A DNA stretch of 64,000 nt from Phaeosaccion multiseriatum (GCA_965112735.1 OZ218960.1:2294001-2358000); one strand, 5' to 3'; shown: positions 1 to 64,000, counted from the stretch's first letter. Notes: generated by a model not told the origin, from the sequence alone. Translations and numbers: made by a program.

Positions 1-277
1 CTCTGAGCTCCTCCTCAATGGGGTTGCCTGCGGGGCCCAAGTCTCCGGACGGTGCCGTAAAGTACACCTTAGGAGTAGACAGACACACACAGAGGCAAGA
101 GGGAGGCGTGGGGGGTGAACGTTGGACAGATGGACCGTCAATACACACACACACTGGGATTGAGACCCAATACACACACATATGCACAAGTGCACACACA
201 CACAAACACACACACACATACATGCAAGCACCCACCCGACGCGCACACACACACACACACACACACAAAACACAACA

Positions 278-312
<35 letters not shown>

Positions 313-3300
313 CACAACACACCCCGGCCGTTCACCCTTACATGCATGGCGTGAACATCCTCGTTGGTCCTGAACCACTGCAGGCTCTGGTAGAGCACCC
401 TGTCCGTGAACTCGAGGTCCCTGAGCGTCACCGGCACGCCCAACAAGTGCTTGTACAGGGGTCTGGCCAGGTGCAGGGGCAGCGCCACTGAGTCCATCAG
501 TGCCTTTGCCAAGAAGAAGCCCACAAACTTGTAGGCAAGCTCCATGGAGCCAAACAGCTTCACCGCTCTATCGTAGGCCCGAAAGTGGCGCCTTGTGGCA
601 GGGTTGAGGAGGTAGGTGACGTTGTCGGTGGCCGCATAGGTAAAGAGGCCGAGGGAGGGGTCTGAGATGAGGCTGGCGACGCAAGAGAACCATTCCCTGG
701 CCAGGCCGCCGGCGTCGATGCCCGCCTCTCCCGTGAACTTGAAGCTGAAGGGCTGGCGGAGGCCTCCCGATGCCTGAGGAGCAGCAGCAGCAGTTGGTCA
801 TACAGCAGCGCAGTTTGTGATACATCGGTAGTTTGGTGACAGCAGCAGTCGCGTGTTGAAGAAAGAGCCGCAGTCGCATCGAGCCAAGCCCCCTTTCTCT
901 CACGCTCTCTCTCACGCTCTCTCTCACGCTCTCTCTCACGCTCTCTCTCACGCTCTCTCTCACCCACTCACTTCCTCCCGCCCTCCCGCCTTCCCGCCCT
1001 CTCTTCCTCTCTCCCTTCCTCCCTCCCTCCCTCCCTCCCTCCCTCCCCCTCACCTGCGCTGCATCTGCGGCGAAAAGCTCTCTCACACTGTCCTCTAGGA
1101 GGAAGGCCCTCCGCACCTCCACGAGTCGAGTCACCCGGGGGGGCTCAACCCAGGGCTCCACTAATGGGGACAGCCCTCCACCCTCTGTGTCTAGGATAGC
1201 CAGCGCGTCCTCTGCTGCTGTATTACCAACCGCTGCTGCTGCTGCTGCTGCTGCTCCTGCTGCTGGTGTACCACCAACTGCTGCGGGTGTTGGTGCTCCA
1301 GACCCTCCTCCTCCGCCTCCTCTTTCCCGCTCTGCCCGAGCAGAAGCCTCTCGCCGTATCCGATCGCAGTGCTTCTTGAACCAGCGCCTCTTCCTCTCAA
1401 ATGGCAGCGTCGCCACCAACGCGAGCACCTCCGTGGTGATGGTGTTACTCCTCCCTCCGGCACCCCCCCCCCTCCCGTCCTGCTCGGATTCCAACATGTC
1501 CACGAGCTGCTGTGTGTCTGCCAACTCCTCCTTGAGATCCCTGCCCCTCACCCACTCAATCTTGCCGTCGGTGGTAATCCTCCTCAGCCACGCGCTGTCG
1601 TACCGGAGAGATGGTGTCCTCCTTCTCTTCTTCCTCTGATCCCGCCTCCGCCTCCGCCGCCGCTGCTGCTGCTGCTCCTCCTCTCCCGCCCCAGCGTGTC
1701 CCCTGCTGCCTCCAGCGACCTGCCGACTACTCCGCGCTGATGCAGGCACGCGCCTACCAGGCTGTGGCTCTGACTGTGGCTGTATCACCAACTGCTGTGG
1801 CTGTGGCTGTGGCTGTGCCTCGAGGTTGGTCGGCGCGGCAGCGATGGCGACTCCTCCTCCTCCCCCTCCCCCTCCTCCTCCCGGGCTGTGCGCGGAAGAT
1901 CGGCGGCCATTAGGCCCGTTCATGCTTGTTGCACTTGTCCTCCTCCTCTCCGCTGCCCCCACAGCCATCACACCCATCGGGTCCATTTGGTCCATCGGGC
2001 CCTCGCTTGTCCCTCCGGACTCTCCCCACCCTCCTGCCCTTACACCACTACGACCTACCCTCTCAGCAGCAGGAGCACCACCTGGTAGCAGTACGCCAAC
2101 AGGAGACGACGACGGGTTGTTAAGGCTCTCTTGAAACAGAAGATGGACGCCGCGCTGCCCCTCCGCAGATGCCCACACCAGAGTCGGGGACGAAGCTTCG
2201 CCTTCTTCTCCTTCTCTTTCTACTGCTGCCACTGACGCTGATGCTGTTGTATCACCAGTAACTGTTGCTGTCGGGCTCCCGTTGTGCGTGTGTCGCCGTA
2301 ACCGTCGAAGCGGATCGCTACCACCCCCACCCCCCGCCGCTCGCGCTCTCGCGCCGTGCTCAGAATCCACCCGGCCTTCGCGCCCCCCTCCTGCCTGCCC
2401 TCCTCCTCGCCCTCTTCCTGCCCGCCCATATGCCTGCCCATACCAGTACGAGTTGTGCAAGTTATCTAGCCCAAGCACTGCGAGAGTGCTGCTGTTCAGC
2501 ACGCTGCTGCTGACCTCCTCCTCCTCCCCATCCCCCATCCTCCCTAAGTCTTGCCCCTCCCCATTGTAGCTACTGCCTCCTCCTCCTCCTCCTCCTCCTC
2601 CTCCTCCTCCTCCTCCTCCTCCTCCTCCTTCTCCTCCTCCTTCTCCTCCTCCTCCGCCCCCCCCCCTTGTCCCTCCGTTGCTAAAGCTCATAGTGTCGTC
2701 GCCCTCTAGGAAGGACACATCCGAAGACATCCTACTCATGCTCATACTCCACTCATCTTCGTCAGGCCTGGAGTCCAGAGAGGAACGCAGGTCCCGACTC
2801 CGAGTACTCCCTAAGTGTTCGCTTCCTCCGCTGTCCCTCCTCCCATACGCCGCGCCTTCTCCCCTTGCCCCTTGCCCCGCCCCCCTTCTCCGCTCCTCCT
2901 GCCCCTGCTCCTCTTTAGCCTCCTGCGGCTTCCACACAATGTCTCCATCACTGTTGAGCGCCCTGATGCTTCGGAACACTGCCTCTCCATCTGCCCCCAA
3001 CCTGCCCGCGGTCTGGGATGGAAGAAGGCCCAGCTCGGCAAACCCCTCCTCGTCGCCCTCATCCCTCTCCTCGGCACGGTCGTCATAGTGGTGCCCATGC
3101 TGCTGGTGCCTAGCGAAGAGCGCTCGGTACTCGAGAGACATGTGGCGCTGCGCAGCAGAAAGCACCGGCACCTCCTCTGCGTCTCTCGAAGACAGCGTGG
3201 TGGCCAGTCTCCGCTCGATGGCGTGAGGGGGGTAGTAAGGGCTACCCGACGACTGCTCAGACACCCCACCACCTTCCCCCCACTCCAGAGAGGTTTGGGT

Positions 3301-6300
3301 CCCTCCTTCTCCTCCACTACTCCCAGCATGATCCAACGCATTCAACGCCTGCGTCCCAAGGGTGGGCGATGCAAAAGACCCCCCCCCCCTCCCCCCCCCC
3401 CCCTCTAACATATCCCCCACCCCGAGCGTCAGTCCCGTGCCACTCCTCGAGTCCGTCAGCACAATGGCGTGCATACGCTCGAGCCTCGGCGCGTCGGGCA
3501 AATGAGGAAGGTCTCCAAGTATATCCGCCATTCCTACCCCGTCTCTGAGGTTACTGAAAGGCCCGTCCCAGCGCCGGCCACTCGCATGTTCCACCCCTAT
3601 CCCGCCGTGCCGCCCCATCCGCGGGGAGAGCCTCGCCCCCCCCCCTCCTACTCTTCCCATCCCCACCCCACTGCCGTGTGTCATTCCCTCTCTTACCCCC
3701 CCTCCCCCTTCCCCTCCCACGTCCCCCGGCCCCATAGCAAGGCCCAACGCCTCCTCCTCATCGAGGGAGATGATGGGCGAGCGGCCGATCCTCACCACAG
3801 CAGCTGCCCCTTCCTCCGTCGTCGCCTCGCCCCCGCCCCCGCCCCCGCCCCCACTCCCACTCCCATGCCCCGCTCCTGAGCCTTCTCGCTGCCCTCTCCT
3901 CTCCCCAGTCCGGCGTCTTGCTCTAGACCGCGCCTCTCCCCCCCTCCCACTCCCATGACCCCCTCCCGAACCCTCTCGTTGCCCCCTCCTCTCCCCTGGC
4001 CTACGCCTCCCTCTAGACCGCTGCCTCTCCGTGGGTCGCTCTGGAGGGGGGGCCATGATGATGTGGTGGTCGATGATGTGGTGGTCGGGTGCCGCTTGCT
4101 GATACGGCTCGTGGCACTCCGACAAGGCCCCCCGGGACTGCCCTAACGAGCGGCGTCGGTGATCAGCAATGCCACTCTCACTCTGGCTCTGATGCTGGAG
4201 TGTGAGAGCTCCTCCAGATCTGATAAGCTGTGCTCAACGGGAGGAAAGTTAAGCACAAGTGGGTCGGGAGAGGACGGATGGTGAGGGTGCGTGTGAGTGT
4301 GAGAGAGTGAGGTCAGTCGGTCAGTCGGTCGGTCGGTCCTCCCTTGCCCGTCCAGTCGTTTTCTCATGCGCCAACTCATCAAGCAAACAACCAACTACCC
4401 AACCACCACTCTTACATTCTCCAGGTGTGCGGAGCCGTGGAAGGACGAGATCCTTCCCTGCCGCTGCTGCTCCTGCACATGACTGAGCACGGCCTGTCTT
4501 CTCGAGCGCCTCGCGTTGAAGAGTTGCTCCTTCCACAGCGCCTTGCTCTTGTTCTTAACGAGCTGGCGGATGAGAAGGAAGGCCACAAGAAGGCGACACG
4601 CCCCCACCCCTCCCAACGCAGCACGTAACCCCTTCGCTGCTCCCATGCTGCGCATATGGCCGAGCCCGACCCTCGCGTTGAGCGCAGTGGACACCTCCCA
4701 CGCCCCCAGCCCCAGCGAAGCGACGATGACCCCCAAGTACAGCAGCTCCACCATGAAAGGAAAGGCCCGACCCAGAGACACGGGACGCACGAGTCGGATG
4801 AAGGACACGTAGACCAAAAGGAGGACACTCAACAGCGTGCCGCATAGCACTGAGCTACCGAGCACGACCGCGCCGCCCCTCTCCTCATCGAACAGCGCCT
4901 CGTCGCCTCCCTCGTGTCGAGCGGAGCCAAAGAGTACCCACAACACGCTCTCCACGGGCAGCAGCAGCGCCTGAGGAAGGACGGAGGACGTTGAGACGTC
5001 GACGTTGGTTTGTTGGATGGGGCAGAAGGGGGTGGGGATGAGAGTGGCAGCTTAGCTTCGTGTTAGTTAGAGAGCAAGTGCTGAGAAACGCACTCTCTGT
5101 CTCGTGGACACACACCTGCGCTGTGCAGAACATCAGTGCGGGCTTCGAAGCCGACCTGAGAGGAGGGACAGGGGAAAGGGGCAGGGGGGAGGAGAGGAGG
5201 GGGGGGGGGCATGCACGGCACACATGAAGCACCAGACAGAAGACGCAAATAACGAAGGGGGAAAGGGGGCGCTCAGCAGAGACCAGAGAAAGCAAAGCAA
5301 GCAAGCAATGGATGGACAAACCAGCTAGACTCTCTCCACGACACTCTGCCACCCCCGCACATCGCGCTCTTGTCACCCTCCCAACACACACAGACACAGA
5401 CAACACACACACAGACACAGACAACACACACACAGACAGACAGCACACACAGACAACACATACACACAGACAACACAAACACACAACACATACACACACA
5501 GACAACACAAACACAGACAACACAAACACAGACAACACACACAGACAACACATACACACCAGCCAACACATACACACAGACAAACACAAACACACAACAC
5601 ATACACACACACACAGACAACACATACAGACAACACAAACACACACAGACAACACAAACACACATACACACACACAGACCCCCCCCCCCCCACTACCCGT
5701 CATATACCTAGCGGTGTCTAGGGCTGCTTGGGACTCAAAGTAATCGCACAGGAAGCCCAAGTTGGTCCACTTGGCGCCCTCCAGAGCCGTGGAGCGCAGC
5801 AGTCGCAAAGCCTTGAGCAGGGCCACCGTCGCCAAGCTCCAGAACAGCGCTTGAGAAGCCATGAGGGCCCAAAACACATATGGGTAGCTGCCGTGTACCT
5901 CGCTGCGGCTGAGCAGGAGGGCCACAGCCAGGTTGTAGAGCACTGTGAGCAGCGAGAACAAGACGTTGAGCCATACGAGGCGGCGGTAGCGCATGACGTG
6001 GCTGACGTGACTGAGGGGCATCATCTCGCTGACAAACGTCACAACGTATAGCGCCACACACACCAAGCCCAGTACGATCTCCGCAGCCACTAGTTGACTC
6101 CCTAGGGGCCACGCCCGCTCTGTGCCGCCATCTCCTTCCCCTTCCCCTTCCCCTTCCTCCCCCTGCCCTCCCTCCGTGTCACGAGCCGCCCTCCTTGCAT
6201 AGTCGAAGAAGAACACAGCAAAGACCGCATTGAGGGGTACTTCCACCACTGCAAAGTACACGAGGAAAGGATAGAGCACCGCTGTGCCCGGGTAGGAGCC

Positions 6301-8359
6301 CGACGAATACATCCACTGCGGCACGGCAAGCGACTGCGATTGCGAGTTCGATTGCGTGTGCGAGTCTGAGCGCGAGCTGTGTACCCCGTCTCCTCCTTGC
6401 GACAAGGCTCCGGGAGGAGAGCTCGACCCCGCTTCGCCTCCTCCTCCTCCTCCTCCTCCTCCTCCTCCTCCTCCTCCTCTGCCACCCCTGCCCCCCTCCC
6501 TCCCCCCCCCCCCCCCGGTGAGCGTGCTGCCCAGATATGAGACGGTCTGCACAAAGAGCATAACGTCGTCCAAAGCGCTGCGCCGCACAGAGAGGAAGAG
6601 CAGCAAGCCCGCTAGGAATATGAAGTACGCACATCCCGTGGCGTGGAGCACAACCCAGCCGAGCATCTCCGGCGCCTTTATCTCTCTATAGTATGTGGTG
6701 CTGTCTATACTGAGGGTGGAGAAGAGGTCTCCCAGCTTGAGACACACATCCCCCACCATGAGCAGTGCGAAGACGAGCACGTGCCTGCGGATGGGCAACT
6801 GCTGAGGCTCGAGCAACTCCAGGCCCTTGAGGAACACCTGAGTGAGTGAGTGAGTGAGTGAGTGAGTGAGTGGGGGGTGGGTCAAGAGTAACCAAGAGCA
6901 AACAGGCAAGGAGGGGTTAGGTGAGCGCGTGCATGCCCTCTTCGCCCCCAAACAGGTAGGTAAGAGGCAAGCAAGCCAACAGGTAGGTAAGAGGCAAGCA
7001 AGCCAACAAGCAGGCAAGTCGGAGAGAGCCCCAAGTACAAGTACGACGCTCGCTACCTCAGGGCAAACTACTTACGGCCAGCGCAAGGGCGTTTCCTCCC
7101 CTCAACTATTCAATTCACCTGGTTGAAACTGTAACCCCTCAACTATTCACTTCACCTGGTTGAAACTGTAACCGCACAACCCCACCAACAAGCTCCATGA
7201 CACCTCCAGCAGCAGAAGGATGCGCACAACATCGTTGCTTCCCCCCGCCACCTGCCACACACTGAGGGCCGCGATCTGCGCCAAGAAGAAGGGCACCCTT
7301 GACCTCGCCCAGAGGCTGTAGGCCTGCGCAAGCACCTTCATACCGCGAAAGTCGGGCTCCAGGTCCGCGCTGCCGATGAGCTGCGTGATACGCTTGGCGA
7401 TGGCGCCCATGGTCCACGCAGCGAGGGCCCAGCTCAGGCACACGCACGCTGCAGTGAGGAAGAACACAATAGACTGTGGGTCCCGAAGGGCCCCTCCTAT
7501 CGAGGCGCCCCGCGGTCGGCCCATGTCGGTGTCCACGAAGAGTGCGATGGTCACGGCCACCACTGCCAGCGCCTGGAGCCTGTCCAACAGCTGCCCTACG
7601 TGCTTGGTGGGTACCCCACACAGCGTTCTATGCATGATGCCCAAGCCTCTCGCCCCTGCCGCCTGTGCAGTGGCCCCCGCTGTCAGATCTGCAGTCAGGC
7701 CAAGCGATCGTCGGCCGCCCACGGTGCCGTCGTTGAAGGTGGGGAACTCGTCGGGTGCAGGAGGGTGGCTGTCTATCGCGAGGGAGAAGCCCAGGCGCTG
7801 CAGGCAAGGTGGGCTGCACAGCAACAGGGAGAGCAGGTTGGTGCCGCTGAACCACGACCACAGCCACATGGGCACCGTCATGGCGAGAAGGAGATACCAT
7901 TCTCGTGCAGGTCCGAAGCGTTGGTAGGTCACCGCGAGAGCAGCAGCCTGGCAGGGCAGGGTAGGGCAGGGTGGGGTGGGATTGAAAAAAGACGGATGGG
8001 GATCTTGCCGAGGTGCCCGCGCGCGCGAGAGAGAGAGAGAGAGAAAGAGAGAGTCGGGGAGGGATGGCATACACACACACAGAGAGAGAGAGGCGGGGAG
8101 GAAGGACAGAGAGAGGGAGACGGGGAGAAGAGGAAGGGGGAAAGAAGGAAAGAGACAAAGGGAGAGAGAGAGCCAGACATGCAGAGAGAAAGAGAGAGAC
8201 AGGAGATGAAGATGGAGGAGGACAAGAGCGGGAGATGCTGGGATCGCGTATCCGTACGATGCTCCACCCTGTACCCACCTGCACCAAGCCATGGAGGGTG
8301 ATGGCCCGATAGATGCCAAACGGCGGATCATTCCACTTCCGATTCCGCTCCATGACCAT
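1..8359 (-). CDS. HECT-type E3 ubiquitin ligase with N-terminal polytopic membrane region (multi-exon, 3' end beyond window)
   Basis: HECT motifs in exons ~774-340 and ~67-1: LRQPFSFKFTGEAGIDAGGLAREWF, LGLF, YKFVGFFLAKAL, LYKHLLG.PVTLRDLE..D..LYQSLQW, VYFT...IEEEL. The preceding exon has LPFERKRRWF and VRRAFLLEDS. Upstream exons (8359-8279, 7947-7156, ~6837-5708, 5155-5116, 4970-4416, ~4227-1054) join in phase via GT-AG and encode ~15 hydrophobic helices. Start codon tentative. Confidence 0.8.
5383..5680. repeat. Intronic compound CA/CAGA microsatellite
   Basis: Degenerate ACACACAGACA array inside an intron of the HECT gene. Confidence 0.9.
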
Positions 8360-8563
8360 TCTCTCCGCCCCTCACTGCAGCTAGGCTGAACGGGCAAGCC
8401 AAGATTCAAGCCTCATGGCGAAGAAAGCCGGGGAACACCCGAGAAACAGGGTACGACTAGCGAACGAGCCGATGCCCAACTCTTCCATCTCCAACAGTTG
8501 GCGTGACTGAATGACCAACACGTGAATTCCGTGACCACCATCTCTTTTATCTTTCTCGGGGCT

Positions 8564-9140
8564 ATGGAGGCCGACGCCGCACAATGGAAGAGCCTCCTTT
8601 CCCCCTTACTCCGTGACGACTTGGTGTCGGCTGTGGCGCTTCTGGACAGGCATGGATCCACCCTTTTTTCAACAGCAAAGCCGAACTTCCGCCTGCCCTC
8701 GAGCGCGGCCAGGAATCTGCTGCTCGAAGGGGAGGGGAGGGAGCTGCTCGCCGCTCTTTCCCGTATTCACCTCTCGGCTGGTGAAGGAGTGGAGATTACT
8801 ACTACTCCCTCTCTTCAAGGTAGGCTCTTTCATCGTTTTGCTGTGCATCACTCAACGCTCAAAGCCCTCTCGGACCCCGCTTCCTTTTCCTGCCCCAGTA
8901 ATGGGTCGTACTTTCCTCATCCACCGATGCACATCCACCAGCCTCTTCGCGGTCGGTGCCGGTCGAGTGCTGGGTGTCCTGGCGAGGGAGATGCGTTTGG
9001 GAATACTCGTCGTCGTGTATCTGGCCCGACTCCCGACCGGCACCCCCCGAGTAGCTTTGCTCGCAGACCTGTTCTGCGCTCGCTGGCAGCACAAGCTACT
9101 GCCCCCCCAGGGGCTGCACCAGTCTGAGGGGGGCTCCTGA
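8564..9140 (+). CDS. Divergent profilin-like protein (2 exons: 8564-8819, 8899-9140)
   Basis: A phase-1 GT-AG intron joins two ORFs. The product AQWKSLLSPLL..LVSAVALLDRHGSTLF ... VMGRTFLIHR..STSLFAVG..LGVLAREMRLGILVVVY...VALLADLF follows the profilin pattern (W..Y..., AAI.G.DG, G.KY...R, G..I......I...Y, LADYL). Confidence 0.55.
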
Positions 9141-10217
9141 TATGGTAGCTCAGGGGAAAGGGACAACCTCCCTCAACTCGGCGGTGGTGGTGGAGCGAGG
9201 ACCTGCCTCTATTCCGAGCATCGCACATCGGAATGACTTCGAAAGAGGGCGCCGGATCCGAGAAGAATCACTAGTAAGACTATGTGCTACTGTAACCAAG
9301 GGCCAGCCATCGTGATGTTGATCCTCCAGGCAGGCACGCAGTGTCCTTGAACAGTTGGTGTCCTTCAGTCCTGGAGGAGGGACGGAGTGCGGAGTCTTGC
9401 AGCGGAGAGCAGCAGTGTCGCGGAGCCAGCAGCAGGGCATTGTGCATGCATGAGACTGCATGTCATGTAGTACCCTCTTATTGCCACACCGGTACTTGTC
9501 AGTGGGCTGTGCAGAAGGCGGGGAGGTCCGCGGCTCCAAGTGAGCATGTGTACAACAGCCTGGGGGGGATGCGCCACCGCCGCGGGACCTGAGGGCGAGG
9601 GGGTGAGGTAGTGGAGCTGCATCGAGGGGGTGAGGTAGTGGATGCACTGATTCCCTCCCCCGACACAGCTGCTCGACTGCTCCAACTCTGCCCTGAAACC
9701 CAGCTTCTGAAACGGTGGTTTTTTTTTGTTGTTGTTTGCTTCTCTTCTCTTTTTCTCGTGTCCAAGAGCCTTCTTTGTTGTCTTTTCTCTCTCGCCTTGC
9801 TTTCTCGAATCCCCAAGGACAACGTCATGGAGAAGGAAATACTTGTAAGGAAATAGAGAAGAGATTCCCCCGGGGGGCGGAGGGGAGGCCCAGGGGGGCA
9901 CTCCGTACGGAGGCACGGCCATACAAAGAGGGCAGCAGCGGTGACAGCGGGGGAGGGGGGGAGTAAGAGTGTTGTTAACTTTCGTACCCTTTGCGGGACA
10001 CACCCCTTATTAAGGTGATTCCTATTCTAAGGACTACCCCGACCCTAAGTATATCCTATTATTAAATCCCCCCTCCCTCCTTCCGTCTCCTTCTTTTACC
10101 ATTTAGTTCCTTTTGGGACGGAACGGCAAGGCGCATTTGGTCCGTCTGCTCAGATGTTTATCAAAACACTCGCCACCCTGGGGGGCACTTTATTGACTTA
10201 ACTGGGGGGCTGAAAGG

Positions 10218-10329
10218 TCGACCCCTGACACGCTATCGCCCACTTTCTCGATAACGCGCTATCGGCCGCCGACCGATAGCGGATAGCGCGCCGGCGATAG
10301 CCGATAGCGGATAGCATGTCAGGGGTCGA
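10218..10329. mobile_element. Small foldback/MITE-like element (112 bp)
   Basis: 20-bp terminal inverted repeats TCGACCCCTGACACGCTATC / GATAGCATGTCAGGGGTCGA (1 mismatch), with internal GCTATCG/CGATAGC repeats in mirrored orientation. Confidence 0.55.
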
Positions 10330-10556
10330 GGGATGGGGGGCACGAACATCTGGACATGAGGGCTTATGCGAGAGCTGTTTTTGCGTCATTCGACGGCGAT
10401 TGGCCGTGGCCCTCCAGCGGGCCCGACACGAGCGATCGATTCGCCACAGGATCCTAGCTGGCATCAACTTTGTTCCGATGGGGTCGAATGGGGAGGACTG
10501 ACGAGTCGGAGAGATACGAATACTAATAGGGGGCTTAGCTAAGTTTCGATAAGTTC

Positions 10557-10788
10557 TCGACGTTCGGCTCCAGGCGAGGTTTCTCGGGCTTTAGGCTTCT
10601 GGGCCGTAGCCCCCTCCAGGCTTCGGGCTTCTGGCCGCAGGCCAGCGCAGGCTTCTGGCCGCAGGCCAGTGGTCAGGCTTCAGGCTTCGCAGGCTGGGAG
10701 AAAAATGGGGGACTTGGCAGGCTTTTCGCTACTTTCTGCAGGCTTAATCGGGGGCTCGAGAGACCTCGCCTGGAGCCGACGACGTCGA
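10557..10788. mobile_element. MITE-like non-autonomous DNA transposon (232 bp)
   Basis: ~33-bp imperfect TIRs (TCGACGT..CGGCTCCAGGCGAGGTYTCTCGRGC). Flanked by direct repeat AAGTTC at 10551-10556 and 10789-10794. Internal GGCTTCTGGCCGCAGGCCAG-type repeats. Confidence 0.65.
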
Positions 10789-10890
10789 AAGTTCTCCGGG
10801 GCGGTGAGGCGTTACTTTTAGACAACCATAGATGGCACTTTAAAATAAATTTCCTTTTTTACTCTGTTGACTTTTGCGATCGATCTTTCG

Positions 10891-12384
10891 ATGGAGCCCT
10901 CAGAAGCTGGGGTGGTTTGTGTGGGCAGTGTAAACGTGGACCTTGTTGCATACACAGATTCCCTCCCACAAGTCGGCGAGACAGTTATCGGCAGAAGCTT
11001 TGAAAAGAACGCGGGGGGGAAGGGGGCCAATCAGATAGTGCAAGCTAGTTTGCTCGGCGCTCCTGCTTGGTTGATTGGATCGGTCGGCAATGATGCCCAT
11101 GGATATGAGTCGATTACCACCTTAAAAGACGCGGGTGTGGACGTGTCCGGTGTGAGCCGCACGGGCGATTGCTGCACCGGCATAGCCCAGATTTGCGTGG
11201 ACGATGCTGGTGCCAATACAATCGTCGTCGTGCCCGGAGCCAACCTTGCTATAGAACCGAAGGACGTGGAGGGCCAAGGAGCGCTTTTTCAGAAGGGTAG
11301 AGTGCTGCTGGTGAGTGGTGTGATGAATGACATGAACAACAACTCCCCTTCTTCGTACAATACTTCACTCAAGGAAGTCTGGCCCCCACTTGCCTTCACA
11401 GTGTCAGCTGGAGATACCTCTGGAGACCGTCCTCTGCGCTCTTACGCTGGCCAAGAAGGAGGGCATGAAGACCATTCTGAATCCAGCCCCAGCGGTCCCT
11501 CTCTCCGACGACATGTACGCCCTGTGCACCTACCTCATCCCCAACGAGGTCAGAGCCCCCCCCCCCAAAGCTATTCTCTCTTTGCTTTTCTTCTACGGCC
11601 GGAGTGAGGGGCGAGCGGCGGTGCCTTACCCTCACCCCAGATGTGCTCTCTCCTCCTTTTCCCAACTCCCTACCGGTGCTCGCTCGCCTGCCATACCAGA
11701 CGGAGCTCGCTGTCCTCTGCCCCGGCACCGACACCGAGTCCCTTCCTAGCATGACCGCTGCCGCTCAGAGTCTCGTGGACAAGGGGGTTGGCAACGTCAT
11801 CGTCACCCTCGGGGAGAGGGGCGCCCTGCTGGTGACCGAGGAGGGGAAGCAGCACCACTTCGAACGTAAGTAAGGCACGAGCACGAGTCTGGCCCAACCC
11901 AAGGCCTCCTCAAGGTCTGGTGTGTGAACGTGTCGTCAACTTTTATTTTGTGTGCGGCGTCTCACATGTTCTGTCTCATTCCTCATGTCATGCATGCAGT
12001 GGAGAGGCAGGTGCAAGCAGAAGATACCGTCGGAGCGGGAGATGCCTTTGCTGGAGCCTTGGCGGCATTCTTGGCCTCTGGGGCAGAGGTTGCCATCGCC
12101 ATTCCCAAGGTACACAGGGGGGACGGAGGGGGAGAGAGGGAAGGAGGACAGAATGGGGGGGGTAGGAAAGACTGGGAGGAAGAGGGAAGCGTCGGTCCAA
12201 GCGCCTTACTCCTCTTCCCTTCCTTTCCAGCCAACAGATCTCACGTCCCGCACCCTCCCTCCTCCTCTTGTCCGTCCAGGCCTGCGCCATCGCGAGTCTG
12301 TCGGTGCTGAAGAAGGGCGCACAGAGCTCCTACGCTCGCCTTGCTGAGCTTCCGGAACATCTCAAACTTCCCGTGCAGGCCTAA
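10891..12384 (+). CDS. RBKS: Ribokinase (PfkB family), 5 exons
   Basis: Motifs VVCVGSVNVDL, GGKGANQ, GSVGND..G, QLEIP, ILNPAP, PNE.EL, VIVTLGERGA, DTVGAGDAFAG, KGAQSSY. Stop TAA at 12382-12384. Confidence 0.95.
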
Positions 12385-12973
12385 CTCAAACTCAAACTCA
12401 AGCCCCTCGACGCCTGGACCCTTGACCCCTCGCTGCTGCTTTTGCTGCTGCTTTTGCTGCTGCGGCGGCGGCGGCCAGAGCACAGCAGCCTCTGGGGCGG
12501 TGGCTGGAGAGGGAGAGGGAGAGGGCGAGGGCGTTGCGCGGAGGGGTTGTGCCCTGGGCAGGATGGAAAGGTGACACACAACACACACAGTCAAACAGTC
12601 AAGGCAGTGGGCAGTCTCTTCCTTCTTTCTGCCCCGTCTGTCTATCGGGTGTGCCTATACGGATAAGGAAGGGAACGTATCGGCTGCAAGCTGTGGTCCG
12701 AAAGTCTCTGTTTCATTGATTTCATTTCGATGGGATGAGGATGGGGGAGAGAGGAGGGGGGAGAGAGTCCACACCCTACGCCGAGAGGAGAGGGGAGAGA
12801 ATCTACGCCCTGTGCTGACCGCCTGTACTCTTGCTCCCTGTGCTGCGTGCCTGCTTGTCCCTCCATGTTTATGCCCTCACCCTCAGACAGGCACGACTTG
12901 GCCTCACGCCCCCGTCGAGTCGAGACGCCATTTGGAGCGGGAGAATCACCAACTGCCTTCCTGACTCCCTCCC

Positions 12974-19334
<6,361 letters not shown>

Positions 19335-20006
19335 CAGGGTCCAGTAGGGCCCCTCTACCCCCCCCTTCTTCTATTCGTTCTGCTGCTGTTGCATCCCCGC
19401 CCTCGGCATGTACACATGGATGCGATGCTATCAATTTTGGCAGTGTTCACGCTGTTGGGTTGTGAAAGGTACCCAATTTTCCCGTTGACATAGTCAGTGT
19501 TCCTTCCTTTGATCTTCGCGACCAACGGGCCATGGGTGACCGGGCCAACCACTTCATTCGCCAACTGGCCCAACACTTCCACCGTCGACGAGGCCGTGCG
19601 GATCAACCCCATCTCTGGCTGGCTTCGTGCCCGCATGTCGGTATGTCGGTGGCCGCAGTGCGGGTCACCAGCCTTTGCCTTTGCCTTTGTGGCTCTCGAG
19701 TGTCTTGGCGCTCGCTCGGAAATGACTTTTCTTCTGGGGGTGGCGCCGATGCCCCCCTTCCTTGCCTTTGTTTGACAGCACAGCCAATCTTGCCTCGTCC
19801 TACTTGGCTGATGTCGCTGGGCTGTGTGAGTGCGTGGGTGGTCGCCTACTTACCTCGTGAGTTTGCGTAATAAGTAATGTTTTCTTTGTCCGTGGTGCAT
19901 GAGCCGGGACATGTAAGGTTATTTTATGTGTCCCCACGGAAGGAGACACACTACTTCGCTCTTCATACTCTCATTCACTCATCCATTCGTTCATTGAATA
20001 GATGTA

Positions 20007-20007
<1 letters not shown>

Positions 20008-20063
<56 letters not shown>
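20008..20063. repeat. (GAT)n microsatellite
   Basis: Perfect ATG/GAT run. Confidence 0.95.
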
Positions 20064-20066
<3 letters not shown>

Positions 20067-20114
20067 AGGGGTCAAAATTAATGGGCGCTGGAACACAACA
20101 AACCAACGAACGCT

Positions 20115-20746
20115 TCAGAGGTTGAGGTTACCGCACGACAGCGCGTTCCGACTGCAGAACTCCTGCAGTGCTGCCGTGAGCATGCTCGGCTCAGCGGCCG
20201 TTGACGCCTCGCCTTCCTCGGGCTGTGGCCACTCCAACAGCACCTCCCCAACCCTGCCCAGCAGCGTTTGCGTGTCGCTCTGAAACGCTTGTGCATCCCT
20301 CTGTAACGCTTGCGCCTCGCTCTCAAAGGCTTGTGCGTCCCTCTCCAGCCCCTTGAGGATCCACTTACTGTACAGCCCACCCAAGACCAGCAGTGCCCAG
20401 GGCACTAGCCAGGCGGGGGGCAGGGGCCTCCTTTGCGGCTGCCTCTTCGCCTTGGGAGAATCAGCCACGACTGCTGCAGCCACAGCCTTTGGGGACGTCC
20501 GAGTCACAGCTTGGGGTGGGCGGGAATCGACCGCGACAGGCGGCTCAGTTGCCGAATCGACCGCCACAGATGGCTCGGTTGCCGCACTCCCCGCCGCCGT
20601 CTGAGCGGACGGGCGGATCTCCCTACCTCCCCTCGTAGACGAGGCCGCCTGCTGCGGCTGGTAAGGGGCCACAGCAGCGGAAAACACTGAGAGAGAGCTC
20701 GGCGTAACGGGCCGGATACGCAGCTTTCCTTTCCTCTTTCGCAGCA

Positions 20747-20793
<47 letters not shown>

Positions 20794-21166
20794 TCAACAC
20801 CCTCTTCTTCTTCCACCGGTATCCGAACCGCTTGCTCCGCCTCAGCCTCCGCCCTCTCCCTCTCCCCCTCCTCCTCCCCCTCCTCCGAGGAAGAGGGCTC
20901 CAGCACGGCCCTCGTGGCCACTAGGAACTGCTGCCACACTGCCTCACTGTCCTGCAGCCCCTTCCGCTCGATGGTGCGCCGCAGCATGGTGCTTTTAAAG
21001 AACTTGATGGACACACAGATGGTCAGTACACACGTCCCCACCTCTCTGCCGGGACGCACCACGCAGCTGTCCTCGATCTGAAAGTAGTCTGCGGTCGGTG
21101 TGGGACGAGAGGGAAGGGAAGGAAGAGGGGCTCGTGGTTGGTTGGTGGGTTGTGCGATGAGAACCA

Positions 21167-21200
<34 letters not shown>

Positions 21201-24113
21201 TGCAAGTCACTTGTTCCACAGTTGGCGGCATGGCAGGCATGTTCGTGCGCATATCCGACCAAAAGCCCCACCTCCCTCCCCACCTGCCATCATGATGTCC
21301 TCGAGATGCGTGGACGTTTCAATTATGAAACCGCTCTCCCCGAACCGCCTTAGCCGCTGAGCCTTGAGCGTCCTCGTCTCCTGCGGACCCATGGGGGCGG
21401 AAAAGGGGTGTACATAGCGCAGCTCTCTTGTTTGACCAAGCCACTGCGGTGCTATTTGCTCAGTACGCTCTGACTCCTCTCCCTCGCCCTCGCCCTCGCT
21501 CTCCCCGTTGGTGTCACAACCGTCGCCGTTGCCGTTACTCTCACCCATTTCTACCCAGGGCGTGGCGTTAACGTCCGAGTCCCCCTGGGACTCGTGAAAC
21601 GCCACAAGACCGTGTACGGCGTCGTCTGCGAAGAACAGCCCGTGCAGCCGGGCCAGAGAGCATGGCAGCGTCTCTGACAGAGTCACACTGGAGCCGCCCT
21701 CCTTCTCTCTGCGATCCACCAGCCCAGCCACCGCCTTTCCGAACTCCTCCTTCTCCTCCGCTGCGCTCGTCTGCGACTGCTCTTGGATGGTGGGTGCGCC
21801 ACTTGCCCGTCCTGCAGCTTGTTGTCTGCTTCTCAGCTGCCCCCCTACTTGCAAAAGTGACGAGACGCGGGCGACGCTTTCCCCCGGCAATGCTAGGCTG
21901 GACGGTTCCTCGAGCACATCAACCTCTGAGTCCCCTTCGCTGCCAGTCTCTGGCCTATGCCCGTTGCCCCCTGTGAAAGGCACACTGTCTTCCTCATCCT
22001 GCTGCTCCTGCCCCTGCTCCCGCTCCTGCCCCTCGCGCTGCTGCTGCCGCTGCTCCGAATGGGCCTCTCCCCCTCGGCTGCTAGACGCGCCTCTGGATGC
22101 AGACACGGCCACCGTTGCCCCATTCGGCAGCAATGCCTTGGGCGTCCCTTCGCCCTCTGCTGCCTTCGTGCCCGAGTCAGACAGAGAGCTCATGCTACTG
22201 TCCGTGCGCAAAATGGCTGGCGGCAAACCTGTTGTTCCATGAGTCGTCAAGAGGTGAGGAAGCAAGCAGTGGTGTGAAGGCGGTGGGGGCAAGAAGGTAT
22301 TTGTCGCACGACGGAAATCTTTGCCAGCCAGGCCTACCCACCCACCCACCCACCCACCCACCCACACACCCACACACACACCCACTCACACACCCACACA
22401 TATCCTTGGCGCACCATCTCTAAAGCCCGCTCCTCCCGAGCCTGTGTAGGTACCGCGGCCGTGTCTCTGCTCGTGCTGCTGCTTGATATGTGTGTCCGCT
22501 TCTCTAAGGTGCTCGCTGCGCTTCAACGCTTCGTATGCCTCCTTCTCCCGCTGCCGCTTCTCCCTCTGCAGGGATTGCGAGCAGCACAGCAGCAGCAGCA
22601 GCAGCAGTTGGTGATACAGTAGCAGTTGGCGATACAAGCAGTACGTTTGGGTCATGCTAATATAACAGCACAAGGCTAGCCCCCCACACAATGTCCAATG
22701 CCAGACCTTTCGAAGGCCACCCACCGCGCACGCCACACATATTCGCTCATTCACTCACCTCCTCTGCCCTCGGGTCCTTGATTGGCTGGAGGCCCTGGCT
22801 GATCCGGTGGTAGTTCTTCAGTGTGTAGTAAGCATCGTGCCTGTAGGGACAGCACAAGCGAGGGAAGGCATGCAAGGGGAGCGGCGGTCAATGCATGGAC
22901 TATGATGACGGCAATTACCAAAAGGCGCTCCGTGGGAGGGGGGTGGCTTTCTGAAACGGACCTGACAAAGGCAGCAACTACTCAAATGTCGTGTCTTCTT
23001 ACCTATCCCAAAAGGAGCGGAAGATGTACTCTCGCTTAGCCGTGATAATAGAAATGGCATTGGGGATGAAAAGTGCCGTCTTCTCCTTCGTAATGACGTG
23101 AATGTGACTGTTGCAAAGATATGAGTAAGGGAGGGAGCGCAGAAGGGCAACACAGCAGCGATTCCGGCACAATGGTAGTGATGCAGTGATGAGCCGAGCT
23201 GTGAGGTCTTTTTGGGAGACTACAACGGGCTGCTTTGGAGGTAGAGCACACAACTGACCGATTGACTGCCTTCCTTCCTTCTTTCCTTCCTTCCTTCCTT
23301 CCTTCCTTCCTTCCTTCCTTTCTTCCTCCTTCCTTCGATACCTATAGGGTATTTTGATGATCTTCTCGTAGCCGAAGAGGTTGCTGTAGAAGCAAATGAA
23401 CTGGTCAGTGGCGTACATGCGGCCGTGCAGCAAGATGCGCCCGTCCACAGCACAGGAGAAGTCCTCCTGCACCTTCCCGACCTGCGGCAGGCAGAGTGGA
23501 GAGGGGCCAAGGGAGAGACAGACAAAGACGCGGCATGAGAATGAGAGAGGAGCATCTCTATGTCACCGATGAGCAAGCACGCGTAGTTGAAGGGACGTTT
23601 CGCCCCCCACTAAGGGTCTCTTTCAATACGTACATCTGCTCCGAATATCTGCCGCACGACGTCGTCTCGATAAGCATCGTCGCCGGACCCGGTTATCCGC
23701 TCCAGCAGCCCCTTGCCCCCGCTTTGCTCTGAATCCCATGCCGCAATCACCGGCGCAGAGCACACCAGCGGGCGTACGCGTTAGATGGATAATGCCAGGC
23801 ACGGAAGCGTCCGAAACCGAACAACCAGAAGGTTCGAATCGTTCAGAGCAAGCGGTTAAAAATAAGCATTCCGGCAAGGAAGAAAGACAGTCCTGGAAGT
23901 AGGGCAAAGGAGGGGAAGAAAGACCAAGGGCGGTTGCTTGTCCTCACCTGTTTTCTTCCCCCCTCTCTCATGGCGAGCAGGAGAGGACTGCCTGTGATGA
24001 GAGTGATGTGTAATTGTAGAGCTGCCACGGCTCTTTAGGGCCACCGCTGTCGCCGCTGCTGCCAGCGCGGCCTTTTCCACCTCTGACTGCTCTTCATCCT
24101 CCTCTGGCACCAT
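20115..24113 (-). CDS. GRAM + VASt/StARkin domain membrane-anchored sterol transfer protein (LAM/GRAMD1/VAD1 family)
   Basis: GRAM: DFSCAVDGRILLHGRMYATDQFICFYSNLFG.EKII.IP..I..ITKEKTALFIPNAISI. VASt: LPCSL..LH.LFFADD, W, RELRY.HP, PMGP, IETST.LEDI..ADYFQIE, VSIKFFKSTMLRRTIE. C-terminal TM followed by a coiled coil. Confidence 0.92.
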
Positions 24114-24402
24114 ATTTTATCCCTGTGCCCCCCTCCTTTCGGTCCTCGGCGCTCTACCCCTTGCTTTTGTTTTGTGTTGATCGAGCCACCCTGGACCGAG
24201 GAATAATGAGGCTCAAAGCCCCAAACACTACTGCTGGGGGGGGTAGCAGAGCCTTACTGCTGCTGCTGCGGCCTCCGAGGTCATGAAGCACGTATATTCG
24301 GGGTATGTGGCAAACGAGTCGCCGAAGGCCGGTTTTCCGAAAATTTTAGCTCACCCGCCCCCCCTTCCCTCACAACACCCTCTACTTTGATCAAAATTAA
24401 CA

Positions 24403-25473
24403 ATGGTGGGGCCAACAGAAGGACAAGGCAAGAGGAAAGAGAGCAGCAACAGCTCCAGCAGTGGCAGCGCTCACATCGAGAAGAAGCCCAAGACCGCTCT
24501 AGCTACTGCGACAGGAGGAGAGGCCTGCGATGGAGAGGTGGCCGAGGCCGACTACCAGGCCGTGGAGCGGCAGCTCGGGTATCGCCCCAAGAATCTCATG
24601 GCTGTGGCTGCTCGGAATGATCGAGGTCAGTGGAGGGAAGAGAGAGCAGCCTTGAGCTTGAAGCGATGCCAGAGACCAATCAGTACACGGATCATGTTCG
24701 CTTCATGATCTCACGACACTTCTCCCGTTACTTGCAGGGGAGCCGGCATCACTGAAGCTGAGGCCGCTTTGTCCAGCCAAAAAGGGCAAGGCGGAGATGA
24801 AGAAGAAGAGACAGGGCAAGGTGAGTCGAGTGACACGGCCACTCTGTTGTTAAGGGGACTTCTAATCCCTCCCTCCCTCGACGCCTCTCCTCTGCCGCAC
24901 CACTGCAGCTGGAGCCATTTCCCACGCACTTTTGGCTGTGCTGCCAAGAGTTGAGTGCTGCAGTGTCTGGGTTGGAGCAGTGCGGCCGCATCAAAGAGTG
25001 GGAAGCGAAGCTGCAGGCCAGCGCGGAGCATACAGACCGGATGAAGGGCTGCCACGAAAGGTAGTCATAGTTCACGAGCCAAAGGAAGCCTGGCACCCAT
25101 TCTATTTTGGGCCCTGCTCTGTCCCATAAGGACTGTGTTACCTGCTGTGTCCAGTCTTGCCAGTCTTGCCCCCAGCCCACCAGCAAACCACACCACCGGG
25201 CCACACCCGCTCATCTCCCCTCGACTGCCATCCCCTGGCAGGTATGCAGCGCTCCGATGGGCAGCTCTCTCGCCCGAGGACAGGCAGACCGTTGCGGCAC
25301 ACCCTGGCTGGGAGAAGGCGCTGGGGCCGACCGCAGGGGTGGCGGGCATCCGAAACTTCGCCACCATCAAGTGCCTTCATACGCACTACGCGCACTACCT
25401 GGCCACGAAGGACAACTTGATCGGGGAGTGGGTGCAGGAGGCACTGGACCTCGCCAGGGCGGGAGGGGGGTGA
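24403..25473 (+). CDS. DUF501 family protein
   Basis: Across 4 exons: D..AVERQLGYRP, EPFPTHFWLCC..L..AVSGLE..G.IK, H.RYA..RW, GVAGIR....KCLHTHYAHYLA..N.IGEW. Confidence 0.85.
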
Positions 25474-25481
25474 GGAGAAGA

Positions 25482-25528
<47 letters not shown>

Positions 25529-26455
25529 GAGGAGAAGGAGGAGGCCCAAGAGAAGCAGGATGAGAAGGAGGAGGAGAAGGACGAGGCGACGTGAGCGTGA
25601 GCGGATTGGACTCACTGGTGGGTGACGCTGTGGCAACGCTATGACACTTAAGGCCCCCCACGAGTCGCTAAGTTGGCCATCGCCTTGGGCCGCCCCCTGT
25701 GCCGTCCTGCTGTGGTGAGGAGGACCCCCCCTACCCGACAATTGCCGCACACATATTGCACGAGGCTGGCGACGGCGATGGCTGTGGCGATGGCGATTGC
25801 TTGCTTCCTGAAGAGTCGTCAGAGTCGCCGATCGATGACTAAACACTTGACGAGCAGTGCTAGGGGCAGGTCGAGCTAAGGTCGAGCAGAGGTAGAGCAT
25901 CGGAGGTCGAGCACTGAAGTCGAGCACTGAGGTCGAGCATCATCGGGCTCATCAAGCTACATCCCCAGCGCTCATCAGGCTATCTCCTCAGCGTGCAATG
26001 GGACAGCTCATCAGCGCGAAATGGGGCGCCGAATGTGTCCGCCCACGCGCTCGCTGTTCTCGATCGGCCGCCGCTCATCTCAGGCATTCGACCTTAGGCA
26101 TGGGGCATTTTGGCATGGTTTGGTTGCTGCGGTTCCTGCGCTGGCCGCTTATTGAGCGTGCCCCCCCCCCCCCGGAGTGGCGGCGTAGTGGCGGGGGTGA
26201 GCGTGAACATCGCCCTTTGACTTCACGCTCACCCCCGCCCCAAGGGGAAGTAAGAAGTAAAAAAAAATTATTGACTTACTGTAACGCCGACGTACGAAGA
26301 GCTTCAAATGGCGTCCTCATAGCACCACCTTCTCTGAGTCACCCGCTTTGGTTGAAAAGTGACAAGGCCCCATATTTTTTCTTCTCACCTCTACCAAGCT
26401 GTGTGGGTCTATGATGGGGCGCTCTTCATCTGAGAAGAAGAGAAGAAGTAGGAAC

Positions 26456-27741
26456 ATGAAGACCCTCAGTGTTGTGGGAGCGTCTGTGCTCGGGCTTGCG
26501 CAAATACGTGGCGGGTCAGCTTTCCACTCTCTTCCCCCGTCACGGAGTGGAGGGGGAGTGGGCAGGGTGGGGAGGGTCAGGAAGGGAGGAGGTGGCATGG
26601 GAGGAATGAAAGCGGCACCAGCAGTGAGGGGGGTTCGTTTGACGGCTCTGGCTTCACCTTCAGAGGCAATGCAGCGGCTCACCGATAAGATCAGTAACGT
26701 CGGAGTGGAGCCAGTAGTTGTGCCAGTCGACCAAGCGGCGAGCAGTGCTGGTAGCGGCGGGGGTGGTGTGGGTGCAGGCGAGATGCTGGATAGCTACGTT
26801 GGTACTCTGAAGCAGCTTTTGGGGCAGCAGCTGGGCTGGACAGAGAGCAAGGTAGCGGGGATCCCGGAGACGGTCAGGCAATTTGAGAGCGAGCTCCAAA
26901 GGCCCGTGATCGACGCTCCTCTACCGTCGTTTCCCTCGTCCTTAGGGGAGCTCATGGATGGCGCCGCGCGAGCCACAGAGGCGGCGTCTAAAGTAGCATC
27001 AGCAATAGCCTCGGCAGTACCGGATGGAGGGGTGCAGCAGCTACCTTCGGCGCTCGGCCACGGCTTGATCGACGCTTGGGCGTCAGAGTTCGTAAAGGTC
27101 ACGGCAGCCCTGTCTTCCGCGGGCGTCTCTGTCGAGCGGGGCGAAGAAGCCCTCATCATCCAGTCTGTGGGGCTGCTGGGCATCGTCTTTCTGGGAGCTC
27201 TCACAATTCTCATCGTCGGGGGCGGTGACGGCAGCAGGGGCGGGCCGGATACGAGGTCGCTGCCTACCGACTACGATCTTCCCCGCATCATGGGCTATTA
27301 CAACTCTCGCCCGGCCATGCTCATCTCGCGGCTCGTGACTGTGTCCAGCTCTCTCATCACGCTGGCCATTGCCCTGTACAAAGACAAGAAGACGGGGCAA
27401 TGGGAAGCCAATATGCCCAAGAGGGCTGAGTACTTCCGCGAGTTTGTGCAGAACGCCGGCCCGACCTACATTAAGGTGGGGCAGGGCGTGTCCGTGAGGC
27501 CAGACATCTTGCCGGAGCCGTACCTTGTGGAGTTACAGAAGCTGCAGGACCAGGTGTCCCCTTTCCCCGACAGCGAGGCGAGAGCGATATTGGAGCAACA
27601 GCTTGGACAGCCCCTCAGCGCTATCTTCGAGGATGTGTCAGCCTTCGACTCGCCCATCGCAGCCGCCAGTCTGGGCCAGGTAGGCGACTCGCTCAGTGGT
27701 GCTCTGTGTTCCTGTTCTTCTCTCGATTTTCACTCTCTCTC

Positions 27742-27777
<36 letters not shown>

Positions 27778-30134
27778 GCTGCGTCTTTCCCTCTGCTTTC
27801 TCGTCGCCCTCATCCATCCATTCCTCTCCTCCTCGTCGTCCTTATTTCCTTTCCTGTCCATCAGGTCTACAAGGCAAAACTCCGCTCCAACGGAGCCGAA
27901 GTGGCCGTCAAAGTACAGAGGCCGGAGGTGTTGACGAGCGTGACGCTCGATCTGTACGTCATCAGGATCATACTGCAGACCATCGCCAAGAGCGACAAAT
28001 ACAAGGAGTCAGCGCTCTCCATCCTGGGCGTCATTGACAACTGGGCTTTCCGTTTCATCGAGGTGAGGGATCACGGAAGGATCGATCTTACTTGGTACTT
28101 TTTAAACCTCGTTTCTACCAAGGCCTTGCTTACTCCGAGAATGCCTGGAGTCACCTGAGTACGCCGTCCCAGCTCTTTGGGCAGTTGTACATCTACTCGA
28201 AACTGACTCACAGCCCCCCTCTCCCCCGGCTCTCCTCGCTACTGGGAACGTTGTATCATACCCATAGGAGCTGGACTATATGAAAGAGGCCGCCAATGGA
28301 GAGCGTTTCCGTAGCGAGATGGGGGCGAGTAAGACGCTGGGCGAAGCCATCATCGTGCCCACCACGTACGTGGAGTACACCTCCCGTTACACCCTTGTGA
28401 GCGACTGGGTCAATGGAGTGAAGATCGGGGCCATCGACTCGAGCACTGAGGAGGGCAAGACTCGACTGCGACGCACGGTGTCAACGCTCGTGTCGGCATA
28501 TCTTGTGCAGCTCCTGGAGAGCGGCTTCCTCCACGCGGACCCTCACCCGGGCAACTTCCTCTGCACTCCCGACGGTCGGCTGGTGATCCTTGACTTTGGG
28601 CTGATGCAGACTGTGGGAGAAGAGCAGAGGGTCGGTCTCCTGCGCTACGTGAGTAACCTCCTCGCCAAAGACTACGAGTCCACGCTGGACGACCTGGTGA
28701 CCCTCGGCTTCATCCCTAGTGAGATCACAGACGACCCCGCCAAGGCAGCCATTGTTGCCCCTCTACTTGGCACGGTGCTGGAGCAGCTCTCCAATGGGGG
28801 AGGAGCAAACGCCATTACCGTCGAGAGTGTGGGGGAGGAGATTGAGGAGCTCGGTAAGCAGTACCCCATCGTCATCCCCAGCTACTTTGGCCTCATCATC
28901 CGGGCTTTTAGCGCCTTGGAGGGCCTCGGCCTGACGTTGGATCCGGGCTACAGCATCGTCAAGGAGTGCTTCCCTTACCTCTGCAGGCGTCTCCTCACCG
29001 ACGAGTCACCCCCTATCCAAACCATGCTCCGAACCTTCCTCTACGGGAAGGACGGCAAGTACCTCAATGTGGACCGCGTGGACGAGCTTGTCGACGGTTA
29101 CTCACAGTTCACGGCCCTCGCCGCGGATGCCTCCACCCCGGATGCTGAGCGAGCGGTAACGGGTCTCTCCGAGCAGGCACGGGAGCAGCTTGGGCTGGCG
29201 GGAGACGCTCCGTTGGCGCTGGCAGCCTCCTCCTCCGACGATGGTGGCCTGCTGAACGACCCTGTGGCCAAAGACGCCCTTCAGGTGCGCCACTGTATCA
29301 CCAACTGATGATCCTCCTGCTTGTATGTATGTATGTATCACCATCTGCTGTTGCTGCTGCTGCTACTGGGTAGTGCTTGTCTGTTGGCGTGTTATTCCCC
29401 ACGCGTCTCACCTGCTGCCCCTCCCCACCCTCCTCCTCTTCCCCTTCACACCCTCCCTTCTCCTCTTTTCACCACAGCTGCTCTTCTCCAAAGACGGCAA
29501 CTACGTGCAGGACCTTGTGGTGGAGGAGATGGTGCGCATGACCGATGCCCTAACTCGAGAGGTGAACCTCGAGCTCATCCGCTTCCTCCAGCGCCTCACG
29601 CACTCCTCCAACCCCCTCTCCCCGGGCGCCGTCGTCCGCTCCCTGGCGGAGGGTCCCAGCCTTGGCCCTCTCATGGCCCCGGCGAGGATGGCTGCTCAAC
29701 TGCAAACGAGCAGCTTCGACCGCCTGACCCAGCGCCTGGAGGTGGCTCTTATGCTTGACGATGACGATGCGGAGTCCCTCTCTGCTCTCCGTCGCCTCGT
29801 GGCCCTCTTCAACAAGTCTGTGTCAACAGTGGCCACCACCGCAGATGCGGTCAACGGCGGCTTACCCTCGGCCACTGCTGGCAATGGCTCGCCCTCTCGC
29901 TTTCCCCTCCCTCCCTTCATGCCTCCTGGGGAAGCCCTCGCCAATGCCCGGCGTGTAAGGCAGGTGGCGAGTCTCATTGGCCCGGGAGCCCTCGTCATGG
30001 GGGAGCGGTTTGTGGTGACGCTCACCTCCCGGCTGCTGGCCAGGCTCGCTGAGAACCTCGAGAACAGTCCGGCCTATGGCGGGGTGGCTAAGGAGGAGGC
30101 ATTGGCCAAGAAGCAAAGGGCATTTAGAGCATAG
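26456..30134 (+). CDS. ABC1/UbiB-family atypical kinase, predicted plastid-targeted
   Basis: Motifs GPTYIKVGQ.VSVRPDILP, LQKLQDQV.PF, PIAAASLGQVYKA, VAVKVQRP, ELDY.KEA.N, QLLESGFLHADPHPGN, LDFGL, PSYF.LIIRAF..LEG. Leader MKTLSVVGASVLGLAQIRGGSA-F (signal peptide plus ASAFAP-like Phe). Alternative ATG at 26411. Confidence 0.93.
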
Positions 30135-30824
30135 CGCCCCTACCTCGGGCCCCCGGGGGAAGCCACGCCCCCTTCTGCTTTCCATAAGCACCCTGCGCCT
30201 CGAATTTTGAACCATATATTGTTTGATTATTTACTTAATTAAAATTACTTGAAAATATATTGAAAACAGATAAAAGAAGCAAGAACGTCTCAACAACAAC
30301 AGCAGCAGGCTTCAGTGTGGTGTGCTGGTGACATCCTCTCTCAATCCCACTTTCTACATACTTTTATTTCATCCCTTTTCGTCCCTTTCTTTCTTTCTTT
30401 GCCCACCCCAACGCACGCACACACACACCACCACCACAGAGCTGAACGCCCCGATCCATCCACGTGTCCACACGCCTGACGGGCCGACCAAGACAGCAAG
30501 CAACACCGGCAGCAGTACAGTAAAGTCGGTCCCTCAGGCCGGCCTTTCAGCCCCCTCGCTGTTGGGGTACTGTACTCTCCTCAGTCCTACAGCCCCTCCT
30601 ACCCGCGGTCCCCTTCCTGCCCACCTGTAGGGGCGAGGAGTGAGTGGCCCTTCCTTCCTTCCTTCCTTCCTTCCCTGTAGCCTTGCTCAGCATCAACCCC
30701 TCCACCTCACCCTCTATGCCATGACTGACCCCTCCGCCTCTCCATCAACGAAGCTGCTGTTTCTTCTAGGCCTTTGTTCTAAAACCTCTCGACCCACCCC
30801 TCTCCGCCCTTCGCAGAACCCACT

Positions 30825-33800
30825 CTAGGCCTTGGCCATGGTTCCCTTGGGCTGGACAAGGCTGTCAATCATAGAGTAGAGCAACACTCCCCCGATGCCG
30901 ATGGCGCATCCGAGCAGCTTGATGGGGTCCAGAGACTCGCCCAGCACCAGGGCCACCCCCACAATCACAATGACTCGCTTGGCGGTGTTGGCCACGGACT
31001 GTGTAACGGCAGAGGTCTTCTTGATGGTCATGGTGGCCAGCTCGTTGTAGCTGAATGAGTGTGTGTGGGGAGGGGAGGGTGAAAGATGGGACAGAGGTGG
31101 ATAGAGAAGGAAGGTTGGGGCGACCCCCGAGTAGGAGGTTGAGGAGGAGACGAGAGCGTCGTCAGCAAGAGTCGGGAGTTAACACACAAAAATAATAGAA
31201 CCACAAGAGAGAGAGAGAGAGAGAGAGAAGAAATACGATTGAGACAGACTCCAACAATGCAACAACAACTTACCCGTAGAAGAAGAGTCCAGAGGCGATG
31301 AGGTTACCCATGACAACGGGTGTGTCCTTGAGCACGACGGCAAAGTCCTTGAGGCTCTCTCCGCGGAGGAAGATTAGGGGGATGGAGAAGAGCGTGGCGA
31401 GGAGGTTGGTGATGGCGAACTGGTTGCCCACATTGCCGATTCTGTCCTTGATGCCCTCGGTCTGTGCAGGCCGAACAACGCAGGTAGGTAGCCGGAGTAG
31501 GAGTAGCAGCAGCGCGGTATGCATGGAGCAGCATAAAGCACAAACGAAACGGTCGTTATGGGGAGAAGAGAAGAGAAAGAGACGGTCGTCAGGGCGGGCA
31601 GGGCAACAGACGGGAGAGAGCCTTGGCGAGGGTGGTGGCGGTGGCTGGCAGACATACGACATGGAGCATCGCATTCGCATCGACGATCTTACAGGGCCAT
31701 GTGTCTCCCTTCCTTCGGCCCCTTCCTTCCTTCCTTCCTTCCTTTCCTTCTCTTCCTAACTCCTTACTGTCCCGCCCACCAAAGAGGGAGAGACAGGCCC
31801 AGCCCTACTTGATGTCCTAACCCTTCATCCAACATACACCAAACACACAACGTACTTCCTTGCTCCCCTCCTTCCCTCCTCCTCTTCCTCCTTCCCTCCT
31901 CTTCCTCCCTTCTTTCTCACCTCCATGAGCTTCTTGTTCTCATTCCCCTTGAAGGCAGCGAAGAGGTTGGCGACGCATGCCGCGATAAGCGCGGACCACG
32001 CAAAGTCCAGCTCCTTGACAGACGCCAGGATCACGCCACCAATGACGGGGATGAGGCAGAGCCACTTGGCCTTGGAGATCTTCTTGCGGTATACGGTGGT
32101 GGCCAGCACAGCGGCGAAGGCGGGCTCGGCAGACTTGACGATCTGGTGGGGAGAGTTGGGGGTGGGAGGGGGTTTAAGTTGGGAGGGGGCAGTCGAGTCA
32201 GACAGGAGAGGTGGAGGAGGGATGTCGGTGGGGGGCAGATGGCCACGCCTTCTCAGGGGAGGAGAAGGCGACGCGACAGACGAAGCCGATAGTAGGTAGG
32301 CCCTCAGCTCTCCACTGCCGACGGACGGTACGCCCCCACGCAACTCATTCGCCGCTCCACCTTGACCACACACCGCCTATTGAGACTCCCACTCAGGCAT
32401 CCAATCGAACCCCACTCCGACGCGCCTCTCTCCCACTGTCGGCCGAGCCCCGTCCAGTCCAGTCCAGTCCAGTCTAGCACTGCACAGCCCCGCCCTACAC
32501 CTCGGCCCTATCTAACCTGTCCGAAGGAGACGGCCCCCGCGGAGAGAGCGAATACGGAGGCGGAGTGAGCTCCTGCAGCGCAGATGCCCACGGGAATCAT
32601 TGCCTTCACGTCCGACAGGGTGATCTGAGGAATCGAGGTTATCCATGAGCAGGGTAGAGGTGTATGGGTAAGGCAACACATGCACGCACGGACGGAGAGC
32701 AGCGGAGGGAGAGTCAGCCGCAGAGCGACAGGTCAATGCATAGCAGCACGGCACTGCACTGCACGGCACGGCACTGCACGGCACTCAGCATATGTCAGCG
32801 TAGCATCGCATCTGTGTACCGCCGCGTACCTTGGGCCTCTTACGGGCATCAGGGGCGACCCACAGGAAGAGCGCGTACATGCAACCCACCGCGAGCTATA
32901 TATAATATTAAGTAAGTTGCGCAGCGCAGGAGACGTGGCAGAGGGGAAGGGGGGGGGAAGAGCAGAGGGGGTGAGGGGGGAGGGCAGGTGGTGGTGATGG
33001 TGGTCAGACCTGTTGACTTCCGTCGGGCATGTGCGGAGGGGGGGGGGGGGGAGGGCACAATCGAAGCAAGCGCAGAGAGCACCCCCCGGGAGGCCCCCGG
33101 GAGGGCCGAGAGGGGAGCTGCAGCGCCTTGGCGTAGCTATGCCCCCCGTCGAGGAGCACGGTCCAGCACAGCTCGGCACAAAGCAAAGAAGGCAAAAAAA
33201 ACACAACCCAAACGCCAAGCGTTTGTGCATGTAGGTCGAACTCCCCGCCGCTCACGGGGAGAAAACTCCCACAGCTGAGGCCAACCGAACACAGACCCCT
33301 CAGGCTCCAACTTTGGTATGGTTCACCTCCCTGCCGCGTATGTCTGGCTGTGTTCTCGAGCCGTTGCTTCAATGCACCCCTCCCCTCCCTCTCTCTATCC
33401 TTCGCAGCCCCTCACCTGCAAAGTGGCGATGGCCATGGGGAAGCCCGTGGACCCTCCGGCAGCCTTGAGGGCCACTGTACGTATGCGTGTGGATAAGGGG
33501 ATGATGCGAGTCACAGGTGAGAGGGGGGTGGAGGGGGGGGCAGGGGCAGGACTCCTCCCCTTCTGCCAACGGCTCGATCGAGAGTGGTGGGGCTATTCGA
33601 CAAGGGCCGGCGAGTCTCGCACTCCTGAACATTGTCTAGTGATCAGCATCGTGAATCCCCTTGTAATGCAAGCAACTCCACACAGGTCAAGCTGGCAACG
33701 TGCTGGGACGAGAGATAGCAAGATGCAAACACCGTCAAACGGCAACACTTTCTCTGTCGCCGGAGACATTCCCCGGGATGAGAGAGAATTGCAGCACAGA

Positions 33801-34239
33801 GGAAGGCGAAACCACAAACGATCGGCAAACAACAAGGCCCTCCGTCCTACTCACGCTTGTTGGTGATGTTGTAGTAGTAGTTGCCCAGGTACCAGAAGAA
33901 GAAGTAGGAGAGCAGGGGGATGTCCACGCTGGGCATGCCCCCTCCGCGCGGCATGTTGGCCACAGCCGACAGCTTAGACATGGCTCCAGGGCTCATCGGC
34001 TCCGCGGCGACTGCTGCGGCCTGCTGGGCAGTAGCAACCTCCAATGGCGCAGCTGCCAAAGATCGCTTCTTCAACAGCGCATCTCCAATTTTGCCCCCTG
34101 CCGCCTTGACGGCGTTGCGGCCAAACCCGGCTCCAGGGGCGCGGGAGAGTAGAGGCTGGAGAGGAAACGTATAGGCCTGGGCCTGCTGCTGTGCAAGCAG
34201 GATGCCCGATGCGCACACAAGGATAGCCGCGGTCTTCAT
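30825..34239 (-). CDS. Plastid triose-phosphate/phosphate translocator (TPT family)
   Basis: Motifs YFFFWYLGNYYYNITNK, FPMAIATLQ, AGAVSFGQIVKSAEPAFAA, IPVIGGV.LASVKELDF, ANLFAAFKGNENKK, YNELA...IKKTSAVTQSVANTAKRVIVI. Signal peptide ending AQA-Y. Confidence 0.95.
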
Positions 34240-34549
34240 CTTTTGCAGGAGTCTGGAATGAGGATAAAAAAACAGCCGCAAGAAAAAGGTGAGCTGTGCA
34301 ACTTAGCGCAAGCAAAGCAGGCCTACAAGCAATCGGAACGACCCAACTGCCAGCCTCTGAGGCCTTGCCCTTCACGCACCTTCTCTACCTACTGTAAAAG
34401 AGGATTGATAGATTCGAAAATTGAAGGCAAGGAGGAAAGGGAAACTCAAATTGGTGGAACGTCTCCACGATACAACTGTATCTCTCCACCTTTCTTCCTC
34501 TCCCTTCTTCTCTTCTCTCTCTGTCTCTCTCTTTCTCTTTCCAAAGACC

Positions 34550-35453
34550 ATGGCTGACACAGGTATGTGGTGAAGGTGGGAACCTTGCTACCCCTTCGCA
34601 GAGGCAATTGCCACTGAACAGGTGGTGTCCTTACTGGAAAGGCAGGACGAAATAACTTTGCCTCTTTCCCATACCCATACAAGTAGGTCTTGTGGAATAT
34701 CCCATATATGCAGTTATGTGCATCGACGACAACACTGTAGGAACGGCCGAGGGCACGCCCCGCGGTGGGTCCGTTAAGAGGATGGAGAACTACCCCGAGC
34801 ACAAGGTAGAGAGATAGGAAAGAGGATGTCGATCTCTGCTTCTTTGCTGTGCGTGTCTGATGGAAGCCTCGATATGTAAAACGCAGGAGTACCAGGCGGC
34901 CACGAGCGACCCTCTGGAGGGCGGCTTCATCAAGAAGCTCTCGGCCGGGCCGGTCACTAACGACGACGACACGTGAGTGGGCGTGGCTAGGGAGACAAGT
35001 CGCTCCCCCGGTCAATATCTTCCCATCCCCCCTCTTCTCTAGCTGACCCTCGCACCCTCTCTCTCTTTGTCCGCCTCCCTTCTACTGCGTGCCACGTCTC
35101 TCTTCTCCTCCGGCCCCAGGATGATGGTCGGCAGCTGCTTTCTTCTCCAGTGCAACAGAGAGCAGGCAGAAGCCTTTGTGCAGAACGACCCGTTCTACAA
35201 GGTAACCACACATCCGTTTGCTTGCCCAACCCTCTTGGCGAGTGCTCCCTCGGCCCCGTGTGTGCCTCTCTTCTCACGTGTCGCCTGCCCACCCTCTCTT
35301 CTCACCGCTGGTTGCCTGTCCGCCCTCCCCTCCTCCTCCCCCCGTCCGGTCTCGTTTCGAGGATAGAAAGGCGTATGGAGCCAAACACACATCCATCGGT
35401 ACTCTCCTGTCTTCGGCATCCGAGAGTATGTCAAGCCTGTGCCTGTGGCATGA
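34550..35453 (+). CDS. YCII-related (YciI) protein
   Basis: Spliced product ...YAVMCIDD...KRMENYPEHKEYQ...KLSAGPVTNDDDTMMVGSCFLLQCNREQAEAFVQNDPFYKKGVW...* has the YciI R....H, AGP, GS and DPF..GVW pattern. The 5' micro-exons are uncertain. Confidence 0.8.
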
Positions 35454-35469
35454 CCAGCGGAGCCTGCCG

Positions 35470-35508
<39 letters not shown>

Positions 35509-35579
35509 GCAGGAGCGTTAAGAGGGCAAGCAAGCTCTAGCCGCCGTTCGTACTGCCCTCAGAAAAGCCCAGTGGTGTG

Positions 35580-35610
<31 letters not shown>

Positions 35611-36157
35611 CCTGCGTCCCTGCTCATGCACGCTGCCCTGCCGCATCGGTGGCTGAGCGAGTCCTGTGCTGAGTGTTTGTATGGTCGATGGCCGTCTCCA
35701 CGTGCCTGCTCCGGAGGGGGCCCTCACTCTGCCCAGCGTAGACGTCCAGCGTTGAGCGCCGACACCCCTCCACGCGACGGCGGCCTCGAAGCCTCGAAGC
35801 GCGGCCCTCCCCTCCCCCCCCCCCCGGTGACGTTAGAGCTTGCTCTAGTTTCACTCTGTAAGTAAGCTTCTTTGGCCTTAGTTATGAGCGTGGGCATACG
35901 CCGCGAGCGGTAGTTTCCGGTGTTTGTGTTCTTCTAAAGGCCTGTCTGTCTGTGCAAGAGCCATGAGCGTCTGTCTACCGTCAGTCGTCGACGTTTTCAA
36001 GCTTTTCAAGCCATCTCTTGACTCTTTTGGAGAAGCGGAAAGGACAGCCAATGAGGGACGGACACGGTATCTTTACATGTGTATTCCCACTCAAGAGCGG
36101 AAGAGCTGTCTTTTTAATTTACCAAGCCTTGCTACTACTCCCCTGGCTACTTCCCTC

Positions 36158-36295
36158 TCAACACACCATCACCCGTGTCATGGCGCTCTTTTTCCAGAAA
36201 GACACCCCCCTCGATAGCTGAGAGGGCTGGTGCTGGTGCTGGTGCTGGTGCTGGTGCTGGTGCTGGTGCTGCTGTTGTATCACTACCTCCTCCTC

Positions 36296-36326
<31 letters not shown>

Positions 36327-38084
36327 CGCTGCTGTTGTATCACCAACTGCTGTGACAGTTCGCCCGGACTCGCCAGTTCACCGGACTGGCCTCTGTTGCG
36401 CCGCAGGCACATGACGGGGCCACGCCGCCGGAGAGAAGGGGAGGCGCGGCGGCGAGGGGGGGGAGGGCGCCTCCAACCCGCTGCTTGGTGCTGCGGGTGT
36501 GACCGGCCTTTGGGGGATTGCGAGCGGACCTGGCCCCTGCCTCCCGACAGAGGCCCGTCCTGTCTCTGCTGCTGAGCCTCAGGCGAGAAGACCCGACTGT
36601 GCTGTATCACCAACTGCTGCTGGTCGGGCCGGTGCTGCGAGGTCGAACTGTGTGTGTGGGGGTGGGTCACTCCTTGGCCTCCCCCTGCCCACCCCTGTTG
36701 CTGCTGCTGTATCACCAACTGCTGCTGCTCCCGCGGCCCCTCGCGCTGCATCTCTACTCCCAAAGGCCGTGCGCAAGCCAGGGACTTGTCCTCGCTCTCG
36801 CCCTCGCTCTCACCCTCAGCAGCGTTCACATGCTCCTGCTCCTCCGCCTCCTGCTCCTCTTCCTCCTGCTCCTCCTCTTCCTTCTGCTCCTCCTCCTGCT
36901 GAGCCTCCTCCTGTTCCTCGTCCTCCTGCTGCTCGTCCTCCGGACCCTCTTCCGGCTGCTGCGGCTCCTTGCCCCCCGCCCCGGCCTCCTTCTTGCTGTA
37001 GTACTCCTCCGGGTCGGCAAGGGTGTAGCCCACCGGAAAGGCCAGCAAGCGCTTTCTCAGTAGCTCCTTCTCCGCTTCGCTGGGGAGAAACTCGTCCGCA
37101 CACCGCACATTGTTGAGGCAGGTTTTGGGCCTACGGTACACCAGGTCACCGAGAGGCACCGGTCTCCCCCCCAGTACCATCTTGGAGTCAAGCAGGCCCG
37201 CCGAGCTGTCCAGCACACGCTTCGCTTGCAGCACGGCCTCCTCGCCTCCCACGAAACGAGCCTCATGGGTGAGGAAGTAGGGGGACAGGCGGTGCCTTCG
37301 GACGGCTCCTTCTCCGGGGGTGGGGGGGCTCTGCAGAGGAGCGAGAGGGGTTCCACGATAGTCGGCAGTGGTCCGAGGGCGCCGGCCCACCAGATTGCTC
37401 CATGTTGTTGTAGCTGCGGTTGGCGGGCATGGAACAACGAGCAAGTTGAGGGCACGGCAAAGAGAGAGTCAGAGAGGAGTATCGAAGGGAGGGCTGCGGG
37501 CTTTGTTGATGAGCGAGCCACTAACCTTCTCTGTCGACTTTGAGGAGAGATTTTGAGGCGGCCACTCTGTCATCCGCAGCCGTGGCGGGTGCAAAGGCAG
37601 CAGAGCTCGTTCCCTGCCGTGAAGAGAGACCCTCTTCAGGCCACTGCTTCACACGATACAGACCCGGACCTCCCATCGCCGCCGCGTCCTCGACCTTCTT
37701 TTTCCACTTGGCATGGGGCGCATAGTCGCACTCCAGCTCATGCGTCTTCTCTGCGAACTGCCAGGTGGTCTTTTCTACAGCTCCCTCATCCCCTGGGGGG
37801 CTCTCCAACTCAACTCCTGAACGCACGCATGGCGAAGTATTTGGTCGAGCGGGGTACTGCCGAACATCTCCTCTATGAATGACCCCATGTATAGGTGCCC
37901 CCCTCCGTCGCCGCTTCGTTCTCCTCCTCTGCCTGGCCAGCAGCTGCTGCTGCTCGCGCTGGTCCCTTATCGCGCCAAAGCCCGCTGCGTCGTCCGTGCA
38001 GGCCGCTGCAAACTGCGTAAGGATATCGCTGCACGAGACTTTCAAGACTCCCTCCTCGAACGAAGCCGACCTCTCCATCTCCAT
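36158..38084 (-). CDS. Hypothetical protein (low-complexity E/Q-rich C-terminal half)
   Basis: Two long open exons (38084-~37525 and ~37444-36158) with protein-like composition, divergent from the transporter gene. No recognisable domain. A further 3' exon near 36110-35980 is possible. Confidence 0.55.
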
Positions 38085-38255
38085 CTCTGGCGTGGGTATA
38101 TGTTTTTTTTTTTCTCTTTTTTTTTGAAGCCCCCACGATGCTCCGAAAGGTAACGTCATTCGGGTGCCATCCAGTCTAATAGTAATGGGGGGGTGTGATG
38201 TTGACATTTGGCGACAAGCCTTCCCACAAAAAAAGACCCCTCACTTCATTGCAAA

Positions 38256-39713
38256 ATGGGGTTTAAAGTGGAGAAAAGACTAGTCATTGACGTGCTTGGG
38301 GTTTACGCTTGCTTCCTGCATTGGGGCTATCTCCAAGGTACGGAATTCCAAGGTACGGAGGGGGGGAAGTTGGTCCCCCTCATAAACCGAGATCTGTTCG
38401 TTCGTCGTCCCGCTCAGAGCTCATAACGTCAACAAGCTTCGACGGCTCTGCGGCGGGAAAGTGGACCTTCAGTATAGTTCTTAATCTTTGCATGGCCTTT
38501 GCCGGGATGAGTGTAGCGGCAGCGGCGCTCGGCATCAAGGCCTGGAGGAGTGACAAGGGCACCAAGGTGGGAGCAGCATTGCACTGACCTCCAACAGCAG
38601 TTACTGCCCTCCTCCCCCCGATTCACCCGACCCCGACCTTCTCTGCGACCCCACTTTATCCACAAACGACATCCCCTTCCCCCGACTCACCCGATTCCTT
38701 CCAGAGCGGCAGCGGCCTGTGCCCGCCCGTTACCTCATATATTCGGCCGGCCATCTTCTTCACACTCGCCTCGCCGTTCGGGTACTTGAGCCTGCGCTAT
38801 CTGAGCTACCCCACATTCGTTATGGTGAGTCCGTTGTTTTTCTCTCTTCCCTCTTTTCTTCTTGCTGTCCTTGAGATGCTCTCCGCTCTACTCACACCAC
38901 ATCCCCCCCCCCCTTCTCCCTCCCTCACTACAACCAAAAGGTCAAGAGTTGCAAGCTCATCCCAGTGATGATTGTATCTCGTCTCTCGGGCAGCAAGAGC
39001 TACAGCAGCAAGGAGTATAAGGCCGCCTTGCTCATAACGCTCGGAGTTGGACTCTACAGTATTCCCCAGAGGGGGCGGGGCAAGGCGGCGAGCACAGAGC
39101 AGGAGCAGGACATGTGGCTGAAGCTCTTTGGGGTTGCGCTCATCTTCGTCAACATGGTGCTGGACGGACTTACCGTGTCGGCTCAGGACAAGATCAACTA
39201 CAAGTGAGGAAGGGGGGAAGGGAGGGGGGCAGGACAGGAGCGCGGTGAGAGCGGCTAAGAGGATAGGACCTCTCTGCCCCTTAACCGCTGCGCTATTGGT
39301 GCTTTCCCTTCCTTCTCCGTGCTCCTGTCCCGTCCTGCCCGTTCCCTCCCTGCAGATACGAGTCGTCGAGTCCCTTCCGCATGCAGTGGGGAGTGAACCT
39401 GTGGTGCGTGGTGTTTATGGTCGTCCACTTGCTGGGCGGCTACTTGCTTCTGGAAAACTCGGAGCTGGGATCCGCGCTGGCGTTTTGCACCAAGTTCCCC
39501 GAGGTATGTTTGTGGTTGTTCGCAAGGCGAGGCGTGCGAGTCCGACGGGCGGACTGTCGTGCTGACTTACTTGCCTGTGTGCCCCCCCCTCCATTCCCCC
39601 TTACAAAGGTCATTCCACTCCTCCTCCGCTTCGGCGCGGCTGCTGCAATTGGCCAGCTTTTTGTTTATGACATCATCAGGTTTGTGGTGGACATCATGCT
39701 TCTCTCCCTCTCC

Positions 39714-39774
<61 letters not shown>

Positions 39775-40451
39775 TCTCCCCCTCTCTCTCTCACCCTCTC
39801 TCTCCCTCTCCGCCTCTCTCTCTCTCTCCCTCTCTCTCTCCCCCCCCCCCCCCCCACTCTCTCCCTCTCCCTCTGTCCCTCTCTCTCTCCCTCTCTCTCT
39901 CTCCCCCCCCCTCTCTCTCTCCCTCTCACCCTCTCTCTCCCTCCCTCTCCCTCTCCCCCCCCCCCTCTCTGCCCCCCCTCGTCCTTGGCCCGACCAAACC
40001 CCCCATGCTGTCGGTCACTTCTGTGGCCCCTGTCTCCCCCCCCCCCCCTCGTGGACGGAACCGCACACCCTGTACAGCGTGTACGGAGGCCTGACCAACA
40101 CAGCCGTGGCCATGTCCAGGAAGACCTTTACTGTGCTACTCAGCATCCTCCTCTTCAAGCACAGTGTCACCAGCATCCAGTTGTGCGGCATTGGCCTCTG
40201 CTTCTCGGTGAATGCGGGGAGGACGGGGAGGGGAGTGGAGGAAGGGTGTGAGGATGCGCCTGCCTTGCACCGCCCCCTGACCCTTGACCTGCCACCCTTT
40301 CTCGTTCGTTAACTTCTTCTTGTTGGTTGTTGTTGTTGTTGTTGTTGTTGTTGTCCCCCTTTTGCTGGAATCGCAGGGCATGGCTTATCACCAGCACAGC
40401 GTAGCAGACAAGAGACAAAAACAGGCCAAACTGCTCGAGAAGGAAGCGTGA
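38256..40451 (+). CDS. UAA-family nucleotide-sugar transporter (SLC35B1/HUT1-like UDP-galactose transporter)
   Basis: Motifs GVYACFLHWGYLQE, FGYLSLRYLSYPTFVMVKSCKLIPVM, EY..ALLITLGV.LY, LDGLT...QD, MQWGVNLW, AIGQLFVY, YGGLT......RK.FTVLLSILLF.H. Confidence 0.9.
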
Positions 40452-40731
40452 TCGTCAGTGGAGTAACAGTCGTTTCTAGCAAGTGCTTGGTGCTTGTAGG
40501 CCATTTGCTTCTGAGGGCCGCCAATGGGGGGGGGGCTGGGGGGAAGCGGAGAGGAGGGCGGCTACGAAGGAAGACTAGGCAGGGTTTCTGCCGCCGTAGA
40601 GGCCCGCACTGTCCTGTACTGTCCTGCACTGTCCTGTACTGTCCTGCACTGTCGGCTTTGCCTGGCCGGTCAACATGATGCACATCTCGCACGAGATGAT
40701 CCAGTCGAGATTGGTTTCGACAGAGAGAGGC

Positions 40732-40779
<48 letters not shown>

Positions 40780-41135
40780 GCCAGCAGCTAGAGCGTGCCC
40801 CACTGCGGGAGCCGCCCAAAGCCGTGTCAGCTCTGGTCACTCTTCTGAGGCAGTAGCCATAGCAACCCATTCTCAGCCCCCTTGTATGGATAGCTCAGTT
40901 CCAACCCAGCCACCTTAGGAGGGGTTGCATCATTAAAGAACAATCGGCATCAACCCAGCCACCTTACAACTGTAGGAGGGGTTGCATCGCTAAAGAACAA
41001 AGTATGCTTGTTGATGTTTTTGATTAGTGCTGGCGGTTACGCAGAAAGAATGCGAGAGGCACCAGGAGCACAGGTTCGGCTGCGGCTCTACGGACTTGGA
41101 AGGGATGGATAGATGGCACTGCATGGCCCTCTCCT

Positions 41136-42420
41136 CTAGTAGTCTCCTCCCTCCTCGCCTCCGAACATGTCCATGCCTCCTCCCATGTCGACCTCTGAGA
41201 GAGCGTAGGGCACATAGAAGAGGGAGGGCAGAGGGCAGAGGGCAGATAGAACAGACACGGACGAAAGAGCGACGGTATGGAACGAAATGGGGGACAAGCG
41301 TGAGCTGAGCTATGCCAGGTGCGAACACGGACGGTGAGCGCAGAGGCGAAGAGGGGCGGAAGGAGAGAGAGAGAGAGAGAGGAGTGCTGCGGCAAATGCA
41401 ACTGCTAGACTGGACTGGTCCTCGGGCTGAGGACAGCGACTCGAAGCCCTGCTGCTTGTGTGCTCAGGCAGGCTAGCCGTGGAACGAGCGAGCGAGCGGC
41501 AGTGTAGCTGATGGAAAGATACACCTCTGCCCGTGCCAGTCCCTCAAGTCAGTCAGTCAGTCAGTCCGTCAAAGTCCGTGGACAAGCCTCCAGCCATTCA
41601 GCCAGTCAAGTCAGCCAGTCAGTCCGATAAGCCTTGAGTGTGTCCCTCGTACCTTCCTCCTCCTCCTTCTTCTCCTCCTCCACAGGGGCCGCCTCTCCAT
41701 CTCCTCCGCCCCCTCCCCCGCCTCCTCCACCTCCACCTCCTCCACCGAACTTGGCGAGCTTTTCGGTTCCGGCAGCAATGACCTCATCGAGGCTCTGTGG
41801 AGGGGACGAACAGAGGGAAATGGGGAAATGGGTGCATAAGAGTGGGTAAGTATCAAGGCGGTAATTCGTTGGGCAGTGATGAACTACACAGAAGATGGGC
41901 ATACATGGAAGGGAGGGGGGGATGCGGACAGAGACGCGTGCCCCCAAGAGATCCCTACAGAGGAGAGAGAGCACCGCCTGCGCTCTTCGTTTCGCCATCC
42001 CCACTGCGCCAACTGACTCACCTTGCCGTCCATGTCCTTGAGCAGGGTGGTAAGCCTCTCCTCGTCGACCTGGGAGAGAGTCGAAGGCACGATACAGCAA
42101 GGACCCAGCGCTCAAGCACATCAGTGTAAGCGTGAATGTTTGTGATACTCCGCAACAACATTTCTGCCTCCCACAACAGTCCCTGCCCAATCTTCGCCTC
42201 CCTCTAGGGAGAGCCTCTTCAACGACGCTACCGAGCCCCCATGAAGCGGGAAGGTCGCCACCCCACCCTCAGCCCTCGACTCTGCGAACGTCCATGGACT
42301 GGACGCTCAGCCTTCCCTTACCTCAATGCCTACCGCCTCGAGGGCCTTGGTGACGTCCTCCTTGGAAGGGGCGGCATTGCCGCCAAGCACCAACATCATG
42401 TACACAGCCAGGTGACGCAT
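41136..42420 (-). CDS. RPLP2: 60S acidic ribosomal protein P2 (4 coding exons, plus a likely 5'UTR intron ending at the ATG)
   Basis: MRHLAVYMMLVLGGNAAPSKEDVTKALEAVGIEVDEERL..LLKDMDGKSLDEVIAAGTEKLA-Gly linker-EEEKKEEEEEVDMGGGMDMFGG..DY*. Confidence 0.96.
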
Positions 42421-42815
42421 CTGTGGGCCACAAGGGAGGAGGAAGAAAAGGATAGACGGGGTCAGAGGGTCGACAGCGCCCATCGACCAACCAAGACAAC
42501 ACACAAACGAGCGCGAGAAGAGGGTGAAAAGAGTGCTGGCCTTGCCCATGTACTTCCCACAGCGCCTTCTCCTCCCTGGCACTCTCCTCATCCCAAACGC
42601 CTGCCATGCACCGCCCCTCACCTTGAATCAATTAAGGACTTTGTCCTGAAACAAGAGCAGTGAGCCCCAATAGCCACAGCTTGAGAAACCCACCCCCCTG
42701 GGGAGAATCACAGATGGACCACCAACTCACTAAGCCGCCGCCGATGAAAACAATCAATCGTCCCACCCAAGAAGCGCTCATGGAGGAATAACCATAAGAA
42801 GGCCTCTCATGGGCA

Positions 42816-42936
42816 ATGAATAATCCACTCAAGAGGCCGATTCCCTCCTCGTCCCGGGAGGGGGCGGAGGAGGAGAGCGGGGCGGAGACGGGGGAGGCGG
42901 CGCACCCCAAGAGGGCAAGGGATGTGCCCGTCGACG

Positions 42937-42975
<39 letters not shown>

Positions 42976-43225
42976 CGGAAGGGCAGTCGGATCAGCAACA
43001 TGAAGGTCAGGCGAAGTACCAATCACTGCCACAGCAGCAGGCCTCCGCAGAGCAGCATCTATACCACCAGCATCAGGGTCAGCATCAGCAGCAGCACCAG
43101 CAGCAGCAACCTTACGCGGCACCACAAGCGCCTTCGTACGGAAGGCAAGGCTACAGTGCTCAATACGGAGTTTCTTATTATGGATATGCCGCTCCACCCC
43201 CCGACCAAGGGCAGCCCTACCCACC

Positions 43226-43257
<32 letters not shown>

Positions 43258-43466
43258 CGGGCATGTACGAGACACATGCCCAGCCGTTCGGTCACCCCCA
43301 GCAGTACTTTACGGGTCCAGGATACGTGACGCGGCAACTGCCTCTACCGCAGCAGGAGGGGCCGCAGCTACCTCACTCGGCTCAGCAGCAGCAGCAGTTG
43401 GTGGTACAGCACCAGTTCCTGCCCCTGCCTGCGCCGTCTGTACAGGGGACCACCTCCGCGGCGGTA

Positions 43467-43498
<32 letters not shown>

Positions 43499-43558
43499 AT
43501 GGGAAGGAGGGAACGGGTACCCTCACGGCCATCCCTCCCACAGCCCCTACTCAGACGT

Positions 43559-43590
<32 letters not shown>

Positions 43591-43843
43591 CGCCGCCCCC
43601 ACAGGCTCTGCGACCCCAGTTTTACCCACCGCAGCAGCAGCAGCCGCAGCAGCTTTCTTCACAGCAGTACATGCCTTCGCGCCCTCCCCAGCAGCCTTTG
43701 CATTACCCGCAAGAGCAGCAGTATCCCTACCACCCTTCCCCTCATCATCATCATCATCCTCATCAACAGCACCAGCAGCAGCAGCCGCGGTACCTTCCCC
43801 ACGGTGCGAACCGCTCGTCCCAGGCTAGCCCTATACCCTCCAT

Positions 43844-43878
<35 letters not shown>

Positions 43879-46800
43879 TAGCAGCACCAGTAGCGGCGCC
43901 GGCACTAGCGACAACGACGACAATGCCGGAGGCCTCCCCCCGCCGCCCTGGCTCCGACAACCCCAGCCCTGTGGTACTGGCTCGCCTCAGCAACGTGCTG
44001 CAGCCCGTCACCATCGAGAGGATCCGCGAGGTCTTCTCTCGACACGGCAGGGTCATGAAGGTAAGTAAGTAACTCGAGTTAGTTAGTTCGTTAGTTACCC
44101 CGGCCTCTCTCCTCTCTCCTCTCTCCTCTCTCCTTGTGTTCGTCTCGTCTTCTCTCCTCGTCTTGGGGGACTAGTAGAGCTGCTTGCCTTCTTGCCCGCC
44201 TCTGCCTCAGCTCTCCCTCTCCCCCTCCTCCCTCCCTCCCTGTCTTTTTTAGATCGTCATGTTCGACAAAGGCTCAGGGCTGCAAGTACTTGTGCAGTTC
44301 GCGACTGTGCGGCAGGCCGTAGACGCGCACGGCCAGCTTGACATGCTTGACATGGAGGGGGGGGGCTCCCAGGGAGGCGGCTGCAACCAGCTGCGGGTGG
44401 GCTACAGCAACCTCACGAGCATCACCGTTAAGGCCAACTGCAGCACGTCATGGGACTACGCAGTCCCCTCCTCCTCCTCCTCCTCCTCCTCCTCCTCCTC
44501 CTCCTCCTCATCTGGGGCTGTGGGCGGGCGGGGAGTTGGGGGCGGCTCTCTTGTTCCCACCGCCACTCTTGCTGCAGTGGATGCATTTGGCCACCCCACC
44601 ACGCCCACGCGCACATGCACCCCCCCGCCTCAGGGCGTTTTGTCGGGCTTGTCGGATTTGTCGGGCTTCAGTATGCTCATGCCGTCGTCCACTGGTGCCC
44701 ACTCTGCCCCGAGGGAGGTGTTCCCCTTCCCCTTCCCCACCCAAGCCGCCCTCGGAGGTGGTGCTGCTGCTGCTGCTGGTGCTGCTGCTCCCAAGGGCCC
44801 GGATGGCAGCAGAGGGCACAAGGCCTCGCGCACGCGCCCACCCCCCACCTCTACGCCCCCCTCGGGGAGCAAGCGGGGGGCAGCCCCCCAAAGGACTTCA
44901 TCGGCTCGGAAACCCCCATCCGCCGCCGCCGGACACCCCAGGTTAGAGAGCGCCTTAGTCGTGCCCCTCCCCCCCCTCCCCCCTCCCCCCTCCTTCCTTC
45001 CACTGCCCCCTCCCCCCCCCCTCTGCCCCTCCCCCCCCCCCCGATGCCCCCCTCTCATCAAAGCTTTGCCTTTTCCGTGCGCCCTGCGGGATTACCCCCC
45101 CGCATCGCCCCCCCCCCTTGCACCTGCATTTTCACCCCCATTCATCACCATTTGTGTTGTCTGGTGTGGTCTAAATGCGTAATCTGGGTGTGGCATCCCC
45201 ACTGCCCCCCCCCGCCCCCGCTCCATCCTTTCCGGGTTTGTTTTCCCCTCTCTCCCTCCCTCTCTCCCTCCCTCTCTCCCTCCCTCTCTCCCTCCCTCCC
45301 TCCCTCCCTTCCTTCCCCCCCTCCCTCCCCCTCCCTCCCTCCCTCCCTCTCTCCCTCCCTCCCCCCCTCTCTCCCTCCCTTTCTCCCTCCCTCCCTTTCT
45401 CCCTCCCTCCCTTTCTCCCTCCCTCCCTCCCTCCCTCCCTCCCTCCCTCCCTCCCTCCCTCCCTCCCTCCCTCCCTCCCTCCCTCCCTCCCTCCCTCCCT
45501 CCCTCCCTCCCTTCCTTCCCCCCCTCCCTCCCCCTCCCTCCCTCCCTCTCTCCCTCCCTCTCTCCCTCCCTCCCTCCCTCCCTCCCTCCCTTCCTTCCTC
45601 CCTCTTCCGTTCGACCGCCACGGTCATCATGTCTGGGATACCGCCTCTCCTCCTCATCCCCTCACTCACTCACTCCTGCCGTGTGAAGACACCGGCGGCC
45701 TCCACCTTTGCTCGACCCTTGGCAAGTACACGAAGGGGCGAATGAAGGGGTGGGTGAAGGAGGTAGTGAGGGGTTCGGTCTCCAAGACATGCGGGGCGCA
45801 CAGGAAGGGGGAGTAGGGGGAGGGGCAGGGGGGGGGGGGGGAGAAAGGGGGACGACAAGTAGACGAGCGGAGAGTGGGGCGGAGGGGGGACAAGGGGAAC
45901 GCCCCTTCACCCCTTCTGCGGGAGGGAGCAAGCAAAAGAAACTCAAGAGCAATACCGCCAGTCCAGGGAGGGACAAGGGCCGTGGAGAAGCGGAGGCAGC
46001 CGCAGGGGCAGGAAGCTCTTCCCTCCTTTGTGACGATGGGAAGGACGGAGATAGAGACAAGGGGAAAGAGAAGGATGAGGGAGGAGGAGACAAGGGGAAG
46101 CGGAAGGGGAAGGACGAGGGCAGCGACGGGGAGGGTAGTGCTGCAGATGATCACCTAGCCGCTGCCACGGCCAAGGTTAGGGTCAGCGATCCAGCCGAGG
46201 CAAAGGGGGGCAGGGGGAGCAGGGGGAGCAGGGGGAGCAGGGGGGGGCACTTCCCTCCAGGGCCTGAGGTTGCGGTGGGCCAGGCAATGGTATGGGTAGG
46301 GGTAGGGGCGAAGGGAAGGGAGAGAGAGAACGATGCGGAGGAGGGCAATGGCAAGAAGACCAAGACGGGACAGGGGGAGAGACATGAAGGAGGTCACAGG
46401 GTAGCCACACGGACAGCAAGGGGTTCGGTAGCACCGGCACCAGTGGCATCGGCAGCAGCAGTACCACCAGGACCAGTCGTAGTAGCGGAACTACCACCAC
46501 CAGTAGTAGGAGGAGGAGCAGCAGGAGGAGGAGGACAACCACCACCACCACCACCACCAGCAGCAGCAGTAGCAGCAGCACCAGCAGAAGCAGCAGCAGC
46601 AGGAGCAGCAGTTGGTGATACAACAACAGTAGGAACGCCCCCGGCGTCGGGGAAGGAGAAGGGCGCGGGAGAACGGAGGCCCGCACCGGTGGGAAGCGCG
46701 TCGAGGGCAAGAATACGGAGCAGACCGACTGAGGAGGAGGAGGAGGAGGAGGAGGAGGAGACTGAACAAGAAGGGGGAGGGAGAGAGGGAGAGAGGGACT

Positions 46801-49749
46801 CGGCTGCTGGGGGACAGAGAGAGCAGGAGGAAGCTGTTGTCTTGGGGGACGAAGGGGAAGGAGGAGTGGGACGAGGAGGGGGGTTGGGGCAGGAGGAGGA
46901 AGGGGAAGGAGAGGTAGGGCGGGGAGAGGAGGACACGCGAGTGCTGTTGTCGAGAAAGAAGCGTCAACGAAAGGGCAGCACACGAGGAGGCGGAGGCGCT
47001 GACAGCGACGACCAAGAGGGGCCGGGGGGTTGGGAGCGAAGAACCAGAGAGAAGACAGGCGAGGAAGGGGACGAGGAGGACAAGGAGGGAGGAGAGAGAG
47101 AGGAGCAACGAATAATAGACAAGACCGGCAAGGAAGGGGACAGACAGGACGACGAGGGAAGAGGAGAGAGAGAGAGGCGAAAGCTCATCCTCCTCGAGGA
47201 GCACGGGGTTGAGGAGGAGACGGAAGCTCAAGTTGATGTTGAAGTGGAAGTTGAAGTTGAGGTTGAAGCTGGTGGGGGAGCTGGAGGAGAGACCAAGCAG
47301 GAGAAGGAGAAGGAGAAGGGCGCCCGCACACACGCACACGCACACGCACATGCTGACGAGGGCGGCGAGGACGGGGCAGGGGTAGGGGGAGAGGTAGAGG
47401 CAGGGGTAGAGGAAGAGGCAAGAGCCAGGAGGGAGGAAGACGGGCCGGGCGAAGAGGAGGGAGAGGAGGGGGGCGGAGGCCGGGAGGGGGGCGGCTCGGT
47501 GGCGGCGGCATTGGCTTCAGCAGCGGCAGTTGGTGATACAGCGACTGTGCAGGGAGGAGAAGCAGTTGATACAGCAGCTCCACCAGCAGCGGCGGGGGGA
47601 GAAGCGACTGGTGATACAACAGTAGCAGTTGGTGATACAGCAGCACTGGTGGAAGGACACGCAACAATTGGTGATACAGCAGCCTCGGCATCTGTTGCGG
47701 CAGGAGTTGGTGGAGAAGCCGCGGCAGCCACCGCGCCTACCACCAAGAGGAGGGCTGACGAGGGAGGGACGGGGACAGGGATGGCAATGGACGGGGCCGT
47801 TGGGGAGGCAGAGAGAGAGGGAGAGGGAGGGCCGCTCCGAGAAGAGCCTGTGTGGGCACTGGAGCAAGAGGCTTGGCTGGCTGCGACGCCACCCGGGGCA
47901 TCCTCTGTGCTGCTTGTACATGGGGTGGATACTCAGCAGGTCACGCCACAGGCTTTGTTTCAGCTCTTCGGCGTGTATGGGGACGTACTCAAGGTTAAGA
48001 TGGTGAGGGAGGGAGGGAAGGAGAGGGAGAGAGGGGGAGGGAGCTAGAGAGGGGGAGGGAGGGAGAGAGGGGGAGGGAGGGAGAGAGGGGGAGGGAGCGA
48101 GAGAGGGGGAGGGAGGGAGGGAGGGAGGGAGGGAGGGAGGGAGGGAGGGAGGAAACCTGTCGTTCTGGATTGGCAGCACGTTTTTTTAGCGTCTCTCCCG
48201 GCTCTACCTCGCACCTCTCTGGTAGACACGTGACACGCACCCTCTTTGCGTCTGCCCTGCTCCTCAATCCAACGCCATGCTGTCTGCCCCTCCGCACCCT
48301 CCCTCCCTCCCTCCCTCCCTCCCTCCCTCCCTCCCTCCCTCCCTCCCTCCCTCCCTCCCTCCCTCCCTCCCATCCTCATCCTCCCTCCCTCCCTCCCTCT
48401 CTCCCTCCCTCCCTCCCTCCCTCTCTCCCTCCCTCTCTCCCTCCCTCCCTCTCTCCCTCCCTCTCTCCCTCCCTCCCTCCCTCCCTCCCTCCCTCCCATC
48501 CTCCCTCCCTCCCTCCCATCCTCATCCTCCCTCCCTCCCTCCCTCCCTCCCTCCCTCTCTCCCTCCCTCTCTCCCTCCCTCCCTCCCTCCCTCCCTCCCT
48601 CCCTCCCTCCCTCCCTCCCTCCCATCCTCTTCCTCCCTCCCCCTCAGCGACGCACTCGAGGCGGAATGGCTCTTGTGCAGATGAAGTTTGGTGTGCAGGC
48701 GGCGAATGCTGCTCGCTTCCTCAGTGGGAGAGCTCTCTGTGGACAGGAGCTCAGGGTGGAGGTGTCCACGTTGGAGGGCATTCGGGTAAGGGAGGGAGGG
48801 AAGGGAGGGAGGGAGGGAGGAAGAAAAGGGGGAGAGGGGCAGGAGGAAGTGCTGTTTTCCTCCCGTCGGAGTGGCCTTCTCCCAGTGCACCCGCCCAGCC
48901 GCCGAATCTCTCCTGTCCTGTCCTCTCCTCTCCTCTCCTCTCCTCTCCTCTCCTCTCCTCTCCTCTCCTCTCCTCTCCTCTCCTCTCCTCTCCTCCCCTC
49001 TCCTCTCCTCTCCTCTCCTCTCCTCTCCTCTCCTCTCCTCTCCCCCCTTCTCCTCACCTCTCCCCTCCTTTTCTCTTCTCTCCTGTCCTGTCCTCTCCTG
49101 TCTTCTCCTTTCCTCTCTCTCCTCCCTTCCCCTCTCCTCTCCTCTCCTCTCTCCTCTTCTCTTCTCTTCTCTCCTGTCCTGTCCTGTCATGTCATGTCCT
49201 GTCCTCTCCTCTCATCTTCTCTCCTCTCCTCTCATCTTCTCTCCTCTCCTCCCGTCTCCTCTCCTCTCCCCTCCTCTCCCCTCCCCTCCCCTCCCCTCCC
49301 TCCTTTCCCCTCCCCTCCCCTCCCCTCCCCTCCCCTCCCCTCCCCTCCCCCCTCCCCCCCCCTCCCCCTCCCCTCCCCTCCCCCCCCCCCCCCCCCCCTC
49401 CAACCAGGACCCCTCCGCCGTGGAGTTCGGACACCTCTCATCACTCCACCGCTTCTCCGACACGACAACCCCAGACGACCCCTTCTATCGTGATCACCTG
49501 TGCAACCCAGGCCCGACCCTCATCTGCTCGGGCTTGCCTCCCGCCCTGCCTGGCGAGGAGCTAACGACACTCTTTAGTCGGCATGGGCCGGTGGCGAGCC
49601 TGGACATTGACGCGGTGAGCAATGTTGCGGTTGTGCAGATGGAGTCAGTGGGGCCGGCGCTACATTCGCTCATCATGACACACGGGTTAAGGTTTAAGGG
49701 GCATGTGTTGAGTGTGCGCTTCTTTAACGCTGCCTCTCTCAGGCACTGA
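42816..49749 (+). CDS. Polypyrimidine tract-binding/hnRNP L-like RRM protein with Gln-rich N-terminus and long acidic insertion
   Basis: RRM2-type: SPVVLARLSN..PVTIERIREVFSRHGRVMKIVMFDKG.GLQVLVQF...C.QLRVGYS.L..ITVK.N...SWDY. RRM3-type: SVLLVHG....VTPQALFQLFGVYGDV.KVK...ALVQM. RRM4-type: LHRF...PGPTL..SGLP. Exon phases are consistent. Confidence 0.82.
45245..45605. repeat. (CCCT)n intronic microsatellite
   Basis: Pyrimidine array in an intron of the PTB-like gene. Confidence 0.95.
48005..49400. repeat. (GGGA)n, (CCCT)n and (CCTCT)n intronic arrays
   Basis: Two introns, each with a purine array at the 5' end and a pyrimidine array at the 3' end. Confidence 0.9.
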
Positions 49750-50283
49750 GGGCCGCGCACTGAGCTAGTGATGGCTCTTGTGCTGCTGACACCCTTGGGT
49801 ACTGAGCTAGTGCAGATGCAGGAACTGAGGCCTTGGGGCTATACTGAGGTAGTAGCTAGGTACAGATGCACGCAGGAACTGAGACAGGAAGGTGTGCTCA
49901 GTGCACGCCCTTCAGTAAGGCTTGAATTATTAGCTGAACTGTGAATAACGGATTAGTCGATCGATTGTTGATCGATGGCACGGGAGGAGAAGCGATTGAA
50001 GGTCCTGGTGATCGGCCGGGGTTAGCTAGGACCGGCTTGCACGCGCGCGCGCGTAATTGCCTATGGCCTACTGCTGCTGCGGCTGCTGCTGTCCTCCTTC
50101 AGAGGAGAGGCAACGCATGTTGCAGAGCACGCATATTTAATTAACTAATTAACTCGTTTGTTTGTAATAAATCTATGGCAAACACTTTTAAAGTAAAAAA
50201 CCATGTGTGTCCGCACCTTTCCCGCACACTTTGTGCACATTGCTTGTGCCAGGGGACAGACACCCACACCCTGCATACATACA

Positions 50284-50414
50284 TACAATAGACAGAGGTA
50301 GACAGATACAGTTGTAGGAGAGAACATATATACAATAGACAGAGGTAGACAGATACAGTTGTAGGAGAGAACATATATACAATAGACAGAGGTAGACAGA
50401 TACAGTTGTAGGAG
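50284..50414. repeat. 47-bp tandem repeat (~2.8 copies)
   Basis: Unit TACAATAGACAGAGGTAGACAGATACAGTTGTAGGAGAGAACATATA at 50284, 50331 and 50378. Confidence 0.92.
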
Positions 50415-51081
50415 CAGAAAGGACAGGATTTCGTGCATGTGTGTTATATTTCGCTTCATATTTTACTATTTTACAGAAGCTTCGAAGATCAAATCGAAAT
50501 TTCATGGATTTTTTTATAAACAAGCCTCAAGTAAGTCCGTGATTCTCAAAGCCTCGCTCCACAGACACTCGCCAACAGGCTCCCCTTCCCTCCCTCCCCA
50601 TCCGCCGAAGCTTCGTGGTCCTCCTCTTAACCCGCCCTTGACTTCTTCTTCCTCCCGTCCCCTCCCTTCCTCCCCTGCCCCTGTCAGCAGCTGCATCCGA
50701 GGGGGTTGAATCATGACTTGCTCCGGAGCCCCCCTGGGCATGCCCCCCTGGGCTGGGCATGCCCCCCTGGTCCTCATCACACGCGCCCCCACCCCCCATG
50801 GAAGCGAGCCTGCGATGCATGGCAGGCAAGCACCACCGCAGCCACAGGCGGTACCAATGCCAGACCGCACCAACTCCAATGTAGCAACAGCGTAGCAGCA
50901 GCCAGACCCAGTTGCAACGAAACAACAGCCATACCACCAACAGCTGTACGACCCCAGCTGTATATAGTGCAGCGTAACAACCATATGCTTTGCTTCGTCC
51001 GTACCGATAGTAACACAAGCTCCCCTTTCCCTCTGTCCTGTCCTGTCGCTCTGTCACTCGGTAACTCTTCCTCCATGCATG

Positions 51082-54000
51082 TCACTCGAAGGCGTACACC
51101 TCTACACACGCCACGTCAAACTCTGGACGGTTCTTGCCCGCCATGCGCTCGTTGCGGTACGTCTCGGTTGTGTCACTGCATCCCCTGGTGAGGTCTTCGA
51201 ACAGTTTCAAGCCACACTTGCCGGAGGAGGAGACCCCCATGGCCAACCACTCACGTGTGGCCATCATGAAACTATCGTTCGTCTGGGGGGGAGGGGAGGG
51301 GAGAGGGGAGGGGAGAGGGGGTTCAGAGGGGTCATATGGTTGTGTTGCTGCGAGACGCAGGGGCAGACAGACAGACAGACAGACAGACAAGTAGACAGAC
51401 AGACAGACAGATAGACAGACAGATAGACAGACAGATAGACAGACAGACAGACAGACAGATCGACGGACAGAGACAGACTAAGATAGAGACAGACGGACGG
51501 AAAGACAGACAGACAGAGACAGCTGCGATGGACTCACGAGAGGAGAATCCCGTCAAAAAGGCCAGGTCCTGGCGCCGTGCACTCGATCACTCACTCACAC
51601 ACTCACTCTCTCCCACTCACTCACCACTCACGCATTCGCTCACTCGCTAACTCCCTCCCTCCCTCACTCACTCACTCAATCTCTCTCTCCCTCATTCACT
51701 TCCACACTCCCTCCTCCCTCACTCACTCACCGCAGCGGCTCTGGACTTGGCGCTGCTCGAGCTCAGCAGCCCCTCCTCCGTTGCCTTCCTCTTATGCCTG
51801 CTGCTGCTGCTGCTGCTCGCCATCCCCCCCCCATGCTTGCTCAGGCTCTGCAGGAGTCCCCCCCCCTTCGCTCCCTTTGGTTCATGCCTACTAACGTGAG
51901 GGATGCTGCCTCCTCCCCCCGCCTGCCCCCCTCCATCGTGCTGAAGACCCTTCTTGCGATGCTTGCTAGCGTTGACGATTTCGGTTAGACCCCTTCTCGA
52001 GGCCGAGGACAGCTCTTCTAAAGCGCCTCCTCCTCCTCCTCCCGCTGCTGCTGCTGCTTCTGCCCTTCCGCGCTGGCTGGCACTGAGGTTCTCCGAGCTA
52101 CCCTTCCTGCTCATGGTCACAGTCACATCCTTTGGAGCCGCCGCCCCCCCCTCCTCAGTCTTTTGCTCCCCCCCCCCGCCCCCCGTCGCTGGAGGAGCGG
52201 AAGTAGAAGGACTCCAGCGAAACGCCTTGCCGGCTCCCGGTCCGAGGCGGAAGAGAAAGCACTGACCGTTGCCAAACGCACTCTGATTGGGCTGCCACGG
52301 GGATGCGCAGTAGGCCCCGAACACAGCCCCGTTGGCCGCCTCCACCAAGAGTAGCGACGGACTCACCGTCCGGCAGTGTGAGTACAGCATGTCGAGGCTG
52401 GGCAGTTGTCGATACAACAAGTTGGTGGTACAGCAGTTGGCAATATTGTGATTTTTTTTACACAGTGTTAGTTGGCGATATAACACATGAGAACCTTGAA
52501 AGGAGGGAGTCGGTGATTACAGCAGTTGGTGGCACAGCAGCAGCATGCACGCATACACACACGCACACACACACACACGCACGCACACAGGACGTGCCCC
52601 AGCGTTGGGTCGACTTACGACATCATCCCCTCCGTACCTGTTACCGTGGATCTCCGTGGTGAACACCGCCCTCAGACGTTTGTGGCGAAGCATCTCAGGC
52701 ACCCAACCCACAATCTTCGTCCTGTGGGGAGGGGAGGGAAAGAGAGGGGAGGGGAGATGGAGGACGTGAGAGAAGGCAGGCAGGCATGCATGCGGCACTG
52801 AGAGGGTTGGGGAGGAGGGGCCAAGGCCTCACCACAGGAGGAAGGAGGAACGCACGGAGCTTCATCGTCGGCGGGGAAGACCCTCGTTCACTCACTCACT
52901 ACTTATTCACTCACTCACTCAGTCACTCACTTACTCACTCACCGGCTCACTCACTCACCCACTCACCCACTCACTCACTCACTCACTCAGTTTCACTCAC
53001 CCACTCACTCACCCACTCACTCACTCACTCCCTCACCCACTCACTCACTCCCTCACCCACTCACTCACAGTCACTCACTCACTCACTCACTCACTCACAG
53101 TCACTCACTCACTCACTCACTCACTCACTCACAGTCACTCACTCCCTCACTCACAGTCACTCACTCCCTCACTCACTCACTCACTCCCTCCCTCACTCAC
53201 TCACTCACGCACTCCCTCACCCACTCACACACACACTCACTCACTCACTTACTCACTCACTCACTCACTCACTCACTCACTCACAGTCACTCACTCACTC
53301 CCTCCCTCACTCACTCACTCACAGTCACTCACTCACTCCCTCACTCACTCACTCACTCACTCACAGTCACTCACTCACTCCCTCACTCACTCACTCACTC
53401 ACAGTCACTCACTCACTCCCTCACTCCCTCACTCACAGTCACTCACTCCCTCACTCACTCACACACTCACTCACTCACAGTCACTCACTCACCGGGAAGG
53501 CACGTCGGCGAGTAAGACCGGGGGCGGGAAGGTAGGAGTGAGCTGGAAGGGCGGCCAGAAGAACGGCTGAGACTCGTCCCTCTTTTGCTCCATCTGCAGG
53601 TTTGTCCCCACCCCTCTTCCCCCGCCTTCCTTCGCCCACTTCTCCTTTTGGGCCGTTTCGTTCCGGTCGTGACAGCTCTCTGTGTGTCACAAGCCATTTT
53701 GTTCATGTCGCGCACCGCATGCATTGGGCAAAGAAAGAGAGAGAGAGGGAGAAAGTGAGAGAGAGAGAGAGAGAAAGTGAGAGAGAGAGAAGAGAAAGTG
53801 AGTGAGAGAGAGAAATGACTGTAAGAGCGGCCGATGCCGAGAGGTCGAGTGTGTGAATGCGTGACTGTATGCGTGCGTGCGTGCGTCTCTTCTCCTCTCC
53901 TGGCCCAATCCCTCATCCACTCAACATGTCCCACTCCTCACCACTCCTCACCGAGTAGCTTCCAACTGAGGGGGCGGAAACGGCCGCGGCTGATGGAGAA

Positions 54001-54915
54001 GGCGACCTTACGTAGGGCGTCGAACCTGCGCCGCAGGAGAGGGGCAGGGGGGGGCGTATGGGCAGAGAGAGAGAGAGAGAGAGGGAAGGCAAAAGGGCAG
54101 GACAACGGCAGGAGGAGGAGCAGCAGTAGCAGCAGCAGTTGGTGATACAGCAGCAGGAGGAGCAGCCGCAGCAGGAGGAGGAGAAGGAGCAAGGAGTCTG
54201 TCCCGTAACTTGACGTCACACGTCATGTGCGTCACTTGTTCATTCGCATCACACACGTACGAGAAGGAAGGGTCGTGCGTCCACGTCCTGATGTTGTCCC
54301 ACCACTCCTTCCCCTGGCCCTTGCTGAGGTGAAGCTTCTTGAGGCGATGCTTGAAGAAGGCCACCAGCGCCAGAGAGTAGCGAAATAGCACCTTGTTACC
54401 TTCGCACAGCCAGGCATCCCACACCATCACAACATATCTGAAGGGGAGTAGTGGTACCAGCAGCCTCTGGAAGAGGGGTTTCAGAAGGTCGTCTGAGTCC
54501 GCCCCGCACTCCTCCATGGCTTCCCCTGTTTTGGGGTGGTAAAAGTACACCATGTCTCTAAAGGTCATCATCCACACCTAGGGAGGGAGACAGGGCGTGC
54601 GTTTGGTACTTCATCAGTCCCCCGTCGTGAGTCGTCGTCGTCGCCAGCCCATCAACCCATGTTCAAAGCATTGCACCGCAGAGCGAAACGCCTCTTGAAA
54701 GGCATGTAAGAGAAGCAAACCGCCCCAAGAACTCTTGAGAGGCTAGAGAGGCCTCCACCTCCCTCCACACCCTCTAGGAGGCCTCCACCCTCCCTCCACC
54801 CTTTCTGCGGCGGTCCCCTCCCTTGACCACGGTTACGACCCCCGGCAGCCCACCACCATCACCCTCCCGTCTGTCTGTCTTTCTGTCTGTCTGCCTGTTT
54901 GTCTATCTGTCTGTA

Positions 54916-54948
<33 letters not shown>

Positions 54949-54993
54949 ATCTGTCTGTCTATCTGTGTCTCTGTCTGTCTGTCTGTCTGTCTG

Positions 54994-55036
<43 letters not shown>

Positions 55037-55043
55037 TTGTCTA

Positions 55044-55088
<45 letters not shown>

Positions 55089-55168
55089 GTCTGTCTGTGT
55101 GTGTGTGTCTGTCCGTTTGTCTGTCTGTCTATCTGTCTCTCTGTCTGTCTGGGTCTGTCTGTTTGTCG

Positions 55169-55220
<52 letters not shown>

Positions 55221-57229
55221 GTCTGTCTGTCTATCTGTCTGTCTGTCTATCTGTCTCTCTGTCTGTCTGTTTGTCTATCTGTCTATCTGTCTGTCTGTCT
55301 GCCTGTCTACCTGTCTGCCTGTCGCCAATCATCACCATCATCCTCACCTCTTGCTCGCGGAGGGATACAGGGAAGAAGATGCCCCTCTCCTGCCACAGCT
55401 CCTCCACCATGGCATACACACATGCTTCCGGCATGTACACGAGCAGCATCGGCACAATGTCAAGTAGAAAGGGGGCCCACTCCACGGCTAGCATGTGCTT
55501 GACTGGGGAGGGGGGTGAGGAGGAGGGAGGAGGAGGAGGGGTAGGACGAGGACGAGGAGGAGACGGAGGAAGAAAAGAGTTTATACATCGAAAGATGCGA
55601 TGTTTTTTAGGGGATGCGAGACGCAACACGCCTATGGAGGGCCTGGAGGAATAAGCCGCTCTGCTCACTGCTCCGCTGCCCTGCTCCGGACGGCCTTTGC
55701 ATACACAACACGCATACAGACAGAGCGGCGGAGAGAAGCCAGCGCGTATGCACGTATCACCAACTGCCCCACCATCACCACGACCACCCACCTGCGATAA
55801 GGATGCGCCTGGCGGCGAGGTCTCCCTCCTTGCTGAGGGGATAATCCTGGAAAGAAGGCTCAGCGCCGTAGGACGGGACTTGGCTGAGGTCCTCACACTG
55901 CGGGATTACCTTGTCCAGCACCCTCAGCCAAACGCGCTCCTGCTGCAACTGCGGGGCGGGGTGGGGGGAGGGAGGCAGTTAGGCACCTTGGACTGCTCAA
56001 TTGAACAGGCTGAGTCTCACGATTCTCGCTCCTTCTCGGGGGACTGACGGACTACCTCTCTCCCCCCTTACCGGTGGGGCACGACCCGTCCTCTGAGCGC
56101 CCCCCCTCTCCCCCTCCTGGCCTCACCTTGTGGCCTGGCGTGCCCGCTGTGGGAAGGGTAGGCGACATGACTCGGTTCCACACGCCCCCCCGAAAGTACT
56201 CGGGCACACCCGCCCGGCACATGTTGGTGAGTTTCCTCCCGCGCGCCTGCTGCCACAGGGTGGCCCTGTGGTCATCCTCATCGCTGAAGTCGTGGTGGCT
56301 GGGGGTGTCCCAAGCACACAGCACACAGTGGGGGAGGGAGGTAAAGCGGTCCATCAACTGATCAACTTCAAAAACAACGGCCAAGAAATGAGCTTCCCTA
56401 GGCCTTTCAAGCCGAAGTCAGCAGCACTGCAGCAGTGTGGATTGTCGCACCTGTCCGGGGGCAGGCCGAAGTTTGCGCCGTACTTGACTTGGTCAACGAA
56501 CGCGCTTGCTCTTGGGTCCCCAACGAAGACCTGCAGCACGGTCTCCTCCAAGCTCATGCTCCTCCGCTCCTCGCCTCCGATTTGGGCTGACTCAGGCCGT
56601 GTGTGCACCCTTGCAGAGTTGGGGGTTTGGCATTTATTTGGGGAGTCGTGATCTCGATCTCGTGAATATCGTCGTCAGCAGTTGGAGGATGCCCTTTTTT
56701 AGTCTTCTCTTTGCTCTGAAAACGCCGAGAGCCAATCCAAGCTGCACCAGGTGTACTTGTGTTTAGCGCTCAGCAGTAGAGAAGTAGTAGGAGGAGAGGG
56801 ACCTTTTTTTTGGCCCGCGCCACTTTCCGGTGCGGGTCCTAGAGGCAGTTTGACTTTCAGCTCGTCAGCCCCTACATCGTCCCCTATGTGCACCTCGAGG
56901 AGCGGAGGGGATAGGAGGGAGAGAGACAGGAGTTTGAAAGCGGAGCTCCACCAGCTTACATCTAAAGGGATCATTATGACCGTAGTGAGGGTGAGTGTCT
57001 GGGGGGGGGGCTGCTTCCTATTGGCACGTGGAAGGCCGAGGGGCCAATTTAGCGTGTCCTCTTCGCCCAAAGAAGATCAATTTGAAGACGCCCATTTTTT
57101 GTTTAGCTCTCGGTCGTCTCACTCGTCTAGCTGTGTCGATGTAACTCCACGCAAGCATTGCGCCAGTGTAATCCCTCCTGGTCCTCCTGAAAGTCTGGCA
57201 GAAACAGTTCTGTCAAGCGCGCATGACAT
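51082..57229 (-). CDS. TBC + TLDc domain protein (TBC1D24/Skywalker-like)
   Basis: TBC-like: KLTNMCRAGVPEYFRGGVW, APFLLDIVPMLL.YMPE..VY, VVMVWDAWLCEGNKVLFRYSLAL. TLDc: FTTEIHG.SL..LY, LLLVEA.NGAVFGAY...PW....FGNGQCFLF, LAMG, GLKLFEDLTRGCS..TETY.N, FDVACVEVYAF*. The start is uncertain. Confidence 0.88.
52888..53492. repeat. (CACT)n intronic microsatellite
   Basis: ~600 bp array starting at the GTGAGT donor on the - strand. Confidence 0.95.
54868..55320. repeat. (CTGT)n intronic microsatellite
   Basis: ~450 bp array; a related (GACA)n tract lies at 51363-51520. Confidence 0.95.
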
Positions 57230-57707
57230 GACTCTCTGTCCCTCTCTCTCTCTGTGTCCGTCTCCTCAGACCCCCCCTGCTGCTGGGCGAGGGGGAGGCC
57301 CACACAACGCGTGGTTGGCGGAGTCTTTCCTCGTTTTGGTGAGTAATTTATGCCCAGGGGCAGGAGCTGGGGGCTGGGGGCAGAGGGGAGAGAGAGAGGA
57401 TGGATTAGACCCATGCCCTTCCGAAGCTTTATCACTCTCCAGTTCACAAATATCTGTTACAAGAGAGAGAAAACAAAGGGTAGGGGATAGGTGGACGGGA
57501 GGGTGAGATTCATTGTCTTCTGACTTGAGCGCTCACACGAGGACAAGCAAGGGGTGAACCCTAAATACGTTTGTTTCCTCTTGCTGGCTGCTTCGAGAGC
57601 TCACACCTAAGACAAGGGGCGTTAAAGAGTGGCCGCTAAGCAGTGACTCGGCTGTCCTATCTCCCACGCGTTTCCCACCCGCCGCCCCTCTCACTCAGGG
57701 TAACGCA

Positions 57708-58610
57708 ATGCACAAGAAGGGAGGAGAAGGAGAGCGTCGCTCGATGGGCTGCCAGACCGACGCGGACCAACATGTCATCCCCTTGGACGAGGAGGAGGAG
57801 GAGGAGGGCGAGGAAGAGAGGGGATTGCCCAGCAGGAGCGGCCTGCAGAAGAGGGTCACGCTCCTGTCTGCCTGCTGCGGTGTGCTAGGGGTCTGCTTGC
57901 TCGCGGCATGCGGCTTGGCGGGCAGCTTCTATAGAGACGCCAGAGAGTGGGAGGGCGCAGCAAGAGGGGCAGGAGTCCACGTAGCAGGCAGAGCAGCAGC
58001 CGCACCGTCTGCCGCCACTGCAGGAGGAGCAAGTAGGGGGTGGGGCTCCATATGGACGGGAAGACGTGCCTCAACAGCCTCGACAGCGACCTTTGGAGAA
58101 GTGGGGGAGATGGGCGAGGTGGTGGTGTGGAGGAGTGGGAATCACAGCTCGTGGGCTGCTGGCGGTAGGGACGGGGAGAGGGGCAGCAAAAGCAGCAGTA
58201 CGAGCGTGGCGGAGGGGACGGGGGAGGCTGCGGAGTGGACCATGCCCAAGGACTGCGGGGGCGGTGGGGCGGTATTGGTGGACTCTTGCTTCATCAAGAT
58301 TAGCCTGGGCAACTGCGGCAAGAACTTGTTTCAGAGCCCCACCAAGGCTTTTGCCGGCATGTGGCAGAGCTTCGAGAGCTCGCTGCACAAGGCCGAGATC
58401 GGCCTGCATAGGGCCCTCTTCGGGGATGATGATGATGATGATGATGAAGAGGAGGAGGAGGAGAAGGAGAAGAAGGAGGAGGAGGATGGTGAAGGGGAGA
58501 AACAGCGGCAGGAGGGAAGGGAGCGGGGCGGGGAGGCACCTTCCAAGCACTCTTGCTCGGACAACTTTCGGCAGGGTCTCCACAACTTGGTGTCCTCATT
58601 CTTGGTCTGA
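57708..58610 (+). CDS. Hypothetical single-pass membrane protein (300 aa, single exon)
   Basis: Uninterrupted ORF with one TM (VTLLSACCGVLGVCLLAACGLAG), a small Cys-containing segment (DCGG..VLVDSCFIKISLGNCGK) and an acidic tract. Divergent from the TBC gene. Confidence 0.6.
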   Translation: MHKKGGEGERRSMGCQTDADQHVIPLDEEEEEEGEEERGLPSRSGLQKRVTLLSACCGVLGVCLLAACGLAGSFYRDAREWEGAARGAGVHVAGRAAAAPSAATAGGASRGWGSIWTGRRASTASTATFGEVGEMGEVVVWRSGNHSSWAAGGRDGERGSKSSSTSVAEGTGEAAEWTMPKDCGGGGAVLVDSCFIKISLGNCGKNLFQSPTKAFAGMWQSFESSLHKAEIGLHRALFGDDDDDDDEEEEEEKEKKEEEDGEGEKQRQEGRERGGEAPSKHSCSDNFRQGLHNLVSSFLV

Positions 58611-59719
58611 CGACGAGAGGAGCTAGTGTAATAGTGGTTGCTGCTTGTAGGCAGCTCTGATCCAGCTCTGGTTGGGTCTCGCTCTGGTTGGGTCTCGATA
58701 CGCGCCCCCCGCCCCTCTCAGCGCGACCAAGGGTGTATAAGTAGTGCGGACTTTTTTTTTTTTCTTTTTCCTTTGTTTGGTTCTTTCTGGATGGAGACGC
58801 ACCAACCCGTCCGTAAACTTAGGTACAAAGTCAACCTTTTGTACATAATGCTGTAGCAGTTCTTTTTACTGTGATTTGTTTGACGACGTTTGAACCCCTT
58901 TTTGACGCCCTTTGCACGCCTACACCTTTTACGTTACTTTTTTAGTAAGAGAGATACCTGGGTGAACGGACAGCTAATCGGTTTTGCTGCTAACTCTGAA
59001 GGATACAGGTTGTTTGAGGTTCCGATGGCTTTATTGTGCCTCCCTTACCTATGGCTACTCTGGACGCTGAGCAGAAATTCACACGCACCTCTGGAAAGTG
59101 GAAAAGGGGGGGGGGGGGGGGGCGAGGGGGGGCTAATTTTCCCAGCGGACAGACACCCAATTCCCTTACGTGCCGTACTTATGTAAGGATGTGACGTACT
59201 TACGTAAGTATGCGACGCACTTACGTAAGTTTCTAAAAGTAATTTCTTTTCCATTTTCAACTTCCCTTAGTAACTTACTCCCGACTTCTAAAGGTGGCAA
59301 TGTGTTCGTAAGAGGCAGGGCAAGACAGGGAGGCAAGTACGGCGCCAGTAGTGGCTAAAGAAGAAAAAGGGGGGGGGGGCTGGGGGGGGTAGGCCCTGTC
59401 CGCAAAACGGGTGTCCGATCAGTCCGACCCAGGTTAGCAGTTGCGGGTAGTTTGAGTTCCAGTTTGGCGGCGAAAACTCCCCTCCTCCTCCTCAACTCCC
59501 ACAAACTTCTCTCTTCTCACCTCTCACCATCTCGCTTCGGATTGCGCTTCGAGTTCCCGACGACTTGTCTTCCCTTGGCGTTGATTTCTCTGGAAACTTA
59601 AGGAGCTTAAAGCTATAGCTAAGGATGGTTTGAGAAAAGAAAAAGGAACAAAGGGTTTGGGGTTACAAGAAGGGAGTGGATAGTCAAGGGCATTGCACAC
59701 CCCAGGAAAAGGGGCTGAC

Positions 59720-62085
59720 ATGAACCGGGTCGAGGAGGGGCCGCCTGCAGGTGGAGCCGCGGGAGCTCGCGATGAGTTCTACCTCTCTTTCGAGAACATC
59801 AAGAGCTCTGTCGATGTCTCAGGGCTTAATGCGATGCTCATGGGGACTGAGAAGGGTACCATGGACATCCTCCGGGGCGTGAGCGGAAAGGTCAAGGCGG
59901 GAGAGGTGCTGGCGATCATAGGAGGTAGCGGAGCGGGAAAGACGAGTCTTCTGAACGTCTTGGCCCGGAAGAACCTCACCGGGGCCTACACGGTCAGCGG
60001 TCGGGTACGGCTGGGAGGCAAGGCCATGAACTCCACCGTCTTTAGACAATTTTGTGGCTATGTCCCTCAGGTACGTGGTGCCACAGTACCGTCTGTCTGC
60101 TGAGTGTGCTGGTGATGAAAATGCCGTGGTGGTGGGCACGAGTACAACACGAGGTAAACTGGTCCTGGGATGTGTGTATCATTTCGTGATCATAACGATG
60201 GTTGATTCCAATTAAACTCTCGCAGGAGGACTCTCTGTGGGCAATGATGACCGTCCGGGAGCACTTGGTAAGTTCTTTGCACACTCAACCCAGCGCGAGC
60301 TTAAGTTACCCGAGCCTAACAGGCAGCGCCGTTCTCTTTTCACAGGATTACGCCGCGAGGCTCTACAATCCGTACCATTCGGACGCGGAGAGGGAGGAAA
60401 TCGTCATGGCTGTTGTCAGCGATCTCGGGCTCGAGGCTTGCCAGAACAGACTGGTGAGTGAGTGAGTGAGTGAGATATGCTACAGGAAACATGCCGAGCG
60501 AACACGATTCTCGATGCTGCCTTCGCTCTTCTCCTCATGCGGACAGCTTTGAGACCGTTGTACGTGGGAGCTGTTGAGTCAACTCAACAATGCCGCGCCT
60601 TCCCCATATCCATGCGCGCTCTCTCTCTCTCTCTCCCTCCCTCCCTCCCTCCCTCCCTCCCTCCCCTCTCTTCCCTCCCTCTCCCTCACTCACTCTCTCT
60701 CTCTCCCTCTCTCCCTTTCTCTCTCTCTCTTCCTTCTATTCCGTTGCGCCTCAGATTGGAAACGTCATCATCAGGGGCGTGTCAGGGGGCCAGCGCAAGA
60801 GAGCTAGTGTGGGTGTGGAACTTGTAGGCACCACCAAGAAGTGCCTACTGCTGGACGAGTGCACGTCAGGACTCGGTGAGTGAGTGAGCATATTGCGGCA
60901 TTGTGTGGCACATCATTAGTGAGCTCTTATCCTCCTCCTCCTCCTCCTCCTTCTTCTTCTTCTTCTTCTTCTTCTTCTTCTTCTTCTTCTTCTTCTTCTT
61001 CTTCTTCTTCTTCTTCTTCTTCTTCTTCTTCTTCTTCTTCTTCTTCTTCTTCTTCTCCTTTCATAGATGCGTCGGCCGCCGGGCAGTTGATGGGCCTGCT
61101 GAGAAGCCTCGCCACCAGCCGCAACCTTGTCGTGGTTTCCACTATCCACCAGCCTTCGTCCAAAGTGTTCCTCAACTTCGATCAGGTGCTGCTGCTGGCA
61201 AGAGGCAGTACGGTCTATTTCGGACCCGCCGCTGAGAGCCTCGCCTACTTTGAAGCACAGGGCAAGAGGTGTGACCCCGAGGTCAACCCTGGTGAGTGAA
61301 TGAGGGAGTGTGCGTGTGCGCATGCGGCGGATGGGTCAAATCTCACTCGCTCAAAGGAGGGAAGGGGGAAAGATGTAGCGGGCTAAGCAGGCATCGAGGC
61401 TGGATTGAGGGTGTCGAGGAGAGCAGCGTACTTGTGTTATTGTGCTTCTCCTCGTCCTCCGTCTCTTCCCCCTTCTCCTCTTCGCTCTCCCCATCACTCC
61501 TCCTCCTCCTCCCTCCTCCTCCTCTTCCCCTCCTCTTCCTCACGCTGGCAGCGGACTTCATCGTCGAGATCTCCAACGCCGACTTCACACCGCAGTATGA
61601 GATCGACCGGCTGGTCCACCAGTGGGACGACAGACAGATGGTCAACGTGGGTGTGCAAGGGAGCGAAACGCCGGGCATTGTAGTGCCTCACAGGGAGCCT
61701 CTCCTCTTGGTGCGGGGAGGGGCGAACCAGTTGAGAGTGCTGGTGGAGCGCACCATTAAGGTGTATACCCGAGACCCGGTTGTGTACACAGTGCGGATGG
61801 GAGTGCATGCTTTCATGAGCTTCTACCTTGCTTCTGTCTACTACCAGATTACCGATGCACAGGAAGATGTTATGGACAGGTATGTTGGGTGCGTGTCTAT
61901 GTAGTGTGTGTGTGTGTGTGTATGTTTGTGTGTGTGATCGATCGTTCACCTTGAGCACACAAAATCGCTCTGCAGCTCCGTCGACCCTCCTCCTCTTTTC
62001 AGCCCCTCCCACGGCCATGCCCCGGCACCCCTCGTCCCTTGAACTCACGCCCCCCCCCCTTGACTTCGGTACATACTCATTAACC

Positions 62086-62129
<44 letters not shown>

Positions 62130-63062
62130 GTGTTCCTGAACCTTTGGATTCAGGCCTTCAACTCGTACTTTGCCATGGGGTCCCTGCCCGCCTTTGCGCT
62201 GGAGAAGCTCACAGTATCGAGAGAGATCGACAATGGACAGTACAGCGCTGGGCAATACTGCATCGTAATGGCTTTGGTGCAGATGCCCTTTGTCTTCATC
62301 GGCACCGTCATGGCCGTGGCGCCTGTGTACTGGATCACAGACATGAACGATGACGTGGGCCGTTTCTGGCAGGTGAGTGAGTGAGTGGGTGGGTGAGTGA
62401 GTGGGTGGGTGGGTGACGGAGGGACGAAGTGAGTGAGTAAGTGAGTGAGTGAGTGAGTGAGTGAGTGGGGGACAGAAAAGGAGAGAGGAAGAAACAGAAA
62501 TTTAAGAGCGTTACCTAACCCATCATCTCTCCCGCCGCTCTGGTAATGCGTCTTTTCGCACACCCTGACGCTTCTTGTATCACCAACACCACCACCACCA
62601 CCACCAACCCCACACCAGTACTGCTGCGTGGTGTTTGGGCTGCTGTACTCTATCGAGTCTCTGAGTGTGCTGGTGGGGGCAGCGGTCAAGTACTTCATCT
62701 TTGGGCTTGCCATCATGGCCTCCGTCATCTCGTGCGAGTTCATCATGAACGGCTTCTTTGTGGCCGTCGACAACATCCCCTACTTCTATCTCTGGCTGTA
62801 CTACATTAGCCCCTTCAAGTACTCCTACGAGGCATGTGTCCACCTCACCTTCAAGGGGCGTCCATTGGACGACTTTGACTCGTGCACGACAACGTGCTTC
62901 GGCAACTCAGGAGACGACGTGCTGCAACGACTCGAGAACGGAGGGCCCAACCTGCTGAACATCAATGTCGGGCTGTGGATACTCGTGCTGCTGGGCATCT
63001 CGGCGGTGTATCGCGTTATGCACTATGCGATTCTCAGGAGCCAGCTCATCTCCAAGGAGTAG
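59720..63062 (+). CDS. ABCG/White-type half-size ABC transporter
   Basis: Walker A GGSGAGKTSLLN, CGYVPQED, signature GVSGGQRKR, LLDECTSGLD, STIHQPS, VYFGP and NPADF, followed by the ABC2 membrane domain (YISPFKYSYE). Confidence 0.96.
60931..61055. repeat. (CCT)n(TCT)n microsatellite forming the polypyrimidine tract
   Basis: Directly upstream of the ABCG acceptor at ~61067. Confidence 0.95.
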
Positions 63063-63491
63063 TGTAGTGGACTGCTGGCTGTTGAGGATACAGGATGCAT
63101 TTGAGTACTTGGAACGAGGAGCTTTTGACTTGTCGCTTTGGATTCGCTTCTTCCATACATATATATTTACACGGACATACTTCCCCACTGTGGTACAATA
63201 GAGATTGAAGTAGCCTTTTAGGTGTGTGTGTGTTCTTGGCAGTGAATGTGAATTTCGCACAGCACAACAACACACTTGTAAAACGATAAAATTATCCCTC
63301 TTGTCACCGTCTCGATACGTATTGAGTAGTGGGCTGCTACAGCTGACAGGGGCAAACACACCCCTCCAGCCCCCCCCCCCCCCCCCAACGCCCGCCCCGA
63401 GCGACTTGCGTTTCGACTCCCCCAAGTCCTGCCTGCTCTTGTCGCCTTCTACTAACTAATAGTACTATCAGTATGCCAAGGAACGCCCTGC

Positions 63492-63994
63492 TTACGCTCT
63501 GTTCGCCTCCTCAACTCCTGACCCCGCTTCCTCCTCCACAGGCTGCTCCGCGGGCTTCTCCTCGGCCTTATTCTTGTCGCCGTAACCCTCCGTACGCGCG
63601 GCTGCCCGAAAGGTGTTTGTCTTGAGCAACTTGACCAAATTCCTTGTCTGCCCCATATCTCCATTGGTGGGCAGGTCCTTGGCACGGAGCCACACGCGGC
63701 GGGTGCCAAACTTTGTCCGGTTCTTGTTCTTCACACGGCCAAAGGAGTCCATCGCCTCGAGATGCAGAGGCAGCGAATAGAAGCTCACCAGATCCTCCCG
63801 GTTGTGCCACACAGAGACAGTCTCGAAGGTTGGCCGGAAGAGGAAGAAGCTCTTGGCCTGCAGGGACTTTGTGAAGCCAATGACCTTGCCTTGTGATGCC
63901 TCTCTCATTTGGTCAAATAAGCGCTTGGAGTAGTCGTTGAACAGAGAGAACTGGCTCATGGGCACGGATATCCACGTGTGAAGACAGAAATACT
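63492..63994 (-). CDS. DUF3291/ABM-like dimeric alpha-beta barrel protein (last exon; 5' part beyond window)
   Basis: Acceptor at ~63995. The segment TFETVSVWHNREDLVSFYSLPLHLEAM matches the T.S.W.....L..F....H..AM pattern. Confidence 0.5.
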
Positions 63995-64000
63995 CTGTGA

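What the first reader, a model, noticed from the sequence alone, without database searches (positions are those of the whole stretch)
1..8359. HECT E3 ligase fused to a ~15-helix membrane domain
Seen: the hydrophobic exons splice in phase into the HECT-bearing ORF. The junctions are ...DTAR|SASKPALMFCTAQ|ALLLPVES (40-nt micro-exon at 5155-5116) and ...SAHLEN|LIRSGG. The helices appear to fall into repeated 4-TM blocks, followed by ~1000 aa of Gly-rich disordered linker and then the HECT domain. Established: the characterised polytopic membrane E3s (Hrd1, Doa10/MARCH6, Tul1) are RING-type, and NEDD4-type HECTs reach membranes via C2 domains or adaptors. Inference: this is a self-anchored membrane sensor or quality-control HECT ligase.
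Basis: partly seen in the sequence, partly recalled or inferred. Interest (0 to 1): 0.72.

Follow-up and report, generated by a model that had tools for sequence, protein, structure and literature searches.

The report
Many-pass membrane HECT ubiquitin ligase
A microalgal gene model joins a membrane domain of 12-16 helices with no known relatives, through a floppy 1,000-residue linker, to a complete HECT ubiquitin ligase; splice signals support the join but no transcript does, and membrane-anchored HECT ligases with one or four helices are already known.

Summary
On the minus strand, hydrophobic exons (7947-4416) join through canonical GT..AG introns, in phase and without stops. They lead into a 3,174-nt Gly-rich exon (4227-1054) and then a HECT domain. 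I completed the HECT domain outside the window. It has the catalytic Cys, 35 residues from the end, and the -4 Phe. The model has 11 exons and 2,284 residues.

The membrane part has 12 strong and up to 4 weak hydrophobic segments. I found no sequence repeat among them and no homologue anywhere: Pfam, NCBIfam, three word searches and one exhaustive HMMER search all came back empty.

The join between the membrane exons and the linker rests on splice signals, phase and spacing only. The four public runs holding this locus behave as DNA, and no relative exists to compare. I put one gene at about 0.68.

Plasmodium PfUT (four predicted helices) and human AREL1 (one helix) are membrane-integral HECT ligases. 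This is therefore a new variant of a known kind, unique in this genome and of moderate interest. The scan also holds an unchecked note of a "receptor-like, membrane-anchored HECT" elsewhere in this genome.

The parts
8279..8359 (-). E1, putative first exon with the start codon (27 codons). This is the least certain part of the model.
   Evidence: It is the first ATG after in-frame stops, with A at -3 and G at +4. The donor is CAG|GTGGGT, and it joins E2 in phase 0. GC3 is 0.78. There is no homology or RNA support.
7156..7947 (-). E2, 264 codons, first block of membrane helices (residues 28-291).
   Evidence: AG/GT borders, phase 0. GC3 0.78 against GC2 0.52. Hydrophobic segments at 147-165, 186-204 and 267-285, plus weaker ones. 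No Pfam or NCBIfam family, no homologue and no paralogue.
5708..6837 (-). E3, 1,130 nt, the middle membrane helices with a Gly-rich loop (residues 292-667).
   Evidence: AG/GT borders. GC3 0.73. Six hydrophobic segments. The exhaustive HMMER search with its second half found only one spurious hit. The only own-genome matches fall on the Gly-rich loop. The AlphaFold single-sequence model is all-helical but has pLDDT 47.
5116..5155 (-). E4, the 40-nt micro-exon that restores the frame between E3 and E5.
   Evidence: Strong acceptor (21 of 22 pyrimidines, then CAG) and donor CAG|GTGTGT. It is needed for phase if the strong E3 donor at 5708 is used. Alternative in-phase joins exist. It is unverified by RNA.
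4416..4970 (-). E5, 185 codons, the last four membrane helices plus a basic juxtamembrane stretch (residues 682-866).
   Evidence: AG/GT borders, with donor AAT|GTAAGAG. GC3 0.79. There are 12 Lys/Arg in the 60 residues after the last helix. No homologue or paralogue.
4228..4415 (-). Intron 5 (188 nt), the junction that decides whether this is one gene or two.
   Evidence: It starts GTAAGAG and ends with a pyrimidine tract and CAG. The donor lies 7 codons before the E5 frame's stop. The acceptor lies 3 codons after the stop that opens the E6 frame. The two are in phase. DNA contigs of four runs are colinear with the window across it.
1054..4227 (-). E6, 1,058 codons: low-complexity linker (20% Gly, 11% Arg, 10% Ala) whose last ~25 residues are the start of the HECT N-lobe.
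   Evidence: Uninterrupted frame. No Pfam family. Composition. The ...VRRAFLLEDSVREL... motif lies 23 residues before FTGE, matching by eye the ...NLVFEQSFHQL... motif 19 residues before FQGE in the genome's own HUWE1-like paralogue. BLAST and PDB searches did not detect this.
342..773 (-). E7, 144 codons, HECT N-lobe (Pfam positions 5-98).
   Evidence: PF00632, 63.9 bits, E 2.5e-17. The best solved relatives are TOM1, NEDD4, ITCH and HUWE1. It aligns to residues 170-284 of the paralogue.
1..67 (-). It is window 67..1 plus 43 nt before the window (L036:1957-2067, minus strand).
   Evidence: AG/GT borders, phase 0, 37 codons. It fills Pfam positions 99-141, which were otherwise missing. It aligns to paralogue residues 315-330, between E7 (up to 284) and E8 (from 333).

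The remaining HECT exons lie outside the window, on the minus strand of L036:
- E8: 1085-1356.
- E9: 738-905.
- E10: 356-455, with the stop codon.

Best explanation
One minus-strand gene of 11 exons encodes a protein of about 2,284 residues. Its N-terminal third (residues ~15-815) is a polytopic membrane domain of 12-16 helices with no detectable relatives. Residues 867-1900 are a Gly/Arg/Ala/Ser/Glu-rich, probably disordered tether. The C-terminus is a complete HECT domain of the NEDD4/HUWE1/HACE1 class.

Proposed mechanism (inferred): the helices fix the enzyme in a membrane of unknown identity. The strongly basic stretch after the last helix puts the tether and the HECT domain in the cytosol. 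There the HECT Cys2249 takes ubiquitin from an E2 and passes it to cytosolic loops or tails of proteins in or at the same membrane. The ~1,000-residue tether gives it a wide reach.

Six of the strong helices carry a mid-membrane Glu or Asp. This suggests that the membrane domain does more than anchor, for example that it contacts partners or senses something within the bilayer. That is speculation.

Shown: the exon chain, the coding signature, the hydrophobic segments, the complete HECT domain with its catalytic residues, and the lack of relatives.

Inferred: that E5 is spliced to E6, the topology, the targets and the compartment.
For: - All ten introns are GT..AG, all junctions are in phase, and there are no stops in 2,284 codons.
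- E2, E3 and E5 have the same GC3 >> GC2 signature as the HECT exons.
- At the critical junction, a GTAAGAG donor sits 7 codons before the stop of the E5 frame, and a pyrimidine-tract/CAG acceptor sits 3 codons after the stop that opens the E6 frame, in phase. Background rates on this strand are 0.0007 per nt for GTAAG, 0.005 per nt for GT[AG]AG and 0.0026 per nt for acceptor-like sites. Chance coincidence is therefore about 1e-4 to 6e-3, judged after the fact.
- A two-gene reading leaves only ~340 nt between the would-be stop (about 4395) and the first in-frame ATG of E6 (residue 924, about 4056). By contrast, the gene is flanked by about 4.6 kb (8360-12970) and at least 1.4 kb without coding signature.
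- There are 12 Lys/Arg in the 60 residues after the last helix, so by the positive-inside rule the tail is cytosolic, where a HECT domain must be.
- The HECT domain is complete and looks active. Pfam scores are 63.9, 78.4 and 35.5 bits on three exons. The exon order is colinear with a paralogue. The Cys lies in AHTCFN, 35 residues from the end, and there is a Phe at -4.
- The assembly is sound across the junction: DNA contigs span 2672-5377 in two runs.
- There is precedent for membrane-integral HECT ligases (PMC4022464, PMC6893019, PMC12864862).
Against: - There is no RNA evidence. The only public runs that hold the locus behave as DNA.
- There is no orthologue or paralogue of the membrane exons anywhere, so the architecture cannot be tested by conservation.
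- The first ATG of E6 has a good start context (A at -3, G at +4), so a separate HECT gene of about 1,360 residues is possible.
- The open frame upstream of that ATG is only 57 codons, which chance would give about 17% of the time at this base composition.
- The micro-exon and E1 are model choices; 284 alternative in-phase joins exist between E3 and E5.
- The helices were called with a simple hydropathy scale, not a topology predictor.
- The AlphaFold model of E3 is unusable (pLDDT 47).
Confidence: 0.68

Rival explanations
1. Two adjacent genes on the same strand. The first is an orphan polytopic membrane protein of about 873 residues that reads through the E5 donor and ends seven codons later (...HLEN + VRVVVG, stop near 4395). 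The second is a separate soluble HECT ligase of about 1,360 residues starting at the ATG near 4056 (model residue 924). The in-phase splice signals between them would be coincidence.
For: - The E5 frame meets a stop 7 codons after the proposed donor.
- The first Met of E6 has a good start context.
- No transcript or orthologue links the two parts.
- None of the ~20 other HECT loci in this genome has a cluster of helices within 10 kb upstream.
Against: - It needs a 3' end, a promoter and a 5' UTR within ~340 nt, while the flanks of the locus are coding-free for at least 1.4 kb and about 4.6 kb.
- It needs a chance coincidence of a strong donor, a good acceptor and a matching phase at the exact edges of both open frames, about 1e-4 to 6e-3.
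- The 57 codons upstream of the ATG are open while the two other frames there have stops.
Confidence: 0.24
2. The membrane part is wrongly modelled or not expressed. Some hydrophobic exons (E1, the micro-exon E4, or parts of E2/E3) would not be real coding sequence, or the locus would be a decaying lineage-specific gene. The true protein would then have fewer helices or none.
For: - The membrane exons have no homologues at all, not even in an exhaustive search.
- The language-model recognition scores are low (1,495 and 1,314).
- Low-complexity loops and microsatellite introns make many alternative joins possible.
- There is no RNA evidence.
Against: - Long open frames (420, 710 and 186 codons) carry the GC3 >> GC2 signature of this genome's real exons.
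- Every border has consensus splice sites.
- There are no frameshifts or stops in the chain.
- Plus-strand frames over the region are short and lack that signature.
Confidence: 0.08

Closest known systems
PfUT (PF3D7_0704600), the HECT ligase of Plasmodium falciparum
   Same: It is a very large HECT E3 with predicted transmembrane helices in the same polypeptide. It is found in membrane fractions at the ER/Golgi, has long low-complexity or disordered stretches, and has its HECT domain at the C-terminus (PMC4022464, PMC6893019, PMC12106546).
   Different: PfUT has four predicted helices, armadillo repeats and a UFD4-like HECT domain. This protein has 12-16 helices and no armadillo or any other Pfam domain. 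Its HECT domain is closest to NEDD4/TOM1-HUWE1/HACE1, and no UFD4/TRIP12 chain appears among its solved relatives. The two are most likely independent fusions.
AREL1 (KIAA0317), human ER-resident HECT ligase
   Same: It has an N-terminal membrane anchor, a disordered or low-complexity region between the anchor and the HECT domain, and a cytosolic HECT domain acting on proteins at a membrane interface (PMC12864862).
   Different: AREL1 has a single helix and 823 residues. Its HECT domain is a much weaker match to this one than NEDD4 or HUWE1 (E 5e-4 against 4e-19 for exon E7). It is not an orthologue.
NEDD4 / HUWE1(TOM1) / HACE1 class of HECT domains (class VI of Grau-Bove et al. 2013, PMC3673628)
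   Same: This is the best sequence match for the catalytic domain. It shares the catalytic Cys motif, the -4 Phe and the pre-HECT helix motif.
   Different: There are no C2, WW, ankyrin, DUF908/913 or UBA domains. Membrane contact would be through the protein's own helices rather than through C2 domains or adaptors. Identity to the nearest paralogue in its own genome is only 40-44%.
Polytopic RING ligases Hrd1, Doa10/MARCH6 and Tul1
   Same: They share the design idea: a ligase built into the membrane through many helices, able to meet membrane substrates (PMC10776854 for Doa10).
   Different: Those are RING ligases, which have no thioester intermediate. There is no RING here and no sequence similarity in the helices. 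The resemblance is functional only and is untested.

Membership tests
HECT E3 ubiquitin ligases (Pfam PF00632) | HECT domain match above the Pfam gathering score (23.9 bits) | tested here: met
   E7 scores 63.9 bits, E8 78.4 bits and E9 35.5 bits. The genome scan found the same exons.
HECT E3 ubiquitin ligases (Pfam PF00632) | Catalytic Cys in the C-lobe, about 35 residues from the C-terminus | tested here: met
   Cys2249 lies in ...AHTCFN..., 35 residues from the end. The motif spans the E9/E10 junction.
HECT E3 ubiquitin ligases (Pfam PF00632) | Complete N-lobe, including the segment at Pfam positions 99-141 | tested here: met
   This is met only after adding exon E7b. E7, E7b and E8 align colinearly to paralogue residues 170-284, 315-330 and 333-421. 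E7b alone is too short for Pfam.
HECT E3 ubiquitin ligases (Pfam PF00632) | Phe at position -4 from the C-terminus, known from NEDD4-type HECT domains (my own knowledge) | tested here: met
   The protein ends ...GFGLE, with F at -4.
HECT E3 ubiquitin ligases (Pfam PF00632) | Thioester formation and ubiquitin transfer | not testable with these tools
   This needs an in vitro E1/E2/ubiquitin assay with a Cys2249 mutant as control.
NEDD4 family proper | C2 domain and WW domains N-terminal to the HECT domain | tested here: not met
   No Pfam family other than HECT is found in any exon.
PfUT / UFD4-type membrane HECT | UFD4/TRIP12-type HECT domain with armadillo repeats | tested here: not met
   The solved relatives are NEDD4, TOM1/HUWE1, ITCH and HACE1; none is UFD4/TRIP12. 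There are no ARM repeats.
Membrane-integral HECT ligases (an architectural class: PfUT, AREL1) | Transmembrane helices and a HECT domain in one polypeptide | tested here: inconclusive
   Helices are present and the HECT domain is present. The single polypeptide is inferred from splice signals, phase and spacing. No RNA, orthologue or peptide supports it.
Polytopic RING ligases (Hrd1, Doa10, Tul1) | RING or RING-CH domain | tested here: not met
   There is no RING family in any exon.

The most novel reading that the evidence does not exclude
The 12-16-helix domain is not a mere anchor. It would be a lineage-specific intramembrane recognition or sensing module, and six of its helices carry a mid-bilayer Glu or Asp. 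Hard-wired through a ~1,000-residue tether to a HECT domain, it would be the first HECT counterpart of Hrd1/Doa10-type polytopic ligases, reading something inside the membrane and answering by ubiquitination.
Probability: 0.15. Interest if true: 0.7.

Novelty: new variant of a known kind. Interest (0 to 1): 0.45.

Why it matters
Ligases that are themselves many-pass membrane proteins, such as Hrd1, Doa10 and Tul1, are all RING-type. The two described membrane-integral HECT ligases have one helix (AREL1) or four predicted helices (PfUT).

A HECT ligase built on a 12-16-helix domain would widen the known ways a thioester-forming ligase is placed in a membrane. It would also give a natural test case for whether a HECT domain on a long flexible tether can police membrane proteins.

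It would add to the picture of lineage-specific HECT expansions with unusual fusions in this alga; that picture rests on unchecked scan notes. The value is limited for now. The membrane domain is an orphan with no relatives, so nothing can be transferred from or to other organisms. The fusion itself still needs a transcript.

Tried and rejected
- RNA evidence. The look-up of sequencing runs gave only four runs of one sample, none on record as RNA. Their contigs run straight through the introns, so they are DNA. Both caps are used. Zero depth at 5401-6400 in all runs is a filter or repeat artefact and proves nothing.
- Homologues of the membrane exons. All of these were negative or noise:
  - Pfam and NCBIfam.
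  - Word searches with E2, E5 and the end of E6.
  - An exhaustive HMMER search with the second half of E3. Its single hit, P0001, is an Ig-repeat protein matched through weak repeated stretches and was rejected.
  - The ESM Atlas, with scores of 0.81 and 0.75 and low recognition.
  - An own-genome search, which found only Gly-run matches.
- Orthologous loci. A metagenome scan with HECT exon E7 gave only generic HECT domains at 34-38% identity.
- Structure. AlphaFold on E3 alone gave pLDDT 47. I ran no fold search because matches to such a model are meaningless, and I did not spend the second job.
- Internal 4-TM repeats: none by blastp.
- Tool support for the pre-HECT helix at the end of E6. 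The PDB search and BLAST to the paralogue found nothing. Only a motif match by eye remains.
- Other HECT loci of this genome, checked for helices upstream. There is no cluster anywhere. One locus has a single TM-like segment.
- Literature phrases such as "transmembrane HECT" or "membrane-anchored HECT": no paper.
- The joined (spliced) protein was never sent to any search, fold or family tool. Exons were searched apart, by reference. The joined translation was made only inside scripts, to check phase, stops, hydropathy and residue numbers.
Full report
**Where it is.** The window is contig 11, 2,294,001-2,358,000, of a 67-Mb eukaryotic genome in 22 contigs. Other notes of this scan call the organism a microalga related to brown algae; I did not check that. 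The finding lies on the minus strand. It runs off the window start, so I fetched the neighbouring DNA (L011, L036).

| Exon | Position (minus strand) | Note |
|---|---|---|
| E1 | 8359-8279 | putative start |
| E2 | 7947-7156 | membrane helices |
| E3 | 6837-5708 | membrane helices |
| E4 | 5155-5116 | 40-nt micro-exon |
| E5 | 4970-4416 | membrane helices |
| E6 | 4227-1054 | linker |
| E7 | 773-342 | HECT |
| E8 | L036 1356-1085 | HECT |
| E9 | L036 905-738 | HECT |
| E10 | L036 455-356 | HECT, ends at TGA |

All borders are GT..AG, every junction is in phase and no stop appears.

Pfam positions 99-141 of the HECT domain were missing between E7 and E8. I found them in a 111-nt exon, E7b, that straddles the window start (window 67..1 plus 43 nt). 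It has AG/GT borders and is in phase 0. E7, E7b and E8 align colinearly to residues 170-284, 315-330 and 333-421 of the genome's own HUWE1-like HECT open frame. The full model has 11 exons and 2,284 residues.

**Is it coding?** The membrane exons E2, E3 and E5 have GC3 of 0.73-0.79 against GC2 of 0.44-0.52. That is the pattern of the HECT exons (GC3 0.74-0.85). The introns are 0.52-0.58 GC for I1-I5 and I7, and 0.61-0.65 for I6, I8 and I9. Plus-strand frames over the region are at most 332 codons and lack the pattern. The linker exon E6 is less periodic (GC3 0.63), as expected for low-complexity sequence.

**The catalytic end.**
- Pfam HECT scores are 63.9, 78.4 and 35.5 bits on E7, E8 and E9.
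- The catalytic Cys (residue 2249...AHTCFN...) lies 35 residues from the C-terminus, and a Phe sits at -4.
- The closest solved HECT domains are TOM1/HUWE1, NEDD4, NEDD4L, ITCH and HACE1. E6AP, AREL1, UBE3C and HECTD3 are far weaker. No UFD4/TRIP12 chain appears.
- The nearest paralogue in the genome is only 40-44% identical.
- The last 25 residues of E6 carry the ...VRRxxLLEDSxREL... helix that precedes the Pfam HECT region in NEDD4/HUWE1-type ligases. I matched this by eye to the paralogue. BLAST and the PDB search did not detect it.
- E6 therefore belongs to the HECT gene. It has no other Pfam family and is 20% Gly, 11% Arg and 10% Ala.

**The membrane part.**
- A Kyte-Doolittle scan with a 19-residue window finds 12 segments with H >= 1.5 and four weaker ones between residues 15 and 815. 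There are none of that strength in the linker.
- Six strong segments hold a mid-helix acidic residue: E275, D321, E490, E544, E688 and E756.
- The 60 residues after the last segment hold 12 Lys/Arg. By the positive-inside rule this puts the linker and the HECT domain in the cytosol.
- The claimed 4-TM repeats are not detectable by sequence.
- The domain has no relatives that I could find:
  - Pfam and NCBIfam are empty.
  - Word searches with E2 and E5 are empty.
  - The exhaustive HMMER search of 1.84 billion representatives with the second half of E3 gave one hit, an Ig-repeat protein that is clearly spurious.
  - The ESM Atlas gave nothing above noise.
  - The own genome has no paralogue.
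- AlphaFold on E3 alone gave helices at pLDDT 47, too poor to compare.

**One gene or two?** This is the crux, and it could not be settled by direct evidence. The only public runs that hold the locus are four runs of one sample, not on record as RNA. Their contigs run through the introns; for example, 2672-5377 is colinear in two runs. They therefore confirm the assembly across the junction but say nothing about splicing. No relative is close enough to compare loci.

The indirect evidence favours one gene:
- The E5 donor (AAT|GTAAGAG) lies 7 codons before the stop of its frame.
- The E6 acceptor (pyrimidine tract, then CAG) lies 3 codons after the stop that opens its frame, and the two are in phase.
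- With background rates of 0.0007-0.005 per nt for such donors and 0.0026 per nt for such acceptors, the coincidence has a chance of roughly 1e-4 to 6e-3. I judged this after the fact.
- A two-gene reading must fit a 3' end, a promoter and a 5' UTR into ~340 nt.
- By contrast, there is no coding signature for about 4.6 kb upstream of E1 and for at least 1.4 kb downstream of the stop.

Evidence against one gene:
- The first Met of E6 (residue 924) has a good start context.
- Only 57 open codons precede it.
- No other HECT locus of this genome has a cluster of helices within 10 kb upstream.

I put one gene at about 0.68, two genes at 0.24, and a wrongly modelled or unexpressed membrane part at 0.08. 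Within the membrane part, the micro-exon is the most consensus-like way from E3 to E5. It is not forced, because the E3 frame stays open through the (TG)n intron and 284 in-phase GT/AG pairs exist. E1 is the weakest exon.

**Comparison with what is known.** That premise is incomplete.
- PfUT of Plasmodium falciparum is a 3,893-residue HECT ligase with four predicted transmembrane helices. It is recovered from membrane fractions and located at the ER/Golgi (PMC4022464, PMC6893019).
- Human AREL1 is an ER-resident HECT ligase with an N-terminal transmembrane helix and a disordered or low-complexity region before its cytosolic HECT domain (PMC12864862).
- The Pfam-based survey of HECT architectures does not treat transmembrane segments (PMC3673628).
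- No paper in the library uses phrases such as "transmembrane HECT".

The present protein shares the design of PfUT and AREL1 but is not their relative. Its HECT domain belongs to another class, it has no armadillo or filamin-type domains, and it has three to four times more helices than PfUT. It works like, but is not a member of, the Hrd1/Doa10/Tul1 kind, because it has no RING.

**Verdict.**
I corrected it by one exon and by the absence of detectable repeats.
- If the fusion is real, this is a new variant of a known kind: a membrane-integral HECT ligase with an orphan 12-16-helix domain.
- Interest is moderate (0.45). The architecture is unusual and has no described counterpart with this many helices, but it is unverified by RNA, unconserved, and conceptually anticipated by PfUT and AREL1.

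Noticed in passing
window 5156-5707 (intron 3, minus strand): The intron is almost wholly an imperfect (TG)n/(TGTC)n microsatellite. It stays open in the E3 frame, reading as Cys-Val repeats, and offers more than 100 GT donors. Splice choice here cannot be read from sequence alone.
   Followed up: partly
window 5401-6400: All four DNA runs show zero laid depth here, although they hold 92-95% of the sampled words of 342-8359. This is probably contigs dropped by the tool's repeat or human-likeness filter, not a real gap.
   Followed up: no
L011 7400-8000 (intron 7, just before the window start) and window 840-1050 (intron 6): The introns are built of short tandem units. GAGTGA-type units read as 'SE*VSE*' in intron 7, and GGGA/GAGTGAGA-type units read as 'RESVRESV' in intron 6. 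Microsatellite-filled introns seem typical of this gene.
   Followed up: no
window 8360-12970: About 4.6 kb upstream of the gene has no open frame of 70 or more codons with the genome's coding signature on either strand. This is a long gene-free or small-exon stretch.
   Followed up: partly
G000 genome-wide; for example C3:5647687, C4:290437, C4:67007, C4:1952012: The Pfam HECT model gave 44 exon-level matches at about 20 loci. Some lie in single open frames of 1,683 and 2,178 codons. This is a sizeable HECT family, which fits this scan's other notes of unusual HECT fusions in this genome.
   Followed up: partly
L017 (C3:176800-186799, minus strand), oriented 8203-9648: A 482-codon coding-like frame directly upstream of the HECT exons at C3:175763-176889 holds one strong hydrophobic segment. 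This may be the 'receptor-like, membrane-anchored HECT' of note s1-360439.
   Followed up: no
model residues 275, 321, 490, 544, 688, 756 (exons E2, E3, E5): Six of the strong hydrophobic segments carry a Glu or Asp near their middle. That is unusual for a plain membrane anchor.
   Followed up: no
window 4413-4421 (E5 donor): The donor AATGTAAGAG contains TGTAA, the poly(A) signal of green algae. It lies before the read-through stop, and the organism is reportedly not a green alga, so it is probably meaningless.
   Followed up: no
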